NCBI RefSeq assembly: GCF_002854065.1 | Contig: NZ_CP024147.1 | DNA length: 64,000 bases | Source: Escherichia coli | GTDB lineage: Bacteria > Pseudomonadota > Gammaproteobacteria > Enterobacterales > Enterobacteriaceae | Reading direction: 5' to 3' (one strand) | Part shown: piece after piece, positions 1-64,000 of the stretch | How the letters are laid out: every line of letters starts with the position of its first letter | Numbering within the stretch: position 1 is the stretch's first letter | Made by a program: the position numbers and the translations under genes | Notes under the pieces: model-generated | What the model was told of the DNA's origin: nothing | What the model saw: only the letters and a program-made list of their open reading frames with translations | Database searches by the model: none

Positions 1-2435
<2,435 letters not shown>

Positions 2436-2477
2436 GGTTTGGGTCCTTGTCTCTTTTAGAGCGCCTCGCTTCGGGCA

Positions 2478-2510
2478 TAAAAAAACCCGCGCAATGGCGC
2501 GGGTTTTTTG
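2478..2510 (-). terminator. leu attenuator hairpin (GC stem flanked by A-run and T-run)
   Basis: Plus-strand sequence aaaaaaacccgcgcaatggcgcgggtttttt between the leuL stop and the leuA start; stem cccgcgc/gcgcggg, U-tract on the reverse-strand transcript. Confidence 0.75.
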
Positions 2511-2527
2511 TTTGACTGCGTGCTGGC

Positions 2528-2614
2528 TTAATGCTGGATGCCGCTCACTCGTCTACCGCGCAAAGAAGATGCGTTTAGTAGTAGTAGACCGATAAAGCGA
2601 ACGATGTGAGTCAT
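2528..2614 (-). CDS. leuL: leu operon leader peptide (28 aa)
   Basis: [28 protein letters not shown] is the C-terminal 28 aa of the 63-aa track ORF 2528..2719; four consecutive CTA Leu codons (plus strand tagtagtagtag at 2576-2587). Confidence 0.88.
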
Positions 2615-3271
2615 TAAATCAGCTCCAGATGAATGCGATATGCTTTTAGAGTTACTGGATACAAAAACGGATGTCAACCCTGACGCAATAAAAACGTCCC
2701 GCCAGCATGAGTTCTGCATCCGTAAAATTAGCTAATTGTGCTGCTGTGGTTAAAACAAGCGATATTAATTTCTGCTTAACTACCGACGCTTTTCATCGGT
2801 TGACATATTTCAGAATAAATTTTTGCATCTAATCCACGAGGAAAAAGGGGACAAAATGCACGCGTTGCAAAACCTATCCTGATGATTTGTATTGAATTAT
2901 ATGTTTTGCGGATTTTTTGATATTGATTTGGTGAATATTATTGATCAATTAATGTTAAGAATTAATGCATTAAACATATAAATAAATTATTAAAAAGCAC
3001 ATTTAATCCATTTTGTGGATGATTGAGTATTCGCGGTAGTTATGATTAGATTGTTTTCGCAACAAAAACATTATGGATTATTATGCTGTGGTGAGTGACG
3101 CTTTCCACGGCAATGGATTCTGTTTTTATAAGAACCCGTATCTTTATGTTTTCCTAATTTTACTCATTTTCCTTTTTCTTATTTTATATGCATGATAAAT
3201 CATATTCTCGAGGATTATTTCTCTGCATTCCAATAAGGGAAAGGGAGTTAAGTGTGACAGTGGAGTTAAGT

Positions 3272-4216
3272 ATGCCAGAGGTACAAACAGATCATCCAGA
3301 GACGGCGGAGTTAAGCAAGCCACAGCTACGCATGGTCGATCTCAACTTATTAACCGTTTTCGATGCCGTGATGCAGGAGCAAAACATTACCCGTGCCGCT
3401 CATGTTCTGGGAATGTCGCAACCTGCGGTCAGTAACGCTGTTGCACGCCTGAAGGTGATGTTTAATGACGAGCTTTTTGTTCGTTATGGCCGTGGTATTC
3501 AACCGACTGCTCGCGCATTTCAACTTTTTGGTTCAGTTCGCCAGGCATTGCAACTAGTACAAAATGAATTGCCTGGTTCAGGTTTTGAACCCGCGAGCAG
3601 TGAACGTGTATTTCATCTTTGTGTTTGCAGCCCGTTAGACAGCATTCTGACCTCGCAGATTTATAATCACATTGAGCAGATTGCGCCAAATATACATGTT
3701 ATGTTCAAGTCTTCATTAAATCAGAACACTGAACATCAGCTGCGTTATCAGGAAACGGAGTTTGTGATTAGCTATGAAGACTTCCATCGTCCTGAATTTA
3801 CCAGCGTGCCATTATTTAAAGATGAAATGGTGCTGGTAGCCAGCAAAAATCATCCAACAATTAAAGGCCCGTTACTGAAACATGATGTTTATAACGAACA
3901 ACATGCGGCGGTTTCGCTCGATCGTTTCGCGTCATTTAGTCAACCTTGGTATGACACGGTAGATAAGCAAGCCAGTATCGCGTATCAGGGCATGGCAATG
4001 ATGAGCGTACTTAGCGTGGTGTCGCAAACGCATTTGGTCGCTATTGCGCCGCGTTGGCTGGCTGAAGAGTTCGCTGAATCCTTAGAATTACAGGTATTAC
4101 CGCTGCCGTTAAAACAAAACAGCAGAACCTGTTATCTCTCCTGGCATGAAGCTGCCGGGCGCGATAAAGGCCATCAGTGGATGGAAGAGCAATTAGTCTC
4201 AATTTGCAAACGCTAA
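3272..4216 (+). CDS. leuO: LysR-family transcriptional regulator LeuO
   Basis: Track ORF 3188..4216 trimmed to the ATG at 3272 ([33 protein letters not shown]..., 314 aa); LysR-type N-terminal HTH. Confidence 0.92.
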
Positions 4217-4218
4217 CT

Positions 4219-4268
4219 GAATGCAGAATAGGTCAGACATGAATGTCTGGTTTATTCTGCATTTTTTA
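4219..4268 (+). terminator. candidate rho-independent terminator after leuO
   Basis: Inverted repeat aatgcagaata...tattctgcatt with an inner cagacat/atgtctg pair, followed by a T-run (4262-4267). Confidence 0.55.
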
Positions 4269-4533
4269 TTGAATGTAGAATTTTATTCTGAATGTGTAGG
4301 CTCTCTATTTTAGGATTAATTAAAAAAATAGAGAAATTGCTGTAAGTTGTGGGATTCAGCCGATTTATTATCAATTTAATCCTTCGTAATGGAGGATTTT
4401 ATCGTTTCTTTTCACCTTTCCTCCTGTTTATTCTTATTATCCGGCGTTTATGTCTCTGGCTGCCAATTGCTTAAGCAAGATCGGACGGTTAATGTGTTTT
4501 ACACATTTTTTCCGTCAAACAGTGAGGCAGGCC

Positions 4534-6258
4534 ATGGAGATGTTGTCTGGAGCCGAGATGGTCGTCCGATCGCTTATCGATCAGGGCGTTAAACAAGTAT
4601 TCGGTTATCCCGGAGGCGCAGTCCTTGATATTTACGATGCATTGCATACCGTGGGTGGTATCGATCATGTTTTAGTTCGTCATGAGCAGGCGGCAGTGCA
4701 TATGGCCGATGGTCTGGCGCGCGCGACCGGGGAAGTCGGCGTCGTGCTGGTAACGTCGGGTCCAGGGGCGACCAATGCGATTACTGGCATCGCCACCGCT
4801 TATATGGATTCCATTCCATTAGTTGTCCTTTCCGGGCAGGTAGCGACCTCGTTGATAGGTTACGATGCCTTTCAGGAGTGCGACATGGTGGGGATTTCGC
4901 GACCGGTGGTTAAACACAGTTTTCTGGTTAAGCAAACGGAAGACATTCCGCAGGTGCTGAAAAAGGCTTTCTGGCTGGCGGCAAGTGGTCGCCCAGGACC
5001 AGTGGTCGTTGATTTACCGAAAGATATTCTTAATCCGGCGAACAAATTACCCTATGTCTGGCCGGAGTCGGTCAGTATGCGTTCTTACAATCCCACTACT
5101 ACCGGACATAAAGGGCAAATTAAGCGTGCTCTGCAAACGCTGGTAGCGGCAAAAAAACCGGTTGTCTACGTAGGCGGTGGGGCAATCACGGCGGGCTGCC
5201 ATCAGCAGTTGAAAGAAACGGTGGAGGCGTTGAATCTGCCCGTTGTTTCCTCATTGATGGGGCTGGGGGCGTTTCCGGCAACGCATCGTCAGGCACTGGG
5301 CATGCTGGGAATGCACGGTACCTACGAAGCCAATATGACGATGCATAACGCGGATGTGATTTTCGCCGTCGGGGTACGATTTGATGACCGAACGACGAAC
5401 AATCTGGCAAAGTACTGCCCAAATGCCACTGTTCTGCATATCGATATTGATCCTACTTCCATTTCTAAAACCGTGACTGCGGATATCCCGATTGTGGGGG
5501 ATGCTCGCCAGGTCCTCGAACAAATGCTTGAACTCTTGTCGCAAGAATCCGCCCATCAACCACTGGATGAGATCCGCGACTGGTGGCAGCAAATTGAACA
5601 GTGGCGCGCTCGTCAGTGCCTGAAATATGACACTCACAGTGAAAAGATTAAACCGCAGGCGGTGATCGAGACTCTTTGGCGGTTGACGAAGGGAGACGCT
5701 TACGTGACGTCCGATGTCGGGCAGCACCAGATGTTTGCTGCACTTTATTATCCATTCGACAAACCGCGTCGCTGGATCAATTCCGGTGGCCTCGGCACGA
5801 TGGGTTTTGGTTTACCTGCGGCACTGGGCGTCAAAATGGCGTTGCCAGAAGAAACCGTGGTTTGCGTCACTGGCGACGGCAGTATTCAGATGAACATTCA
5901 GGAACTGTCTACCGCGTTGCAATACGAGTTGCCCGTACTGGTGGTGAATCTCAATAACCGCTATCTGGGGATGGTGAAGCAGTGGCAGGACATGATCTAT
6001 TCCGGCCGTCATTCACAATCTTATATGCAATCGCTACCCGATTTCGTCCGTCTGGCGGAAGCCTATGGGCATGTCGGGATCCAGATTTCTCATCCGCATG
6101 AGCTGGAAAGCAAACTTAGCGAGGCGCTGGAACAGGTGCGCAGTAATCGCCTGGTGTTTGTTGATGTTACCGTTGATGGCAGCGAGCACGTCTACCCGAT
6201 GCAGATTCGCGGGGGCGGAATGGATGAAATGTGGTTAAGCAAAACGGAGAGAACCTGA
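4534..6258 (+). CDS. ilvI: acetolactate synthase III large subunit
   Basis: Track ORF 4450..6258 trimmed to the ATG at 4534 ([28 protein letters not shown]..., 574 aa); thiamine-diphosphate enzyme. Confidence 0.93.
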
Positions 6259-6260
6259 TT

Positions 6261-6752
6261 ATGCGCCGGATATTATCAGTCTTACTCGAAAATGAATCAG
6301 GCGCGTTATCCCGCGTGATTGGCCTTTTTTCCCAGCGTGGCTACAACATTGAAAGCCTGACCGTTGCGCCAACCGACGATCCGACATTATCGCGTATGAC
6401 CATCCAGACCGTGGGCGATGAAAAAGTACTTGAGCAGATCGAAAAGCAATTACACAAGCTGGTCGATGTCTTGCGCGTGAGTGAGTTGGGGCAGGGCGCG
6501 CATGTTGAGCGGGAAATCATGCTGGTGAAAATTCAGGCCAGCGGTTACGGGCGTGACGAAGTGAAACGTAATACGGAAATATTCCGTGGGCAAATTATCG
6601 ATGTCACACCCTCGCTTTATACCGTTCAATTAGCAGGCACCAGCGATAAGCTTGATGCATTTTTAGCATCGATTCGCGATGTGGCGAAAATTGTGGAAGT
6701 TGCTCGCTCTGGTGTGGTCGGACTTTCGCGCGGCGATAAAATAATGCGTTGA
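6261..6752 (+). CDS. ilvH: acetolactate synthase III small (regulatory) subunit
   Basis: Track ORF 6231..6752 trimmed to the ATG at 6261 ([33 protein letters not shown]..., 163 aa); starts 2 nt after the ilvI stop. Confidence 0.93.
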
Positions 6753-6775
6753 GAATGATCTCAATGCGCAATTTA

Positions 6776-6807
6776 CAGCCCAACATGTCACGTTGGGCTT
6801 TTTTTGC
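6776..6807 (+). terminator. rho-independent terminator after ilvH
   Basis: agcccaacatgtcacgttgggct hairpin followed by ttttttt. Confidence 0.65.
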
Positions 6808-6931
6808 GAAATCAGTGGGAACCTGGAATAAAAGCAGTTGCCGCAGTTAATTTTCTGCGCTTAGATGTTAATGAATTTAACCCATACCAGTACAATGGCT
6901 ATGGTTTTTACATTTTACGCAAGGGGCAATT

Positions 6932-7936
6932 GTGAAACTGGATGAAATCGCTCGGCTGGCGGGAGTGTCGCGGACCACTGCAAGCTATGTTATTAACGGC
7001 AAAGCGAAGCAATACCGTGTGAGCGACAAAACCGTTGAAAAAGTCATGGCTGTCGTGCGTGAGCACAATTACCACCCGAACGCCGTGGCAGCTGGGCTTC
7101 GTGCTGGACGCACACGTTCTATTGGTCTTGTGATCCCCGATCTGGAGAACACCAGCTATACCCGCATCGCTAACTATCTTGAACGCCAGGCGCGGCAACG
7201 GGGGTATCAACTGCTGATTGCCTGCTCAGAAGATCAGCCAGACAACGAAATGCGCTGTATTGAGCACCTTTTACAGCGTCAGGTCGATGCCATTATTGTT
7301 TCGACGTCGTTGCCTCCTGAGCATCCTTTTTATCAACGCTGGGCTAACGACCCGTTCCCGATTGTCGCGCTTGACCGCGCCCTCGATCGTGAACACTTTA
7401 CCAGCGTGGTTGGTGCCGATCAGGATGATGCCGAAATGCTGGCGGAAGAGTTACGTAAGTTTCCCGCCGAGACGGTGCTTTATCTTGGCGCGCTGCCGGA
7501 GCTTTCTGTCAGCTTCCTGCGTGAACAAGGTTTCCGTACTGCCTGGAAAGATGATCCGCGCGAAGTGCATTTTCTGTATGCCAATAGCTATGAGCGGGAG
7601 GCGGCTGCCCAGTTATTCGAAAAATGGCTGGAAACGCATCCGATGCCGCAGGCGCTGTTCACAACGTCGTTTGCGTTGTTGCAAGGGGTGATGGATGTCA
7701 CGCTACGTCGCGATGGTAAACTGCCTTCTGACCTGGCAATTGCCACCTTTGGCGATAACGAACTGCTCGACTTCTTACAGTGCCCGGTGCTGGCAGTGGC
7801 TCAACGTCACCGCGATGTCGCAGAGCGTGTGCTGGAGATTGTCCTGGCAAGCCTGGACGAACCACGTAAGCCAAAACCTGGTTTAACGCGCATTAAACGT
7901 AATCTCTATCGCCGCGGCGTGCTCAGCCGTAGCTAA
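6932..7936 (+). CDS. cra: catabolite repressor/activator (LacI/GalR family)
   Basis: 334-aa [40 protein letters not shown]... with a GTG start at 6932; N-terminal HTH. Confidence 0.95.
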
Positions 7937-8456
7937 GCTGCGAACAAAAATACGCGCCAGGTGAATTTCACTCTGGCGCGTAGAGTACGGGACTGGACAT
8001 CAATATCCTTAAAGTAAATAAGACTATTCCTGACTATTATTGATAAATGCTTTTAAACCCGCCCGTTAATTAACTCACCAGCTGAAATTCACAATAATTA
8101 AGTGATATCGACAGCGCGTTTTTGCATTATTTTGTTACATGCAGAGATGAATTGCCGATTTAACAAGCACTTTTCTTTGCTTTTGCGCAAACCCGCTGGC
8201 ATCAAGCGCTACACAGACGCAACAGGGACTGTTAACCGGGGAAGATATGTCCTAAAATGCCGCTCGCGTCGCAAACTGACACTTTATATTTGCTGTGGGA
8301 AATAGTGAGTCATTTTAAAACGGTGATGACGATGAGGTTTTTTTTCTTACAGCTATTCATAACGTTAATTTGCTTCGCACGTTGGACGTAAAATAAACAA
8401 CGCTGATATTAGCCGTAAACATCGGGTTTTTTACCTCGGTATGCCTTGTGACTGGC

Positions 8457-8520
8457 TTGACAAGCTTTTCCTCCGCTCCGTAAACTCCTTTCAGTGGGAA
8501 ATTGTGGGGCAAAGTGGGAA
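8457..8520 (+). promoter_or_regulatory. mraZ promoter (Pmra) with a triple TGGGN direct-repeat operator
   Basis: ttgaca (8457-8462), 18-nt spacer, taaact (8481-8486); then gtgggaa / gtgggg / gtgggaa starting at 8494, 8504, 8514 (10-bp phasing), just upstream of mraZ. Confidence 0.6.
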
Positions 8521-8537
8521 TAAGGGGTGAGGCTGGC

Positions 8538-8996
8538 ATGTTCCGGGGAGCAACGTTAGTCAATCTCGACAGCAAAGGGCGCTTATCAGTGCCTACCCGT
8601 TATCGGGAACAGCTGCTTGAGAACGCTGCCGGTCAAATGGTTTGCACCATTGACATTCATCACCCGTGCCTGCTGCTTTACCCCCTGCCTGAATGGGAAA
8701 TTATCGAGCAAAAATTATCGCGTCTGTCGAGCATGAACCCGGTTGAGCGCCGTGTGCAGCGCCTACTGTTAGGTCATGCCAGCGAATGTCAGATGGATGG
8801 CGCAGGTCGATTGTTAATCGCGCCAGTACTGCGGCAACATGCCGGGCTGACAAAAGAAGTGATGCTGGTTGGACAGTTCAACAAGTTTGAGCTGTGGGAT
8901 GAAACAACCTGGCATCAACAGGTCAAGGAAGATATCGACGCAGAGCAGTTGGCTACCGGAGACTTATCGGAGCGACTGCAGGACTTGTCTCTATAA
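8538..8996 (+). CDS. mraZ: division/cell-wall cluster transcriptional regulator MraZ
   Basis: Track ORF 8502..8996 trimmed to the ATG at 8538 ([23 protein letters not shown]..., 152 aa). Confidence 0.94.
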
Positions 8997-8997
8997 A

Positions 8998-9939
8998 ATG
9001 ATGGAAAACTATAAACATACTACGGTGCTGTTGGATGAAGCCGTTAATGGCCTCAATATCCGTCCTGATGGCATCTACATTGATGGGACTTTTGGTCGCG
9101 GTGGTCACTCACGTCTGATCCTCTCGCAGCTTGGCGAAGAGGGGCGTTTGCTGGCGATCGATCGCGACCCGCAGGCTATCGCCGTTGCGAAGACTATTGA
9201 TGATCCGCGCTTCTCCATCATCCACGGACCTTTCTCCGCGCTGGGCGAATACGTTGCCGAGCGCGATCTTATCGGCAAGATCGACGGCATTCTCCTCGAT
9301 CTTGGCGTCTCTTCACCGCAACTTGATGATGCTGAGCGCGGCTTTTCCTTTATGCGCGATGGTCCGCTGGACATGCGTATGGACCCAACCCGTGGGCAGT
9401 CAGCCGCTGAATGGCTACAAACCGCAGAAGAAGCCGATATCGCCTGGGTATTGAAAACCTATGGTGAAGAGCGTTTTGCCAAACGCATTGCCCGCGCCAT
9501 TGTCGAGCGTAACCGCGAACAGCCGATGACCCGCACCAAAGAACTGGCGGAAGTCGTGGCTGCTGCAACGCCGGTGAAAGATAAGTTTAAACATCCCGCG
9601 ACCCGTACCTTCCAGGCGGTGCGCATTTGGGTAAACAGTGAACTGGAGGAGATAGAGCAGGCGCTAAAAAGCTCGCTCAACGTGCTGGCCCCGGGTGGGC
9701 GGCTTTCGATCATCAGCTTCCACTCGCTGGAAGACCGTATTGTGAAACGTTTTATGCGTGAAAACAGCCGCGGTCCGCAAGTTCCGGCAGGGTTACCGAT
9801 GACTGAAGAGCAGCTCAAAAAACTGGGTGGCCGTCAGCTGCGAGCACTAGGCAAATTAATGCCGGGCGAAGAAGAGGTGGCTGAGAACCCTCGTGCCCGT
9901 AGTTCAGTTCTGCGTATTGCAGAGAGGACGAACGCATGA
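8998..9939 (+). CDS. rsmH: 16S rRNA m4C1402 methyltransferase
   Basis: Track ORF 8869..9939 trimmed to the ATG at 8998 ([19 protein letters not shown]..., 313 aa); starts 1 nt after the mraZ stop. Confidence 0.94.
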
Positions 9940-10301
9940 TCAGCAGAGTGACAGAAGCTCTAAGCAAAGTTAAAGGATCGATGGGAAGCCACGAGCGCCA
10001 TGCATTGCCTGGTGTTATCGGTGACGATCTTTTGCGATTTGGGAAGCTGCCACTCTGCCTGTTCATTTGCATTATTTTGACGGCGGTGACCGTGGTAACC
10101 ACGGCGCACCATACCCGTTTACTGACCGCTCAGCGCGAACAACTGGTGCTGGAGCGAGATGCTTTAGACATTGAATGGCGCAACCTGATCCTTGAAGAGA
10201 ATGCGCTCGGCGACCATAGCCGGGTGGAAAGGATCGCCACGGAAAAGCTGCAAATGCAGCATGTTGATCCGTCACAAGAAAATATCGTAGTGCAAAAATA
10301 A
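9936..10301 (+). CDS. ftsL: cell division protein FtsL
   Basis: 121-aa [43 protein letters not shown]...; 4-nt overlap with rsmH. Confidence 0.95.
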
Positions 10302-10316
10302 GGATAAACGCGACGC

Positions 10317-12083
10317 ATGAAAGCAGCGGCGAAAACGCAGAAACCAAAACGTCAGGAAGAACATGCCAACTTTATCAGTTGGCGTTTTGCGTTGTTATGC
10401 GGCTGTATTCTCCTGGCGCTGGCTTTTCTGCTCGGACGCGTAGCGTGGTTACAAGTTATCTCCCCGGATATGCTGGTGAAAGAGGGCGACATGCGTTCTC
10501 TTCGCGTTCAGCAAGTTTCCACCTCCCGCGGCATGATTACTGACCGTTCTGGTCGCCCGTTAGCGGTGAGCGTGCCGGTAAAAGCGATTTGGGCTGACCC
10601 GAAAGAAGTGCATGACGCTGGCGGTATCAGCGTCGGTGACCGCTGGAAGGCGCTGGCTAACGCGCTCAATATTCCGCTGGATCAGCTTTCTGCCCGCATT
10701 AACGCCAACCCGAAAGGGCGCTTTATTTATCTGGCGCGTCAGGTAAACCCTGACATGGCGGACTACATCAAAAAACTGAAACTGCCGGGAATTCATCTGC
10801 GTGAAGAATCTCGCCGTTATTATCCATCTGGCGAAGTGACTGCTCACCTCATCGGCTTTACTAACGTCGATAGTCAAGGTATTGAGGGCGTTGAGAAGAG
10901 TTTCGATAAATGGCTTACCGGGCAGCCGGGTGAGCGCATTGTGCGTAAAGACCGCTATGGTCGCGTAATTGAAGATATTTCTTCTACTGACAGCCAGGCA
11001 GCGCACAACCTGGCGTTGAGTATTGATGAACGCCTGCAGGCGCTGGTTTATCGCGAACTGAACAACGCGGTGGCCTTTAACAAGGCTGAATCTGGTAGCG
11101 CCGTGCTGGTGGATGTCAACACCGGTGAAGTGCTGGCGATGGCTAACAGCCCGTCATACAACCCTAACAATCTGAGCGGCACGCCGAAAGAGGCGATGCG
11201 TAACCGTACCATCACCGACGTGTTTGAACCTGGCTCAACGGTTAAACCGATGGTGGTGATGACCGCGTTGCAACGTGGCGTGGTGCGGGAAAACTCGGTA
11301 CTCAATACCATTCCTTATCGAATTAACGGCCACGAAATCAAAGACGTGGCACGCTACAGCGAATTAACCCTGACCGGGGTATTACAGAAGTCGAGTAACG
11401 TCGGTGTTTCCAAGCTGGCGTTAGCGATGCCGTCCTCAGCGTTAGTAGATACTTACTCACGTTTTGGACTGGGAAAAGCGACCAATTTGGGGTTGGTCGG
11501 AGAACGCAGTGGCTTATATCCTCAAAAACAACGGTGGTCTGACATAGAGAGGGCCACCTTCTCTTTCGGCTACGGGCTAATGGTAACACCGTTACAGTTA
11601 GCGCGAGTCTACGCAACTATCGGCAGCTACGGCATTTATCGCCCACTGTCGATTACGAAAGTTGACCCCCCGGTTCCCGGTGAACGTGTCTTCCCGGAAT
11701 CCATTGTCCGCACCGTGGTGCATATGATGGAAAGCGTGGCGCTACCGGGCGGCGGCGGCGTGAAGGCGGCGATTAAAGGCTATCGTATCGCCATTAAAAC
11801 CGGTACCGCGAAAAAGGTCGGGCCGGACGGTCGCTACATCAATAAATATATTGCTTATACCGCAGGCGTTGCGCCTGCGAGTCAGCCGCGCTTCGCGCTG
11901 GTTGTTGTTATCAACGATCCGCAGGCGGGTAAATACTACGGCGGCGCCGTTTCCGCGCCGGTCTTTGGTGCCATCATGGGCGGCGTATTGCGTACCATGA
12001 ACATCGAGCCGGATGCGCTGACAACGGGCGATAAAAATGAATTTGTGATTAATCAAGGCGAGGGGACAGGTGGCAGATCGTAA
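10317..12083 (+). CDS. ftsI: peptidoglycan D,D-transpeptidase FtsI (PBP3)
   Basis: 588-aa [30 protein letters not shown]...; transpeptidase STVK motif present. Confidence 0.97.
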
Positions 12084-13557
12084 TTTGCGCGACCTTCTTG
12101 CTCCGTGGGTGCCAGACGCACCTTCGCGAGCACTGCGAGAGATGACACTCGACAGCCGTGTGGCTGCGGCGGGCGATCTCTTTGTAGCTGTAGTAGGTCA
12201 TCAGGCGGACGGGCGTCGATATATGCCGCAGGCGATAGCGCAAGGTGTGGCTGCCATTATTGCAGAGGCGAAAGGTGAGGCGACCGACGGTGAAATCCGT
12301 GAAATGCACGGCGTACCGGTCATCTATCTCAGCCAGCTCAACGAGCGTTTATCTGCACTGGCGGGCCGCTTTTACCATGAACCCTCTGACAATTTACGTC
12401 TCGTAGGCGTAACGGGCACCAACGGCAAAACCACGACGACCCAGCTGCTGGCGCAGTGGAGCCAACTGCTTGGCGAAACCAGCGCGGTAATGGGCACCGT
12501 TGGTAACGGTCTGCTTGGGAAAGTGATCCCGACAGAAAATACTACCGGTTCCGCAGTCGATGTTCAGCATGAGCTGGCGGGGCTGGTGGATCAGGGCGCG
12601 ACTTTTTGCGCAATGGAAGTTTCCTCCCACGGGCTGGTACAGCACCGTGTGGCGGCATTGAAATTTGCGGCGTCGGTCTTTACCAACTTAAGCCGCGATC
12701 ACCTTGATTATCATGGTGATATGGAACACTACGAAGCTGCGAAATGGCTGCTTTATTCTGAACATCATTGCGGTCAGGCGATTATTAACGCCGACGATGA
12801 AGTGGGCCGCCGCTGGCTGGCAAAACTGCCGGACGCGGTTGCGGTATCAATGGAAGATCATATCAATCCGAACTGTCACGGACGCTGGTTAAAAGCGAAC
12901 GACGTGAACTATCACGACAGCGGTGCGACGATTCGCTTTAGCTCAAGTTGGGGCGATGGCGAAATTGAAAGCCATCTTATGGGCGCTTTTAACGTCAGCA
13001 ACCTGCTGCTCGCGTTGGCGACACTGTTGGCACTCGGCTATCCATTGGCTGATCTGTTGAAAACCGCCGCGCGTCTGCAACCGGTTTGCGGACGTATGGA
13101 AGTGTTCACTGCGCCAGGCAAACCGACGGTGGTGGTGGATTACGCGCATACGCCGGATGCACTGGAAAAAGCCTTACAGGCGGCGCGTCTGCACTGTGCG
13201 GGCAAGCTGTGGTGTGTCTTTGGCTGTGGTGGCGATCGCGATAAAGGTAAGCGTCCACTGATGGGCGCAATTGCCGAAGAGTTTGCTGACGTGGCGGTGG
13301 TGACGGACGATAACCCGCGTACCGAAGAACCGCGTGCCATCATCAACGATATTCTGGCGGGAATGTTAGATGCCGGACATGCCAAAGTGATGGAAGGCCG
13401 TGCTGAAGCGGTGACTTGCGCCGTTATGCAGGCTAAAGAGAACGATGTGGTGCTGGTCGCGGGCAAAGGCCATGAAGATTACCAGATTGTTGGCAATCAG
13501 CGTCTGGACTACTCCGATCGCGTCACGGTGGCGCGTCTGCTGGGGGTGATTGCATGA
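12070..13557 (+). CDS. murE: UDP-MurNAc-tripeptide synthetase (meso-DAP adding)
   Basis: 495-aa ORF with a GTG start at 12070 ([17 protein letters not shown]...); [10 protein letters not shown]-loop; overlaps the ftsI 3' end by 14 nt. Confidence 0.96.
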
Positions 13558-14912
13558 TTAGCGTAACCCTTAGCCAACTTACCGACATTCTCAACGGTGA
13601 ACTGCAAGGTGCAGATATCACCCTTGATGCTGTAACCACTGATACCCGAAAACTGACGCCGGGCTGCCTGTTTGTTGCCCTGAAAGGCGAACGTTTCGAT
13701 GCTCATGATTTTGCCGACCAGGCGAAAGCTGGCGGCGCAGGCGCACTACTGGTTAGCCGTCCGCTGGACATCGACCTGCCGCAGTTAATCGTCAAGGATA
13801 CGCGTCTGGCGTTTGGTGAACTGGCTGCATGGGTTCGCCAGCAAGTTCCGGCGCGCGTGGTTGCTCTGACAGGTTCCTCCGGCAAAACCTCCGTTAAAGA
13901 GATGACGGCGGCGATTTTAAGCCAGTGCGGCAACACGCTTTATACGGCAGGCAATCTCAACAACGACATCGGTGTACCGATGACGCTGTTGCGCTTAACG
14001 CCGGAATACGATTACGCAGTTATTGAACTTGGCGCGAACCATCAGGGCGAAATAGCCTGGACTGTGAGTCTGACTCGCCCGGAAGCGGCGCTGGTCAACA
14101 ACCTGGCAGCGGCACATCTGGAAGGTTTTGGCTCGCTTGCGGGGGTCGCGAAAGCGAAAGGTGAAATCTTTAGCGGCCTGCCGGAAAACGGTATCGCCAT
14201 TATGAACGCCGACAACAACGACTGGCTGAACTGGCAGAGCGTAATTGGCTCACGCAAAGTGTGGCGTTTCTCACCTAATGCCGCCAACAGCGATTTCACC
14301 GCCACCAATATCCATGTGACTTCGCACGGTACGGAATTTACCCTGCAAACCCCAACCGGTAGCGTGGATGTTCTGCTGCCGTTGCCGGGGCGTCACAATA
14401 TTGCGAATGCGCTGGCAGCCGCTGCGCTCTCCATGTCCGTGGGCGCAACGCTTGATGCTATCAAAGCGGGGCTGGCAAATCTGAAAGCTGTTCCAGGCCG
14501 TCTGTTCCCCATCCAACTGGCAGAAAACCAGTTGCTGCTCGACGACTCCTACAACGCCAATGTCGGTTCAATGACCGCCGCTGTTCAGGTACTGGCTGAA
14601 ATGCCGGGCTACCGCGTGCTGGTGGTGGGCGATATGGCGGAACTGGGCGCTGAAAGCGAAGCCTGCCATGTACAGGTGGGCGAGGCGGCAAAAGCTGCTG
14701 GTATTGACCGCGTGTTAAGCGTGGGTAAACAAAGCCATGCTATCAGCACCGCCAGCGGCGTTGGCGAACATTTTGCTGAGAAAACTGCGTTAATTACGCG
14801 TCTTAAATCACTGATTGCTGAGCAACAGGTAATTACGATTTTAGTTAAGGGTTCACGTAGTGCCGCCATGGAAGAGGTAGTACGAGCTTTACAGGAGAAT
14901 GGGACATGTTAG
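13554..14912 (+). CDS. murF: UDP-MurNAc-pentapeptide synthetase (D-Ala-D-Ala adding)
   Basis: 452-aa [33 protein letters not shown]...; 4-nt overlap with murE. Confidence 0.96.
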
Positions 14913-15988
14913 TTTGGCTGGCCGAACATTTGGTCAAATATTATTCCGGCTTTAACGTCTTTTCCTATCTGACGTTTCGCGCCATCGTCAGCCTGCTGAC
15001 CGCGCTGTTCATCTCATTGTGGATGGGCCCGCGTATGATTGCTCATTTGCAAAAACTTTCCTTTGGTCAGGTGGTGCGTAACGACGGTCCTGAATCACAC
15101 TTCAGCAAGCGCGGTACGCCGACCATGGGCGGGATTATGATCCTGACGGCGATTGTGATCTCCGTACTGCTGTGGGCTTACCCGTCCAATCCGTACGTCT
15201 GGTGCGTGTTGGTGGTGCTGGTAGGTTACGGTGTTATTGGCTTTGTTGATGATTATCGCAAAGTGGTGCGTAAAGACACCAAAGGGTTGATCGCTCGTTG
15301 GAAGTATTTCTGGATGTCGGTCATTGCGCTGGGTGTCGCCTTCGCGCTGTACCTTGTTGGCAAAGACACGCCCGCAACGCAGCTGGTGGTCCCATTCTTT
15401 AAAGATGTGATGCCGCAACTGGGGCTGTTCTACATTCTGCTGGCTTACTTCGTCATTGTGGGTACTGGCAACGCGGTAAACCTGACCGATGGTCTTGACG
15501 GTCTGGCAATTATGCCGACCGTATTTGTCGCCGGTGGTTTTGCGCTGGTGGCGTGGGCGACCGGCAACATGAACTTTGCCAGCTATTTACACATACCGTA
15601 TCTGCGACACGCCGGGGAATTGGTTATTGTCTGTACCGCGATAGTCGGGGCAGGACTGGGCTTCCTGTGGTTTAACACCTATCCGGCGCAGGTCTTTATG
15701 GGCGATGTAGGTTCGCTGGCGTTAGGTGGTGCGTTAGGCATTATCGCCGTACTGCTACGTCAGGAATTCCTGCTGGTGATTATGGGGGGCGTGTTCGTGG
15801 TAGAAACGCTTTCTGTCATCCTGCAGGTCGGCTCCTTTAAACTGCGCGGACAACGTATTTTCCGCATGGCACCGATTCATCACCACTATGAACTGAAAGG
15901 CTGGCCGGAACCGCGCGTCATTGTGCGTTTCTGGATTATTTCGCTGATGCTGGTCCTGATTGGTCTGGCAACGCTGAAGGTACGTTAA
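14906..15988 (+). CDS. mraY: phospho-MurNAc-pentapeptide translocase
   Basis: 360-aa multi-[36 protein letters not shown]...; 7-nt overlap with murF. Confidence 0.96.
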
Positions 15989-15990
15989 TC

Positions 15991-17307
15991 ATGGCTGATT
16001 ACCAGGGTAAAAATGTTGTCATTATCGGCCTGGGCCTCACCGGGCTTTCCTGCGTGGACTTTTTCCTCGCTCGCGGTGTGACGCCGCGCGTTATGGATAC
16101 GCGTATGACACCGCCTGGCCTGGATAAATTACCCGAAGCCGTTGAACGCCACACGGGCAGTCTGAATGATGAATGGCTGATGGCGGCAGATCTGATTGTC
16201 GCCAGTCCCGGTATTGCACTGGCGCATCCATCCTTAAGCGCTGCCGCTGATGCCGGAATCGAAATCGTTGGCGATATCGAGCTGTTCTGTCGCGAAGCAC
16301 AAGCACCGATTGTGGCGATTACCGGTTCTAACGGCAAAAGCACGGTCACCACGCTAGTGGGTGAAATGGCGAAAGCGGCGGGGGTTAACGTTGGTGTGGG
16401 TGGCAATATTGGCCTGCCTGCGTTGATGCTACTGGATGATGAGTGTGAACTGTACGTGCTGGAACTGTCGAGCTTCCAGCTGGAAACCACCTCCAGCTTA
16501 CAGGCGGTAGCAGCGACCATTCTGAACGTGACTGAAGATCATATGGATCGCTATCCGTTTGGTTTACAACAGTATCGTGCAGCAAAACTGCGCATTTACG
16601 AAAACGCGAAAGTTTGCGTGGTTAATGCTGATGATGCCTTAACAATGCCGATTCGCGGTGCGGATGAACGCTGCGTCAGCTTTGGCGTCAACATGGGTGA
16701 CTATCACCTGAATCATCAGCAGGGCGAAACCTGGCTGCGGGTGAAAGGCGAGAAAGTGCTGAACGTGAAAGAAATGAAACTTTCCGGGCAGCATAACTAC
16801 ACCAATGCGCTCGCAGCACTGGCACTGGCAGACGCAGCTGGTTTGCCGCGCGCCAGCAGCCTGAAAGCATTAACCACATTCACTGGTCTGCCGCATCGCT
16901 TTGAAGTTGTGCTGGAGCATAACGGCGTACGTTGGATTAACGATTCAAAAGCGACCAACGTCGGCAGTACGGAAGCGGCGCTGAATGGCCTGCACGTAGA
17001 CGGCACGCTGCATTTGTTGCTGGGCGGCGATGGTAAATCGGCGGACTTTAGCCCACTGGCGCGTTACCTGAATGGCGATAACGTACGTCTGTATTGTTTC
17101 GGTCGTGACGGCGTGCAGCTGGCGGCGCTACGCCCGGAAGTGGCAGAACAAACCGAAACTATGGAACAGGCGATGCGCTTGCTGGCTCCGCGTGTTCAGC
17201 CGGGCGATATGGTTCTACTCTCCCCGGCCTGTGCCAGCCTTGATCAGTTCAAGAACTTTGAACAACGAGGCAATGAGTTTGCCCGTCTGGCGAAGGAGTT
17301 AGGTTGA
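15991..17307 (+). CDS. murD: UDP-MurNAc-L-Ala:D-Glu ligase
   Basis: 438-aa [28 protein letters not shown]...; ITGSNGKST motif. Confidence 0.96.
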
Positions 17308-18551
17308 TGCGTTTATCTCTCCCTCGCCTGAAAATGCCGCGCCTGCCAGGATTCAGTATCCTGGTCTGGATCTCCACGGCGCTAAAGGGCTGGGTGATGG
17401 GCTCGCGGGAAAAAGATACCGACAGCCTGATCATGTACGATCGCACCTTACTGTGGCTGACCTTCGGCCTCGCGGCGATTGGCTTTATCATGGTGACCTC
17501 GGCGTCAATGCCCATAGGGCAACGCTTAACCAACGATCCGTTCTTCTTCGCGAAGCGTGATGGTGTCTATCTGATTTTGGCGTTTATTCTGGCGATCATT
17601 ACGCTGCGTCTGCCGATGGAGTTCTGGCAACGCTACAGTGCCACGATGCTGCTCGGATCTATCATCCTGCTGATGATCGTCCTGGTAGTGGGTAGCTCGG
17701 TTAAAGGGGCATCGCGTTGGATCGATCTCGGTTTGCTGCGTATCCAGCCTGCGGAGCTGACAAAACTGTCGCTGTTTTGCTATATCGCTAACTATCTGGT
17801 GCGTAAAGGCGACGAAGTACGTAATAACCTGCGCGGCTTCCTGAAACCGATGGGCGTGATTCTGGTGTTGGCAGTGTTACTGCTGGCACAGCCAGACCTT
17901 GGTACGGTGGTGGTGTTGTTTGTGACTACGCTGGCGATGTTGTTCCTGGCGGGAGCGAAATTGTGGCAGTTCATTGCCATTATCAGTATGGGCATTTCAG
18001 CGGTTGTGTTGCTGATACTCGCCGAACCGTACCGTATCCGCCGTGTTACCGCATTCTGGAACCCGTGGGAAGATCCCTTTGGCAGCGGCTATCAGTTAAC
18101 GCAATCGCTGATGGCTTTTGGTCGCGGCGAACTGTGGGGACAAGGTTTAGGTAACTCGGTACAAAAACTGGAGTATCTGCCGGAAGCGCACACTGACTTT
18201 ATTTTCGCCATTATCGGCGAAGAACTGGGGTATGTCGGTGTGGTGCTGGCACTTTTAATGGTATTCTTCGTCGCTTTTCGTGCGATGTCGATTGGCCGCA
18301 AAGCGTTAGAAATTGACCACCGTTTTTCCGGTTTTCTCGCCTGTTCCATTGGCATCTGGTTTAGCTTCCAGGCGCTGGTTAACGTAGGCGCGGCGGCGGG
18401 GATGTTACCGACCAAAGGTCTGACATTGCCGCTGATCAGTTACGGTGGTTCGAGCTTACTGATTATGTCGACAGCCATCATGATGCTGTTGCGTATTGAT
18501 TATGAAACGCGTCTGGAGAAAGCGCAGGCGTTTGTACGAGGTTCACGATGA
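17307..18551 (+). CDS. ftsW: peptidoglycan glycosyltransferase / lipid II flippase FtsW (SEDS family)
   Basis: Track ORF 17304..18551 starts at a TTG; I prefer the ATG at 17307 ([21 protein letters not shown]..., 414 aa), which shares 1 nt with the murD stop. Confidence 0.93.
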
Positions 18552-19615
18552 GTGGTCAAGGAAAGCGATTAATGGTGATGGCAGGCGGAACCGGTGGACA
18601 TGTATTCCCGGGACTGGCGGTTGCGCACCATCTAATGGCTCAGGGTTGGCAAGTTCGCTGGCTGGGGACTGCCGACCGTATGGAAGCGGACTTAGTGCCA
18701 AAACATGGCATCGAAATTGATTTCATTCGTATCTCTGGTCTGCGTGGAAAAGGTATAAAAGCACTGATAGCTGCGCCGCTGCGTATCTTCAATGCCTGGC
18801 GTCAGGCGCGGGCGATTATGAAAGCGTACAAACCTGACGTGGTGCTCGGTATGGGCGGCTACGTATCAGGTCCTGGTGGTCTGGCCGCGTGGTCGTTAGG
18901 CATTCCGGTTGTACTTCATGAACAAAACGGTATTGCGGGCTTAACCAATAAATGGCTGGCGAAGATTGCCACCAAAGTGATGCAGGCGTTTCCAGGTGCT
19001 TTCCCCAATGCGGAAGTGGTGGGTAACCCGGTGCGTACCGATGTGTTGGCGCTACCGTTGCCGCAGCAACGTTTGGCTGGACGTGAAGGTCCGGTTCGTG
19101 TGCTGGTAGTGGGTGGTTCCCAGGGCGCACGCATTCTTAACCAGACAATGCCGCAGGTTGCTGCGAAACTGGGTGATTCAGTCACTATCTGGCATCAGAG
19201 CGGCAAAGGTTCGCAACAATCCGTTGAACAGGCGTATGCCGAAGCGGGGCAACCGCAGCATAAAGTGACGGAATTTATTGATGATATGGCGGCGGCGTAT
19301 GCGTGGGCGGATGTCGTCGTTTGCCGCTCCGGTGCGTTAACGGTGAGTGAAATCGCCGCGGCAGGACTACCGGCGTTGTTTGTGCCGTTTCAACATAAAG
19401 ACCGCCAGCAATACTGGAATGCGCTACCGCTGGAAAAAGCGGGCGCAGCCAAAATTATCGAGCAGCCACAGCTTAGCGTGGATGCTGTCGCCAACACCCT
19501 GGCCGGGTGGTCGCGAGAAACCTTATTAACCATGGCAGAACGCGCCCGCGCTGCATCCATTCCGGATGCCACCGAGCGAGTGGCAAATGAAGTGAGCCGG
19601 GCTGCCCGGGCGTAA
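18548..19615 (+). CDS. murG: UDP-GlcNAc:lipid I GlcNAc transferase
   Basis: 355-aa [32 protein letters not shown]...; 4-nt overlap with ftsW. Confidence 0.96.
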
Positions 19616-19668
19616 TTGTAGCGATGCCTTTTGCATCGTATGAATTTAAGAAGTTAATGGCGTAAAGA

Positions 19669-22057
<2,389 letters not shown>

Positions 22058-22058
22058 T

Positions 22059-22889
22059 ATGTCGCAGGCTGCTCTGAACACGCGAAATAGCGAAGAAGAG
22101 GTTTCTTCTCGCCGCAATAATGGAACGCGTCTGGCGGGGATCCTTTTCCTGCTGACCGTTTTAACGACAGTGTTGGTGAGCGGCTGGGTCGTGTTGGGCT
22201 GGATGGAAGATGCGCAACGCCTGCCGCTCTCAAAGCTGGTGTTGACCGGTGAACGGCATTACACGCGTAATGACGATATCCGGCAGTCGATCCTGGCATT
22301 GGGTGAGCCAGGTACCTTTATGACCCAGGATGTCAACATCATCCAGACGCAAATAGAACAACGCCTGCCGTGGATTAAGCAGGTGAGCGTCAGAAAGCAG
22401 TGGCCTGATGAATTGAAGATTCATCTGGTTGAATATGTGCCGATTGCGCGGTGGAATGATCAACATATGGTAGACGCGGAAGGAAACACCTTCAGCGTGC
22501 CGCCAGATCGCACCAGCAAGCAGGTGCTTCCAATGCTGTATGGCCCGGAAGGCAGCGCCAATGAAGTGTTGCAGGGCTATCGCGAAATGGGGCAGATGCT
22601 GGCAAAGGACAGATTTACTCTGAAGGAAGCGGCGATGACCGCGCGGCGTTCCTGGCAGTTGACGCTGAATAACGATATTAAGCTCAATCTTGGCCGGGGC
22701 GATACGATGAAACGTTTGGCTCGCTTTGTAGAACTTTATCCGGTTTTACAGCAGCAGGCGCAAACCGATGGCAAACGGATTAGCTACGTTGATTTGCGTT
22801 ATGACTCTGGAGCGGCAGTAGGCTGGGCGCCATTGCCGCCAGAGGAATCTACTCAGCAACAAAATCAGGCACAGGCAGAACAACAATGA
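22059..22889 (+). CDS. ftsQ: cell division protein FtsQ
   Basis: 276-aa [38 protein letters not shown]...; starts 1 nt after the ddlB stop. Confidence 0.95.
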
Positions 22890-24148
22890 TCAAGGCGACG
22901 GACAGAAAACTGGTAGTAGGACTGGAGATTGGTACCGCGAAGGTTGCCGCTTTAGTAGGGGAAGTTCTGCCCGACGGTATGGTCAATATCATTGGCGTGG
23001 GCAGCTGCCCGTCGCGTGGTATGGATAAAGGCGGGGTGAACGACCTCGAATCCGTGGTCAAGTGCGTACAACGTGCCATTGACCAGGCTGAATTGATGGC
23101 AGATTGTCAGATCTCTTCGGTATATCTGGCGCTTTCTGGTAAGCACATCAGCTGCCAGAATGAAATTGGTATGGTGCCTATTTCTGAAGAAGAAGTAACG
23201 CAAGAAGATGTGGAAAACGTCGTCCATACCGCGAAATCGGTGCGTGTGCGCGATGAGCATCGTGTACTGCATGTGATCCCGCAAGAGTATGCGATTGACT
23301 ATCAGGAAGGGATCAAGAATCCGGTAGGACTTTCGGGCGTCCGGATGCAGGCAAAAGTGCACCTGATCACATGTCACAACGATATGGCGAAAAACATCGT
23401 CAAAGCGGTTGAACGTTGTGGGCTGAAAGTTGACCAACTGATATTTGCCGGACTGGCATCAAGTTATTCGGTATTGACGGAAGATGAACGTGAACTGGGT
23501 GTCTGCGTCGTCGATATCGGTGGTGGTACAATGGATATCGCCGTTTATACCGGTGGGGCATTGCGCCACACTAAGGTAATTCCTTATGCTGGCAATGTCG
23601 TGACCAGTGATATCGCTTACGCCTTTGGCACGCCGCCAAGCGACGCCGAAGCGATTAAAGTTCGCCACGGTTGTGCGCTGGGTTCCATCGTTGGAAAAGA
23701 TGAGAGCGTGGAAGTGCCGAGCGTAGGCGGTCGTCCGCCGCGGAGTCTGCAACGTCAGACCCTGGCAGAGGTGATCGAGCCGCGCTATACCGAGCTGCTC
23801 AACCTGGTCAACGAAGAGATATTGCAATTGCAGGAAAAGCTTCGCCAACAAGGGGTTAAACATCACCTGGCGGCAGGCATTGTATTAACCGGTGGCGCAG
23901 CGCAGATCGAAGGTCTTGCAGCCTGTGCTCAGCGCGTGTTTCATACGCAAGTGCGTATCGGCGCGCCGCTGAACATTACCGGTTTAACGGATTATGCTCA
24001 GGAGCCGTATTATTCGACGGCGGTGGGATTGCTTCACTATGGGAAAGAGTCACATCTTAACGGTGAAGCTGAAGTAGAAAAACGTGTTACAGCATCAGTT
24101 GGCTCGTGGATCAAGCGACTCAATAGTTGGCTGCGAAAAGAGTTTTAA
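22886..24148 (+). CDS. ftsA: cell division protein FtsA (actin-like ATPase)
   Basis: 420-aa [34 protein letters not shown]...; 4-nt overlap with ftsQ. Confidence 0.97.
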
Positions 24149-24208
24149 TTTTTATGAGGCCGACGATGATTACGGCCTCAGGCGACAGGCACAAATCGGA
24201 GAGAAACT

Positions 24209-25360
24209 ATGTTTGAACCAATGGAACTTACCAATGACGCGGTGATTAAAGTCATCGGCGTCGGCGGCGGCGGCGGTAATGCTGTTGAACACATGGTGCG
24301 CGAGCGCATTGAAGGTGTTGAATTCTTCGCGGTAAATACCGATGCACAAGCGCTGCGTAAAACAGCGGTTGGACAGACGATTCAAATCGGTAGCGGTATC
24401 ACCAAAGGACTGGGCGCAGGCGCTAATCCAGAAGTTGGCCGCAATGCGGCTGATGAGGATCGCGATGCACTGCGTGCGGCGCTGGAAGGTGCAGACATGG
24501 TCTTTATTGCTGCGGGTATGGGTGGTGGTACCGGTACAGGTGCAGCACCAGTCGTCGCTGAAGTGGCAAAAGATTTGGGTATCCTGACCGTTGCTGTCGT
24601 CACTAAGCCTTTCAACTTTGAAGGCAAGAAGCGTATGGCATTCGCGGAGCAGGGGATCACTGAACTGTCCAAGCATGTGGACTCTCTGATCACTATCCCG
24701 AACGACAAACTGCTGAAAGTTCTGGGCCGCGGTATCTCCCTGCTGGATGCGTTTGGCGCAGCGAACGATGTACTGAAAGGCGCTGTGCAAGGTATCGCTG
24801 AACTGATTACTCGTCCGGGTTTGATGAACGTGGACTTTGCAGACGTACGCACCGTAATGTCTGAAATGGGCTACGCAATGATGGGTTCTGGCGTGGCGAG
24901 CGGTGAAGACCGTGCGGAAGAAGCTGCTGAAATGGCTATCTCTTCTCCGCTGCTGGAAGATATCGACCTGTCTGGCGCACGCGGCGTGCTGGTTAACATC
25001 ACAGCGGGCTTCGACCTGCGTCTGGATGAGTTCGAAACGGTAGGTAACACCATCCGTGCATTTGCTTCCGACAACGCGACCGTGGTTATCGGTACTTCTC
25101 TTGACCCGGATATGAATGACGAGCTGCGCGTAACTGTTGTTGCGACAGGTATCGGCATGGACAAACGTCCTGAAATCACTCTGGTGACCAATAAGCAGGT
25201 TCAGCAGCCAGTGATGGATCGCTACCAGCAGCACGGGATGGCTCCGCTGACCCAGGAGCAGAAGCCGATTGCTAAAGTCGTGAATGACAATGCGCCGCAA
25301 ACTGCGAAAGAGCCGGATTATCTGGATATTCCAGCATTCCTGCGTAAGCAAGCTGATTAA
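24209..25360 (+). CDS. ftsZ: cell division GTPase FtsZ (tubulin homologue)
   Basis: 383-aa [32 protein letters not shown]... with the GGGTGTG tubulin signature. Confidence 0.98.
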
Positions 25361-25439
25361 GAATTGACTGGAATTTGGGTTTCGAGGCTCTTTGTGCTAA
25401 ACTGGCCCGCCGAATGTATAGTACACTTCGGTTGGATAG

Positions 25440-27121
<1,682 letters not shown>

Positions 27122-27182
27122 CAACAATAAACCTTTACTTCATTTTATTAACTCCGCAACGCGGGGCGTTTGAGATTTTATT

Positions 27183-29888
27183 ATGCTAATCAAATTATTA
27201 ACTAAAGTTTTCGGTAGTCGTAACGATCGCACCCTGCGCCGGATGCGCAAAGTGGTCAACATCATCAATGCCATGGAACCGGAGATGGAAAAACTCTCCG
27301 ACGAAGAACTGAAAGGGAAAACCGCAGAGTTTCGTGCGCGTCTGGAAAAAGGCGAAGTGCTGGAAAATCTGATCCCGGAAGCTTTCGCCGTGGTGCGTGA
27401 GGCAAGTAAGCGCGTCTTTGGCATGCGTCACTTCGACGTACAGCTGCTCGGCGGTATGGTTCTTAACGAACGCTGCATCGCCGAAATGCGTACCGGTGAA
27501 GGTAAAACCCTGACCGCAACGCTGCCTGCTTACCTGAACGCACTAACCGGTAAAGGCGTGCATGTAGTTACCGTCAACGACTACCTGGCGCAACGTGACG
27601 CCGAAAACAACCGTCCGCTGTTTGAATTCCTTGGCCTGACTGTCGGTATCAACCTGCCGGGCATGCCAGCACCGGCAAAGCGCGAAGCTTACGCAGCTGA
27701 CATCACTTACGGTACGAACAACGAATACGGCTTTGACTACCTGCGCGACAACATGGCGTTCAGCCCTGAAGAACGTGTACAGCGTAAACTGCACTATGCG
27801 TTGGTGGACGAAGTGGACTCCATCCTGATCGATGAAGCGCGTACACCGCTGATCATTTCCGGCCCGGCAGAAGACAGCTCGGAAATGTATAAACGCGTGA
27901 ATAAAATTATTCCGCACCTGATCCGTCAGGAAAAAGAAGACTCCGAAACCTTCCAGGGTGAAGGCCACTTCTCGGTGGATGAAAAATCTCGCCAGGTGAA
28001 CCTGACCGAACGTGGTCTGGTGCTGATTGAAGAACTGCTGGTGAAAGAGGGCATCATGGATGAAGGGGAGTCTCTGTACTCTCCGGCCAACATCATGCTG
28101 ATGCATCACGTAACGGCGGCGCTGCGCGCTCATGCGCTGTTTACCCGTGACGTCGACTACATCGTTAAAGATGGTGAAGTTATCATCGTTGACGAACACA
28201 CCGGTCGTACCATGCAGGGCCGTCGCTGGTCCGATGGTCTGCACCAGGCTGTGGAAGCGAAAGAAGGTGTGCAGATCCAGAACGAAAACCAAACGCTGGC
28301 TTCGATCACCTTCCAGAACTACTTCCGTCTGTATGAAAAACTGGCGGGGATGACCGGTACTGCTGATACCGAAGCTTTCGAATTTAGCTCCATCTACAAA
28401 CTGGATACCGTCGTTGTTCCGACCAACCGTCCAATGATTCGTAAAGATTTGCCGGACCTGGTCTACATGACTGAAGCGGAAAAAATTCAGGCGATCATTG
28501 AAGATATCAAAGAACGTACTGCGAAAGGCCAGCCGGTGCTGGTGGGTACTATCTCCATCGAAAAATCGGAGCTGGTGTCAAACGAACTGACCAAAGCCGG
28601 TATTAAGCACAATGTCCTGAACGCCAAATTCCACGCCAACGAAGCGGCGATTGTTGCTCAGGCAGGTTATCCGGCTGCGGTGACTATCGCGACCAACATG
28701 GCGGGTCGTGGTACAGATATTGTGCTCGGTGGTAGCTGGCAGGCAGAAGTTGCCGCGCTGGAAAATCCGACCGCAGAGCAAATTGAAAAAATTAAAGCCG
28801 ACTGGCAGGTACGTCACGATGCGGTACTGGCAGCAGGTGGCCTGCATATCATCGGTACCGAGCGTCACGAATCCCGTCGTATCGATAACCAGTTGCGTGG
28901 TCGTTCTGGTCGTCAGGGGGATGCTGGTTCTTCCCGTTTCTACCTGTCGATGGAAGATGCGCTGATGCGTATTTTTGCTTCCGACCGAGTATCCGGCATG
29001 ATGCGTAAACTGGGTATGAAGCCAGGCGAAGCCATTGAACACCCGTGGGTGACCAAAGCGATTGCTAACGCCCAGCGTAAAGTTGAAAGCCGTAACTTCG
29101 ACATTCGTAAGCAACTGCTGGAATATGATGACGTGGCTAACGATCAGCGTCGCGCCATTTACTCCCAGCGTAACGAATTGCTGGATGTTAGCGATGTGAG
29201 CGAAACCATTAACAGCATTCGTGAAGATGTGTTCAAAGCGACCATTGATGCCTACATTCCACCACAGTCGCTGGAAGAAATGTGGGATATTCCGGGGCTG
29301 CAGGAACGTCTGAAGAACGATTTCGACCTCGATTTGCCAATTGCCGAGTGGCTGGATAAAGAACCAGAACTGCATGAAGAGACGCTGCGTGAGCGCATTC
29401 TGGCGCAGTCCATCGAAGTGTATCAGCGTAAAGAAGAAGTGGTTGGTGCTGAGATGATGCGTCACTTCGAGAAAGGCGTCATGCTGCAAACGCTTGACTC
29501 CCTGTGGAAAGAGCACCTGGCAGCGATGGACTATCTGCGTCAGGGTATCCACCTGCGTGGCTATGCACAGAAAGATCCGAAGCAGGAATACAAACGTGAA
29601 TCGTTCTCCATGTTTGCAGCGATGCTGGAGTCGTTGAAATATGAAGTTATCAGTACGCTGAGCAAAGTTCAGGTACGTATGCCTGAAGAGGTTGAGGAGC
29701 TGGAACAACAGCGTCGTATGGAAGCCGAGCGTTTAGCGCAAATGCAGCAGCTTAGCCATCAGGATGACGACTCTGCAGCCGCAGCTGCACTGGCGGCGCA
29801 AACCGGTGAGCGCAAAGTAGGACGTAACGATCCTTGCCCGTGCGGTTCTGGTAAAAAATACAAGCAGTGCCATGGCCGCCTGCAATAA
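27183..29888 (+). CDS. secA: preprotein translocase ATPase SecA
   Basis: 901-aa [46 protein letters not shown]...; C-terminal zinc-binding [14 protein letters not shown]. Confidence 0.98.
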
Positions 29889-29906
29889 AAGCTAACTGTT
29901 GAAGTA

Positions 29907-29936
29907 AAAGGCGCAGGATTCTGCGCCTTTTTTATA
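29907..29936 (+). terminator. candidate rho-independent terminator/attenuator between secA and mutT
   Basis: ggcgcag gattc tgcgcc hairpin followed by ttttttat, 11 nt before the mutT start. Confidence 0.6.
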
Positions 29937-29947
29937 GGTTTAAGACA

Positions 29948-30334
29948 ATGAAAAAGCTGCAAATTGCGGTAGGTATTATTCGCAACGAGAACAATGAAAT
30001 CTTTATAACGCGTCGCGCAGCAGATGCGCACATGGCGAATAAACTGGAGTTTCCCGGCGGTAAAGTTGAAATGGGTGAAACGCCGGAACAGGCGGTGGTG
30101 CGTGAACTTCAGGAAGAAGTCGGGATTACCCCACAACATTTTTCGCTATTTGAAAAACTGGAATATGAATTCCCGGACAGGCATATAACTCTGTGGTTCT
30201 GGCTGGTCGAAAGCTGGGAAGGGGAGCCGTGGGGTAAAGAAGGGCAACCCGGTAAGTGGATGTCGCTGGTCGGTCTTAATGCCGATGATTTTCCGCCAGC
30301 CAATGAACCGGTAATTGCGAAGCTTAAACGTCTG

Positions 30335-30337
<3 letters not shown>
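29948..30337 (+). CDS. mutT: 8-oxo-dGTP diphosphatase (Nudix)
   Basis: 129-aa ORF MKKLQIAVGIIRNENNEIFITRRAADAHMANKLEFPGGKVEMGETPEQAVVRELQEEVGI (Nudix box). Confidence 0.96.
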
Positions 30338-30665
<328 letters not shown>

Positions 30666-30668
30666 ATG

Positions 30669-30866
30669 TCACTGCTTTGGTTCTTCGCTCCAGTCATCGC
30701 TTTCGGAAAGATCGCCACTGCTGGGGATTCGTTTTTCTTCAGCAGCCCATTCTCCGAGGTCGATCAACTGACAACGTTTGGAGCAAAATGGCCGAAACGG
30801 GCTGATTTCACCCCACACCACCGTTTTCCCGCAGGTTGGGCAATTCACCGTAATAGTTTCTGACAT
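30669..30866 (-). CDS. yacG: DNA gyrase inhibitor YacG (zinc-finger protein)
   Basis: 65-aa [47 protein letters not shown]...; CxxC...CxxC zinc ribbon. Confidence 0.93.
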
Positions 30867-30875
30867 TTTTACTCC

Positions 30876-31619
30876 TTAGCAACAGGCCAGTTCGAAATCC
30901 AGACGTTCCGGTACCTGTCCGTTTTCAGTGTCCAGCGGCATAAAACGAATGGCAAAACGGCTCTTATGTCCGGAAATTTGCGGATAAAGCTGTGAATCGA
31001 GCGACAGATTCAGGCGCAGCAAGTCGGCATCGCCACCGTTATCCTGATAAAAACCATTCAGGCTGGTTTGTTTACGGAAGGGGGCCGACTGGCGAATTAA
31101 ATCCAGCACCATGGTTAGTGCCTGGGTAAGCGGGTTCAGGCTGGCAATCCAGGTTTCTACCTGGCTGTCGCGCTGCGCCTGGGGTAGATGCAGCCAAATG
31201 TGCAATGTTGGTAAATCAAAGCTGCAACAGCCGCCTGGGATGCTCAGTCGCTGACGCACCAGAGCAATCAAACGATCTTCACGTAGAAATTGCCCGATAC
31301 GCGGCGCGGAGATTAATACGCTACCCGCCGCTTTTAACTGCTGAATTAATGCTTCAATACGACTCTGGTCCACGCCGGGCACGCCAATCCAGGTCTGGAG
31401 TTTACGTTGCTGCCGGTCAAGTTCTTTCAACAGCTCAGTGCGGACTTCGCCGCGCTCGAAAACATCCAGTAATTCACTGACATTACGGAAGAAATGCAGC
31501 GCGCCAGCGTGGTCAACGATGGGTAAATTAACGGTGAGTTGCTGAATCAAAAACTCAATGCGCAGCCATGTACGCATTTTTTCATTTAGTGGATGTTCAA
31601 AAAGGACCTGGGTCTGCAT
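30876..31619 (-). CDS. zapD: cell division factor ZapD
   Basis: 247-aa [31 protein letters not shown]... Confidence 0.93.
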
Positions 31620-32239
31620 TACGGTTTTTCCTGTGAGACAAACTGCGACGCAAGCTGCAAATAGTGTGCGTGCAGGCGGGCAACATCCGATGCGATAGCA
31701 TCCGGTGCGCCGTTATTATCAATGACGTCATCTGCCACGGCAAGGCGGGCTTCGCGCGTTGCCTGAGCAGCAAGGATTTGTTCGACATGCTCGCGAGTTA
31801 CATCATCGCGCTGCATGGTGCGCTTAAGTTGCGTTTCTGGGCTGACATCCACCACCAGCACTCGATTCGCTTTTTTATACAGTGAGTTTTCTACCAGCAA
31901 TGGCACAACCCACAGTACATAGGGGGAAGTTGCTTGCTGGATCTGGTGTTGCGTCTCTTGCTGAATCAGCGGATGCAGCAGGGCGTTAAGCCAGTTTTTA
32001 TCTTCCGGGTTGGCGAAGATCCGCTCGCGCAAGGCCCGGCGCTGCAATGTTCCATCAGCAGCAATCATGTTAGCGCCAAAGTGATCAGCAATGGCATGTA
32101 GCGCAGGTGCACCTGGTTCAACCACCTGACGCGCAATAATATCGGCATCAATGACGTTAATTCCGAGATCAGCAAACGCATTGGCAACGGTACTCTTGCC
32201 ACTGCCAATGCCTCCCGTTAAGGCAACTATATACCTCAT
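31619..32239 (-). CDS. coaE: dephospho-CoA kinase
   Basis: 206-aa [36 protein letters not shown]... (P-loop GGIGSGKST); its stop shares 1 nt with the zapD start. Confidence 0.95.
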
Positions 32240-32463
32240 AATTTATATTCCCGGGAATTCATCATGATTATCAAAACGTTAAAAATGAGCGCACGAAAGC
32301 GAAATTGATGAAACGTTCGCTCACTATTTACCAGGTAAATTTATGGGATTGTAGCGTAAAAAAAGACAATTTCGCAGTCTTGCGCCGCATTGATTAGTGC
32401 GTATGATAGCGTCACTGGAGTTGCGCTCTTACCCTTATAGCCATTAACCCCAGGAATCCGCAC

Positions 32464-33507
32464 ATGCGTATTGAAGAAGATCTGAAGTTAGGTTTTAAAG
32501 ACGTTCTCATCCGCCCTAAACGCTCCACTCTTAAAAGCCGTTCCGATGTTGAACTGGAACGTCAATTCACCTTCAAACATTCAGGTCAGAGCTGGTCCGG
32601 CGTGCCGATTATCGCCGCAAATATGGACACCGTAGGCACATTTTCTATGGCCTCTGCGCTGGCTTCTTTTGATATTTTGACTGCTGTGCATAAACACTAT
32701 TCTGTCGAAGAGTGGCAAGCGTTTATCAACAATTCTTCCGCTGATGTGCTGAAACATGTGATGGTTTCTACCGGTACGTCAAATGCGGATTTCGAAAAAA
32801 CTAAACAGATTCTCGACCTGAACCCGGCATTAAATTTCGTTTGTATTGACGTGGCGAATGGTTATTCCGAACACTTCGTACAGTTCGTTGCGAAAGCGCG
32901 TGAAGCGTGGCCGACCAAAACCATTTGTGCTGGCAACGTAGTGACTGGTGAAATGTGTGAGGAGCTTATCCTCTCCGGTGCCGATATCGTTAAAGTTGGC
33001 ATTGGCCCAGGTTCTGTTTGTACAACTCGCGTCAAAACAGGCGTCGGTTATCCGCAACTTTCTGCGGTAATCGAATGTGCCGATGCTGCGCACGGTCTGG
33101 GCGGAATGATCGTCAGCGATGGTGGCTGCACCACGCCGGGCGATGTCGCGAAAGCCTTTGGCGGCGGTGCCGATTTCGTCATGCTTGGCGGCATGCTGGC
33201 GGGCCACGAAGAGAGCGGCGGTCGCATCGTTGAGGAGAACGGCGAGAAATTTATGCTGTTCTACGGCATGAGCTCCGAGTCTGCGATGAAACGTCACGTT
33301 GGCGGCGTTGCGGAATATCGCGCAGCAGAAGGTAAAACCGTTAAGCTGCCGCTGCGAGGCCCGGTTGAAAATACCGCGCGTGATATTTTGGGCGGCCTGC
33401 GTTCAGCTTGTACATACGTTGGGGCTTCACGCCTGAAAGAACTGACCAAGCGCACCACATTTATCCGTGTGCAGGAACAAGAAAACCGCATCTTCAACAA
33501 CCTGTAA
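32464..33507 (+). CDS. guaC: GMP reductase
   Basis: 347-aa [42 protein letters not shown]... (IMPDH/GMPR family). Confidence 0.96.
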
Positions 33508-33541
33508 TCTCCCAACGCTGGTGTGGAGCAACACGCCAGCG

Positions 33542-34744
33542 TTATCCCATCCCACTCATCGCATCGCCTAAATGGAAAATTGGCAGATACATCGCCACCA
33601 CCAGCGTACCGATAATTCCTCCCGTTATGATCAGCAACGCCGGTTCCAGTAAGGCTGCTAGGTTATCCGCCAGCGCCATTGTGTTATCCCGATGATGATG
33701 GGCGAGGTTGTCTAACATGAGATCCAGCGAGCCGGAGGCCTCTCCCGTTCTCACTAATTGCAAACAGAGCGGGCTAAACTCACCGGCATTTTTTAGCGCC
33801 AGCCAGATGGGATGACCGTTACTGATATCGTGCTGGATTTGTGTCAGAAGTTGCACCCAGTACGGGCAGCGCATTGTTTCTCTGACGCTCTCTACGCCCT
33901 GTAAAAAAGTAATGCCTGCACTTTGTGTCAGCGCCAGAATCGTAAAGATCTGCGTGAGTTTTTGTCCCCGCATCAGTGAGCCCATAATCGGGATGTGTAA
34001 CAGCAATTTCTGCCGCACGATAAGCCAGGTCGGTCGGCGCATCAGCAACTTATTGGCTATCGCCAGCAGAAAGCCGAACAACACCAGCAGCCAGCCCCAT
34101 TCGCCACTAAAGTCTGCCAGCGTCATGATCCCCTGCGTTAGTGCCGGTAGTGGGGTGTTGAAGGTCTTATAGATAGCGGCAAACTCCGGCAGAACAAAAT
34201 GCAGCATTGCCACAACCACCATGATTGCCATCGCTAAAATGATGATGGGATAACGCAACGCTGATTTCACTTTGTCGGTCAACTGACGCTGGGCTTTTTG
34301 CTGACGCGCCAGTTCAAAGCAGCATTCATCCAGCTTACCGGTCAGTTCACCCGTGCGGATCATCGCCTGATAGAGCGGCGGAAATACCTCTGACCAGGGT
34401 AATAAGGCATTGGAAAAAGCAATGCCCTGTTCGAGATCGTGCGCCAGCGATTGCAGCAACGCTTGCCATTGCTTACTGGGATGCTGTTCCGCCAGCAGAG
34501 CCAGCCCTTCAGAAAGAGTTAACCCGGCTTTAAGTAGCGTCGCCAGTTGATGAATGACTTCCGCGCTTTTATCTCCTCGCCACTGCGCAGAATTGATAGC
34601 AATTCGCTTCAGGCTTAGTGGAGTAACCATCTGTTGCTGTAGTGCCATGAGCAGCAAAGCACGGCTCTCTGCCCATCGCATCCCATCTTGCGCATTGCCG
34701 TCGCCGGTTATGCCATGCCAGCGCCAGAGTTGCTTACTCGCCAT
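33542..34744 (-). CDS. hofC: type IV pilus / T2SS-like inner-membrane platform protein (GspF/PilC family)
   Basis: 400-aa [24 protein letters not shown]... with hydrophobic TM segments. Confidence 0.92.
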   Translation of the reverse strand: MASKQLWRWHGITGDGNAQDGMRWAESRALLLMALQQQMVTPLSLKRIAINSAQWRGDKSAEVIHQLATLLKAGLTLSEGLALLAEQHPSKQWQALLQSLAHDLEQGIAFSNALLPWSEVFPPLYQAMIRTGELTGKLDECCFELARQQKAQRQLTDKVKSALRYPIIILAMAIMVVVAMLHFVLPEFAAIYKTFNTPLPALTQGIMTLADFSGEWGWLLVLFGFLLAIANKLLMRRPTWLIVRQKLLLHIPIMGSLMRGQKLTQIFTILALTQSAGITFLQGVESVRETMRCPYWVQLLTQIQHDISNGHPIWLALKNAGEFSPLCLQLVRTGEASGSLDLMLDNLAHHHRDNTMALADNLAALLEPALLIITGGIIGTLVVAMYLPIFHLGDAMSGMG

Positions 34745-36119
34745 GCGGCATCCCCAGTACGCAGATTAACTCTTCAAAGGTGGTTAAGCCTTGCTCCACG
34801 GCCAGGCAGCCGTTTTCAAAAAGCGTTCGCATACCCGCCTGTCGGGCGTGCGTTTCCAGCGATTCAACGTCGGTATTAGCGGAAATAAGCTGACGTATGA
34901 CCGGTGTTATGGGCAGAACTTCAAATAAGGCAGTGCGACCATAAAAACCGTGGTAGCAATGTACACAACCGGGTGCCTGCCAATGGGGCAGCGGCGACGG
35001 CCATACATTGTCTGGAATATGGATGGGCTCCCCTTGCTGGCGGCGACAATGTGGGCAAAGTTTACGTACCAGACGCTGGGCTATTACCAGCGTAAGCGCT
35101 GATGAGAGCATCCAGCGGGCGGCTCCCATTTGCTGTAAACGTACCAGCGTTTCAGTGGTGGAATTGGTGTGTAGGGTAGACAACACCAGGTGACCGGTTT
35201 GCGCGGCTTTAATGGCAATTTCTGCCGTTTCGCCATCGCGGATCTCTCCGATCATGATGACGTCAGGATCCTGGCGCAATAACGCACGCAAAACGCCCTG
35301 AAAGGTGAGTCCGGCACGCGGATGGATTTGCGTCTGGTTTAGTCCGGCTATGGGGATCTCAACCGGATCTTCGACGCTACAAATATTAATGTCAGCGGTA
35401 TTCAGCTTTTGCAGGGCACTATAAAGCGTGACCGTTTTGCCGCTGCCTGTAGGGCCAGTTACCAGCACCAGTCCCTGTGGTTGTTGCAAGGCATGAGCAA
35501 AGTCCGCCAGTTGTAATGGCTGCATTCCAAGCGCGTTGACATCCAGTGCCTGGCTCACCTGCTGTAACAACCTTAATACCACCTTTTCACCCCCCCGACA
35601 TGGTAAGGTCGCAATACGAAATGAGACGGCGTTTCCTGCCAGTTCGACAGTGAATTGCCCGTCCTGCGGCAGGCGATGTTCCGCAATATCCAGGTTTCCC
35701 AGTACTTTTAATCTGGCGGTTAATGCGACTCCGGCATCCGGTGAAACATCCGGTAAAGGATGCAATACGCCGTCGATACGCAAGCGGATGCGGTAGGCAT
35801 TGTCCGCTGGTTCGATATGAATATCAGACGCGCGTTGTTCCAGCGCAGATTGTAACGTTCGAGTCAGCAACTCTGCTTTGGGCTGATGCTTCTCCTGAAC
35901 AGCTACGGGCAATGTCTGTTGTGTGCGACTGGCGTGACCTTCCATTTGTTGGCGCGTCCAGCAGGTGATCTCAATACGTTTGGTGGTAGCGAAATGCAAT
36001 GCGTCCAGCAATTCATGTGAGGGGGCATCGACCACCGCAACATGAACCACTTCTTCGCTGGCATCCAGCAAGACTCCCTGATAACGCAAACACAGGGCGG
36101 TGAGCTGTGGAATATTCAT
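34734..36119 (-). CDS. hofB: type IV pilus assembly ATPase (GspE/PilB family)
   Basis: 461-aa ORF with Walker A GPTGSGKT and a C-terminal CPHC...CVHC metal-binding cluster; 11-nt overlap with hofC. Confidence 0.93.
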
Positions 36120-36128
36120 TGCCGTTCC

Positions 36129-36569
36129 TTAGTTGGCGTCATCAAAACGGAAGACATCTTCGCAGGCTTGCTGCAATGCGCTGTCATTTCGAATATTGCA
36201 GTTGCGCGTCCAGCCGGTGACGCCGTTTGCGTTATCCCAACCTGGCGTCATGACGACGCTTAGCCCATTGAGACTTTCTTGCCCGGTCAGCGACACCACG
36301 CCCTTTGCCACACTCATGGCTGAAACATAGCGGGTGGTGGTAGGCGAGGGAATGCCATTGCTGCCACCGTCGCAGGTATCTAATCCACCATGTTCCAGCG
36401 CGCACAACTCTACGGCGGTACGGTAAGGCACAAAGGTTTGTAGCATGTCGGTGAGTGCGGCTTTGCGCAGGTAGTTTTGATAAGCGGGAATACCAATGGC
36501 GCTTAAAATGGCAATGATGCCAATAACCACCATCAGTTCGATAAGTGTAAAACCGCGTTGCTTGTCCAT
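36129..36569 (-). CDS. ppdD: type IV prepilin (major pilin subunit)
   Basis: 146-aa ORF MDKQRGFTLIELMVVIGIIAILSAIGIP...: short basic leader, G|FTLIE prepilin peptidase site, hydrophobic alpha1 helix. Confidence 0.93.
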   Translation of the reverse strand: MDKQRGFTLIELMVVIGIIAILSAIGIPAYQNYLRKAALTDMLQTFVPYRTAVELCALEHGGLDTCDGGSNGIPSPTTTRYVSAMSVAKGVVSLTGQESLNGLSVVMTPGWDNANGVTGWTRNCNIRNDSALQQACEDVFRFDDAN

Positions 36570-36771
36570 CTGTTTCGCTCCTTGATTTGGTTGGTGCTAC
36601 TTTGGCAAACGCCATCAGCACAGGCGAGGGGCAAAAAACGAAACGGGAAAGCTGCTTCCGAGGTTTTTTATTTCGTTGCAGTGAAAGACAAGAAATTTGC
36701 GAGGCGTTACGAAGAAGGTTGGGGAAGGGGAGATTATCCGCCCAGTATGGAGCGGATAAATCTGTCAGCTA

Positions 36772-37725
<954 letters not shown>

Positions 37726-37752
37726 TTAGCACCACATATAAGGAGATCCTGC

Positions 37753-38304
37753 ATGTTGTTAGAACAGGGGTGGCTGGTTGGCGCGCGCCGCGTTCCCTCA
37801 CCACATTACGATTGCCGCCCGGATGACGAAACACCCACCCTGCTGGTGGTGCACAATATTAGCCTGCCGCCAGGCGAGTTTGGCGGTCCGTGGATCGACG
37901 CATTATTCACTGGAACTATTGATCCGCAGGCACATCCTTTCTTTGCTGAGATCGCCCATTTGCGCGTCTCCGCTCACTGTTTGATTCGCCGTGATGGTGA
38001 AATAGTCCAGTATGTTCCTTTCGATAAACGTGCCTGGCATGCGGGAGTCTCTCAGTATCAGGGGCGCGAACGCTGCAATGATTTTTCTATTGGGATTGAG
38101 CTTGAAGGCACCGATACGCTGGCGTATACCGATGCGCAGTATCAACAGCTTGCGGCGGTTACGCGGGCACTGATTGATCGCTATCCAGATATCGCTAATA
38201 ACATGACGGGCCATTGTGATATTGCGCCGGATCGGAAAACCGATCCCGGCCCTGCATTTGATTGGGCACGGTTTCGTGCGCTGGTCAGCAAGGAGACAAC
38301 ATGA
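37753..38304 (+). CDS. ampD: 1,6-anhydro-N-acetylmuramyl-L-alanine amidase
   Basis: 183-aa [48 protein letters not shown]... Confidence 0.95.
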
Positions 38305-39155
38305 CGCTATTTACAACCTTACTGGTGTTAATTTTCGAGCGCCTGTTTAAGTTGGGCGAGCACTGGCAGCTTGATCATCGTCTTGAAGCGTTCTTTCGGC
38401 GGGTGAAACATTTTTCTCTCGGGCGCACGTTAGGCATGACCATTATTGCGATGGGCGTGACTTTTTTACTGTTACGCGCATTGCAGGGAGTATTGTTCAA
38501 CGTTCCCACGCTGCTGGTGTGGCTGCTGATTGGTTTGCTGTGTATTGGCGCAGGTAAAGTTCGTCTTCATTATCATGCTTATCTGACAGCTGCTTCACGT
38601 AATGATAGCCATGCCCGTGCCACGATGGCTGGCGAACTCACCATGATTCACGGCGTCCCGGCAGGCTGCGACGAACGTGAGTATTTGCGTGAGCTGCAAA
38701 ATGCATTGCTGTGGATTAACTTTCGTTTTTATCTTGCACCGCTGTTCTGGCTGATTGTGGGGGGAACCTGGGGACCCGTTACGCTGATGGGGTATGCGTT
38801 CTTGCGTGCATGGCAATACTGGCTGGCGCGATACCAGACGCCGCATCATCGTTTACAGTCCGGCATTGATGCCGTGCTTCATGTACTGGATTGGGTGCCA
38901 GTTCGTCTTGCGGGTGTGGTATATGCCTTGATCGGTCATTGTGAGAAAGCGTTACCGGCCTGGTTTGCTTCGCTGGGTGATTTCCATACTTCGCAGTATC
39001 AGGTGTTAACGCGTCTGGCGCAGTTCTCTCTGGCGCGTGAACCGCATGTCGATAAGGTGGAGACGCCGAAGGCAGCGGTTTCAATGGCGAAGAAAACCTC
39101 GTTCGTGGTCGTGGTGGTGATTGCGCTACTGACGATTTACGGGGCGTTGGTGTAA
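38301..39155 (+). CDS. ampE: inner-membrane protein AmpE
   Basis: Track ORF 38262..39155 trimmed to the ATG at 38301 ([27 protein letters not shown]..., 284 aa); ATGA overlap with the ampD stop. Confidence 0.92.
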
Positions 39156-39163
39156 AGATTATT

Positions 39164-39188
39164 GCCCTCACCGTGTACAGGTGAGGGC
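39164..39188. terminator. hairpin between convergent ampE and aroP (candidate bidirectional terminator)
   Basis: gccctcacc gtgtaca ggtgagggc perfect 9-bp stem; flanking U-tracts are weak. Confidence 0.45.
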
Positions 39189-39197
39189 GTAGAGAGA

Positions 39198-40571
39198 TTA
39201 ATGCGCTTTTACGGCTTTGGCGGTTTTCTCTTTAAACAGATAGCCGATACCTAACACGATCAGCCATACCGGGATCAGGTATACCGAAATCGCCATTCCT
39301 GGGGTCATCAGCATAATCACCAGTACCGCCGCCATAAACAGCAGGCAGATCCAGTTACCCAGCGGATAAAGCAGAGCAGGGAAGCGAGTTACCACGCCTT
39401 GTTCCTGCTTGGCGCGACGGAATTTCATATGCGCCAGGCTAATCATCGCCCAGTTGATCACCAGTGCAGATACCACCAGCGCCATTAACAGGCCAAATGC
39501 GGATTCCGGAGCAAGATAGTTAATCAGTACGCACAATGCCGTTACCAGTGCAGACACCAGAATGGTGTTAACCGGTACGCCGCGTTTATCGACAGACGCC
39601 AGCGCTTTTGGCGCATTACCCTGTTGTGCCAGACCAAACAGCATACGGCTGTTGCAATATACGCAGCTGTTGTACACGGAGAGCGCCGCAGTCAGCACCA
39701 CGATGTTCAGCGCATTCGCCACAAAGGTATCGCCTAACTCGTGGAAGATCAGCACAAACGGACTGGTATCGGCGGTAACGCGGGTCCACGGCATCAGTGA
39801 GAGCAGAACGGCTAACGAACCAATATAGAAAATCAGGATGCGGTAGATAACCTGGTTAGTTGCTTTCGGGATACTTTGCTCCGGGTTATCAGCTTCTGCT
39901 GCGGTGATCCCCACCAGTTCCAGACCACCGAACGAGAACATGATAATCGCCATCATCATCACCAGCCCGGTGAAGCCGTGCGGCAGGAAACCACCTTGAT
40001 CCCACAGGTTGCTAACGGTCGCCTGCGGGCCGCCGTTGCCACTGAATAGCAGCCAGCCGCCGAAGATGATCATCGCTACTACCGCAATAACTTTGATAAT
40101 GGCAAACCAGAACTCCATCTCACCAAACACTTTTACGTTGGTCAGGTTGATGGCGTTAATCACCACAAAGAACACGGCGGCAGAAACCCAGGTTGGGATT
40201 TCCGGATACCAGAACTGAATGTATTTACCCACAGCAGTCAGCTCTGCCATGGCAACTAAAACGTACAGTACCCAGTAGTTCCAGCCAGAAGCGAAGCCAG
40301 CAAAGCTGCCCCAGTATTTATAAGCAAAGTGGCTAAAGGAGCCTGCGACAGGTTCTTCGACCACCATTTCACCCAGCTGACGCATGATCAGAAAGGCGAT
40401 AAAACCAGCAATGGCGTAACCCAGGATAATTCCTGGCCCTGCGGACTGTATTACGGAGGCGCTACCCAGGAATAGTCCTGTCCCTATCGCGCCACCCAGC
40501 GCGATAAGCTGAATATGGCGGTTTTTAAGGCCGCGCTTTAGCTGCTCGCCGTGCTGTTGACCTTCCATCAT
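39198..40571 (-). CDS. aroP: aromatic amino acid:H+ symporter (APC family)
   Basis: 457-aa ORF MMEGQQHGEQLKRGLKNRHIQLIALGGAIGTGLFLGSASVIQ... Confidence 0.96.
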   Translation of the reverse strand: MMEGQQHGEQLKRGLKNRHIQLIALGGAIGTGLFLGSASVIQSAGPGIILGYAIAGFIAFLIMRQLGEMVVEEPVAGSFSHFAYKYWGSFAGFASGWNYWVLYVLVAMAELTAVGKYIQFWYPEIPTWVSAAVFFVVINAINLTNVKVFGEMEFWFAIIKVIAVVAMIIFGGWLLFSGNGGPQATVSNLWDQGGFLPHGFTGLVMMMAIIMFSFGGLELVGITAAEADNPEQSIPKATNQVIYRILIFYIGSLAVLLSLMPWTRVTADTSPFVLIFHELGDTFVANALNIVVLTAALSVYNSCVYCNSRMLFGLAQQGNAPKALASVDKRGVPVNTILVSALVTALCVLINYLAPESAFGLLMALVVSALVINWAMISLAHMKFRRAKQEQGVVTRFPALLYPLGNWICLLFMAAVLVIMLMTPGMAISVYLIPVWLIVLGIGYLFKEKTAKAVKAH

Positions 40572-41111
40572 GAAACCTCGTGCGGTGATTGTTTTTTTGA
40601 TCTACGCAGTGATGCGTGTGTAAGTTTGCAATTCCGTTTGTTGTATTAATTTGTTTACATCAAAGAAGTTTGAATTGTTACAAAAAGACTTCCGTCAGAT
40701 CAAGAATAATGGTATGCGGCAGCGAATGCACCCGCTTTATGCATGGTTGAAGATGAGTTGCTTAAAAAGAAACCGTTTGTAAAGCTCAGCCTCAACCCCT
40801 CTCAATATGCAGAATGAATTTAAATTCGTTTTAATAGAATTAAAAATCACAAAATTGGTAAGTGAATCGGTTCAATTCGGATTTTTATAGTTTAATAATC
40901 GTTAAAAAATCCCTTTCCTACGTAAAGTCTACATTTGTGCATAGTTACAACTTTGAAACGTTATATATGTCAAGTTGTTAAAATGTGCACAGTTTCATGA
41001 TTTCAATCAAAACCTGTATGGACATAAGGTGAATACTTTGTTACTTTAGCGTCACAGACATGAAATTGGTAAGACCAATTGACTTCGGCAAGTGGCTTAA
41101 GACAGGAACTC

Positions 41112-41876
41112 ATGGCCTACAGCAAAATCCGCCAACCAAAACTCTCCGATGTGATTGAGCAGCAACTGGAGTTTTTGATCCTCGAAGGCACTCTCCGCCC
41201 GGGCGAAAAACTCCCACCGGAACGCGAACTGGCAAAACAGTTTGACGTCTCCCGTCCCTCATTGCGTGAGGCGATTCAACGTCTCGAAGCGAAGGGCTTG
41301 TTGCTTCGTCGCCAGGGTGGCGGCACTTTTGTCCAGAGCAGCCTATGGCAAAGCTTCAGCGATCCGCTGGTGGAGCTGCTCTCCGACCATCCTGAATCAC
41401 AGTATGACTTGCTCGAAACACGACACGCCCTGGAAGGTATCGCCGCTTATTACGCCGCGCTGCGTAGTACCGATGAAGACAAGGAACGCATCCGTGAACT
41501 CCACCACGCCATAGAACTGGCGCAGCAGTCTGGCGATCTGGACGCGGAATCAAACGCCGTACTCCAGTATCAGATTGCCGTCACCGAAGCGGCCCACAAT
41601 GTGGTTCTGCTTCATCTGCTAAGGTGTATGGAGCCGATGTTGGCCCAGAATGTCCGCCAGAACTTCGAATTGCTCTATTCGCGTCGCGAGATGCTGCCGC
41701 TGGTGAGTAGTCACCGCACCCGCATATTTGAAGCGATTATGGCCGGTAAGCCGGAAGAAGCGCGCGAAGCATCGCATCGCCATCTGGCCTTTATCGAAGA
41801 AATTTTGCTCGACAGAAGCCGTGAAGAAAGCCGCCGTGAGCGTTCTCTGCGTCGTCTGGAGCAACGAAAGAATTAG
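41112..41876 (+). CDS. pdhR: pyruvate dehydrogenase complex repressor (GntR/FadR family)
   Basis: Track ORF 41079..41876 trimmed to the ATG at 41112 ([48 protein letters not shown]..., 254 aa). Confidence 0.93.
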
Positions 41877-42036
41877 TGATTTTTCTGGTGAAAATTATCC
41901 AGAAGATGTTGTAAATCAAGCGCATATAAAAGCGCGGCAACTAAACGTAGAACCTGTCTTATTGAGCTTTCCGGCGAGAGTTCAATGGGACAGGTTCCAG
42001 AAAACTCAACGTTATTAGATAGATAAGGAATAACCC

Positions 42037-44700
42037 ATGTCAGAACGTTTCCCAAATGACGTGGATCCGATCGAAACTCGCGACTGGCTCCAGGCGATCG
42101 AATCGGTCATCCGTGAAGAAGGTGTTGAGCGTGCTCAGTATCTGATCGACCAACTGCTTGCTGAAGCCCGCAAAGGCGGTGTCAACGTAGCCGCAGGCAC
42201 CGGTATCAGCAACTACATCAACACCATCCCCGTTGAAGAACAACCGGAGTATCCGGGTAATCTGGAACTGGAACGCCGTATTCGTTCAGCTATCCGCTGG
42301 AACGCCATCATGACGGTTCTGCGTGCGTCGAAAAAAGACCTCGAACTGGGCGGCCACATGGCGTCCTTCCAGTCTTCCGCAACCATTTATGATGTGTGCT
42401 TTAACCACTTCTTCCGTGCACGCAACGAGCAGGATGGCGGCGACCTGGTTTACTTCCAGGGCCACATCTCCCCGGGCGTGTACGCTCGTGCTTTCCTGGA
42501 AGGTCGTCTGACTCAAGAGCAGCTGGATAACTTCCGTCAGGAAGTTCACGGCAATGGCCTCTCTTCCTATCCGCACCCGAAATTGATGCCGGAATTCTGG
42601 CAGTTCCCGACCGTATCTATGGGTCTGGGTCCGATTGGTGCTATTTACCAGGCTAAATTCCTGAAATATCTGGAACACCGTGGCCTGAAAGATACCTCTA
42701 AACAGACCGTTTACGCGTTCCTCGGCGACGGTGAAATGGACGAACCGGAATCCAAAGGTGCGATCACCATCGCTACCCGTGAAAAACTGGATAACCTGGT
42801 CTTCGTTATCAACTGTAACCTGCAGCGTCTTGACGGCCCGGTCACCGGTAACGGCAAGATCATCAACGAACTGGAAGGCATCTTCGAAGGTGCTGGCTGG
42901 AACGTGATCAAAGTGATGTGGGGTAGCCGTTGGGATGAACTGCTGCGTAAAGATACCAGCGGTAAACTGATCCAGCTGATGAACGAAACCGTTGACGGCG
43001 ACTACCAGACCTTCAAATCGAAAGATGGTGCGTACGTTCGTGAACACTTCTTCGGTAAATATCCTGAAACCGCAGCACTGGTTGCAGACTGGACTGACGA
43101 GCAGATCTGGGCACTGAACCGTGGTGGTCACGATCCGAAGAAAATCTACGCTGCATTCAAGAAAGCGCAGGAAACCAAAGGCAAAGCGACGGTAATCCTT
43201 GCTCATACCATTAAAGGTTACGGCATGGGCGACGCGGCTGAAGGTAAAAACATCGCGCACCAGGTTAAGAAAATGAACATGGACGGTGTGCGTCACATCC
43301 GCGACCGTTTCAATGTGCCGGTGTCTGATGCAGATATCGAAAAACTGCCGTACATCACCTTCCCGGAAGGTTCTGAAGAGCATACCTATCTGCACGCACA
43401 GCGTCAGAAACTGCACGGTTATCTGCCAAGCCGTCAGCCGAACTTCACCGAGAAGCTTGAGCTGCCAAGCCTGCAAGACTTCGGCGCGCTGCTGGAAGAG
43501 CAGAGCAAAGAGATCTCTACCACTATCGCTTTCGTTCGTGCCCTGAACGTGATGCTGAAGAACAAGTCGATCAAAGATCGTCTGGTACCGATCATCGCCG
43601 ACGAAGCGCGTACTTTCGGTATGGAAGGTCTGTTCCGTCAGATTGGTATTTACAGCCCGAACGGTCAGCAGTACACCCCGCAGGACCGCGAGCAGGTTGC
43701 TTACTATAAAGAAGACGAGAAAGGTCAGATTCTGCAGGAAGGGATCAACGAGCTGGGCGCAGGTTGTTCCTGGCTGGCAGCGGCGACCTCTTACAGCACC
43801 AACAATCTGCCGATGATTCCGTTCTACATCTATTACTCGATGTTCGGCTTCCAGCGTATCGGCGATCTGTGCTGGGCGGCTGGCGACCAGCAAGCGCGTG
43901 GCTTCCTGATCGGCGGTACTTCCGGTCGTACCACCCTGAACGGTGAAGGTCTGCAGCACGAAGATGGTCACAGCCACATTCAGTCGCTGACTATTCCGAA
44001 CTGTATCTCTTACGACCCGGCTTACGCTTACGAAGTTGCTGTCATCATGCATGACGGTCTGGAGCGTATGTACGGTGAAAAACAAGAGAACGTTTACTAC
44101 TACATCACTACGCTGAACGAAAACTACCACATGCCGGCAATGCCGGAAGGTGCTGAGGAAGGTATCCGTAAAGGTATCTACAAACTCGAAACCATTGAAG
44201 GTAGCAAAGGTAAAGTTCAGCTGCTCGGCTCCGGTTCTATCCTGCGTCACGTCCGTGAAGCAGCAGAGATCCTGGCGAAAGATTACGGCGTAGGTTCTGA
44301 CGTTTATAGCGTGACTTCCTTCACCGAACTGGCGCGTGATGGTCAGGATTGTGAACGCTGGAACATGCTGCACCCGCTGGAAACTCCGCGCGTTCCGTAT
44401 ATCGCTCAGGTGATGAACGACGCTCCGGCAGTGGCATCTACCGACTATATGAAACTGTTCGCTGAGCAGGTCCGTACTTACGTACCGGCTGACGACTACC
44501 GCGTACTGGGTACTGATGGCTTCGGTCGTTCCGACAGTCGTGAGAACCTGCGTCACCACTTCGAAGTTGATGCTTCTTATGTTGTGGTTGCGGCGCTGGG
44601 CGAACTGGCTAAACGTGGCGAAATCGATAAGAAAGTGGTTGCTGACGCAATCGCCAAATTCAACATCGATGCAGATAAAGTTAACCCGCGTCTGGCGTAA
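42037..44700 (+). CDS. aceE: pyruvate dehydrogenase E1 component
   Basis: 887-aa [44 protein letters not shown]... Confidence 0.98.
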
Positions 44701-44714
44701 GAGGTAAAAGAATA

Positions 44715-64000: not shown

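Follow-up and report, generated by a model that had tools for sequence, protein, structure and literature searches.

The leu operon attenuator in a 64-kb window of Escherichia coli DNA: leader anatomy, alternative RNA pairings and conservation in Enterobacterales

Does a short ORF with four tandem CTA codons ahead of a GC-rich hairpin, as found upstream of leuA in this stretch of Escherichia coli DNA (64,000 nucleotides, hereafter the window), behave as a ribosome-mediated transcription attenuator, and is it the one already known from the leu operon? A preliminary description had assigned a textbook leu attenuator to positions 2478-2614, pointing to a 28-codon leuL ORF, to four consecutive CTA codons at 2576-2587, to CTA as the rarest leucine codon and to a cccgcgc/gcgcggg hairpin with a U-tract. 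The features lie where they had been placed, apart from the lower boundary, as position 2478, an A, already lies one base beyond the U-run. All features of the element are on the minus strand; coordinates that run downwards follow the direction of transcription.

The leader ORF leuL occupies 2528..2614 (minus strand), with the ATG at 2614..2612 and the TAA at 2530..2528, and its 28 sense codons agree with the description; it is supported by translation and by the RefSeq annotation 'leu operon leader peptide'. The codons on the minus strand read ATG ACT CAC ATC GTT CGC TTT ATC GGT CTA CTA CTA CTA AAC GCA TCT TCT TTG CGC GGT AGA CGA GTG AGC GGC ATC CAG CAT TAA. In the automatic ORF list leuL appears only as the tail of a longer ORF of 63 aa (2528..2719), because the ORF tool takes the first start codon upstream. 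A Shine-Dalgarno sequence, GGAG, is present in the sequence at 2623..2626 (minus), 8 nt before the AUG. The four tandem CUA control codons (2576..2587, minus) are codons 10-13 and are in frame in the translation, as had been proposed. The run CTACTACTACTA (CTA x4) occurs in one copy in the 64-kb window and was absent from all 100 shuffles that preserved dinucleotides. CTA is indeed the lowest of the six leucine codons, accounting for 74 of 1,739 Leu codons (4.3%) in the 39 long ORFs of the window, and four in a row have a probability of ~3e-6 under the gene-like usage of these ORFs. Among all codons, however, CTA is not the lowest, as AGA, AGG, ATA, CGG and CGA are rarer still. Codons 21-22 of leuL (2549-2554, minus) are AGA CGA, with AGA being the rarest codon of all (16 of 17,145 codons in the long ORFs of the window). 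The bases of these two codons fall within GGUAGACGAG, the partner of the Leu-codon segment in the protector structure described below, and therefore RNA structure, not codon choice, probably fixes them.

The first regulated gene is leuA (2-isopropylmalate synthase; 864..2435, minus; a 523-aa ORF with RefSeq annotation). Its ATG at 2435 follows 43 nt past the U-run on the same strand as leuL, and RefSeq gives the order leuL, then leuA. Upstream of the leader, the -35 hexamer of the leu promoter is read directly as TTGACA, a perfect consensus (2672..2677, minus). The probable -10 hexamer, TAACTC (2649..2654, minus), was assigned from its spacing of 17 bp after the -35 and agrees with TATAAT at just 2 of 6 positions. 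Of 112 Enterobacterales loci, 101 likewise have an exact TTGACA ahead of the Leu run, mostly at about the same distance as in the window (~90 nt). At the position of the -10, Citrobacter, Salmonella and Enterobacter have TACCAC, and Serratia and Yersinia have TATCAA. The conserved TTGACA and the -10 hexamer 17 bp downstream support a transcription start that, judged from the sequence, would lie near A2641 on the minus strand; this start would imply a terminated leader of ~163 nt.

The intrinsic terminator (attenuator) is located between leuL and leuA at 2479..2509 (minus). It has the letters AAAAAACCCGCGC-CAUU-GCGCGGGUUUUUU, forming a 13-bp stem (2509-2497 : 2492-2480) closed by the loop CAUU and ending in a run of seven U (2485-2479), with a hairpin energy of -19.7 kcal/mol. 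The GC core pairs CCCGCGC (2503-2497) with GCGCGGG (2492-2486). Hairpin and U-tract are therefore both present as first described, but A/U pairs lengthen the stem to 13 bp, beyond the 7 bp that had been quoted. Simple consensus scans of positions 2300-3400 missed both this hairpin and the leu promoter with its perfect -35 and weak -10. For the hairpin we suspect that the T-tract is already taken up in the A6/U7 part of the stem. These negatives are a limit of the tool; they are uninformative and do not count as evidence against hairpin or promoter. The same scan called a weak plus-strand 'terminator' at 2429-2445, across the start codon of leuA.

The identity of the element was established by comparison with known sequences. 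The Rfam model RF00512 (Leu_leader, gathering threshold 50 bits) matched the window at 2628..2479 on the minus strand with 145.8 bits (E = 4.5e-32), and the match runs the full length of the model (positions 1-148 of 148). Aligned to K-12 MG1655 (leuL = b0075, 83622..83708), the window shows 100% identity along 281 bases that begin ahead of the promoter and end within leuA; in its longer flanks it agrees fully (100%) with O145 and O157 strains. With 281 of 281 bases the same as in K-12, the window therefore carries the exact sequence on which the attenuator was characterised. The stretch 2380-2760 is present and annotated with leuL and leuA in 5,399 of 5,426 complete E. coli genomes in RefSeq, and 5,057 of these genomes carry the 136-base element at an identity of 99% or more.

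A published RNA-polymerase pause can be placed in this leader. The supplement of PMC9291695 gives a 50-nt sequence upstream of the leuL pause ending in ...GACGAGTG and lists a leuL hairpin of -4.2 kcal/mol. The published sequence is an exact match to the window ending at 2546, and puts the pause behind the small pause hairpin CGCA(UCUUCUU)UGCG (2559..2573, minus; pairs 2573-2570 : 2562-2559), for which the energy of -4.2 kcal/mol was reproduced. The pause site is thus assigned to U2547/G2546 (2546..2547, minus) with G-10 at 2556, in agreement with the G-10/Y-1/G+1 consensus, and the RNA 3' end at the pause would be 2547 or 2546. According to PMC9291695 the half-life of the leuL pause is ~28 s and NusA lengthens it 1.7-fold; pausing was not restored by compensatory mutants.

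We folded the full leader (2641..2479) and compared its minimum free energy with that of shuffled sequences. The value of -55.7 kcal/mol (z = -5.58) belongs to the terminated form. In this form the untranslated leader contains the protector structure (2516..2628, minus), composed of the helices 2589-2583 : 2557-2551, 2604-2595 : 2550-2541 and 2628-2609 : 2535-2516. The first of these joins GUCUACU (2589-2583) to GGUAGAC (2557-2551) and covers the Leu codons, whereas the last holds the GGAG Shine-Dalgarno in paired form in the fully folded terminated leader. The alternative structure, the antiterminator or preemptor (2497..2561, minus), pairs GCGCGG (2561-2556) with CCGCGC (2502-2497) around the helix 2553-2540 : 2527-2514.

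When the full leader was folded at equilibrium with the footprint of a ribosome masked, the terminator won under every mask. The equilibrium framing is consequently unable to test attenuation, and folding of nascent RNA was used instead. The choice between terminator and antiterminator is kinetic and is made before the 3' arm of the terminator has been transcribed, a competition which folding programs cannot show. For the nascent-RNA test the RNA was folded to end at 2493, so that 5' arm and loop of the terminator are present and the 3' arm is absent, and the ribosome was again masked, using a presumed footprint size. With the ribosome on any of the four CUA codons the GCGCGG:CCGCGC pairing formed in the nascent RNA with P of 0.96-1.00, around 0.98 (total -19.9 kcal/mol). 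With the ribosome at the leuL stop codon the terminator 5' arm was left unpaired with GCGCGG (P ~0), and without a ribosome the nascent leader folded into the protector over the Leu codons. In silico, the antiterminator thus excludes the terminator, and does so only upon a stall at the control codons. The mutually exclusive terminator and antiterminator pairings suggested in the preliminary description accordingly both exist, and the position of the ribosome decides between them. An antiterminator overlapping the Leu codons had also been expected there; an alternative antiterminator is found, but it is the protector that overlaps the Leu codons, and the antiterminator uses the released GCGCGG at 2561-2556. 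A shuffle control of the antiterminator on the window sequence alone gave a modest result, with 18 of 500 shuffles pairing at least as well as the native segment (z = -2.2). Shuffled segments paired with CCGCGC at a median P of 0.67, and the result is modest because GC-rich RNA easily finds CCGCGC. The case for the leu antiterminator does not rest on this single-sequence test.

For comparison across Enterobacterales one genome per species was scanned with a pattern made up only of a T-run and the N-terminus of LeuA, so that features of the leader itself played no part in the selection. The scan returned 120 Enterobacterales loci. A leader ORF with 3-4 consecutive Leu codons was present in 112 of the 114 usable loci, with start codon, frame and in-frame run kept, and CTA made up 331 of the 383 codons in the Leu runs of these 112 ORFs. 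The nascent-RNA test was applied to 111 distinct leaders. In the stalled state the core of the terminator 5' arm was paired at a median probability of 0.98; the median fell to 0.12 without a ribosome and to 0.03 when the ribosome stood at the stop codon. Values of P above 0.5 were reached by 107 of 111 leaders under a stall and by 0 of 111 once the ribosome was at the stop.

The core segments of the switch are exceptionally constant. GCGCGG and CCCGCGC are invariant in 110 of 110 aligned species and all six core pairs of the antiterminator are unchanged, while the terminator 3' arm GCGCGGG never varies in its central CGCG and shows conservation of 90% or more at its remaining three bases in the same 110 species. 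Codon 18 of the leader may specify L, V, M, Q or E, yet its third base is always G, and the Arg codon is always CGC. Invariance of the core at positions that are synonymous or variable in amino acid indicates a constraint on the RNA and not on the peptide. The LeuL peptide itself is poorly conserved apart from the Leu run and an 'RG' motif, and the conservation of 'RG' is due to the RNA core. We regard this as a frozen switch core, in which CCGCGC must pair with two alternative GCGCGG partners. Having two such partners, any change in CCGCGC would need three coordinated substitutions, and a segment in this position presumably cannot drift.

Covariation was examined in a MAFFT alignment of the 110 species on which the E. 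coli structure was imposed. No covariation signal was seen in the core helices of this alignment, because the core pairs are invariant. The terminator helix was 94% paired, the pause hairpin 97% and the protector helix over the Leu codons 94%, the latter with one clean covarying pair (U-A 49, C-G 43). The outer helices of E. coli paired in just 46-67% of the MAFFT cells and transferred poorly to distant genera, probably through alignment error together with lineage-specific outer stems. Alignment-free folding of each species was more informative than MAFFT covariation, where just that one covarying pair was usable.

Several leaders deviate from the E. coli arrangement. In Rosenbergiella (L010, L017, L096) and Budvicia (L013) the Leu run is CTC x4 and not CTA. 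In the available part of the leuA genes of the same loci, a small sample, CTC is never used and TTA is dominant. The conserved feature may be a 'rare CUN codon' instead of CUA itself. In Candidatus Steffania adelgidicola (L034) and in a further locus, L119, a terminator-like hairpin is kept upstream of leuA, intact in the former and altered in the latter, and the leader ORF is eroded. In the Steffania leader, ...QLLSLPHANFVRSG..., the Leu run is interrupted and the GCGCGG partner is missing, which may represent decay of attenuation in an endosymbiont. A 16-nt insertion (AAAACAGAGTTG) that largely repeats the preceding sequence follows the leader stop in L002, L046, L054, L055, L067, L102 and L120. 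Those leaders that were identified belong to Photorhabdus; other genera and some Photorhabdus are without it.

Pausing, termination, the leucine response and the codon effect are taken from the literature, whereas anatomy, alternative pairings in silico, conservation and K-12 identity come from the present analysis. Taken together, they suggest the following course. RNA polymerase would start near 2641 on the minus strand, make the hairpin 2573-2559 and pause at ~2547, which would buy time for a ribosome to begin translation of leuL. With charged Leu-tRNA plentiful, the ribosome would clear the four CUA codons, arrive at the stop codon (2530-2528) and cover RNA that otherwise helps the antiterminator; the 5' arm (2509-2497) would then be free to pair with the 3' arm (2492-2480), and transcription would stop at the U-run, upstream of leuA. 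With charged CUA tRNA scarce, the ribosome would stall on 2587-2576 and open the protector helix, in which GGUAGAC (2557-2551) lies on the Leu codons. The freed GCGCGG (2561-2556) would capture CCGCGC (2502-2497) once this is transcribed, so that the terminator would be blocked and read-through into leuA would follow. If no ribosome is loaded, the protector would form and termination would again be expected.

Published experiments address several of these steps. Ribosomes pause on the four consecutive CUA codons of leuL (PMC8384417, eLife 2021), and the drop in RNA density from leuL to leuA was 29-fold in control cells and 4-fold with impaired CUA decoding. In the same study a leuL-leuA reporter was induced 11.5-fold, and 2.7-fold after CUA x4 had been changed to UUA x4. 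An E. coli LeuL-GFP fusion was repressed by leucine specifically (PMC2836559). Since the sequence is identical to K-12, the in vivo leucine response of PMC8384417 and PMC2836559 was reported for the same sequence as in the window. For Salmonella, PMC1183508 refers to Carter et al. 1986, where CUA-to-CUG changes reduced sensitivity according to this secondary account, and explains the choice of CUA by the charging of tRNA isoacceptors.

Two other readings would take attenuation by a translating ribosome out of the picture. The leader RNA might sense leucine or uncharged tRNA-Leu directly, in the manner of a riboswitch or T-box, with translation of the short ORF being incidental. High structure in the leader RNA and a core conserved at the RNA rather than the peptide level would suit such a sensor, but 112 of 114 species retain the start codon, the frame and the Leu run within it, and Leu_leader is the sole Rfam family matched at the locus, with no riboswitch or T-box family among the matches there. 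Neither the ribosome pausing on CUA nor the effect of the synonymous CUA-to-UUA change (PMC8384417) is predicted by a translation-independent sensor, and classical attenuator genetics also argues against it. We consider direct sensing highly improbable and reject it on account of the conserved ORF and the synonymous-codon effect. Still less credence, practically none, is given to a chance short ORF beside the ordinary terminator of an unrelated transcript. Short ORFs are common, with 93 reaching 20 aa or more within the first 6 kb of the window, and GC-rich segments often pair with CCGCGC by chance, as the median P of 0.67 in shuffles indicates. Against coincidence stand the absence of CTA x4 from shuffles and its probability of ~3e-6 under gene-like usage, and coincidence is rejected in view of the published experiments and of a whole arrangement that is kept upstream of leuA across Enterobacterales.

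A different proposal would add to attenuation: a second activity in trans might belong to the terminated leader RNA of ~160 nt or to LeuL, the peptide of 28 aa, by analogy to rnTrpL and peTrpL of Sinorhizobium. Terminated leader transcripts do accumulate, with 29-fold more RNA over leuL than over leuA, and precedents in another genus are reported (PMC6614838 and PMC7298713). Beyond the Leu run and 'RG', however, the peptide shows little conservation, and the RNA core explains 'RG', so that we think a trans role improbable. If it were true, part of the extreme conservation of the leader in Enterobacterales would reflect a second function.

We conclude, with a probability of about 0.97, that leuABCD of E. 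coli is controlled here by its transcription attenuator, acting through the translating ribosome, and no observation contradicts this reading. What can be tested computationally for a leu-type ribosome-mediated attenuator was found in each case, namely leader ORF, position, terminator and antiterminator. The assignment as a textbook leu attenuator is borne out by the Rfam match, RefSeq annotation, K-12 identity, the folding check, the behaviour of 107 of 111 leaders and the literature. It is correct but ordinary, as the element is already known, a textbook case of about forty years' standing that is intact here. For discovery it is of no consequence; it serves as a positive control, a real regulatory RNA that was placed and interpreted correctly from raw sequence.

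Other Rfam matches were obtained elsewhere in the window. The model RF02797 ('PssrA, plasmid-encoded Shigella sRNA A') matched 24128-24217 on the plus strand with 105.5 bits. This part of the window is chromosomal and continues into an ftsZ-like ORF with its start at 24209; what the model describes thus seems to be the sequence immediately ahead of ftsZ together with the ftsZ start codon, not a plasmid-specific sRNA. Above threshold were also STnc40 (29864-29933, plus, 84 bits) and tp2 (41921-42034, minus, 103 bits), and three copies of naRNA4 with a spacing of ~116 nt were found at 30337-30646 (plus, 78-84 bits).

Among known systems the leuL attenuator of E. coli K-12 (b0075) shows no difference, with the same ORF, four CUA codons and terminator; it is the same element in another strain, described by Wessler & Calvo 1981, as cited in PMC8384417. 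The leu leader of Salmonella typhimurium, studied by Carter, Bartkus & Calvo 1986 and Bartkus et al. 1991, as cited in PMC1183508 and PMC9291695, shares the architecture, the GCGCGG/CCGCGC/GCGCGG core and the pause with E. coli in so far as these citing sources describe it. It differs, according to the secondary source PMC1183508, in having three CUA among four Leu codons in place of four; several residues of its leader peptide also differ from E. coli, again as stated by a secondary source. A LeuL candidate from Vibrio cholerae, a species outside the Enterobacterales comparison set, resembles that of E. coli in that its leader peptide precedes leuA and has CUA codons in excess, a Rho-independent terminator is present and leucine represses it, but its ORF has 20 residues and two clusters of three Leu codons, half of them CUA (PMC2836559). 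The leaders trpL, hisL, pheL, thrL and ilvL follow the same logic as leuL, with an ORF of control codons, a pause hairpin and mutually exclusive protector, antiterminator and terminator, yet they respond to other amino acids and have unrelated sequences. The leu leader is the standard case of rare control codons; the thr leader, by contrast, relies on ACC, a major codon (PMC1183508). Leucine T-box leaders and leucine-rich attenuator peptides of Firmicutes (for example in S. aureus, PMC5794164) likewise control branched-chain amino-acid genes through a terminator and an antiterminator; in contrast to leuL, T-boxes read uncharged tRNA directly without a ribosome and belong to different RNA families.

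Follow-up and report, generated by a model that had tools for sequence, protein, structure and literature searches.

The dcw cluster of Escherichia coli is preceded by a long spacer that separates its first gene, mraZ, from cra. Does the repeat-bearing promoter at the mraZ end of this spacer include an operator for the product of that first gene, and does the rest of the spacer have a regulatory content of its own? We addressed both questions in the window, that is, the whole 64,000-nucleotide stretch of E. coli DNA that was analysed (NZ_CP024147.1). Positions are those of the window; adding 81096 gives the MG1655 coordinate (offset checked).

The cra-mraZ spacer

Open reading frames and annotation of the 64-kb window gave the gene order ilvIH-cra-mraZ-rsmH-ftsL-ftsI. 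Between the last base of the cra stop codon (7936) and the mraZ ATG (from 8538) lies a spacer of 601 bp (7937-8537), in agreement with the preliminary description of a gene-free stretch of 600 bp. The GC content falls to 0.30-0.41 in places, and the K-12 RefSeq annotation has no feature inside the spacer. The K-12 and window spacers align without gaps and with few substitutions. Of 5426 complete E. coli genomes, 5422 contain the spacer; among the matches listed, no annotated feature lies within it except one IS1 insertion. This element, carried by a poultry isolate (strain MB53, NZ_CP073939.1), lies at about 8035-8049, upstream of the conserved blocks A to C described below, so this part of the spacer can be split. 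Three of the 5424 spacer matches are records labelled plasmid.

For comparison, 80 Enterobacteriaceae loci were retrieved through MraZ and three further loci were added; operator counts refer to 85 sequences. Conservation was expressed as mean identity to the window sequence, mapped on window coordinates, over about 80 Enterobacteriaceae loci. Spacer length was 553-733 bp in all 79 of the other Enterobacteriaceae loci. The features discussed below are collected in Table 1.

Table 1. Features of the cra-mraZ spacer and of mraZ, in window coordinates
Feature	Position	Strand	Details
Hairpin just 3' of cra	7951-7982		Perfect 10 bp, inverted repeat I3; terminator-like
Short motif	8017-8033		AATAAGACTATTCCTGA / TAAGACTATTCCTG (TAAGAnnATTCC in most genera); mean identity 0.69 (flanks 0.27-0.32)
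Minor start	8047	+	K-12 89143; score 6.2; -10-like TATTAT 8035-8040
Block A	8119-8141	+	GTTTTTGCATTATTTTGTTACATGC; mean identity 0.82; 12/23 columns at least 97%; -10-like TATTTT 8128-8133; ends at the weak start 8141
Weak start	8141	+	K-12 89237; score 2.1; -10-like TATTTT
Block B	8228-8292	+	-35-like CTGTTA 8229-8234, 18-nt spacer, invariant -10 TAAAAT 8253-8258, GC-rich stretch, start 8264
Upstream start	8264	+	K-12 89360; score 9.4; 6 nt past the invariant TAAAAT
Weak AU-rich hairpin, then TTTT 8313-8316	8277-8316	+	5' arm conserved, 3' arm variable yet complementary
Block C	8339-8377		T-run, then CTTACAGCTATTCATAACGTTAATTTGCTTCGC; mean identity 0.88
Main promoter Pmra / mraZ1p	8457-8486	+	TTGACA 8457-8462, 18-nt spacer, TAAACT 8481-8486
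mraZ/dcw operon start	8493-8494	+	Kim 2012 and Cappable-seq; leader 44-45 nt
MraZ operator	8494-8527	+	GTGG(G) boxes at 8494, 8504 and 8514, degenerate in-phase GGGG at 8524
Shine-Dalgarno and mraZ ATG	8529-8540	+	GAGG 8529-8532; ATG 8538-8540
mraZ	8538-8996	+	152 aa, two MraZ domains

The hairpin that follows cra is flanked 5' by an A-run (7943-7949) but lacks a + strand T-run 3' of it, and thus reads as an intrinsic terminator of the minus strand. It was not called by a simple terminator scan. In other genera the hairpin is accompanied by T-runs, either on the + strand or on both sides.

The main promoter and the MraZ operator

The near-consensus sigma70 promoter noted in the preliminary description was recovered at the same place: Pmra matches the consensus at 10 of 12 positions and is the best promoter-like site in 7800-8700. 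Its 18-nt spacer is itself nearly invariant, and mean identity over 8452-8493 is 0.92. Within this spacer, position 8476 is A in K-12 (CCTCAGCTCC) and C in the window strain and in all 79 other species; published K-12 probes carry the A. Mean identity reaches 0.95 over 8524-8540.

Two single-base maps place the start of the mraZ transcript. Kim 2012 reported the E. coli start at 89589 (8493), which gives a 45-nt leader; a leader of this length was also seen in Klebsiella pneumoniae. Cappable-seq puts the start at 89590 (8494), on the G that opens box 1, and its score of 27.2 makes it the strongest + strand start in the spacer. Transcription thus begins downstream of 8486, as the promoter assignment had predicted, 7-8 nt past the -10 hexamer and on repeat 1. 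The older literature gives a 38-nt leader starting at 8500; the two newer maps are consistent with one another and with where the -10 hexamer lies. At Pmra, a sigma-70-dependent, Gre-sensitive pause has been validated; its position, +14/15, falls within box 2.

Other sites and reports touch this region. A weak PdhR probe spans 8438-8481, and CRP genomic SELEX lists mraZ. The sequence TGTGACTGGCTTGACA at 8447-8462 is a CRP-like half-palindrome centred near -40 of Pmra, of which the TGTGA half is not kept in Klebsiella and other genera. A second promoter-like site at 8070-8098 (TTAACT, 17 nt, AATAAT) was discarded, having no mapped start near 8105 and being poorly conserved. Inside mraZ, a Term-seq 3' end and a weak Cappable-seq start are both listed at position 8687 (MG1655 89783).

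Immediately downstream of the -10 box, the three repeats of the preliminary description were found exactly where it had put them, phased at 10 bp. An exact copy of GTGGG-N5-GTGGG-N5-GTGGG occurs once in the 64-kb window, and with up to 2 mismatches shuffled sequences gave an expectation of 0.17 matches. The shorter pattern GTGG-N6-GTGG-N6-GTGG lies upstream of mraZ in all 85 Enterobacteriaceae sequences, so the repeats are not a product of chance. The three GTGGG boxes are confined to the two E. coli sequences of the 85, box 3 being GTGGT, GTGGC or GTGGA elsewhere. Judged from these alignments, in which the boxes are invariant and some positions between them vary, the family-wide conserved unit is GTGG every 10 nt and not GTGGG(a/g); the latter unit, as first proposed, holds for E. 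coli but not across the family. A fourth in-phase box, G[GT]GG, overlaps the Shine-Dalgarno region in 70 of the 85 sequences; in E. coli this is the GGGG at 8524, which overlaps the ribosome-binding region.

Insertions in the operator also keep this period. An insertion of exactly 10 nt after box 3 was found in 23 loci from several genera, including Buttiauxella and Cedecea. It falls at the equivalent of 8519-8523 in L054, L056, L057, L060, L064, L067, L069-L071, L073, L077, L078 and L081-L083, and it often begins GGGG or GGGT. On this evidence the insertion looks like the gain of a repeat unit with the phase kept.

A partial copy of boxes 1-2 was seen elsewhere in the spacer: TTGCTGTGGGAAATAGTGAGTCA at 8290-8312 is 78% identical to 8489-8511 and lies about 30 nt 3' of the 8264 start. 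It occurs in E. coli only and is not conserved even in E. albertii.

The protein that would read these boxes is encoded directly downstream. The mraZ product contains two PF02381 stretches (Pfam, E = 4e-47). It keeps the DNA-binding residues known for MraZ, namely two DXXXR motifs (D11-S-K13-G-R15 and D87-G-A-G-R91, spanning D11-R15 and D87-R91), with K13 and R15. In the cryo-EM study of Mycoplasma genitalium MraZ, the boxes are GTG(G/T) with 6-nt spacers, hence a 10-nt period, and the start site lies within box 1; one cradle (K13, R15, R86) engages each box, binding is cooperative, and the ring oligomer opens on DNA. As related in two later papers, Eraso et al. 2014 (J Bacteriol 196:2053) found that E. 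coli MraZ represses Pmra via repeats 3' of the -10 box. The E. coli Pmra of that work is the identical locus and element; the window strain differs from K-12 by few substitutions.

The repeats of Bacillus subtilis, M. genitalium and Burkholderia cenocepacia are like those of E. coli in being direct repeats with a GTG core and a 10-nt period, placed between the -10 box and mraZ and overlapping the start; cooperative autorepression has been reported for them. Box number and the split between box and spacer vary: three GTGG[A/T]G separated by 4 nt, four GTG(G/T) separated by 6 nt and four 7-nt repeats separated by 3 nt. The protein assemblies differ as well, E. coli MraZ having been reported as a dodecamer rather than an octamer.

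Taken as the definition of an MraZ-controlled dcw promoter, the following were all found at this locus: mraZ-rsmH-ftsL-ftsI downstream; three or more direct repeats built on a GTG(G/T) core at a 10-nt period; and repeats that lie 3' of the -10 box (which ends at 8486) and overlap the start (8493/8494, two datasets). The best explanation, to which we assign a probability of about 90%, is that the locus is Pmra, the main dcw promoter, with the MraZ autoregulatory operator. This is the identity given to the repeats in the preliminary description, and it is supported by the position of mraZ 3' of them, by the +1 on box 1 and by the literature on Pmra repression. The feature is already known, since later papers identify Pmra with the operator of MraZ autorepression (Eraso 2014). 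Its anatomy, start site and conservation are established here; MraZ binding and repression come from other work. With respect to the earlier account of Pmra, the leader measures 44-45 nt with +1 on box 1, not 38 nt, and the comparison adds the GTGG unit, the fourth in-phase box and the unit-length indels. The E. coli repeats themselves have been described as TGGGN.

In the mechanism that we propose, RNA polymerase would start at 8493/8494, where three GTGG-core boxes run from +1 through the first 25 nt of the leader. MraZ, the product of the first gene and an oligomeric AbrB/SpoVT-type protein, would set one DNA-binding cradle (K13, R15 and the arginine of the second DXXXR motif) on each box along one face of the helix. 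Cooperative binding over +1 to about +30 would then lower transcription of mraZ and the downstream genes, and we infer that repression is by occlusion. A survey of synthetic promoters found activation by MraZ from a +1 site, and occlusion is therefore not the sole possible outcome.

Two other readings of the repeats were weighed. The first is that these G-rich repeats form a G-quadruplex, in DNA or in the 5' leader RNA, instead of or besides serving as a protein operator. The E. coli sequence at 8496-8527 does fit four runs of at least 3 G with loops of 5-7 nt, and a quadruplex at the mraZ promoter has been discussed for Staphylococcus aureus. The canonical motif (four runs of at least 3 G, loops of 1-7 nt) is, however, present in 2 of the 85 sequences, both from E. 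coli, which speaks against selection for a quadruplex. Conservation falls instead on GTGG with its strict 10-nt period, 10-nt indels included, a signature of protein phasing. The folding of the 67-nt leader is also unremarkable (z = 0.13, from a program that does not model quadruplexes), and we regard a quadruplex as improbable. According to the second reading, the repeats act chiefly in the mRNA, as a ribosome standby site or in the control of mraZ translation, and their phasing on DNA is incidental. The boxes do lie entirely inside the transcribed leader, and the fourth overlaps the Shine-Dalgarno region. But an RNA element would not be expected to show a strict 10-nt period or unit-length indels, no stable structure is predicted, and EMSA, cryo-EM and reporter assays have shown MraZ binding to homologous boxes from other phyla. 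We consider a primary role in the mRNA very improbable, and retain the MraZ operator as the reading of the repeats.

Conserved blocks and transcription starts upstream of Pmra

Upstream of Pmra, the spacer shows four conserved islands amid diverged sequence; the short motif and blocks A, B and C are listed in Table 1. The segments between blocks have mean identities of 0.27-0.55, those next to blocks B and C 0.32-0.55. The 4-fold degenerate sites of mraZ (within 8538-8993), taken as the neutral baseline, have a mean identity of 0.59, with 11% of sites at least 97% conserved. The three upstream blocks are conserved about as well as Pmra, and above this baseline. In the preliminary description the upstream 500 bp were without annotated function and held nothing but a weak ORF; the first part stands as far as annotation goes, but strongly conserved blocks and mapped starts are present.

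These values bear on the view that the spacer outside Pmra is neutral filler or a small-protein gene. Nothing is annotated there, ORFs of 67, 44 and 21 aa exist, and one isolate tolerates an IS1 element in the spacer. The blocks, however, lie far above the neutral baseline, which speaks against filler. The 67-aa ORF does exist as first described (8102-8305, GTG start), but it is intact in just the two E. coli of 80 sequences and has no Pfam match; it is not a gene. ORF44 is intact in 3 of 80 sequences and ORF21 in 5 of 80, and the 67-, 44-, 35- and 21-aa ORFs were all rejected as genes, being neither conserved nor matched to any family. The blocks moreover carry 1-2 nt indels and lack a pattern of third-position variation. 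On sequence grounds a coding role of the spacer is excluded, and this view as a whole is extremely improbable.

Block B stands out among the islands. Mean identity is 0.86 in its upstream part (8228-8236) and 0.91 in its main part (8247-8292), and its initial transcribed sequence, GTCGCAAACTGACACTTTATATTT, is near-invariant. The core that survives in the most divergent genomes, TAAAATGCCGnnCGnGTCGCAAAC, comprises the -10 hexamer, the GC-rich stretch and the first 12 transcribed nt. Block B is a single-copy element; 5376 of 5423 E. coli genomes carry it at 99% identity or more, a level that the whole spacer reaches in just 457. Its core motif was found in 112 stretches of metagenome contigs, 80 of which are listed as loci. 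In all 71 listed loci with enough flank, it lies 283-299 bp upstream of an mraZ that is at least 86% identical to that of E. coli. These positions mark the core as specific to this locus rather than shared across a regulon; we rejected a regulon-wide motif, given the single copy in E. coli and the metagenome occurrences upstream of mraZ, one contig (L163) aside. In that contig, a Klebsiella-like spacer breaks after the block B hairpin into AT-rich foreign DNA at ~488-560, and the break is either an insertion or a chimeric assembly.

The spacing of the blocks is also constrained. In 84 genomes, block B is separated from block C by 99-102 bp and block C from the -35 of Pmra by 102-105 bp; the A-to-B distance has two modes, which differ by about 10 bp. 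The short motif at 8017-8033 resembles the RcsAB box, TaAGaatatTCctA; block C and this motif have CTATTC in common (direct repeat D2). Phrase searches of the literature returned no paper on the cra-mraZ spacer and no published function for blocks B and C.

Cappable-seq starts, considered here on the + strand, include three in the spacer besides that of Pmra, each 6-8 nt past a -10-like hexamer. Those at 8141 and 8264 coincide with blocks A and B; outside Escherichia, the TATTAT that precedes the start at 8047 is not kept. Of the three, the start at 8264 is the strongest, and it comes from one dataset; it is missing from the less sensitive map of Kim 2012, in E. coli and in Klebsiella. The -35 of the block B promoter is poor. 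A massively parallel reporter tiling by Urtecho et al. found two distinct promoters in the mraZ promoter region. No + strand start was mapped by Cappable-seq in block C.

The RNA that would begin at 8264 was examined for structure. In every lineage an AU hairpin can form after block B, followed by a short T-run. It is weak, at about -6 kcal/mol, and over 68 sequences its mean z is lower on the + strand (-1.64) than on the - strand (-0.68). RNAalifold gave no consensus hairpin and no compensatory pairs after block B, and an E-value-mode Rfam search of 7700-8800 returned no match. This weak AU hairpin with its U4 is the sole terminator candidate for the 8264 transcript; the terminator scan called nothing, and the Term-seq tables examined list no 3' end within the spacer. 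The hairpin and U-tract could possibly act as a pause, an attenuator or a weak terminator of the 8264 transcript.

Several further structures were tried and set aside. A stem that would close the 5' end onto the stretch preceding the T8 run looks good in E. coli but is not conserved (mean z = -0.23), and the fold of the whole 297-nt upstream leader is not better than shuffles (z = -1.17). A pairing of GCAAA in block B with TTTGC in block C was dropped, TTTGC being lost or shifted in the most divergent species. A stable small RNA from the spacer likewise found no support, the Term-seq tables examined containing no 3' end for one and the SMRT-Cappable-seq supplements giving no sign of it.

Possible roles of the upstream region

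We hold with moderate confidence that block B is best read as a second promoter, conserved across the family, with a leader or attenuator. Its transcript, starting at 8264, would carry the invariant first 12-30 nt, the weak AU hairpin and the U-tract, and this leader or attenuator would feed into Pmra or interfere with it.

A precedent is offered by UpsM of Rhodobacter sphaeroides, a 5'-leader sRNA from upstream of mraZ, with a far-upstream promoter, a transcript directed toward dcw and a hairpin with a U-tract. The 8264 start and its hairpin would be analogous to UpsM in position, and no sequence similarity would be expected. Like such a small RNA, the 8264 transcript has its own promoter with a mapped 5' end (one dataset), but a structure supported by covariation was not found. 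Unlike UpsM, the E. coli locus has a strong mraZ-proximal promoter and a weak hairpin, and neither an abundant small transcript nor a 3' end has been recorded there.

Promoters with a GC-rich discriminator, such as rrn P1, are under stringent control by ppGpp and DksA. Block B resembles this type in that TAAAAT is followed directly by GCCGCTCGCG before 8264 and in its poor -35, a likeness that is one of resemblance only. Unlike at rrn P1-type promoters, conservation runs well beyond +1 and is not explained by a discriminator alone.

More broadly, the spacer may be an undescribed regulatory module of the Enterobacteriaceae, made up of the 8264 promoter, the invariant start sequence, the hairpin with its U-tract and block C as a partner, the two parts lying ~100 bp from each other and from Pmra. 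Such a module would set dcw expression independently of MraZ, whether through an attenuated leader, a small RNA or a platform for bound proteins. We put this forward as a tentative proposal.

The alternative is that blocks A, B and C are DNA sites for regulators or architectural proteins acting on Pmra, and that the weak starts are by-products. The spacing of the blocks, fixed within 2 bp (about 100 and 103 bp) despite diverged intervening sequence, would suit such an arrangement, as would the A-B distance modes about 10 bp apart, the want of a mapped + strand start in block C and that of covariation and of an Rfam match. The PdhR and CRP reports, moreover, show that several factors bind this region. 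Against it, what is invariant in block B is a -10 hexamer at a fitting position plus the first 12-30 transcribed nt, with a capped 5' end mapped, and the hairpin signal is strand-specific. Nor did the blocks, compared by eye with known consensuses (sigma-54, LexA, NrdR, PurR, Cra, IHF, ArcA, marbox and boxA), give a convincing fit. We consider an exclusively DNA-based role of all three blocks less likely than not, yet a live rival of the promoter reading; for block C, a protein-binding platform acting on Pmra is the sole idea that we can offer. For block B, the second promoter with its leader or attenuator remains our preferred reading.

Confirming the textbook entry point of the dcw cluster adds little in itself. 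The useful corrections concern its detail: the +1 on box 1, the GTGG unit with its 10-nt period, box 4 over the ribosome-binding site, and the gain and loss of whole 10-nt units. Blocks B and C, with their promoter-like conservation and their fixed distance to Pmra, would provide a testable handle on the tuning of dcw expression beyond MraZ.

Follow-up and report, generated by a model that had tools for sequence, protein, structure and literature searches.

Normal division of E. coli depends on the balance between FtsZ and FtsA, and RNase E processing at the junction of the two genes is one accepted way of setting that balance. The short spacer at this junction contains an inverted repeat, which raises the questions of whether the repeat is a maintained RNA structure, on which strand it would act and what it might contribute to the ftsZ message. 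The original prediction, made from the sequence of the window (the whole 64,000-nt stretch of E. coli DNA analyzed here, from contig NZ_CP024147.1), had proposed either an RNA processing or stability element for ftsZ mRNA or a relation to the antisense transcription reported for this junction.

Results

The ftsA-ftsZ spacer holds a hairpin upstream of the ribosome-binding site

According to the open reading frame list, the window covers the distal part of the dcw cluster (murC, ddlB, ftsQ, ftsA, ftsZ, lpxC, secM and secA). The ftsA-ftsZ spacer, from the stop codon TAA to the ATG at 24209, is exactly 60 nt long (24149-24208), as had been predicted. Of 5426 complete E. coli genomes, 5424 contain the 401 nt around it at 99% identity or more, and RefSeq names ftsA and ftsZ there. 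The features of the junction are as follows.

22886-24148, + strand: ftsA coding sequence, stop codon TAA at 24146-24148 (open reading frame list and RefSeq annotation of the identical E. coli sequence)
24143-24154, + strand: A/U tract TTTTAATTTTTA / UUUUAAUUUUUA, single-stranded, spanning the ftsA stop codon and preceding the stem (from the sequence)
24155-24162, + strand: 5' arm of the hairpin, TGAGGCCG (folding, inverted-repeat search and covariation)
24163-24172, + strand: hairpin loop, ACGATGATTA, 10 nt, varying in sequence and length between species
24173-24180, + strand: 3' arm of the hairpin, CGGCCTCA (folding, inverted-repeat search and covariation)
24181-24197, + strand: conserved unpaired block GGCGACAGGCACAAATC (alignment conservation), including 24189, the equivalent of the second RNase E-dependent 5' end of Salmonella
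24198-24203 and 24209-24211, + strand: Shine-Dalgarno sequence GGAGAG and ATG of ftsZ, neither within the stem (from the sequence)
24209-25360, + strand: ftsZ coding sequence (open reading frame list, RefSeq annotation and FtsZ protein scan)

The repeat gaggcc/ggcctc, first described with 6-nt arms (24156-24161 and 24174-24179), proved to be longer and consists of 8 perfect base pairs closing a 10-nt loop. The stem ends 17 nt before GGAGAG and 28 nt before the ftsZ ATG, near enough to the distance of about 25 nt given earlier, and the A/T run said to precede it was found as TTTTAATTTTTA at 24143-24154.

Folding of the 60-nt spacer RNA gave -15.4 kcal/mol, compared with -9.45 ± 2.34 kcal/mol in dinucleotide shuffles (z = -2.54), and 3 of 200 shuffled spacers folded equally well. 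The predicted probability of stem formation was 0.98-0.99 in every transcript context and with every 5' end tried. Throughout the window, perfect 8-bp inverted repeats with loops of 3-12 nt gave 37 matches versus about 12 in shuffles, a count that scores nested registers of one hairpin separately and corresponds to about 20 separate places. Such a repeat would be met in roughly 1 of 100 preselected 60-nt intervals, which is unlikely but not extraordinary, and the E. coli hairpin taken alone is only modestly beyond chance. It is raised above chance by the conservation of its pairing across species.

Pairing is conserved across Enterobacterales while the arms change

Species-representative genomes were scanned for FtsZ, and the spacer from the ftsA stop codon to the ftsZ start was extracted from each of the 80 loci obtained (76 from Enterobacterales and 4 from Vibrionaceae). 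In nearly every enterobacterial family, a stem-loop was present 7-14 nt past the ftsA stop codon with differing arm sequences. The arms read GAGGCCG/CGGCCTC in Escherichia, GAGACCG/CGGTCTC and GAGAGCGC/GCGCTCTC in many Enterobacteriaceae, and GAGATCAT/ATGATCTC and GGGGATCAT/ATGATCTCC in Yersiniaceae, Erwiniaceae and Pectobacteriaceae. They were CGGGATC/GATCCCG in Rahnella, CGGAGCC/GGCTCCG in Acerihabitans, GAGGCT/AGCCTC in Photorhabdus and GAAGC/GCTTC in Providencia. Hairpins in Budvicia and Morganella were different and weak, and the inspected spacers of Plesiomonas (39 nt) and Vibrionaceae (33 nt) were without the stem. The tract before the stem was 7-14 nt long in all lineages, with a mean A/U content of 88%.

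Covariation was analyzed in a MAFFT alignment of the 59 distinct Enterobacterales spacers. Unguided RNAalifold analysis of this set recovered the same 7-pair core, and all seven core pairs showed changes on both sides with the pairing kept. Standard pairs filled 95.9% of the core cells, compared with 27-48% when the 3' partner was slid by 1-3 columns. The covariation score of the core was 0.534 versus 0.06-0.16 for the slid partners, and none of 500 shuffles reached it, a statistic that overstates the significance because the 59 spacers are related by descent. Two results are independent of this kinship problem, namely the slid-partner control and the number of distinct core stems, which was 29 among the 59 spacers, 19 of them fully paired. 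In a longer alignment, from the last 60 nt of ftsA to position +21 of ftsZ, the hairpin was the sole helix with substantial compensatory change. On this comparative evidence, the stem is a genuine, evolutionarily maintained RNA structure.

The GGAGAG Shine-Dalgarno sequence was invariant across the alignment of the 59 distinct Enterobacterales spacers. The unpaired block GGCGACAGGCACAAA(A/T)CGGAGAGAAACT (24181-24208) was better conserved across Enterobacterales than the hairpin arms, and its part beside the start codon is reported in the literature as the site of action of the small RNAs DicF and DinR.

Longer spacers of 114-115 nt, lying upstream of locus position 2001, were seen in Pseudocitrobacter (L005 and L006), Pseudescherichia vulneris (L018) and Escherichia sp. 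ESNIH1 (L022). In them, an insertion of about 52 nt separates the conserved CAGGCGACAGGCAC block from the ribosome-binding site; the insertion folds as a second stem-loop, and the first hairpin stays beside the ftsA stop codon.

Wobble pairs favor selection of the stem in the sense mRNA

A stem made of Watson-Crick pairs forms on both strands and in DNA, unlike one with G.U pairs, so the distribution of wobble pairs can indicate the strand under selection. Among the 59 spacers, the sense-strand core contained 27 G.U cells versus 7 A.C cells. The sense hairpin was the more stable in 45 of the 59 sequences, with a mean of -11.0 kcal/mol versus -9.1 kcal/mol for the antisense one. In E. coli itself, the stem is fully Watson-Crick and the two strands are nearly equal (-13.9 versus -14.4 kcal/mol). 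Variation within Escherichia over the 116 nt around the spacer comprised only two loop positions and C24160T; the latter, the sole stem polymorphism, replaces a C-G pair by U.G in the sense RNA and would leave an A.C mismatch in the antisense RNA. Taken together, these comparisons favor selection of the stem in the sense ftsA-ftsZ mRNA rather than in an antisense RNA or in DNA. A DNA palindrome or operator was rejected, as complementarity and not sequence is conserved and the G.U pairs are asymmetric between the strands.

RNase E-dependent 5' ends bracket the stem in Salmonella

Cleavage at this junction was assessed with the TIER-seq data of Salmonella SL1344 (Chao et al., 2017, Table S1), in which ftsA occupies 154363-155625 and ftsZ starts at 155686. 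The four sites below are given with reads in two wild-type replicates versus two rne-ts replicates, and their window positions are carried over from Salmonella.

Site 155625, AAGAGTTTTA-A-TTTTTATGAG: WT 23/15 versus rne-ts 0/2; equivalent to window position 24148
Site 155626, AGAGTTTTAA-T-TTTTATGAGG: WT 104/85 versus rne-ts 27/17, adjusted p 0.0027; equivalent to 24149
Site 155666, CAGGCGACAG-G-CAC: WT 33/17 versus rne-ts 2/2; equivalent to 24189
Site 155698, in codon 5 of ftsZ, GTTTGAACCT-A-TGGAAC: WT 219/141 versus rne-ts 5/4; equivalent to 24221

The 5' ends thus bracket the stem in Salmonella, lying 6-7 nt upstream of it (at the ftsA stop codon and the first spacer base) and 9 nt downstream. 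The printed flanks, which at sites 155625 and 155626 are 21 nt long, are identical to the window and suggest the same stem geometry. By analogy, the same positions would be cut in E. coli, where 24148, 24149 and 24189 are carried over from the Salmonella sites. The upstream site, AA↓UUU within UUUUAA↓UUUUU (24143-24153), matches perfectly the RNase E consensus RN↓WUU of the same TIER-seq study, with U at +2. This motif was found in the pre-stem tract of 59 of 59 spacers, a weakly informative count that is nearly guaranteed at 88% A/U. The downstream site at 155666 is weaker than 155626 (33/17 versus 104/85 reads) and is without a U at +2. With 22,033 RNase E sites in the Salmonella genome (Chao et al., 2017), sites near any hairpin are unsurprising because they are so frequent.

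No RNase E-dependent 5' end around the Salmonella junction is stronger than the one equivalent to 24221, which lies inside ftsZ; a cut there would inactivate the ftsZ message.

According to an account that cites Cam et al. (1996), most ftsZ mRNAs, from whichever promoter, are processed by RNase E near the translation start at sites E1 and E3, and secondary literature credits this processing with a higher level of FtsZ relative to FtsA. In Clarke et al. (2014), ftsA and ftsZ are mentioned neither in the main text nor in the supplements. Processing in E. coli (E1 and E3 in Cam et al., 1996; Tamura et al., 2006) concerns the same locus and the same enzyme as the sites considered here, whereas the cross-species covariation evidence stems from the present analysis.

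A proposed role of the stem-loop as the core of an intercistronic processing site

The reading that we prefer, with a probability of roughly 0.55, is that the hairpin is an autonomous stem-loop of the sense mRNA and the structured core of the intercistronic ftsA-ftsZ RNase E processing site. On transcripts reading through from ftsA, RNase E would cut the single-stranded A/U tract at the stop codon (UUUUAA↓UUUUUA), 6-7 nt before the stem, and would cut less frequently in the unpaired block 9 nt past it. The stem would hold both flanks single-stranded and in fixed register, and may thereby direct or limit the cleavage. It would stay on the processed ftsZ message as a 5'-proximal structure and may stabilize this downstream product. 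The ftsZ part, once split from the ftsA part, would be free to decay and be translated independently, which would help to set a high FtsZ:FtsA ratio. In this form, the RNA processing or stability role of the original prediction is consistent with the conserved sense structure, with the Salmonella 5' ends on either side of it (6-7 nt before and 9 nt after) and with the literature on ftsZ processing; the contribution of the stem itself is what we infer.

Intercistronic hairpins beside A/U-rich RNase E sites are also found in papBA, the puf operon, malEFG (REP) and rpsU-dnaG-rpoD, operons whose products are likewise required in very different amounts. For those operons there are measurements of how the hairpin affects half-life, whereas for the ftsA-ftsZ stem we infer such an effect. 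The REP and puf barriers also have a stable 3' end, unlike the ftsA-ftsZ stem, for which none is reported. A second point of comparison is the ompA 5' UTR, said to have been described by Emory, Bouvet and Belasco in 1992, which reportedly is a 5'-terminal stem-loop stabilizer. The likeness is that the ftsZ stem would be the first structure of its message after the upstream cut; the difference is that stabilizers of the ompA type require the stem at the 5' end or within very few nucleotides of it, compared with 6-7 unpaired nt for ftsZ. For 5'-end-dependent attack by RNase E, 6-7 unpaired nt suffice for recognition. Classic protection by 5'-terminal pairing is therefore doubtful, because this number of unpaired nucleotides precedes the stem in a message starting at 24148 or 24149.

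A stronger version, tentative and rather unlikely in our judgment, would make the hairpin an order-wide, dedicated cis-element that sets FtsZ:FtsA by positioning RNase E or a partner (for example, Hfq on the U-rich tract and the stem) and that retunes division; the piece of about 40 nt released between the two cuts could also persist as a stable by-product and have its own role.

The ftsA codons UGGCUG (24128-24135) can pair with CAGGCA of the spacer (24183-24191), with 92.5% of the cells paired in the 59 sequences, and such a helix would close around both the hairpin and the upstream RNase E site. Covariation cannot judge this helix because both of its sides are conserved.

A terminator or a barrier to 3' exonucleases as rival readings

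A G+C-rich stem straight after a stop codon resembles an intrinsic terminator. This reading was rejected for either strand, in view of the missing U-tract, scan match and mapped 3' end. The stem is followed by GGCGACAGG and not by a U-tract, the T-run preceding it instead. A terminator scan of both strands, with a loop range of 3-8 nt outside which the 10-nt loop falls, gave no terminator-like site at the hairpin. The supplementary E. coli 3'-end data of Adams et al. (2021) list none at K-12 positions 105240-105299; the nearest mapped ends are at 104642 inside ftsA and 106673 inside lpxC, with none between.

The same data bear on the main rival reading, in which the hairpin, after a cut at about 24189, would shield the ftsQ-ftsA fragment from 3'-to-5' exonucleases and so stabilize the ftsA rather than the ftsZ mRNA. 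The Salmonella 5' end 9 nt past the stem would supply such a cut, and where a lineage has the 52-nt insertion in front of the ribosome-binding site, the hairpin is still found by the ftsA stop codon. G+C-rich stems, such as the REP element in malEFG and the puf hairpins, are classical exonuclease barriers, and the stem at the junction is likewise G+C-rich. Against this stand the same 105240-105299 interval, empty of 3' ends, and the downstream cut, which has the fewer reads and no U at +2. Moreover, stabilization of ftsA would oppose the high FtsZ:FtsA ratio ascribed to processing. The barrier is weakened above all by the absence of a reported 3' end, and we consider it unlikely.

Possible effects on translation

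Several translational roles of the stem were examined. Sequestering or insulation of the ribosome-binding site was rejected, as the stem ends 17 nt before GGAGAG and the predicted energy needed to open the Shine-Dalgarno/AUG region changed by no more than 1 kcal/mol when the stem was mutated or deleted or when the transcript started at 24149 or 24189. Long-range helices joining the 3' codons of ftsA to the spacer or to the ribosome-binding site, among them the Rfam structure considered below, were rejected as well; they are conserved with almost no change on both sides (covariation 0.111).

The stem could also act as a translational insulator, where its position 6 nt past the ftsA stop codon would block sliding or re-initiation of ribosomes or would set the effect of ftsA translation on ftsZ initiation. 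The tie to the stop codon, with a pre-stem tract of 7-14 nt in all lineages, is consistent with this. Given the size of the ribosome footprint, a ribosome pausing on the ftsA stop codon would sit directly against the stem base. The location of the Shine-Dalgarno sequence and AUG outside the stem, the opening energy of the ribosome-binding site, predicted to shift by at most 1 kcal/mol, and the lack of a long-range helix at the ribosome-binding site with compensatory change argue the other way, making an insulator quite improbable.

GAGG (24156-24159) and the ATG at 24166 in the loop open a frame of 16 codons, whose TGA (24214-24216) overlaps the ftsZ start. This small reading frame is probably due to chance, the ATG being lost in E. 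coli N96 and L068 (ATA), in E. albertii (GTG) and in Citrobacter.

Possible absence of function

The structure might lack a function and represent a neutral remnant, such as that of a terminator that once followed ftsA, preserved through common ancestry and chance. The stem base GAG...CUC is indeed mostly common by descent, Budvicia and Morganella have weak hairpins, and Plesiomonas, Vibrionaceae and some endosymbionts manage without the stem. Chance and ancestry would hardly be expected to keep pairing in 29 different core stems, with both-side changes at 7 of 7 core pairs, while the loop sequence drifts freely and the pairing persists. We give this explanation little credence.

The antisense RNA StfZ crosses the hairpin

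The second role proposed originally, a relation to antisense transcription, was examined with the published map of StfZ (Anand et al., 2022, PMC9628754; see also Dewar and Donachie, 1993). The StfZ isoforms start at +9, +117 or +195 and all end 357 nt upstream of the ftsZ ATG (PMC9628754), which places them in the window at 23852-24217, 23852-24325 and 23852-24403; the computed lengths match the published 366, 474 and 552 nt.

23852-24403, - strand: span of the antisense RNA StfZ, by arithmetic from Anand et al. (2022, PMC9628754), overlapping the hairpin and not defined by it

The hairpin (24155-24180) falls inside this mapped transcript on the opposite strand. With the 3' end of StfZ about 300 nt farther on, the hairpin is not the StfZ terminator. 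The StfZ loops highlighted by Anand et al. pair with the ribosome-binding site and the AUG and not with this stem (PMC9628754).

The hairpin might nevertheless be an StfZ element, either a stability or recognition stem or the first contact site between sense and antisense RNAs. The isoforms span the entire spacer on the opposite strand, and the E. coli stem would form equally well on either strand (-13.9 versus -14.4 kcal/mol). The cross-species wobble pairs and energies favor the sense strand, as does C24160T with its U.G pair in the sense and A.C mismatch in the antisense RNA; the distant 3' end and the loops pairing elsewhere also speak against an StfZ element, the hairpin being neither a terminator of StfZ nor a highlighted functional loop. 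A functional link to StfZ is thus very improbable. Of the antisense proposal, the overlap stands, as a positional coincidence.

The Rfam match RF02797 is no evidence for a small RNA gene

The spacer also matches an Rfam family named as a small RNA.

24128-24217, + strand: match to RF02797 'PssrA, plasmid-encoded Shigella sRNA A', 105.5 bits versus a gathering score of 69, over the full model length

The match spans the whole spacer together with 7 codons at the end of ftsA and 3 at the beginning of ftsZ, and the model consensus itself reads the end codons of ftsA, the spacer and then ATGTTTGA of ftsZ. In the paper from which the family derives, pssrA maps to about 103842-103931 of plasmid pCP301, with CP0121 on one side and ipaJ on the other, and ipaJ is located at 104066 on pCP301, as that paper implies. 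No match to the PssrA model was obtained in pCP301 103842-103931 (L001 443-532), even at E <= 10, and a BLAST search with the junction sequence showed no Shigella plasmid carrying the ftsA-ftsZ junction. A plasmid origin of the match was rejected, since the matching plasmid records are chromosome-sized or chromosome-derived and carry ftsA and ftsZ. The match is 90 nt long, as is the published plasmid interval, and E. coli chromosomes carry the dcw cluster at about 104-111 kb. The seed of RF02797 was probably taken from the S. flexneri 301 chromosome at the coordinates meant for the plasmid.

The consensus structure of RF02797, in which the 3' arm pairs with ftsA codons, is unlike the supported hairpin, and it has a covariation of 0.111 and one pair that never forms. 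If the junction gave rise to a separate transcript of about 90 nt, as the label suggests, this would agree with a score far above the gathering score. This reading is very improbable, given that the consensus is merely ftsA 3' codons, spacer and ftsZ start, that the naming plasmid locus fails the model and no Shigella plasmid has the sequence, that promoter-like and terminator-like sites are missing at the borders of the match, that Adams et al. (2021) map no 3' end there and that covariation backs the Rfam structure poorly. The match is not evidence for a small RNA gene, because the family is apparently mis-seeded.

Other Rfam matches above gathering in the window are naRNA4/CssrE (REP-type) in three tandem copies downstream of secA, STnc40 at the 3' end of secA, tp2 and the leucine operon leader; the coordinates listed for them are 30337-30646 (+), 29864-29933 (+), 41921-42034 (-) and 2479-2628 (-).

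Discussion

RNase E processing of the ftsA-ftsZ junction and the overlapping antisense RNA are already known, and have been for decades, so the novelty of a further element in this context is low. The modest additions of this analysis are the covariation evidence for the stem, its placement between mapped cleavage sites and the curation problem of RF02797. The latter is worth correcting, as the family otherwise labels every enterobacterial ftsA-ftsZ spacer as a virulence-plasmid small RNA.

A stem maintained by compensatory change beside a cut site is a concrete target. Both of its arms are non-coding, so that it can be disrupted and restored with neither protein touched. If the hairpin were indeed a dedicated cis-element setting FtsZ:FtsA, small changes in the stability of the stem would retune cell division.

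Follow-up and report, generated by a model that had tools for sequence, protein, structure and literature searches.

Genes and features of the locus

The 64-kb stretch of DNA analysed here (the window) is E. coli chromosome extending from leuB to yadE. Between guaC and nadC it carries three intact minus-strand ORFs, ppdD, hofB and hofC, which together occupy positions 33542-36569, exactly where the preliminary description had placed a reverse-strand operon; the ORF listing contained no frameshift or premature stop codon in any of them. The gene names and family assignments proposed there agree with the profile matches described below and with the literature. The features of the locus are as follows.

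32464-33507, plus strand: guaC, flanking gene
33513-33544, strand not assigned: inverted repeat, possible bidirectional terminator, filling the gap between the stop codons of hofC and guaC
33542-34744, minus strand: hofC, PilC/GspF-family inner-membrane platform protein, 400 aa (PRK10573)
34734-36119, minus strand: hofB, PilB/GspE-family assembly ATPase, 461 aa (PRK10436, Pfam T2SSE)
34956-35057, minus strand: HofB tetracysteine cluster, CPHC (residues 355-358) and CVHC (residues 385-388), by motif reading
35433-35456, minus strand: HofB Walker A motif GPTGSGKT (residues 222-229), by motif reading
36129-36569, minus strand: ppdD, major type IVa prepilin, 146 aa (PRK10574, TIGR02532 and 6gv9 matches)
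36537-36554, minus strand: GFTLIE codons, where prepilin peptidase would cleave (G|F) and N-methylate, Glu being at +5, by motif reading
36695-36716, minus strand: CRP-S-type site TTCTTCGTAACGCCTCGCAAAT, 22-mer, putative Sxy/CRP-cAMP activator site (pattern and published fragment)
36731-36763, minus strand: hairpin directly behind the nadC stop codon, likely nadC terminator
36772-37665, minus strand: nadC, flanking gene

Overlapping gene junctions had been reported for the operon. This holds for hofB and hofC, where the start of hofC lies within the end of hofB (11-nt overlap), but 9 nt lie between ppdD and hofB. At the other end of hofC, the stop codons of the convergent hofC and guaC genes are 34 nt apart. 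The inverted repeat in this gap has a folding energy of -17.8 kcal/mol (z = -1.88), 11 of 200 shuffled sequences folding equally well, and could conceivably serve as a bidirectional terminator. As had been noticed before, there are no secretin, prepilin peptidase, PilMNOP-type or minor-pilin genes in the window, judged from the leuB-yadE annotation of a near-identical genome. The only related item in the window is yacC, a pilotin-like gene approximately 19 kb away.

PpdD matches the E. coli-specific equivalog model PRK10574 of NCBIfam with 268.9 bits (cut-off 138), the prepilin N-terminal domain TIGR02532 and the PDB entries 6gv9/6gms, 'Prepilin peptidase-dependent protein D' (E = 2.6e-90). 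It starts with a class III signal peptide, MDKQRG|FTLIE, in which the previously recognized processing site G|FTLIE comprises residues 6-11. The short leader MDKQRG| is basic, and the mature N-terminus, FTLIELMVVIGIIAIL, has Glu at +5 and continues as a hydrophobic helix. The protein has four cysteines (residues 56, 66, 124 and 136).

HofB scores 817.2 bits with the E. coli-specific equivalog PRK10436 (cut-off 617). Its Pfam T2SSE domain extends from residue 75 to 451 (E = 6.6e-146) and is preceded by a weak MshEN-like match (residues 8-69, E = 2.9e-5). Both motifs mentioned in the preliminary description, GPTGSGKT and the C-terminal Cys cluster, are present, together with a Walker B/Asp box (VIMIGEIRD, residues 287-295) and a His box (HLVLSTLH, residues 310-317). 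The tetracysteine cluster is of the kind typical of GspE/PilB ATPases and is a putative zinc-binding motif. HofC, described earlier as a GspF-family platform protein, matches PRK10573, again an E. coli-specific equivalog, over its full length (661.2 bits, cut-off 401); it has three hydrophobic regions (residues ~159-192, 212-236 and 361-395), and its homologues contain the T2SSF domain (PF00482).

HofB is annotated by PGAP as 'type II secretion system protein GspE' ('gspE'). This label, along with matches to the GspE (TIGR02533, 453.1 bits) and GspF (TIGR02120, 260.5 bits) models, raises the question whether the module is part of a type II secretion system, in which it would form a pseudopilus for protein export. 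The E. coli gspC-O system does have a homologous GspE ATPase, a homologous GspF platform, pseudopilins with the G|F-xxx-E pattern and an A24 peptidase, GspO, which is able to process PpdD, and, in the literature, a heterologous type II secretion system is described as capable of assembling PpdD. However, both scores are below the curated cut-offs (630.25 for GspE, 424 for GspF), and HofB scores higher with the PilB model (482.7 bits). The nearest solved structures of HofB are PilB ATPases (5zfr, 6olj and 5tsg), the PpdD structure 6gv9 is that of a type IV pilus, and the locus is syntenic with loci of the pilin-ATPase-platform-peptidase-coaE type (see below). The true gspC-O operon is a separate and complete 12-gene locus in K-12, located at rpsJ-bfr, and no gsp genes are annotated in the window. 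We therefore rejected membership in a type II secretion system as very improbable, and consider the current 'GspE' label on HofB misleading.

Upstream region and published regulation

A consensus scan of positions 33400-36900 did not find a sigma-70 consensus promoter, which fits an activator-dependent ppdD promoter. The hairpin behind nadC folds with -16.7 kcal/mol (z = -3.45), and none of 200 shuffled sequences folded equally well. In eight strains its stem is conserved while the loop varies. It is likely to be the nadC terminator, and in this role would separate nadC from the ppdD promoter.

As a CRP-S site we regarded a 22-bp CRP site located upstream of the first gene whose core half-sites have C at position 6 and never T. 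The sequence upstream of ppdD contains a candidate of this kind, TTCTTCGTAACGCCTCGCAAAT, approximately 136 nt from the ATG, whose cores, TTCGT and TCGCA, have C at position 6 in both half-sites. The 22-mer occurs once in the window and is invariant in eight E. coli strains. When two mismatches were allowed, the core pattern turned up 33 times in the window against 45 expected by chance, thus sequence matching by itself proves nothing for this site. The candidate falls inside the ppdD fragment, located by its primers, that was band-shifted by CRP (PMC1635313). We infer from the pattern and this overlap that the 22-mer at 36695-36716 is the Sxy/CRP-cAMP activator site of ppdD.

The regulation of the operon has been described in K-12, where ppdD transcription depends on Sxy and CRP-cAMP (PMC1635313, PMC3330819): Sxy induces ppdD ~90-fold, and both CRP and cAMP are required (PMC1635313). 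CRP-S/Sxy regulation is common to type IVa pilus/competence operons of other gamma-proteobacteria (PMC1635313). Processed PpdD pilin is produced, DNA uptake is hofQ-dependent, PpdD was absent from cultures of 72 ECOR strains, and no natural condition that induces sxy is known (PMC3330819). PpdD pili have been reported in EHEC as HCP (PMC2920817), a reconstituted PpdD pilus system has been published, and the structure of the pilus was solved (PDB 6gv9). The module had been characterized as cryptic or involved in DNA uptake. Silence in laboratory culture and DNA uptake are both on record, but in view of Sxy induction, the processed pilin, the EHEC pili and the structure the term 'cryptic' is dated.

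The operon is the counterpart of K-12 ppdD-hofB-hofC (b0108-b0106), named hcpA-hcpB-hcpC (haemorrhagic coli pilus) in EHEC O157:H7: the genes, their order and lengths, the flanks and the CRP-S-type site are the same, and between the window and K-12 there are only allelic differences. The finding is thus correct but ordinary, an already known and well-studied operon; few 'silent' operons of E. coli are documented as well as this one, whose regulation, reconstitution and pilus structure have been published. We are highly confident that ppdD-hofB-hofC (hcpABC in EHEC) is a core-genome operon for a chromosomal type IVa pilus and encodes its major pilin, assembly ATPase and inner-membrane platform. 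Gene identity, intactness, selection, the conserved upstream site, the partner genes of a proxy genome and synteny come from the present analysis, whereas regulation, processing, assembly and DNA uptake come from the literature; the strain from which the window derives presumably behaves like the strains studied there.

Conservation in E. coli and partner genes at other loci

The ppdD-hofB-hofC locus is present in 5,424 of 5,426 complete E. coli genomes. In all seven sampled strains and in the window (eight alleles) the three genes are annotated as intact and have the same lengths. The locus DNA is 97.4% identical to that of K-12, and the identities of the proteins are 98.6% (PpdD), 98.7% (HofB) and 98.3% (HofC). 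PpdD differs from the K-12 protein by two substitutions, Q128R and S129N (precursor numbering), HofB and HofC by seven non-synonymous differences each. The dN/dS values (ppdD 0.118, hofB 0.094, hofC 0.13) clearly indicate purifying selection on all three genes, at a level similar to that of the neighbouring ampD (0.109).

Could the operon nevertheless be a functionless remnant, on its way to pseudogenes and kept by chance? Its genes are silent in standard culture, with PpdD detected in no ECOR strain, and their dN/dS values are three to four times those of guaC (0.03) and nadC (0.034); dS is elevated in hofB and hofC. HofC diverges rapidly between genera (~69% identity to the Salmonella protein), some E. 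coli records contain HofB-HofC fusions or truncated HofC, and the annotation of a close relative marks two related genes, ygdB and yggR, as frameshifted (see below). Decay is opposed by the ampD-like dN/dS values, by the near-universal occurrence of the locus with eight intact alleles out of eight, by the invariant CRP-S-type site and by a gene order that other families keep even where HofC identity has fallen to 35-46%. Moreover, the literature reports induction and processing as well as pili and DNA uptake. On the strength of purifying selection and the near-universal intact locus we rejected pseudogene decay, to which we give only a slight chance, in favour of a maintained pilus operon.

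The preliminary description held that the module depends on partners encoded in trans, and proposed a search for them. As a proxy for the genome of the window we used strain CUWW06, which has eight mismatches over 36 kb and an IS1 element that is missing from the window. Its gene order does not follow that of K-12 throughout. The search located the partner operons at other loci. CUWW06 has intact hofMNOPQ, encoding the secretin and the PilMNOP-type alignment complex, and the minor-pilin operon ppdA-ppdB-ygdB-ppdC; in complete E. coli genomes hofMNOPQ, the minor-pilin operon and sxy are each present in 5,425 of 5,426. In CUWW06 ygdB is annotated as frameshifted, its ORF reading as a 238-aa YgdB-PpdC fusion, which is either a real lesion or a sequencing error; the minor-pilin region of CUWW06 and of strain 100416 is 1 nt longer than in their nearest relatives. 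The PilT-like gene yggR is present and likewise annotated as frameshifted, with the same two explanations. A PilT-type retraction ATPase is dispensable for pilus assembly.

The prepilin peptidase of CUWW06 is a 155-aa A24 protein encoded next to bfr (Pfam Peptidase_A24, E = 3.1e-22). At rpsJ-bfr, where K-12 has the gspC-O operon, CUWW06 carries only this peptidase gene; the gspC-O cluster and the pppA region of K-12 are absent. Inspection by eye identified both Asp motifs (WDAKHGLLPD and GLGYGDVKF). The protein lacks the N-terminal DiS_P_DiS domain and is 41% identical to K-12 GspO. O157:H7 matches a 601-bp query containing the gene at 100% identity. Within the three regions examined, the 155-aa protein is the sole peptidase candidate in the lineage of the window and in ~40% of E. 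coli, O157:H7 among them. The frameshifts annotated in ygdB and yggR and the missing pppA and gspC-O could mean that pilus function is impaired in the CUWW06 lineage, or that the sequence contains errors.

Taken with the literature, these genes suggest how the pilus would be made. According to work in K-12, ppdD transcription is normally off and would be switched on by CRP-cAMP acting at the weak CRP-S site with the co-activator Sxy/TfoX. The precursor of PpdD would enter the inner membrane, where an A24 prepilin peptidase from another locus would cleave it behind Gly6. This enzyme is GspO or PppA in K-12, and probably the 155-aa protein encoded next to bfr in the close relative of the window and in O157:H7. 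[quoted passage not shown] One further locus encodes the HofMNOPQ proteins, and another the minor pilins. The pilus probably serves DNA uptake, which published work found to depend on Sxy and hofQ, and in EHEC also adhesion.

Gene order in relatives and proposed origin of the locus

The module had been described as wedged between guaC and nadC. The flanks were confirmed, but the implied insertion was not: the ancestral context is conserved in relatives, which retain the order ampD-nadC-pilin-ATPase-platform-...-coaE-zapD-yacG. The arrangement seen in E. coli is also found in Buttiauxella, Pectobacterium and Hafnia, and the same gene order extends to the other families already mentioned. The first homologue search yielded only Enterobacteriaceae, with at least 59% identity; the distant loci were taken from a library clustered at 50%. 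Metagenomic relatives have ampD/nadC upstream and coaE-zapD-yacG downstream, as at the E. coli locus. Two more distant relatives, L025 and L022, both singleton clusters, have a Peptidase_A24 gene between platform gene and coaE, in the place taken by guaC in E. coli. Only the similarity of its peptidase puts L025 near Budviciaceae. In a third relative, L030, the platform gene directly adjoins coaE.

If the module were an islet gained by horizontal transfer into the guaC-nadC interval, this would account for its position among housekeeping genes without its partner genes. The allele of the window is uncommon (at least 99% identity in 3 of 5,426 genomes, 95-99% in most), which could be read in the same sense. 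Against acquisition, the GC content across the locus (0.51-0.55) is similar to that of the flanks (~0.45-0.57) and does not shift where the operon begins or ends, neither mobility genes nor flanking repeats are annotated, the locus is near-universal in E. coli, and its ampD/nadC and coaE-zapD-yacG neighbours recur in other enterobacterial families. Lack of a GC step, near-universality and conserved neighbours led us to reject the islet, the least probable of all the explanations considered.

Other gamma-proteobacteria have pilA-pilB-pilC-pilD operons, in which the genes for the pilin, the ATPase (PilB-type) and the platform (PilC-type) follow one another as in E. coli. Such type IVa pilus/competence operons are exemplified by those of Haemophilus and Pseudomonas. 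The E. coli operon differs in having no pilD, the position of which is occupied by guaC. From the gene orders compared, the E. coli locus looks like an old pilABCD-coaE locus minus pilD with the convergent guaC at that position, and the module would appear isolated because it descended from a pilA-pilB-pilC-pilD-coaE arrangement whose enterobacterial form lost pilD. This would explain its orphaned look. With convergent guaC at the pilD position, the peptidase must come from another locus.

More tentatively, and with rather less than even confidence, we suggest that an ancestral pilA-pilB-pilC-pilD-coaE-zapD-yacG locus lost pilD within the Enterobacterales and later gained the convergent guaC, the pilus since then relying on a peptidase from a type II secretion locus. 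The 155-aa A24 protein lacks the N-terminal methyltransferase-associated domain, therefore in strains where it is the sole candidate PpdD may, on this reading, be cleaved but not N-methylated. A second difference from the pilA-pilB-pilC-pilD operons is in the ATPase: residues 64-451 of HofB align with positions 164-558 of the PilB model, and its N-terminus is approximately 100 residues shorter than the model.

The operon and its alleles

The preliminary description placed a three-gene type IV pilus operon on the minus strand, and the ORF list drawn over window positions 30000-40000 returned intact genes at exactly the same positions:

32464-33507, plus strand, guaC, convergent with hofC
33542-34744, minus strand, hofC, platform protein, 400 aa, intact ORF
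34734-36119, minus strand, hofB, ATPase, 461 aa, intact ORF
36129-36569, minus strand, ppdD, major prepilin, 146 aa, intact ORF
36695-36716, CRP-S-type 22-mer TTCTTCGTAACGCCTCGCAAAT, invariant in 8 strains
36772-37665, minus strand, nadC, upstream of ppdD

The mechanical ORF of nadC (36772-37707, minus strand, 311 aa) starts 14 codons upstream of the annotated 297-aa start at 37665; the extension was rejected as an ORF-calling artefact.

NCBIfam E. coli-specific equivalog models with curated cut-offs matched all three products over their full length: PpdD to PRK10574 (268.9 bits, cut-off 138), HofB to PRK10436 (817.2 bits, cut-off 617) and HofC to PRK10573 (661.2 bits, cut-off 401). In HofB, Pfam places the T2SSE core at residues 75-451 (E 6.6e-146) and a weak MshEN-like domain at the N-terminus. 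Every motif described earlier was found: the N-terminus of PpdD reads MDKQRG|FTLIE, and HofB has the Walker A sequence GPTGSGKT (residues 222-229) and a Cys cluster formed by the pairs CPHC and CVHC, besides VIMIGEIRD in the Walker B/Asp-box region and the His box HLVLSTLH. Of the junctions described as overlapping, hofB/hofC does overlap, by 11 nt; ppdD and hofB are 9 nt apart, with an AGGA ribosome-binding site inside the gap. ppdD, hofB and hofC were checked for frameshifts and premature stops, as proposed; the window and seven E. coli strains spanning the identity range had neither.

dN/dS, calculated by the Nei-Gojobori method over 8 alleles, was 0.118 for ppdD, 0.094 for hofB and 0.13 for hofC; the values for guaC, nadC and ampD were 0.03, 0.034 and 0.109, respectively. 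The pilus genes are clearly under purifying selection, which is looser than in core metabolic genes and far from neutral. dS of hofB and hofC (0.08-0.09) is about twice that of guaC, nadC and ampD (0.04-0.05), a difference that would be compatible with very low expression or with increased recombination. HofC diverges fast between genera (about 69% identity in Salmonella, about 60% in Enterobacter). Apart from the one junction detail, the feature is confirmed as the canonical, intact and selectively maintained E. coli ppdD-hofB-hofC operon.

The 3.6-kb locus was matched in 5,424 of 5,426 complete E. coli genomes, with 97.4% identity to K-12 and 100% to the wastewater strain CUWW06. The window allele of 33300-36900 is rare: three of the 5,426 genomes match at >=99%, the rest at 95-99%. 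CUWW06 differs from the window by 8 mismatches over 36-43 kb and by one IS1 copy, and is therefore a very close relative (sister strain) with a different genome; it served as whole-genome proxy for the window's strain. Its IS1 copy (CUWW06 region L001, 36010-36779) is inserted in the DUF3300 gene yacH, at about 49300 of the window, which lacks it. Some E. coli records contain HofB-HofC fusion proteins (596-674 aa, MshEN + T2SSE + T2SSF domains) or truncated HofC (264-307 aa), so in a minority of strains the operon is either broken or re-fused (protein records P0005, P0107, P0112, P0096 and P0116; overlap involved, 34734-34744).

Regulation and flanking hairpins

The ppdD-nadC spacer is 98% conserved (8 strains), and a consensus scan found no sigma-70 consensus promoter in it. 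TTCTTCGTAACGCCTCGCAAAT lies within the ppdD fragment that bound CRP in the band-shift assay of Cameron and Redfield, who found that Sxy induces ppdD 90-fold and that CRP and cAMP are both indispensable for this (PMC1635313). The CRP-S core pattern alone is no rarer than chance in the window, so the candidate assignment is based on where the 22-mer lies, on its conservation and on the published experiment. A strong hairpin lies directly 3′ of nadC (-16.7 kcal/mol, z = -3.45). An inverted repeat (-17.8 kcal/mol, z = -1.88) spans the 34-nt gap between the stop codons of hofC and guaC; as a bidirectional terminator it is a weak candidate.

PpdD is not expressed in ordinary culture and is processed after Sxy induction; DNA uptake depends on Sxy and hofQ (PMC3330819). 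EHEC makes PpdD/HcpA pili on Minca medium (PMC2920817), and EHEC ppdD-hofBC expressed in K-12 yields surface pilin (PMC2649431). The expression test under competence regulators proposed in the preliminary description has therefore already been done for K-12, with Sxy-induced ppdD (PMC1635313, PMC3330819). Structures of the PpdD pilus (PDB 6gv9) and the pilin domain (6gms) are available. The sequence, regulation, structure and partners of the operon are already known, and our additions are modest: a synteny series explaining the missing peptidase, and the lineage's seeming reliance on a minimal one.

Synteny and the absent peptidase gene

HofC relatives were taken from a 50%-clustered library and their gene neighbourhoods were read (percentages are HofC identity). 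The E. coli-type order was seen in Buttiauxella (46%), Pectobacterium (42%), an Enterobacteriaceae bacterium (39%) and a further relative (35%), for the parts of the locus covered by the contigs. Hafnia alvei (37% cluster) has the full order ampE-ampD-nadC-pilin-ATPase-platform-guaC (convergent)-coaE-zapD-yacG-mutT-secA. Contig L025 (36%) has ampD, then pilin-ATPase-platform-Peptidase_A24-coaE-zapD-yacG, its peptidase being closest to prepilin peptidases of Budviciaceae, followed by those of Orbaceae; L022 (32%) reads ATPase-platform-Peptidase_A24-coaE. In L030 (34%) coaE directly adjoins the platform gene. L029 (37%) is rearranged: after the platform gene come xseA, in the opposite orientation, and then a gene of the IMPDH family that includes a CBS domain; coaE is absent from the contig.

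On gene order, the simplest reading is that the E. coli locus is an old pilABCD-coaE locus, whose peptidase gene would have been lost within Enterobacterales and its place taken by guaC. The gene orders of Pseudomonas (nadC-pilA-pilBCD-coaE-yacG) and Haemophilus (ampD-pilABCD) would agree with it. Horizontal insertion of the operon is unlikely, since there is no GC step at its borders in the window and no mobility gene flanks it in the annotation.

Partner genes elsewhere on the chromosome

In agreement with the preliminary description, no gene for a secretin, a prepilin peptidase, a PilMNOP-type protein or a minor pilin is annotated in CUWW06 over the window span (leuB to yadE). The partner genes, which it proposed to look for elsewhere in the genome, are present in CUWW06: hofMNOPQ (intact), ppdA-ppdB-ygdB-ppdC and an A24 peptidase, besides dprA and gntX. 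hofMNOPQ, the ppdA operon and sxy each occur in 5,425 of 5,426 E. coli genomes. The interpretation of an isolated module dependent on partners, cryptic or serving DNA uptake, is supported.

The peptidase is an orphan 155-aa ORF between rpsJ and bfr, adjoining bfr (L007, 22801-23268), with a Peptidase_A24 domain (E 3.1e-22) and both catalytic Asp motifs, lacking the N-terminal DiS_P_DiS domain. Its identity to K-12 GspO is only 41%, so this is a separate gene, not a truncated GspO. In K-12 the rpsJ-bfr site holds gspAB and gspC-O, whereas CUWW06 has the short peptidase there instead and lacks the full gspC-O operon. Of 5,426 E. coli genomes, 2,255 have the short peptidase at this site; in O157:H7 a 601-bp query containing its gene was 100% identical. 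The pheV-glc region, where pppA presumably lies in K-12, contains a T6SS remnant and IS1 copies in CUWW06. The lineage seems to rely on the minimal 155-aa enzyme.

Both ygdB and the PilT-like yggR (L006, 12353-13332) are annotated as frameshifted in CUWW06. Near the 3′ end, ygdB differs in length by 1 nt from its counterparts in the nearest relatives, a lesion that fuses it in frame to ppdC (238 aa; L005, 30311-31027). The ygdB and yggR lesions may be genuine and specific to the lineage, or may be faults of the assembly. Outside the window span, the yhgN-gntU interval of CUWW06 (L002, 3800-7109) holds another DprA-like gene together with a RecQ-family helicase that is frameshifted, and resembles a small accessory islet.

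Secretin-related genes in the window are limited to yacC (55472-55819, minus strand), which lies about 19 kb from ppdD and carries the CUWW06 annotation 'YacC family pilotin-like protein' (PulS/OutS-like); yacC is not known to be linked to HofQ. The mutT-yacG intergenic region is filled by a tandem array (30333-30652; 116-bp unit, 2.8 copies, 93% identity) with palindromic GCCTGATGCGACGC / GCGTCTTATCAGGCC-type sequences in the unit; the array looks like a REP/BIME cluster. The aroP-pdhR intergenic region (40500-41250) has a lowered GC content of 0.37-0.38, vs about 0.52 around it. Internal direct repeats of about 79% identity occur in yacH (48420-48763) and in aceF (44730-45595), the latter probably representing repeated lipoyl domains.

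Follow-up and report, generated by a model that had tools for sequence, protein, structure and literature searches.

The AT-rich aroP-pdhR spacer of Escherichia coli: probably a shared control region of two divergent genes, and an empty PAIusp attachment site with a core of constant length

The stretch of Escherichia coli DNA analysed here (the window, 64,000 nucleotides) carries aroP at 39198-40571 on the - strand and pdhR on the + strand with its ATG at 41112. The two divergent genes are separated by the following feature.

40572-41111, no strand assigned: aroP-pdhR intergenic spacer, 540 bp, 35% G+C, without an annotated gene

This gap has a G+C content of 35.0%, compared with 52.1% for the whole window, and reaches its lowest value of 27.5% at 40800-40999. 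Equally AT-rich windows of 540 bp make up 0.6% of the total, and all the others fall in the leuL-leuO spacer. By size, the gap ranks third behind leuL-leuO (657 bp) and cra-mraZ (601 bp), a ranking based on the annotation of the near-identical strain CUWW06, which is colinear with the window to about 49,310. Neither CUWW06 nor the MG1655 RefSeq record has an annotated gene in the gap, and its longest open reading frames (ORFs), of 43-44 codons, have GTG or TTG as start codons and lack conservation. The original prediction, a large AT-rich non-coding gap with no ORF of note, is borne out by these figures, the length of 540 bp being exact. The window matches MG1655 with 98.9% identity over 940 bp (ten substitutions, no indels); MG1655 coordinates are obtained by adding 80,980 to those of the window, and BL21 coordinates by adding 83,785. 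Coordinates, motifs, the conservation pattern and the division into alleles described below were read directly from the sequences.

One stretch of the window alone exceeds the gap in AT content, the leuL-leuO spacer at 2531-3430 (31.5% G+C), which is listed as promoter island 83898_426 in PMC3661553. In strain CUWW06 (NZ_CP182139.1), a DUF3300 gene downstream of lpdA is interrupted by an IS1B, and the window diverges from this strain at about 49,310; from there on the window presumably lacks this insertion or is otherwise different.

The arrangement of the two genes is widely shared among enterobacteria. A PdhR scan of one genome per species gave 80 loci, and in 79 of them the gene diverging from pdhR is aroP. 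The gap measures 524-653 bp in 78, including about 602 bp in both Serratia genomes, the exception being Superficieibacter. Klebsiella and Raoultella have longer gaps (640-653 bp) because of a G+C-rich insertion of about 100 bp in the aroP leader (e.g., L067 about 5860-5990), aligned at about 40607 of the window. An alignment of 34 species reveals conserved blocks at the TyrR boxes, at AGAATAATGGTAT, at 40724-40783, at the palindrome TGAATCGGTTCA, and over nearly all of 40922-41111. The features on the aroP side are as follows.

40619-40636, no strand assigned: weak TyrR box TGTAAGTTTGCAATTCCG, four mismatches to TGTAAA-N6-TTTACA, found by pattern scan
40642-40659, no strand assigned: strong TyrR box TGTATTAATTTGTTTACA, two mismatches to TGTAAA-N6-TTTACA
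40704-40715, + strand: AATAATGGTAT block, holding the P3 -10 element TGGTAT at 40710-40715
40724-40783, no strand assigned: ungapped 60-bp block GAATGCACCyGCTTTAT...TAAAAAGAAAcCaTTTGTAAA, conserved without indels just downstream of the P3 start

Both a weak and a strong TyrR box have been reported for the aroP region (PMC7142922), and the window has the strong box with the weak one adjacent to it, upstream of the P3 -35 element. The block with the weak box is kept across genera, and the strong box shows conservation of at least 0.9 at most positions of the 34-species alignment. The -10 element of P3, TGGTAT, which has been defined and mutated experimentally (PMC7142922), sits within the invariant AGAATAATGGTAT block and is itself near-invariant in the 34 species. 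What these elements do is taken from the literature. According to PMC7142922, which summarises Wang, Yang, Lawley and Pittard (1997-98), aroP is transcribed from promoters P1 and P2, and the divergent promoter P3 overlaps P1; TyrR together with an aromatic amino acid activates P3, and RNA polymerase is thereby kept off P1. TyrR binding and the switching between P1 and P3 were reported by Wang et al. (1997-98, cited in PMC7142922) for the K-12 sequence, in which P3 has very low activity and is transcriptionally non-productive (PMC7142922). The positions of P1, P2 and P3 used here are second-hand, through PMC7142922.

The P3 transcript reads into the gap on the + strand from about 40722. The original prediction would have been refuted had no transcript other than the leaders of aroP and pdhR been detected; a third one does start inside the gap, from the divergent, TyrR-activated P3, and has been described before (PMC7142922). 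From geometry we infer that CATTAT at 40705-40710 on the - strand would be the overlapping -10 element of aroP P1, and the 40724-40783 block is probably the upstream part of the P1 promoter region. A simple sigma-70 consensus scan of 40400-41300 found no promoter-like site (0 against 1.9 expected); the known promoters are thus non-canonical, and this placement of P1 gains no independent support from the scan. A 215-bp fragment of the spacer is listed as an aroP-lacZ fusion construct (PMC7142922). Taken together, the locus, both TyrR boxes, TGGTAT and the overlapping divergent promoters are those of the aroP region of the TyrR regulon (Wang et al., 1997-98; Pittard, 2005; PMC7142922), and the window differs in nothing substantive from the P1/P2/P3 region of K-12.

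The pdhR side holds a second set of well-described elements.

40922-41053, + strand: pdhR upstream region and core promoter, highly conserved
40997-41010: FNR-like site ATGATTTCAATCAA (also written TTGATtgaaATCAT), motif match
41019-41024, + strand: pdhR -35 element TGGACA
41043-41048, + strand: pdhR -10 element TACTTT
41054-41111, + strand: pdhR 5' leader, from the start point given in PMC2759082
41064-41080: PdhR box AATTGGTAAGACCAATT, perfect, 17 bp, at +11 to +27 from the start point

The published pdhR promoter string GTATGGACATAAGGTGAATACTTTGTTACTTTAGCGTCA is matched exactly at 41016-41054. A single start point, an A located 58 nt before the ATG, has been reported for pdhR, with Crp, Fnr and PdhR given as its regulators (Olvera et al., 2009, PMC2759082), and this A maps to 41054 of the window. 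The PdhR box consensus AATTGGTnnnACCAATT is matched perfectly at 41064-41080, so as to overlap the early transcribed region. In published work this box is the top genomic SELEX site with a 14/14 match, centred at MG1655 122052, that is, window 41072 (PMC7660256). Other reports describe repression of the operon by Cra and its activation by CRP, with Cra binding downstream of the pdhR promoters (Kim et al., 2018), the regulation of aroP and pdhR as a pair bidirectionally through Fnr (Federowicz et al., 2014), and binding of the spacer by PlaR in SELEX. With its identical promoter string, a start point 58 nt before the ATG and a perfect PdhR box, the window shows no difference from the known pdhR-aceEF-lpd promoter (Quail and Guest, 1994-95; PMC2759082; PMC7660256). 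One further observation concerns the leader: the Term-seq supplement of Adams et al. lists a + strand 3' end at MG1655 122093, corresponding to window 41113, the second base of the pdhR start codon. It implies an RNA of about 60 nt consisting of the pdhR leader alone (41054-41113), which could arise by a pause, by processing or by attenuation.

Upstream of the conserved pdhR region lies a short palindrome.

40863-40874, no strand assigned: palindrome TGAATCGGTTCA, conserved, 11/12 match to the Cra/FruR sequence TGAAWCGWTTCA

The 11/12 match holds for the Cra operator written as TGAAWCGWTTCA or RSTGAAWCSNTHHW, and the motif is not significant on its own, since the window contains 2 matches to the Cra-like motif against 0.83 expected. 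The box TGAA[ATC]CG[GC]TTCA is found in 58 species at fixed spacing, and the palindrome is retained beside the PAIusp island in strains that carry usp. From its sequence, TGAATCGGTTCA is probably a distal Cra site. The published Cra peak may be another site: TGAATCGCCTCA at 41267-41278 on the - strand, inside pdhR, is a weaker candidate with 2 mismatches and fits the report of downstream binding better. A further Cra-like sequence with 2 mismatches, TGAAACGTTATA, lies at 40954-40965 in the conserved pdhR upstream region. Two other readings of binding sites were set aside. The published PlaR box has the form TGAA-N6-TTCA, whereas the spacing within TGAATCGGTTCA is N4, and GAATGCACCTGC is by eye a poor match to a sigma-54 or NtrC-like site.

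Between the two conserved sides, the sequence is almost unconstrained.

40784-40860, no strand assigned: variable AT-rich core

Median pairwise identity within this core is 0.36-0.39, compared with 0.28 for shuffled sequences, and the sequence is near saturation. The core nevertheless measures 76-77 bp in 52 of 58 species; the G+C content remains at 35-38%. Measured between landmarks, 138-139 bp separate the GAATGCACC block from the TGAAnCGnTTCA box in 52 of 58 species, and 200-202 bp separate the latter from the PdhR box in 57 of 58, giving 338-341 bp overall from the aroP promoter block to the PdhR box. Because spacing and G+C content are fixed while the sequence is nearly saturated, the length and composition of the core are constrained and its sequence is not. 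This length constraint is the only feature without an explanation in the literature that we consulted on the locus. A core of fixed length would fit phasing or bridging between the control regions on either side, or a spacer friendly to H-NS. The stronger proposal, that the aroP and pdhR control regions are physically coupled, their distance being held within about 1 bp across some 50 species, is one that we regard as rather unlikely. If true, the coupling might take the form of a phased loop or a nucleoprotein bridge of H-NS, Cra and TyrR by which the uptake of aromatic amino acids is tied to pyruvate sensing, and which the insertion of PAIusp would break in usp+ strains.

The core and its surroundings have also been described from another angle. 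Panyukov and Ozoline (2013, PMC3661553) list 121694_343, between aroP(-) and pdhR(+), as one of 78 "promoter islands", which combine an extreme density of predicted start points with bound RNA polymerase and H-NS and with little full-length RNA (PMC3661553; see also Shavkunov et al., 2009). Mapped from their table, with no re-computation, island 121694+343 corresponds to 40714-41056 of the window and is H-NS-bound, with the entry "G" in the H-NS column. The PlatProm criteria by which such islands were defined differ from those of the simple consensus scan, which found none of the 1.9 expected sites here. Most promoter islands adjoin horizontally acquired genes; the one between aroP and pdhR, in contrast, occupies an ancient, vertically inherited spacer between core genes, and in K-12 it is marked by 1 of the 5 predictors of foreign genes in Table 1 of PMC3661553.

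PAIusp, which comprises the usp genotoxin gene and imu1-3, is transcribed from P3, is repressed by H-NS (Rihtar et al., 2020, PMC7142922), and has its integration site at this same aroP-pdhR locus, where the window has the usp-negative allele. A query spanning the gap was split in about 1,060 of 5,426 complete E. coli genomes. Counted separately, usp is present at the site in 1059 genomes and the empty-allele segment 40742-40921 (180 bp) in 4364; the sum, 5423, accounts for all of the 5,426 genomes in which the locus is present. The two alleles thus strictly exclude each other, with usp+ genomes making up about 20% of E. coli. In CFT073, SCU-116 and KC-Dl-1, an island of about 4.1 kb lies between the two halves of the query and contains usp (annotated as tssD, an Hcp-pyocin-nuclease fusion of 593 aa), immunity genes and orphan toxin fragments; that of CFT073 has an additional IS3 element. 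The part of the window which the island displaces is given below.

40742-40861, no strand assigned: segment unique to usp-negative genomes, replaced by the PAIusp island in usp+ strains

The flanks at 40372-40741 and 40922-41311 are common to usp+ genomes, and 40862-40921 has a diverged, weakly similar counterpart adjoining the island, including an exact GTGAATCGGTTCA. Relative to the window, the junctions thus fall at 40741|40742 and at about 40861-40921, and the window, having the common flanks and lacking the island, carries an empty PAIusp attachment site. Since 40742-40783 is conserved in genera without usp, the allele of the window is the ancestral one, part of which PAIusp replaced. The segment 40742-40921 is more polymorphic than its flanks: only 535 of the 4,364 genomes are at least 99% identical to the window there and 454 fall below 95%, while the whole 740-bp query is at least 99% identical in 4,210 genomes.

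The flanks of the island are themselves diverged. The left flank in usp+ strains has 63% identity to the window over 40627-40726 (L003 1800-1900), compared with 92-100% elsewhere in aroP (90-100% for the coding sequence), and Citrobacter provides the closest match to the right flank (87-91%). This suggests that the island came with its flanks, by homologous exchange through the conserved flanking sequence, and usp+ strains seem to carry a foreign aroP promoter region that the island brought along. Outside E. coli, the exceptional Superficieibacter sp. 1612_C1 has an aroP-pdhR gap of 1,978 bp (L059 4523-6500) with a truncated or split usp homologue, 81.6% identical to E. coli usp at the nucleotide level over 1,220 bp and divided into two ORFs (195 and 158 aa); immunity genes are not apparent in that gap. 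Superficieibacter is thereby another genus among the carriers of the island at this site. To what was known of PAIusp, our comparison adds the strict alternation of the alleles, the diverged flanks and this homologue.

These data bear directly on whether the AT-rich core might be a scar left by horizontal acquisition, for instance of a decayed PAIusp or other island. A G+C content as low as 27.5% resembles that of foreign DNA, the locus is a proven integration point, and promoter islands are said to go with foreign genes. Nearly all Enterobacteriaceae examined, however, share the same spacer length and flanking blocks, Serratia has a spacer of comparable length (about 602 bp), and similarity between the core and PAIusp is limited to matches of 13-17 bp. 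Moreover, the usp+ and usp-negative alleles are mutually exclusive replacements, which makes the empty allele ancestral. The scar explanation is therefore largely refuted, and we give it next to no probability.

Long regulatory spacers of this type had been put forward in the original prediction as candidate locations for unannotated small RNAs or small proteins. The regulatory character of the spacer holds, through TyrR and P3 on one side and the pdhR promoter on the other, but a hidden small RNA or small protein in the gap is not supported. For RNA, the covariance-model search that had been proposed was carried out as a permissive Rfam scan of 39000-43000, which returned no match inside the gap even at E<=10; elsewhere it returned tp2 and a chance snoRNA match.

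41921-42034, - strand: tp2 family match (Rfam RF02030), 103.4 bits, gathering score 50, E = 3e-19

According to the original prediction, the candidate tp2 has been annotated in or near pdhR in K-12. It is indeed near pdhR, yet outside the gap: the match falls in the pdhR-aceE spacer, downstream of pdhR and 810 bp past the gap, and 40572-41111 contains no tp2 match above the gathering score. A partial match on the + strand (41950-41997, 29.5 bits) covers the central hairpin. The family is unannotated in the current MG1655 RefSeq record, and tp2 may be the mirror image of a pdhR terminator or attenuator. Strong + strand Term-seq 3' ends at MG1655 122941 and 122968, equal to window 41961 and 41988, lie inside the tp2 hairpin.

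It has also to be considered whether P3, or another promoter of the island, yields a functional small RNA on the + or - strand. Such a product would suit P3, which is a real TyrR-activated promoter without a known product in usp-negative strains, and whose -10 element and first 60 or so transcribed bases show strong conservation that extends to genera without usp; a few Enterobacter-like genomes further show a terminator-like hairpin 100-135 nt downstream. Against it, besides the blank Rfam result, stands the lack of any fold clearly above shuffles in 18 windows of 87-120 nt on both strands (z from -2.49 to +1.02). The best of these folds (z = -2.49) comes from a 57-bp palindrome in the DNA at 40936-40992, which was rejected as a candidate, being specific to E. 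coli with its arms lost in other genera. RNAalifold gave no consensus structure: 0 pairs at the palindrome and, in the P3-proximal block, two trivial ones, all without covariation. A scan of the E. coli gap found no terminator-like site, and across 65 species terminator-like hairpins are sporadic and confined to few genomes. Term-seq (Adams et al.) places no 3' end at MG1655 1216xx-1219xx, which on the - strand is the covered part of the gap (121552-122091), and its + strand lists jump from ampD (about 118765) to 122093 or 122287. The low, non-productive activity of P3 in K-12 (PMC7142922) points the same way, and we consider a functional small RNA from the gap very improbable.

For small proteins, a survey of the gap against the 34-species alignment took in 25 ORFs with a minimum of 8 codons, and none combines conservation with a Shine-Dalgarno (SD) sequence or with codon periodicity. 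ORFs intact in most species occur only in the near-invariant 40935-41049, with TTG or GTG starts and without an SD sequence. An upstream ORF from the ATG at 41060, overlapping the pdhR start, was discarded with its ATG conserved in only 50-70%. Ribosome profiling, suggested earlier as a check, was consulted in the form of the BL21 Ribo-RET table (Stringer et al.; + strand, one growth condition), which offers no credible start codon in the gap: its sole + strand entry there is a 3-codon TTG ORF at 41038, inside the pdhR promoter. One frame was considered at greater length.

40726-40782, + strand: 18-codon ORF MHPLYAWLKMSCLKRNRL, inside the conserved 60-bp block, a few bases past the P3 start

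If translated on the P3 transcript, this mini-ORF would be a nearly leaderless upstream ORF or encode a small peptide, and the usp leader of usp+ strains would carry it as an upstream ORF. Most species share an invariant ATG, the 57-nt stretch is free of indels from genus to genus, and the usp+ allele keeps 18 codons as well despite unrelated downstream sequence (MHLLYVDVLIFWIKKKQL). No stop interrupts codons 6-17 in 67% of species, compared with 43% of shuffles, a weak signal given that the sequences are related. The frame is 18 codons long in 30 of 63 species; in 18 of 63, on the other hand, it stops at codon 12 after 11 codons, and the majority consensus has TGA there. Codon periodicity is absent, with entropies of 0.60/0.57/0.55 by codon position. 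There is no SD sequence, and a start codon about 4-5 nt from the inferred P3 start point is ill placed for leaderless and for SD-led initiation alike. The BL21 + strand table has no Ribo-RET peak at the ATG and no entry near 40726, and the invariant MHLLY coincides with the DNA block that probably belongs to the aroP promoter. The ORF, at first promising as a gene, thus failed on periodicity and integrity, and its translation seems to us very improbable. A regulatory mini-ORF or RNA encoded at the conserved beginning of the P3 transcript is less likely than the physical coupling considered above.

The preferred reading, which we hold with high confidence, is that aroP and pdhR, two ancient neighbours with divergent transcription, share the gap as their control region. 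The aroP side, about 215 bp (40572-40783), holds the leader, the weak and strong TyrR boxes, P1, P2 and the opposing P3, where TyrR with an aromatic amino acid recruits RNA polymerase to P3 and so shuts off P1, as published. On the pdhR side, about 190-250 bp (40863-41111), a sigma-70/sigma-38 promoter starts transcription at 41054, and PdhR represses its own gene from the perfect box (+11 to +27); CRP and FNR are credited with the sites upstream, and the distal site would probably be that of Cra. The middle 76-77 bp drifts freely in sequence at constant length and composition and, with neighbouring DNA, makes up the published H-NS-bound, poorly productive promoter island. Where PAIusp occupies the gap, in usp+ genomes, P3 drives usp, and the window represents the ancestral empty allele.

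Seen in this light, the gap is among the better-characterised intergenic regions of E. coli, its content being already known, and can be dropped as a lead for a new small RNA or protein. The residual questions concern the core of constrained length and the conserved beginning of the P3 transcript, and a length constraint, should it prove real, would add modestly to what is known of a well-studied locus. As an example, the gap illustrates how the TyrR regulon, through aromatic transport, and the PdhR regulon, through pyruvate, share one ancient spacer, how a toxin island takes over a pre-existing "decoy" promoter, P3, and how selection may act on the length and AT content of a spacer and not on its sequence.
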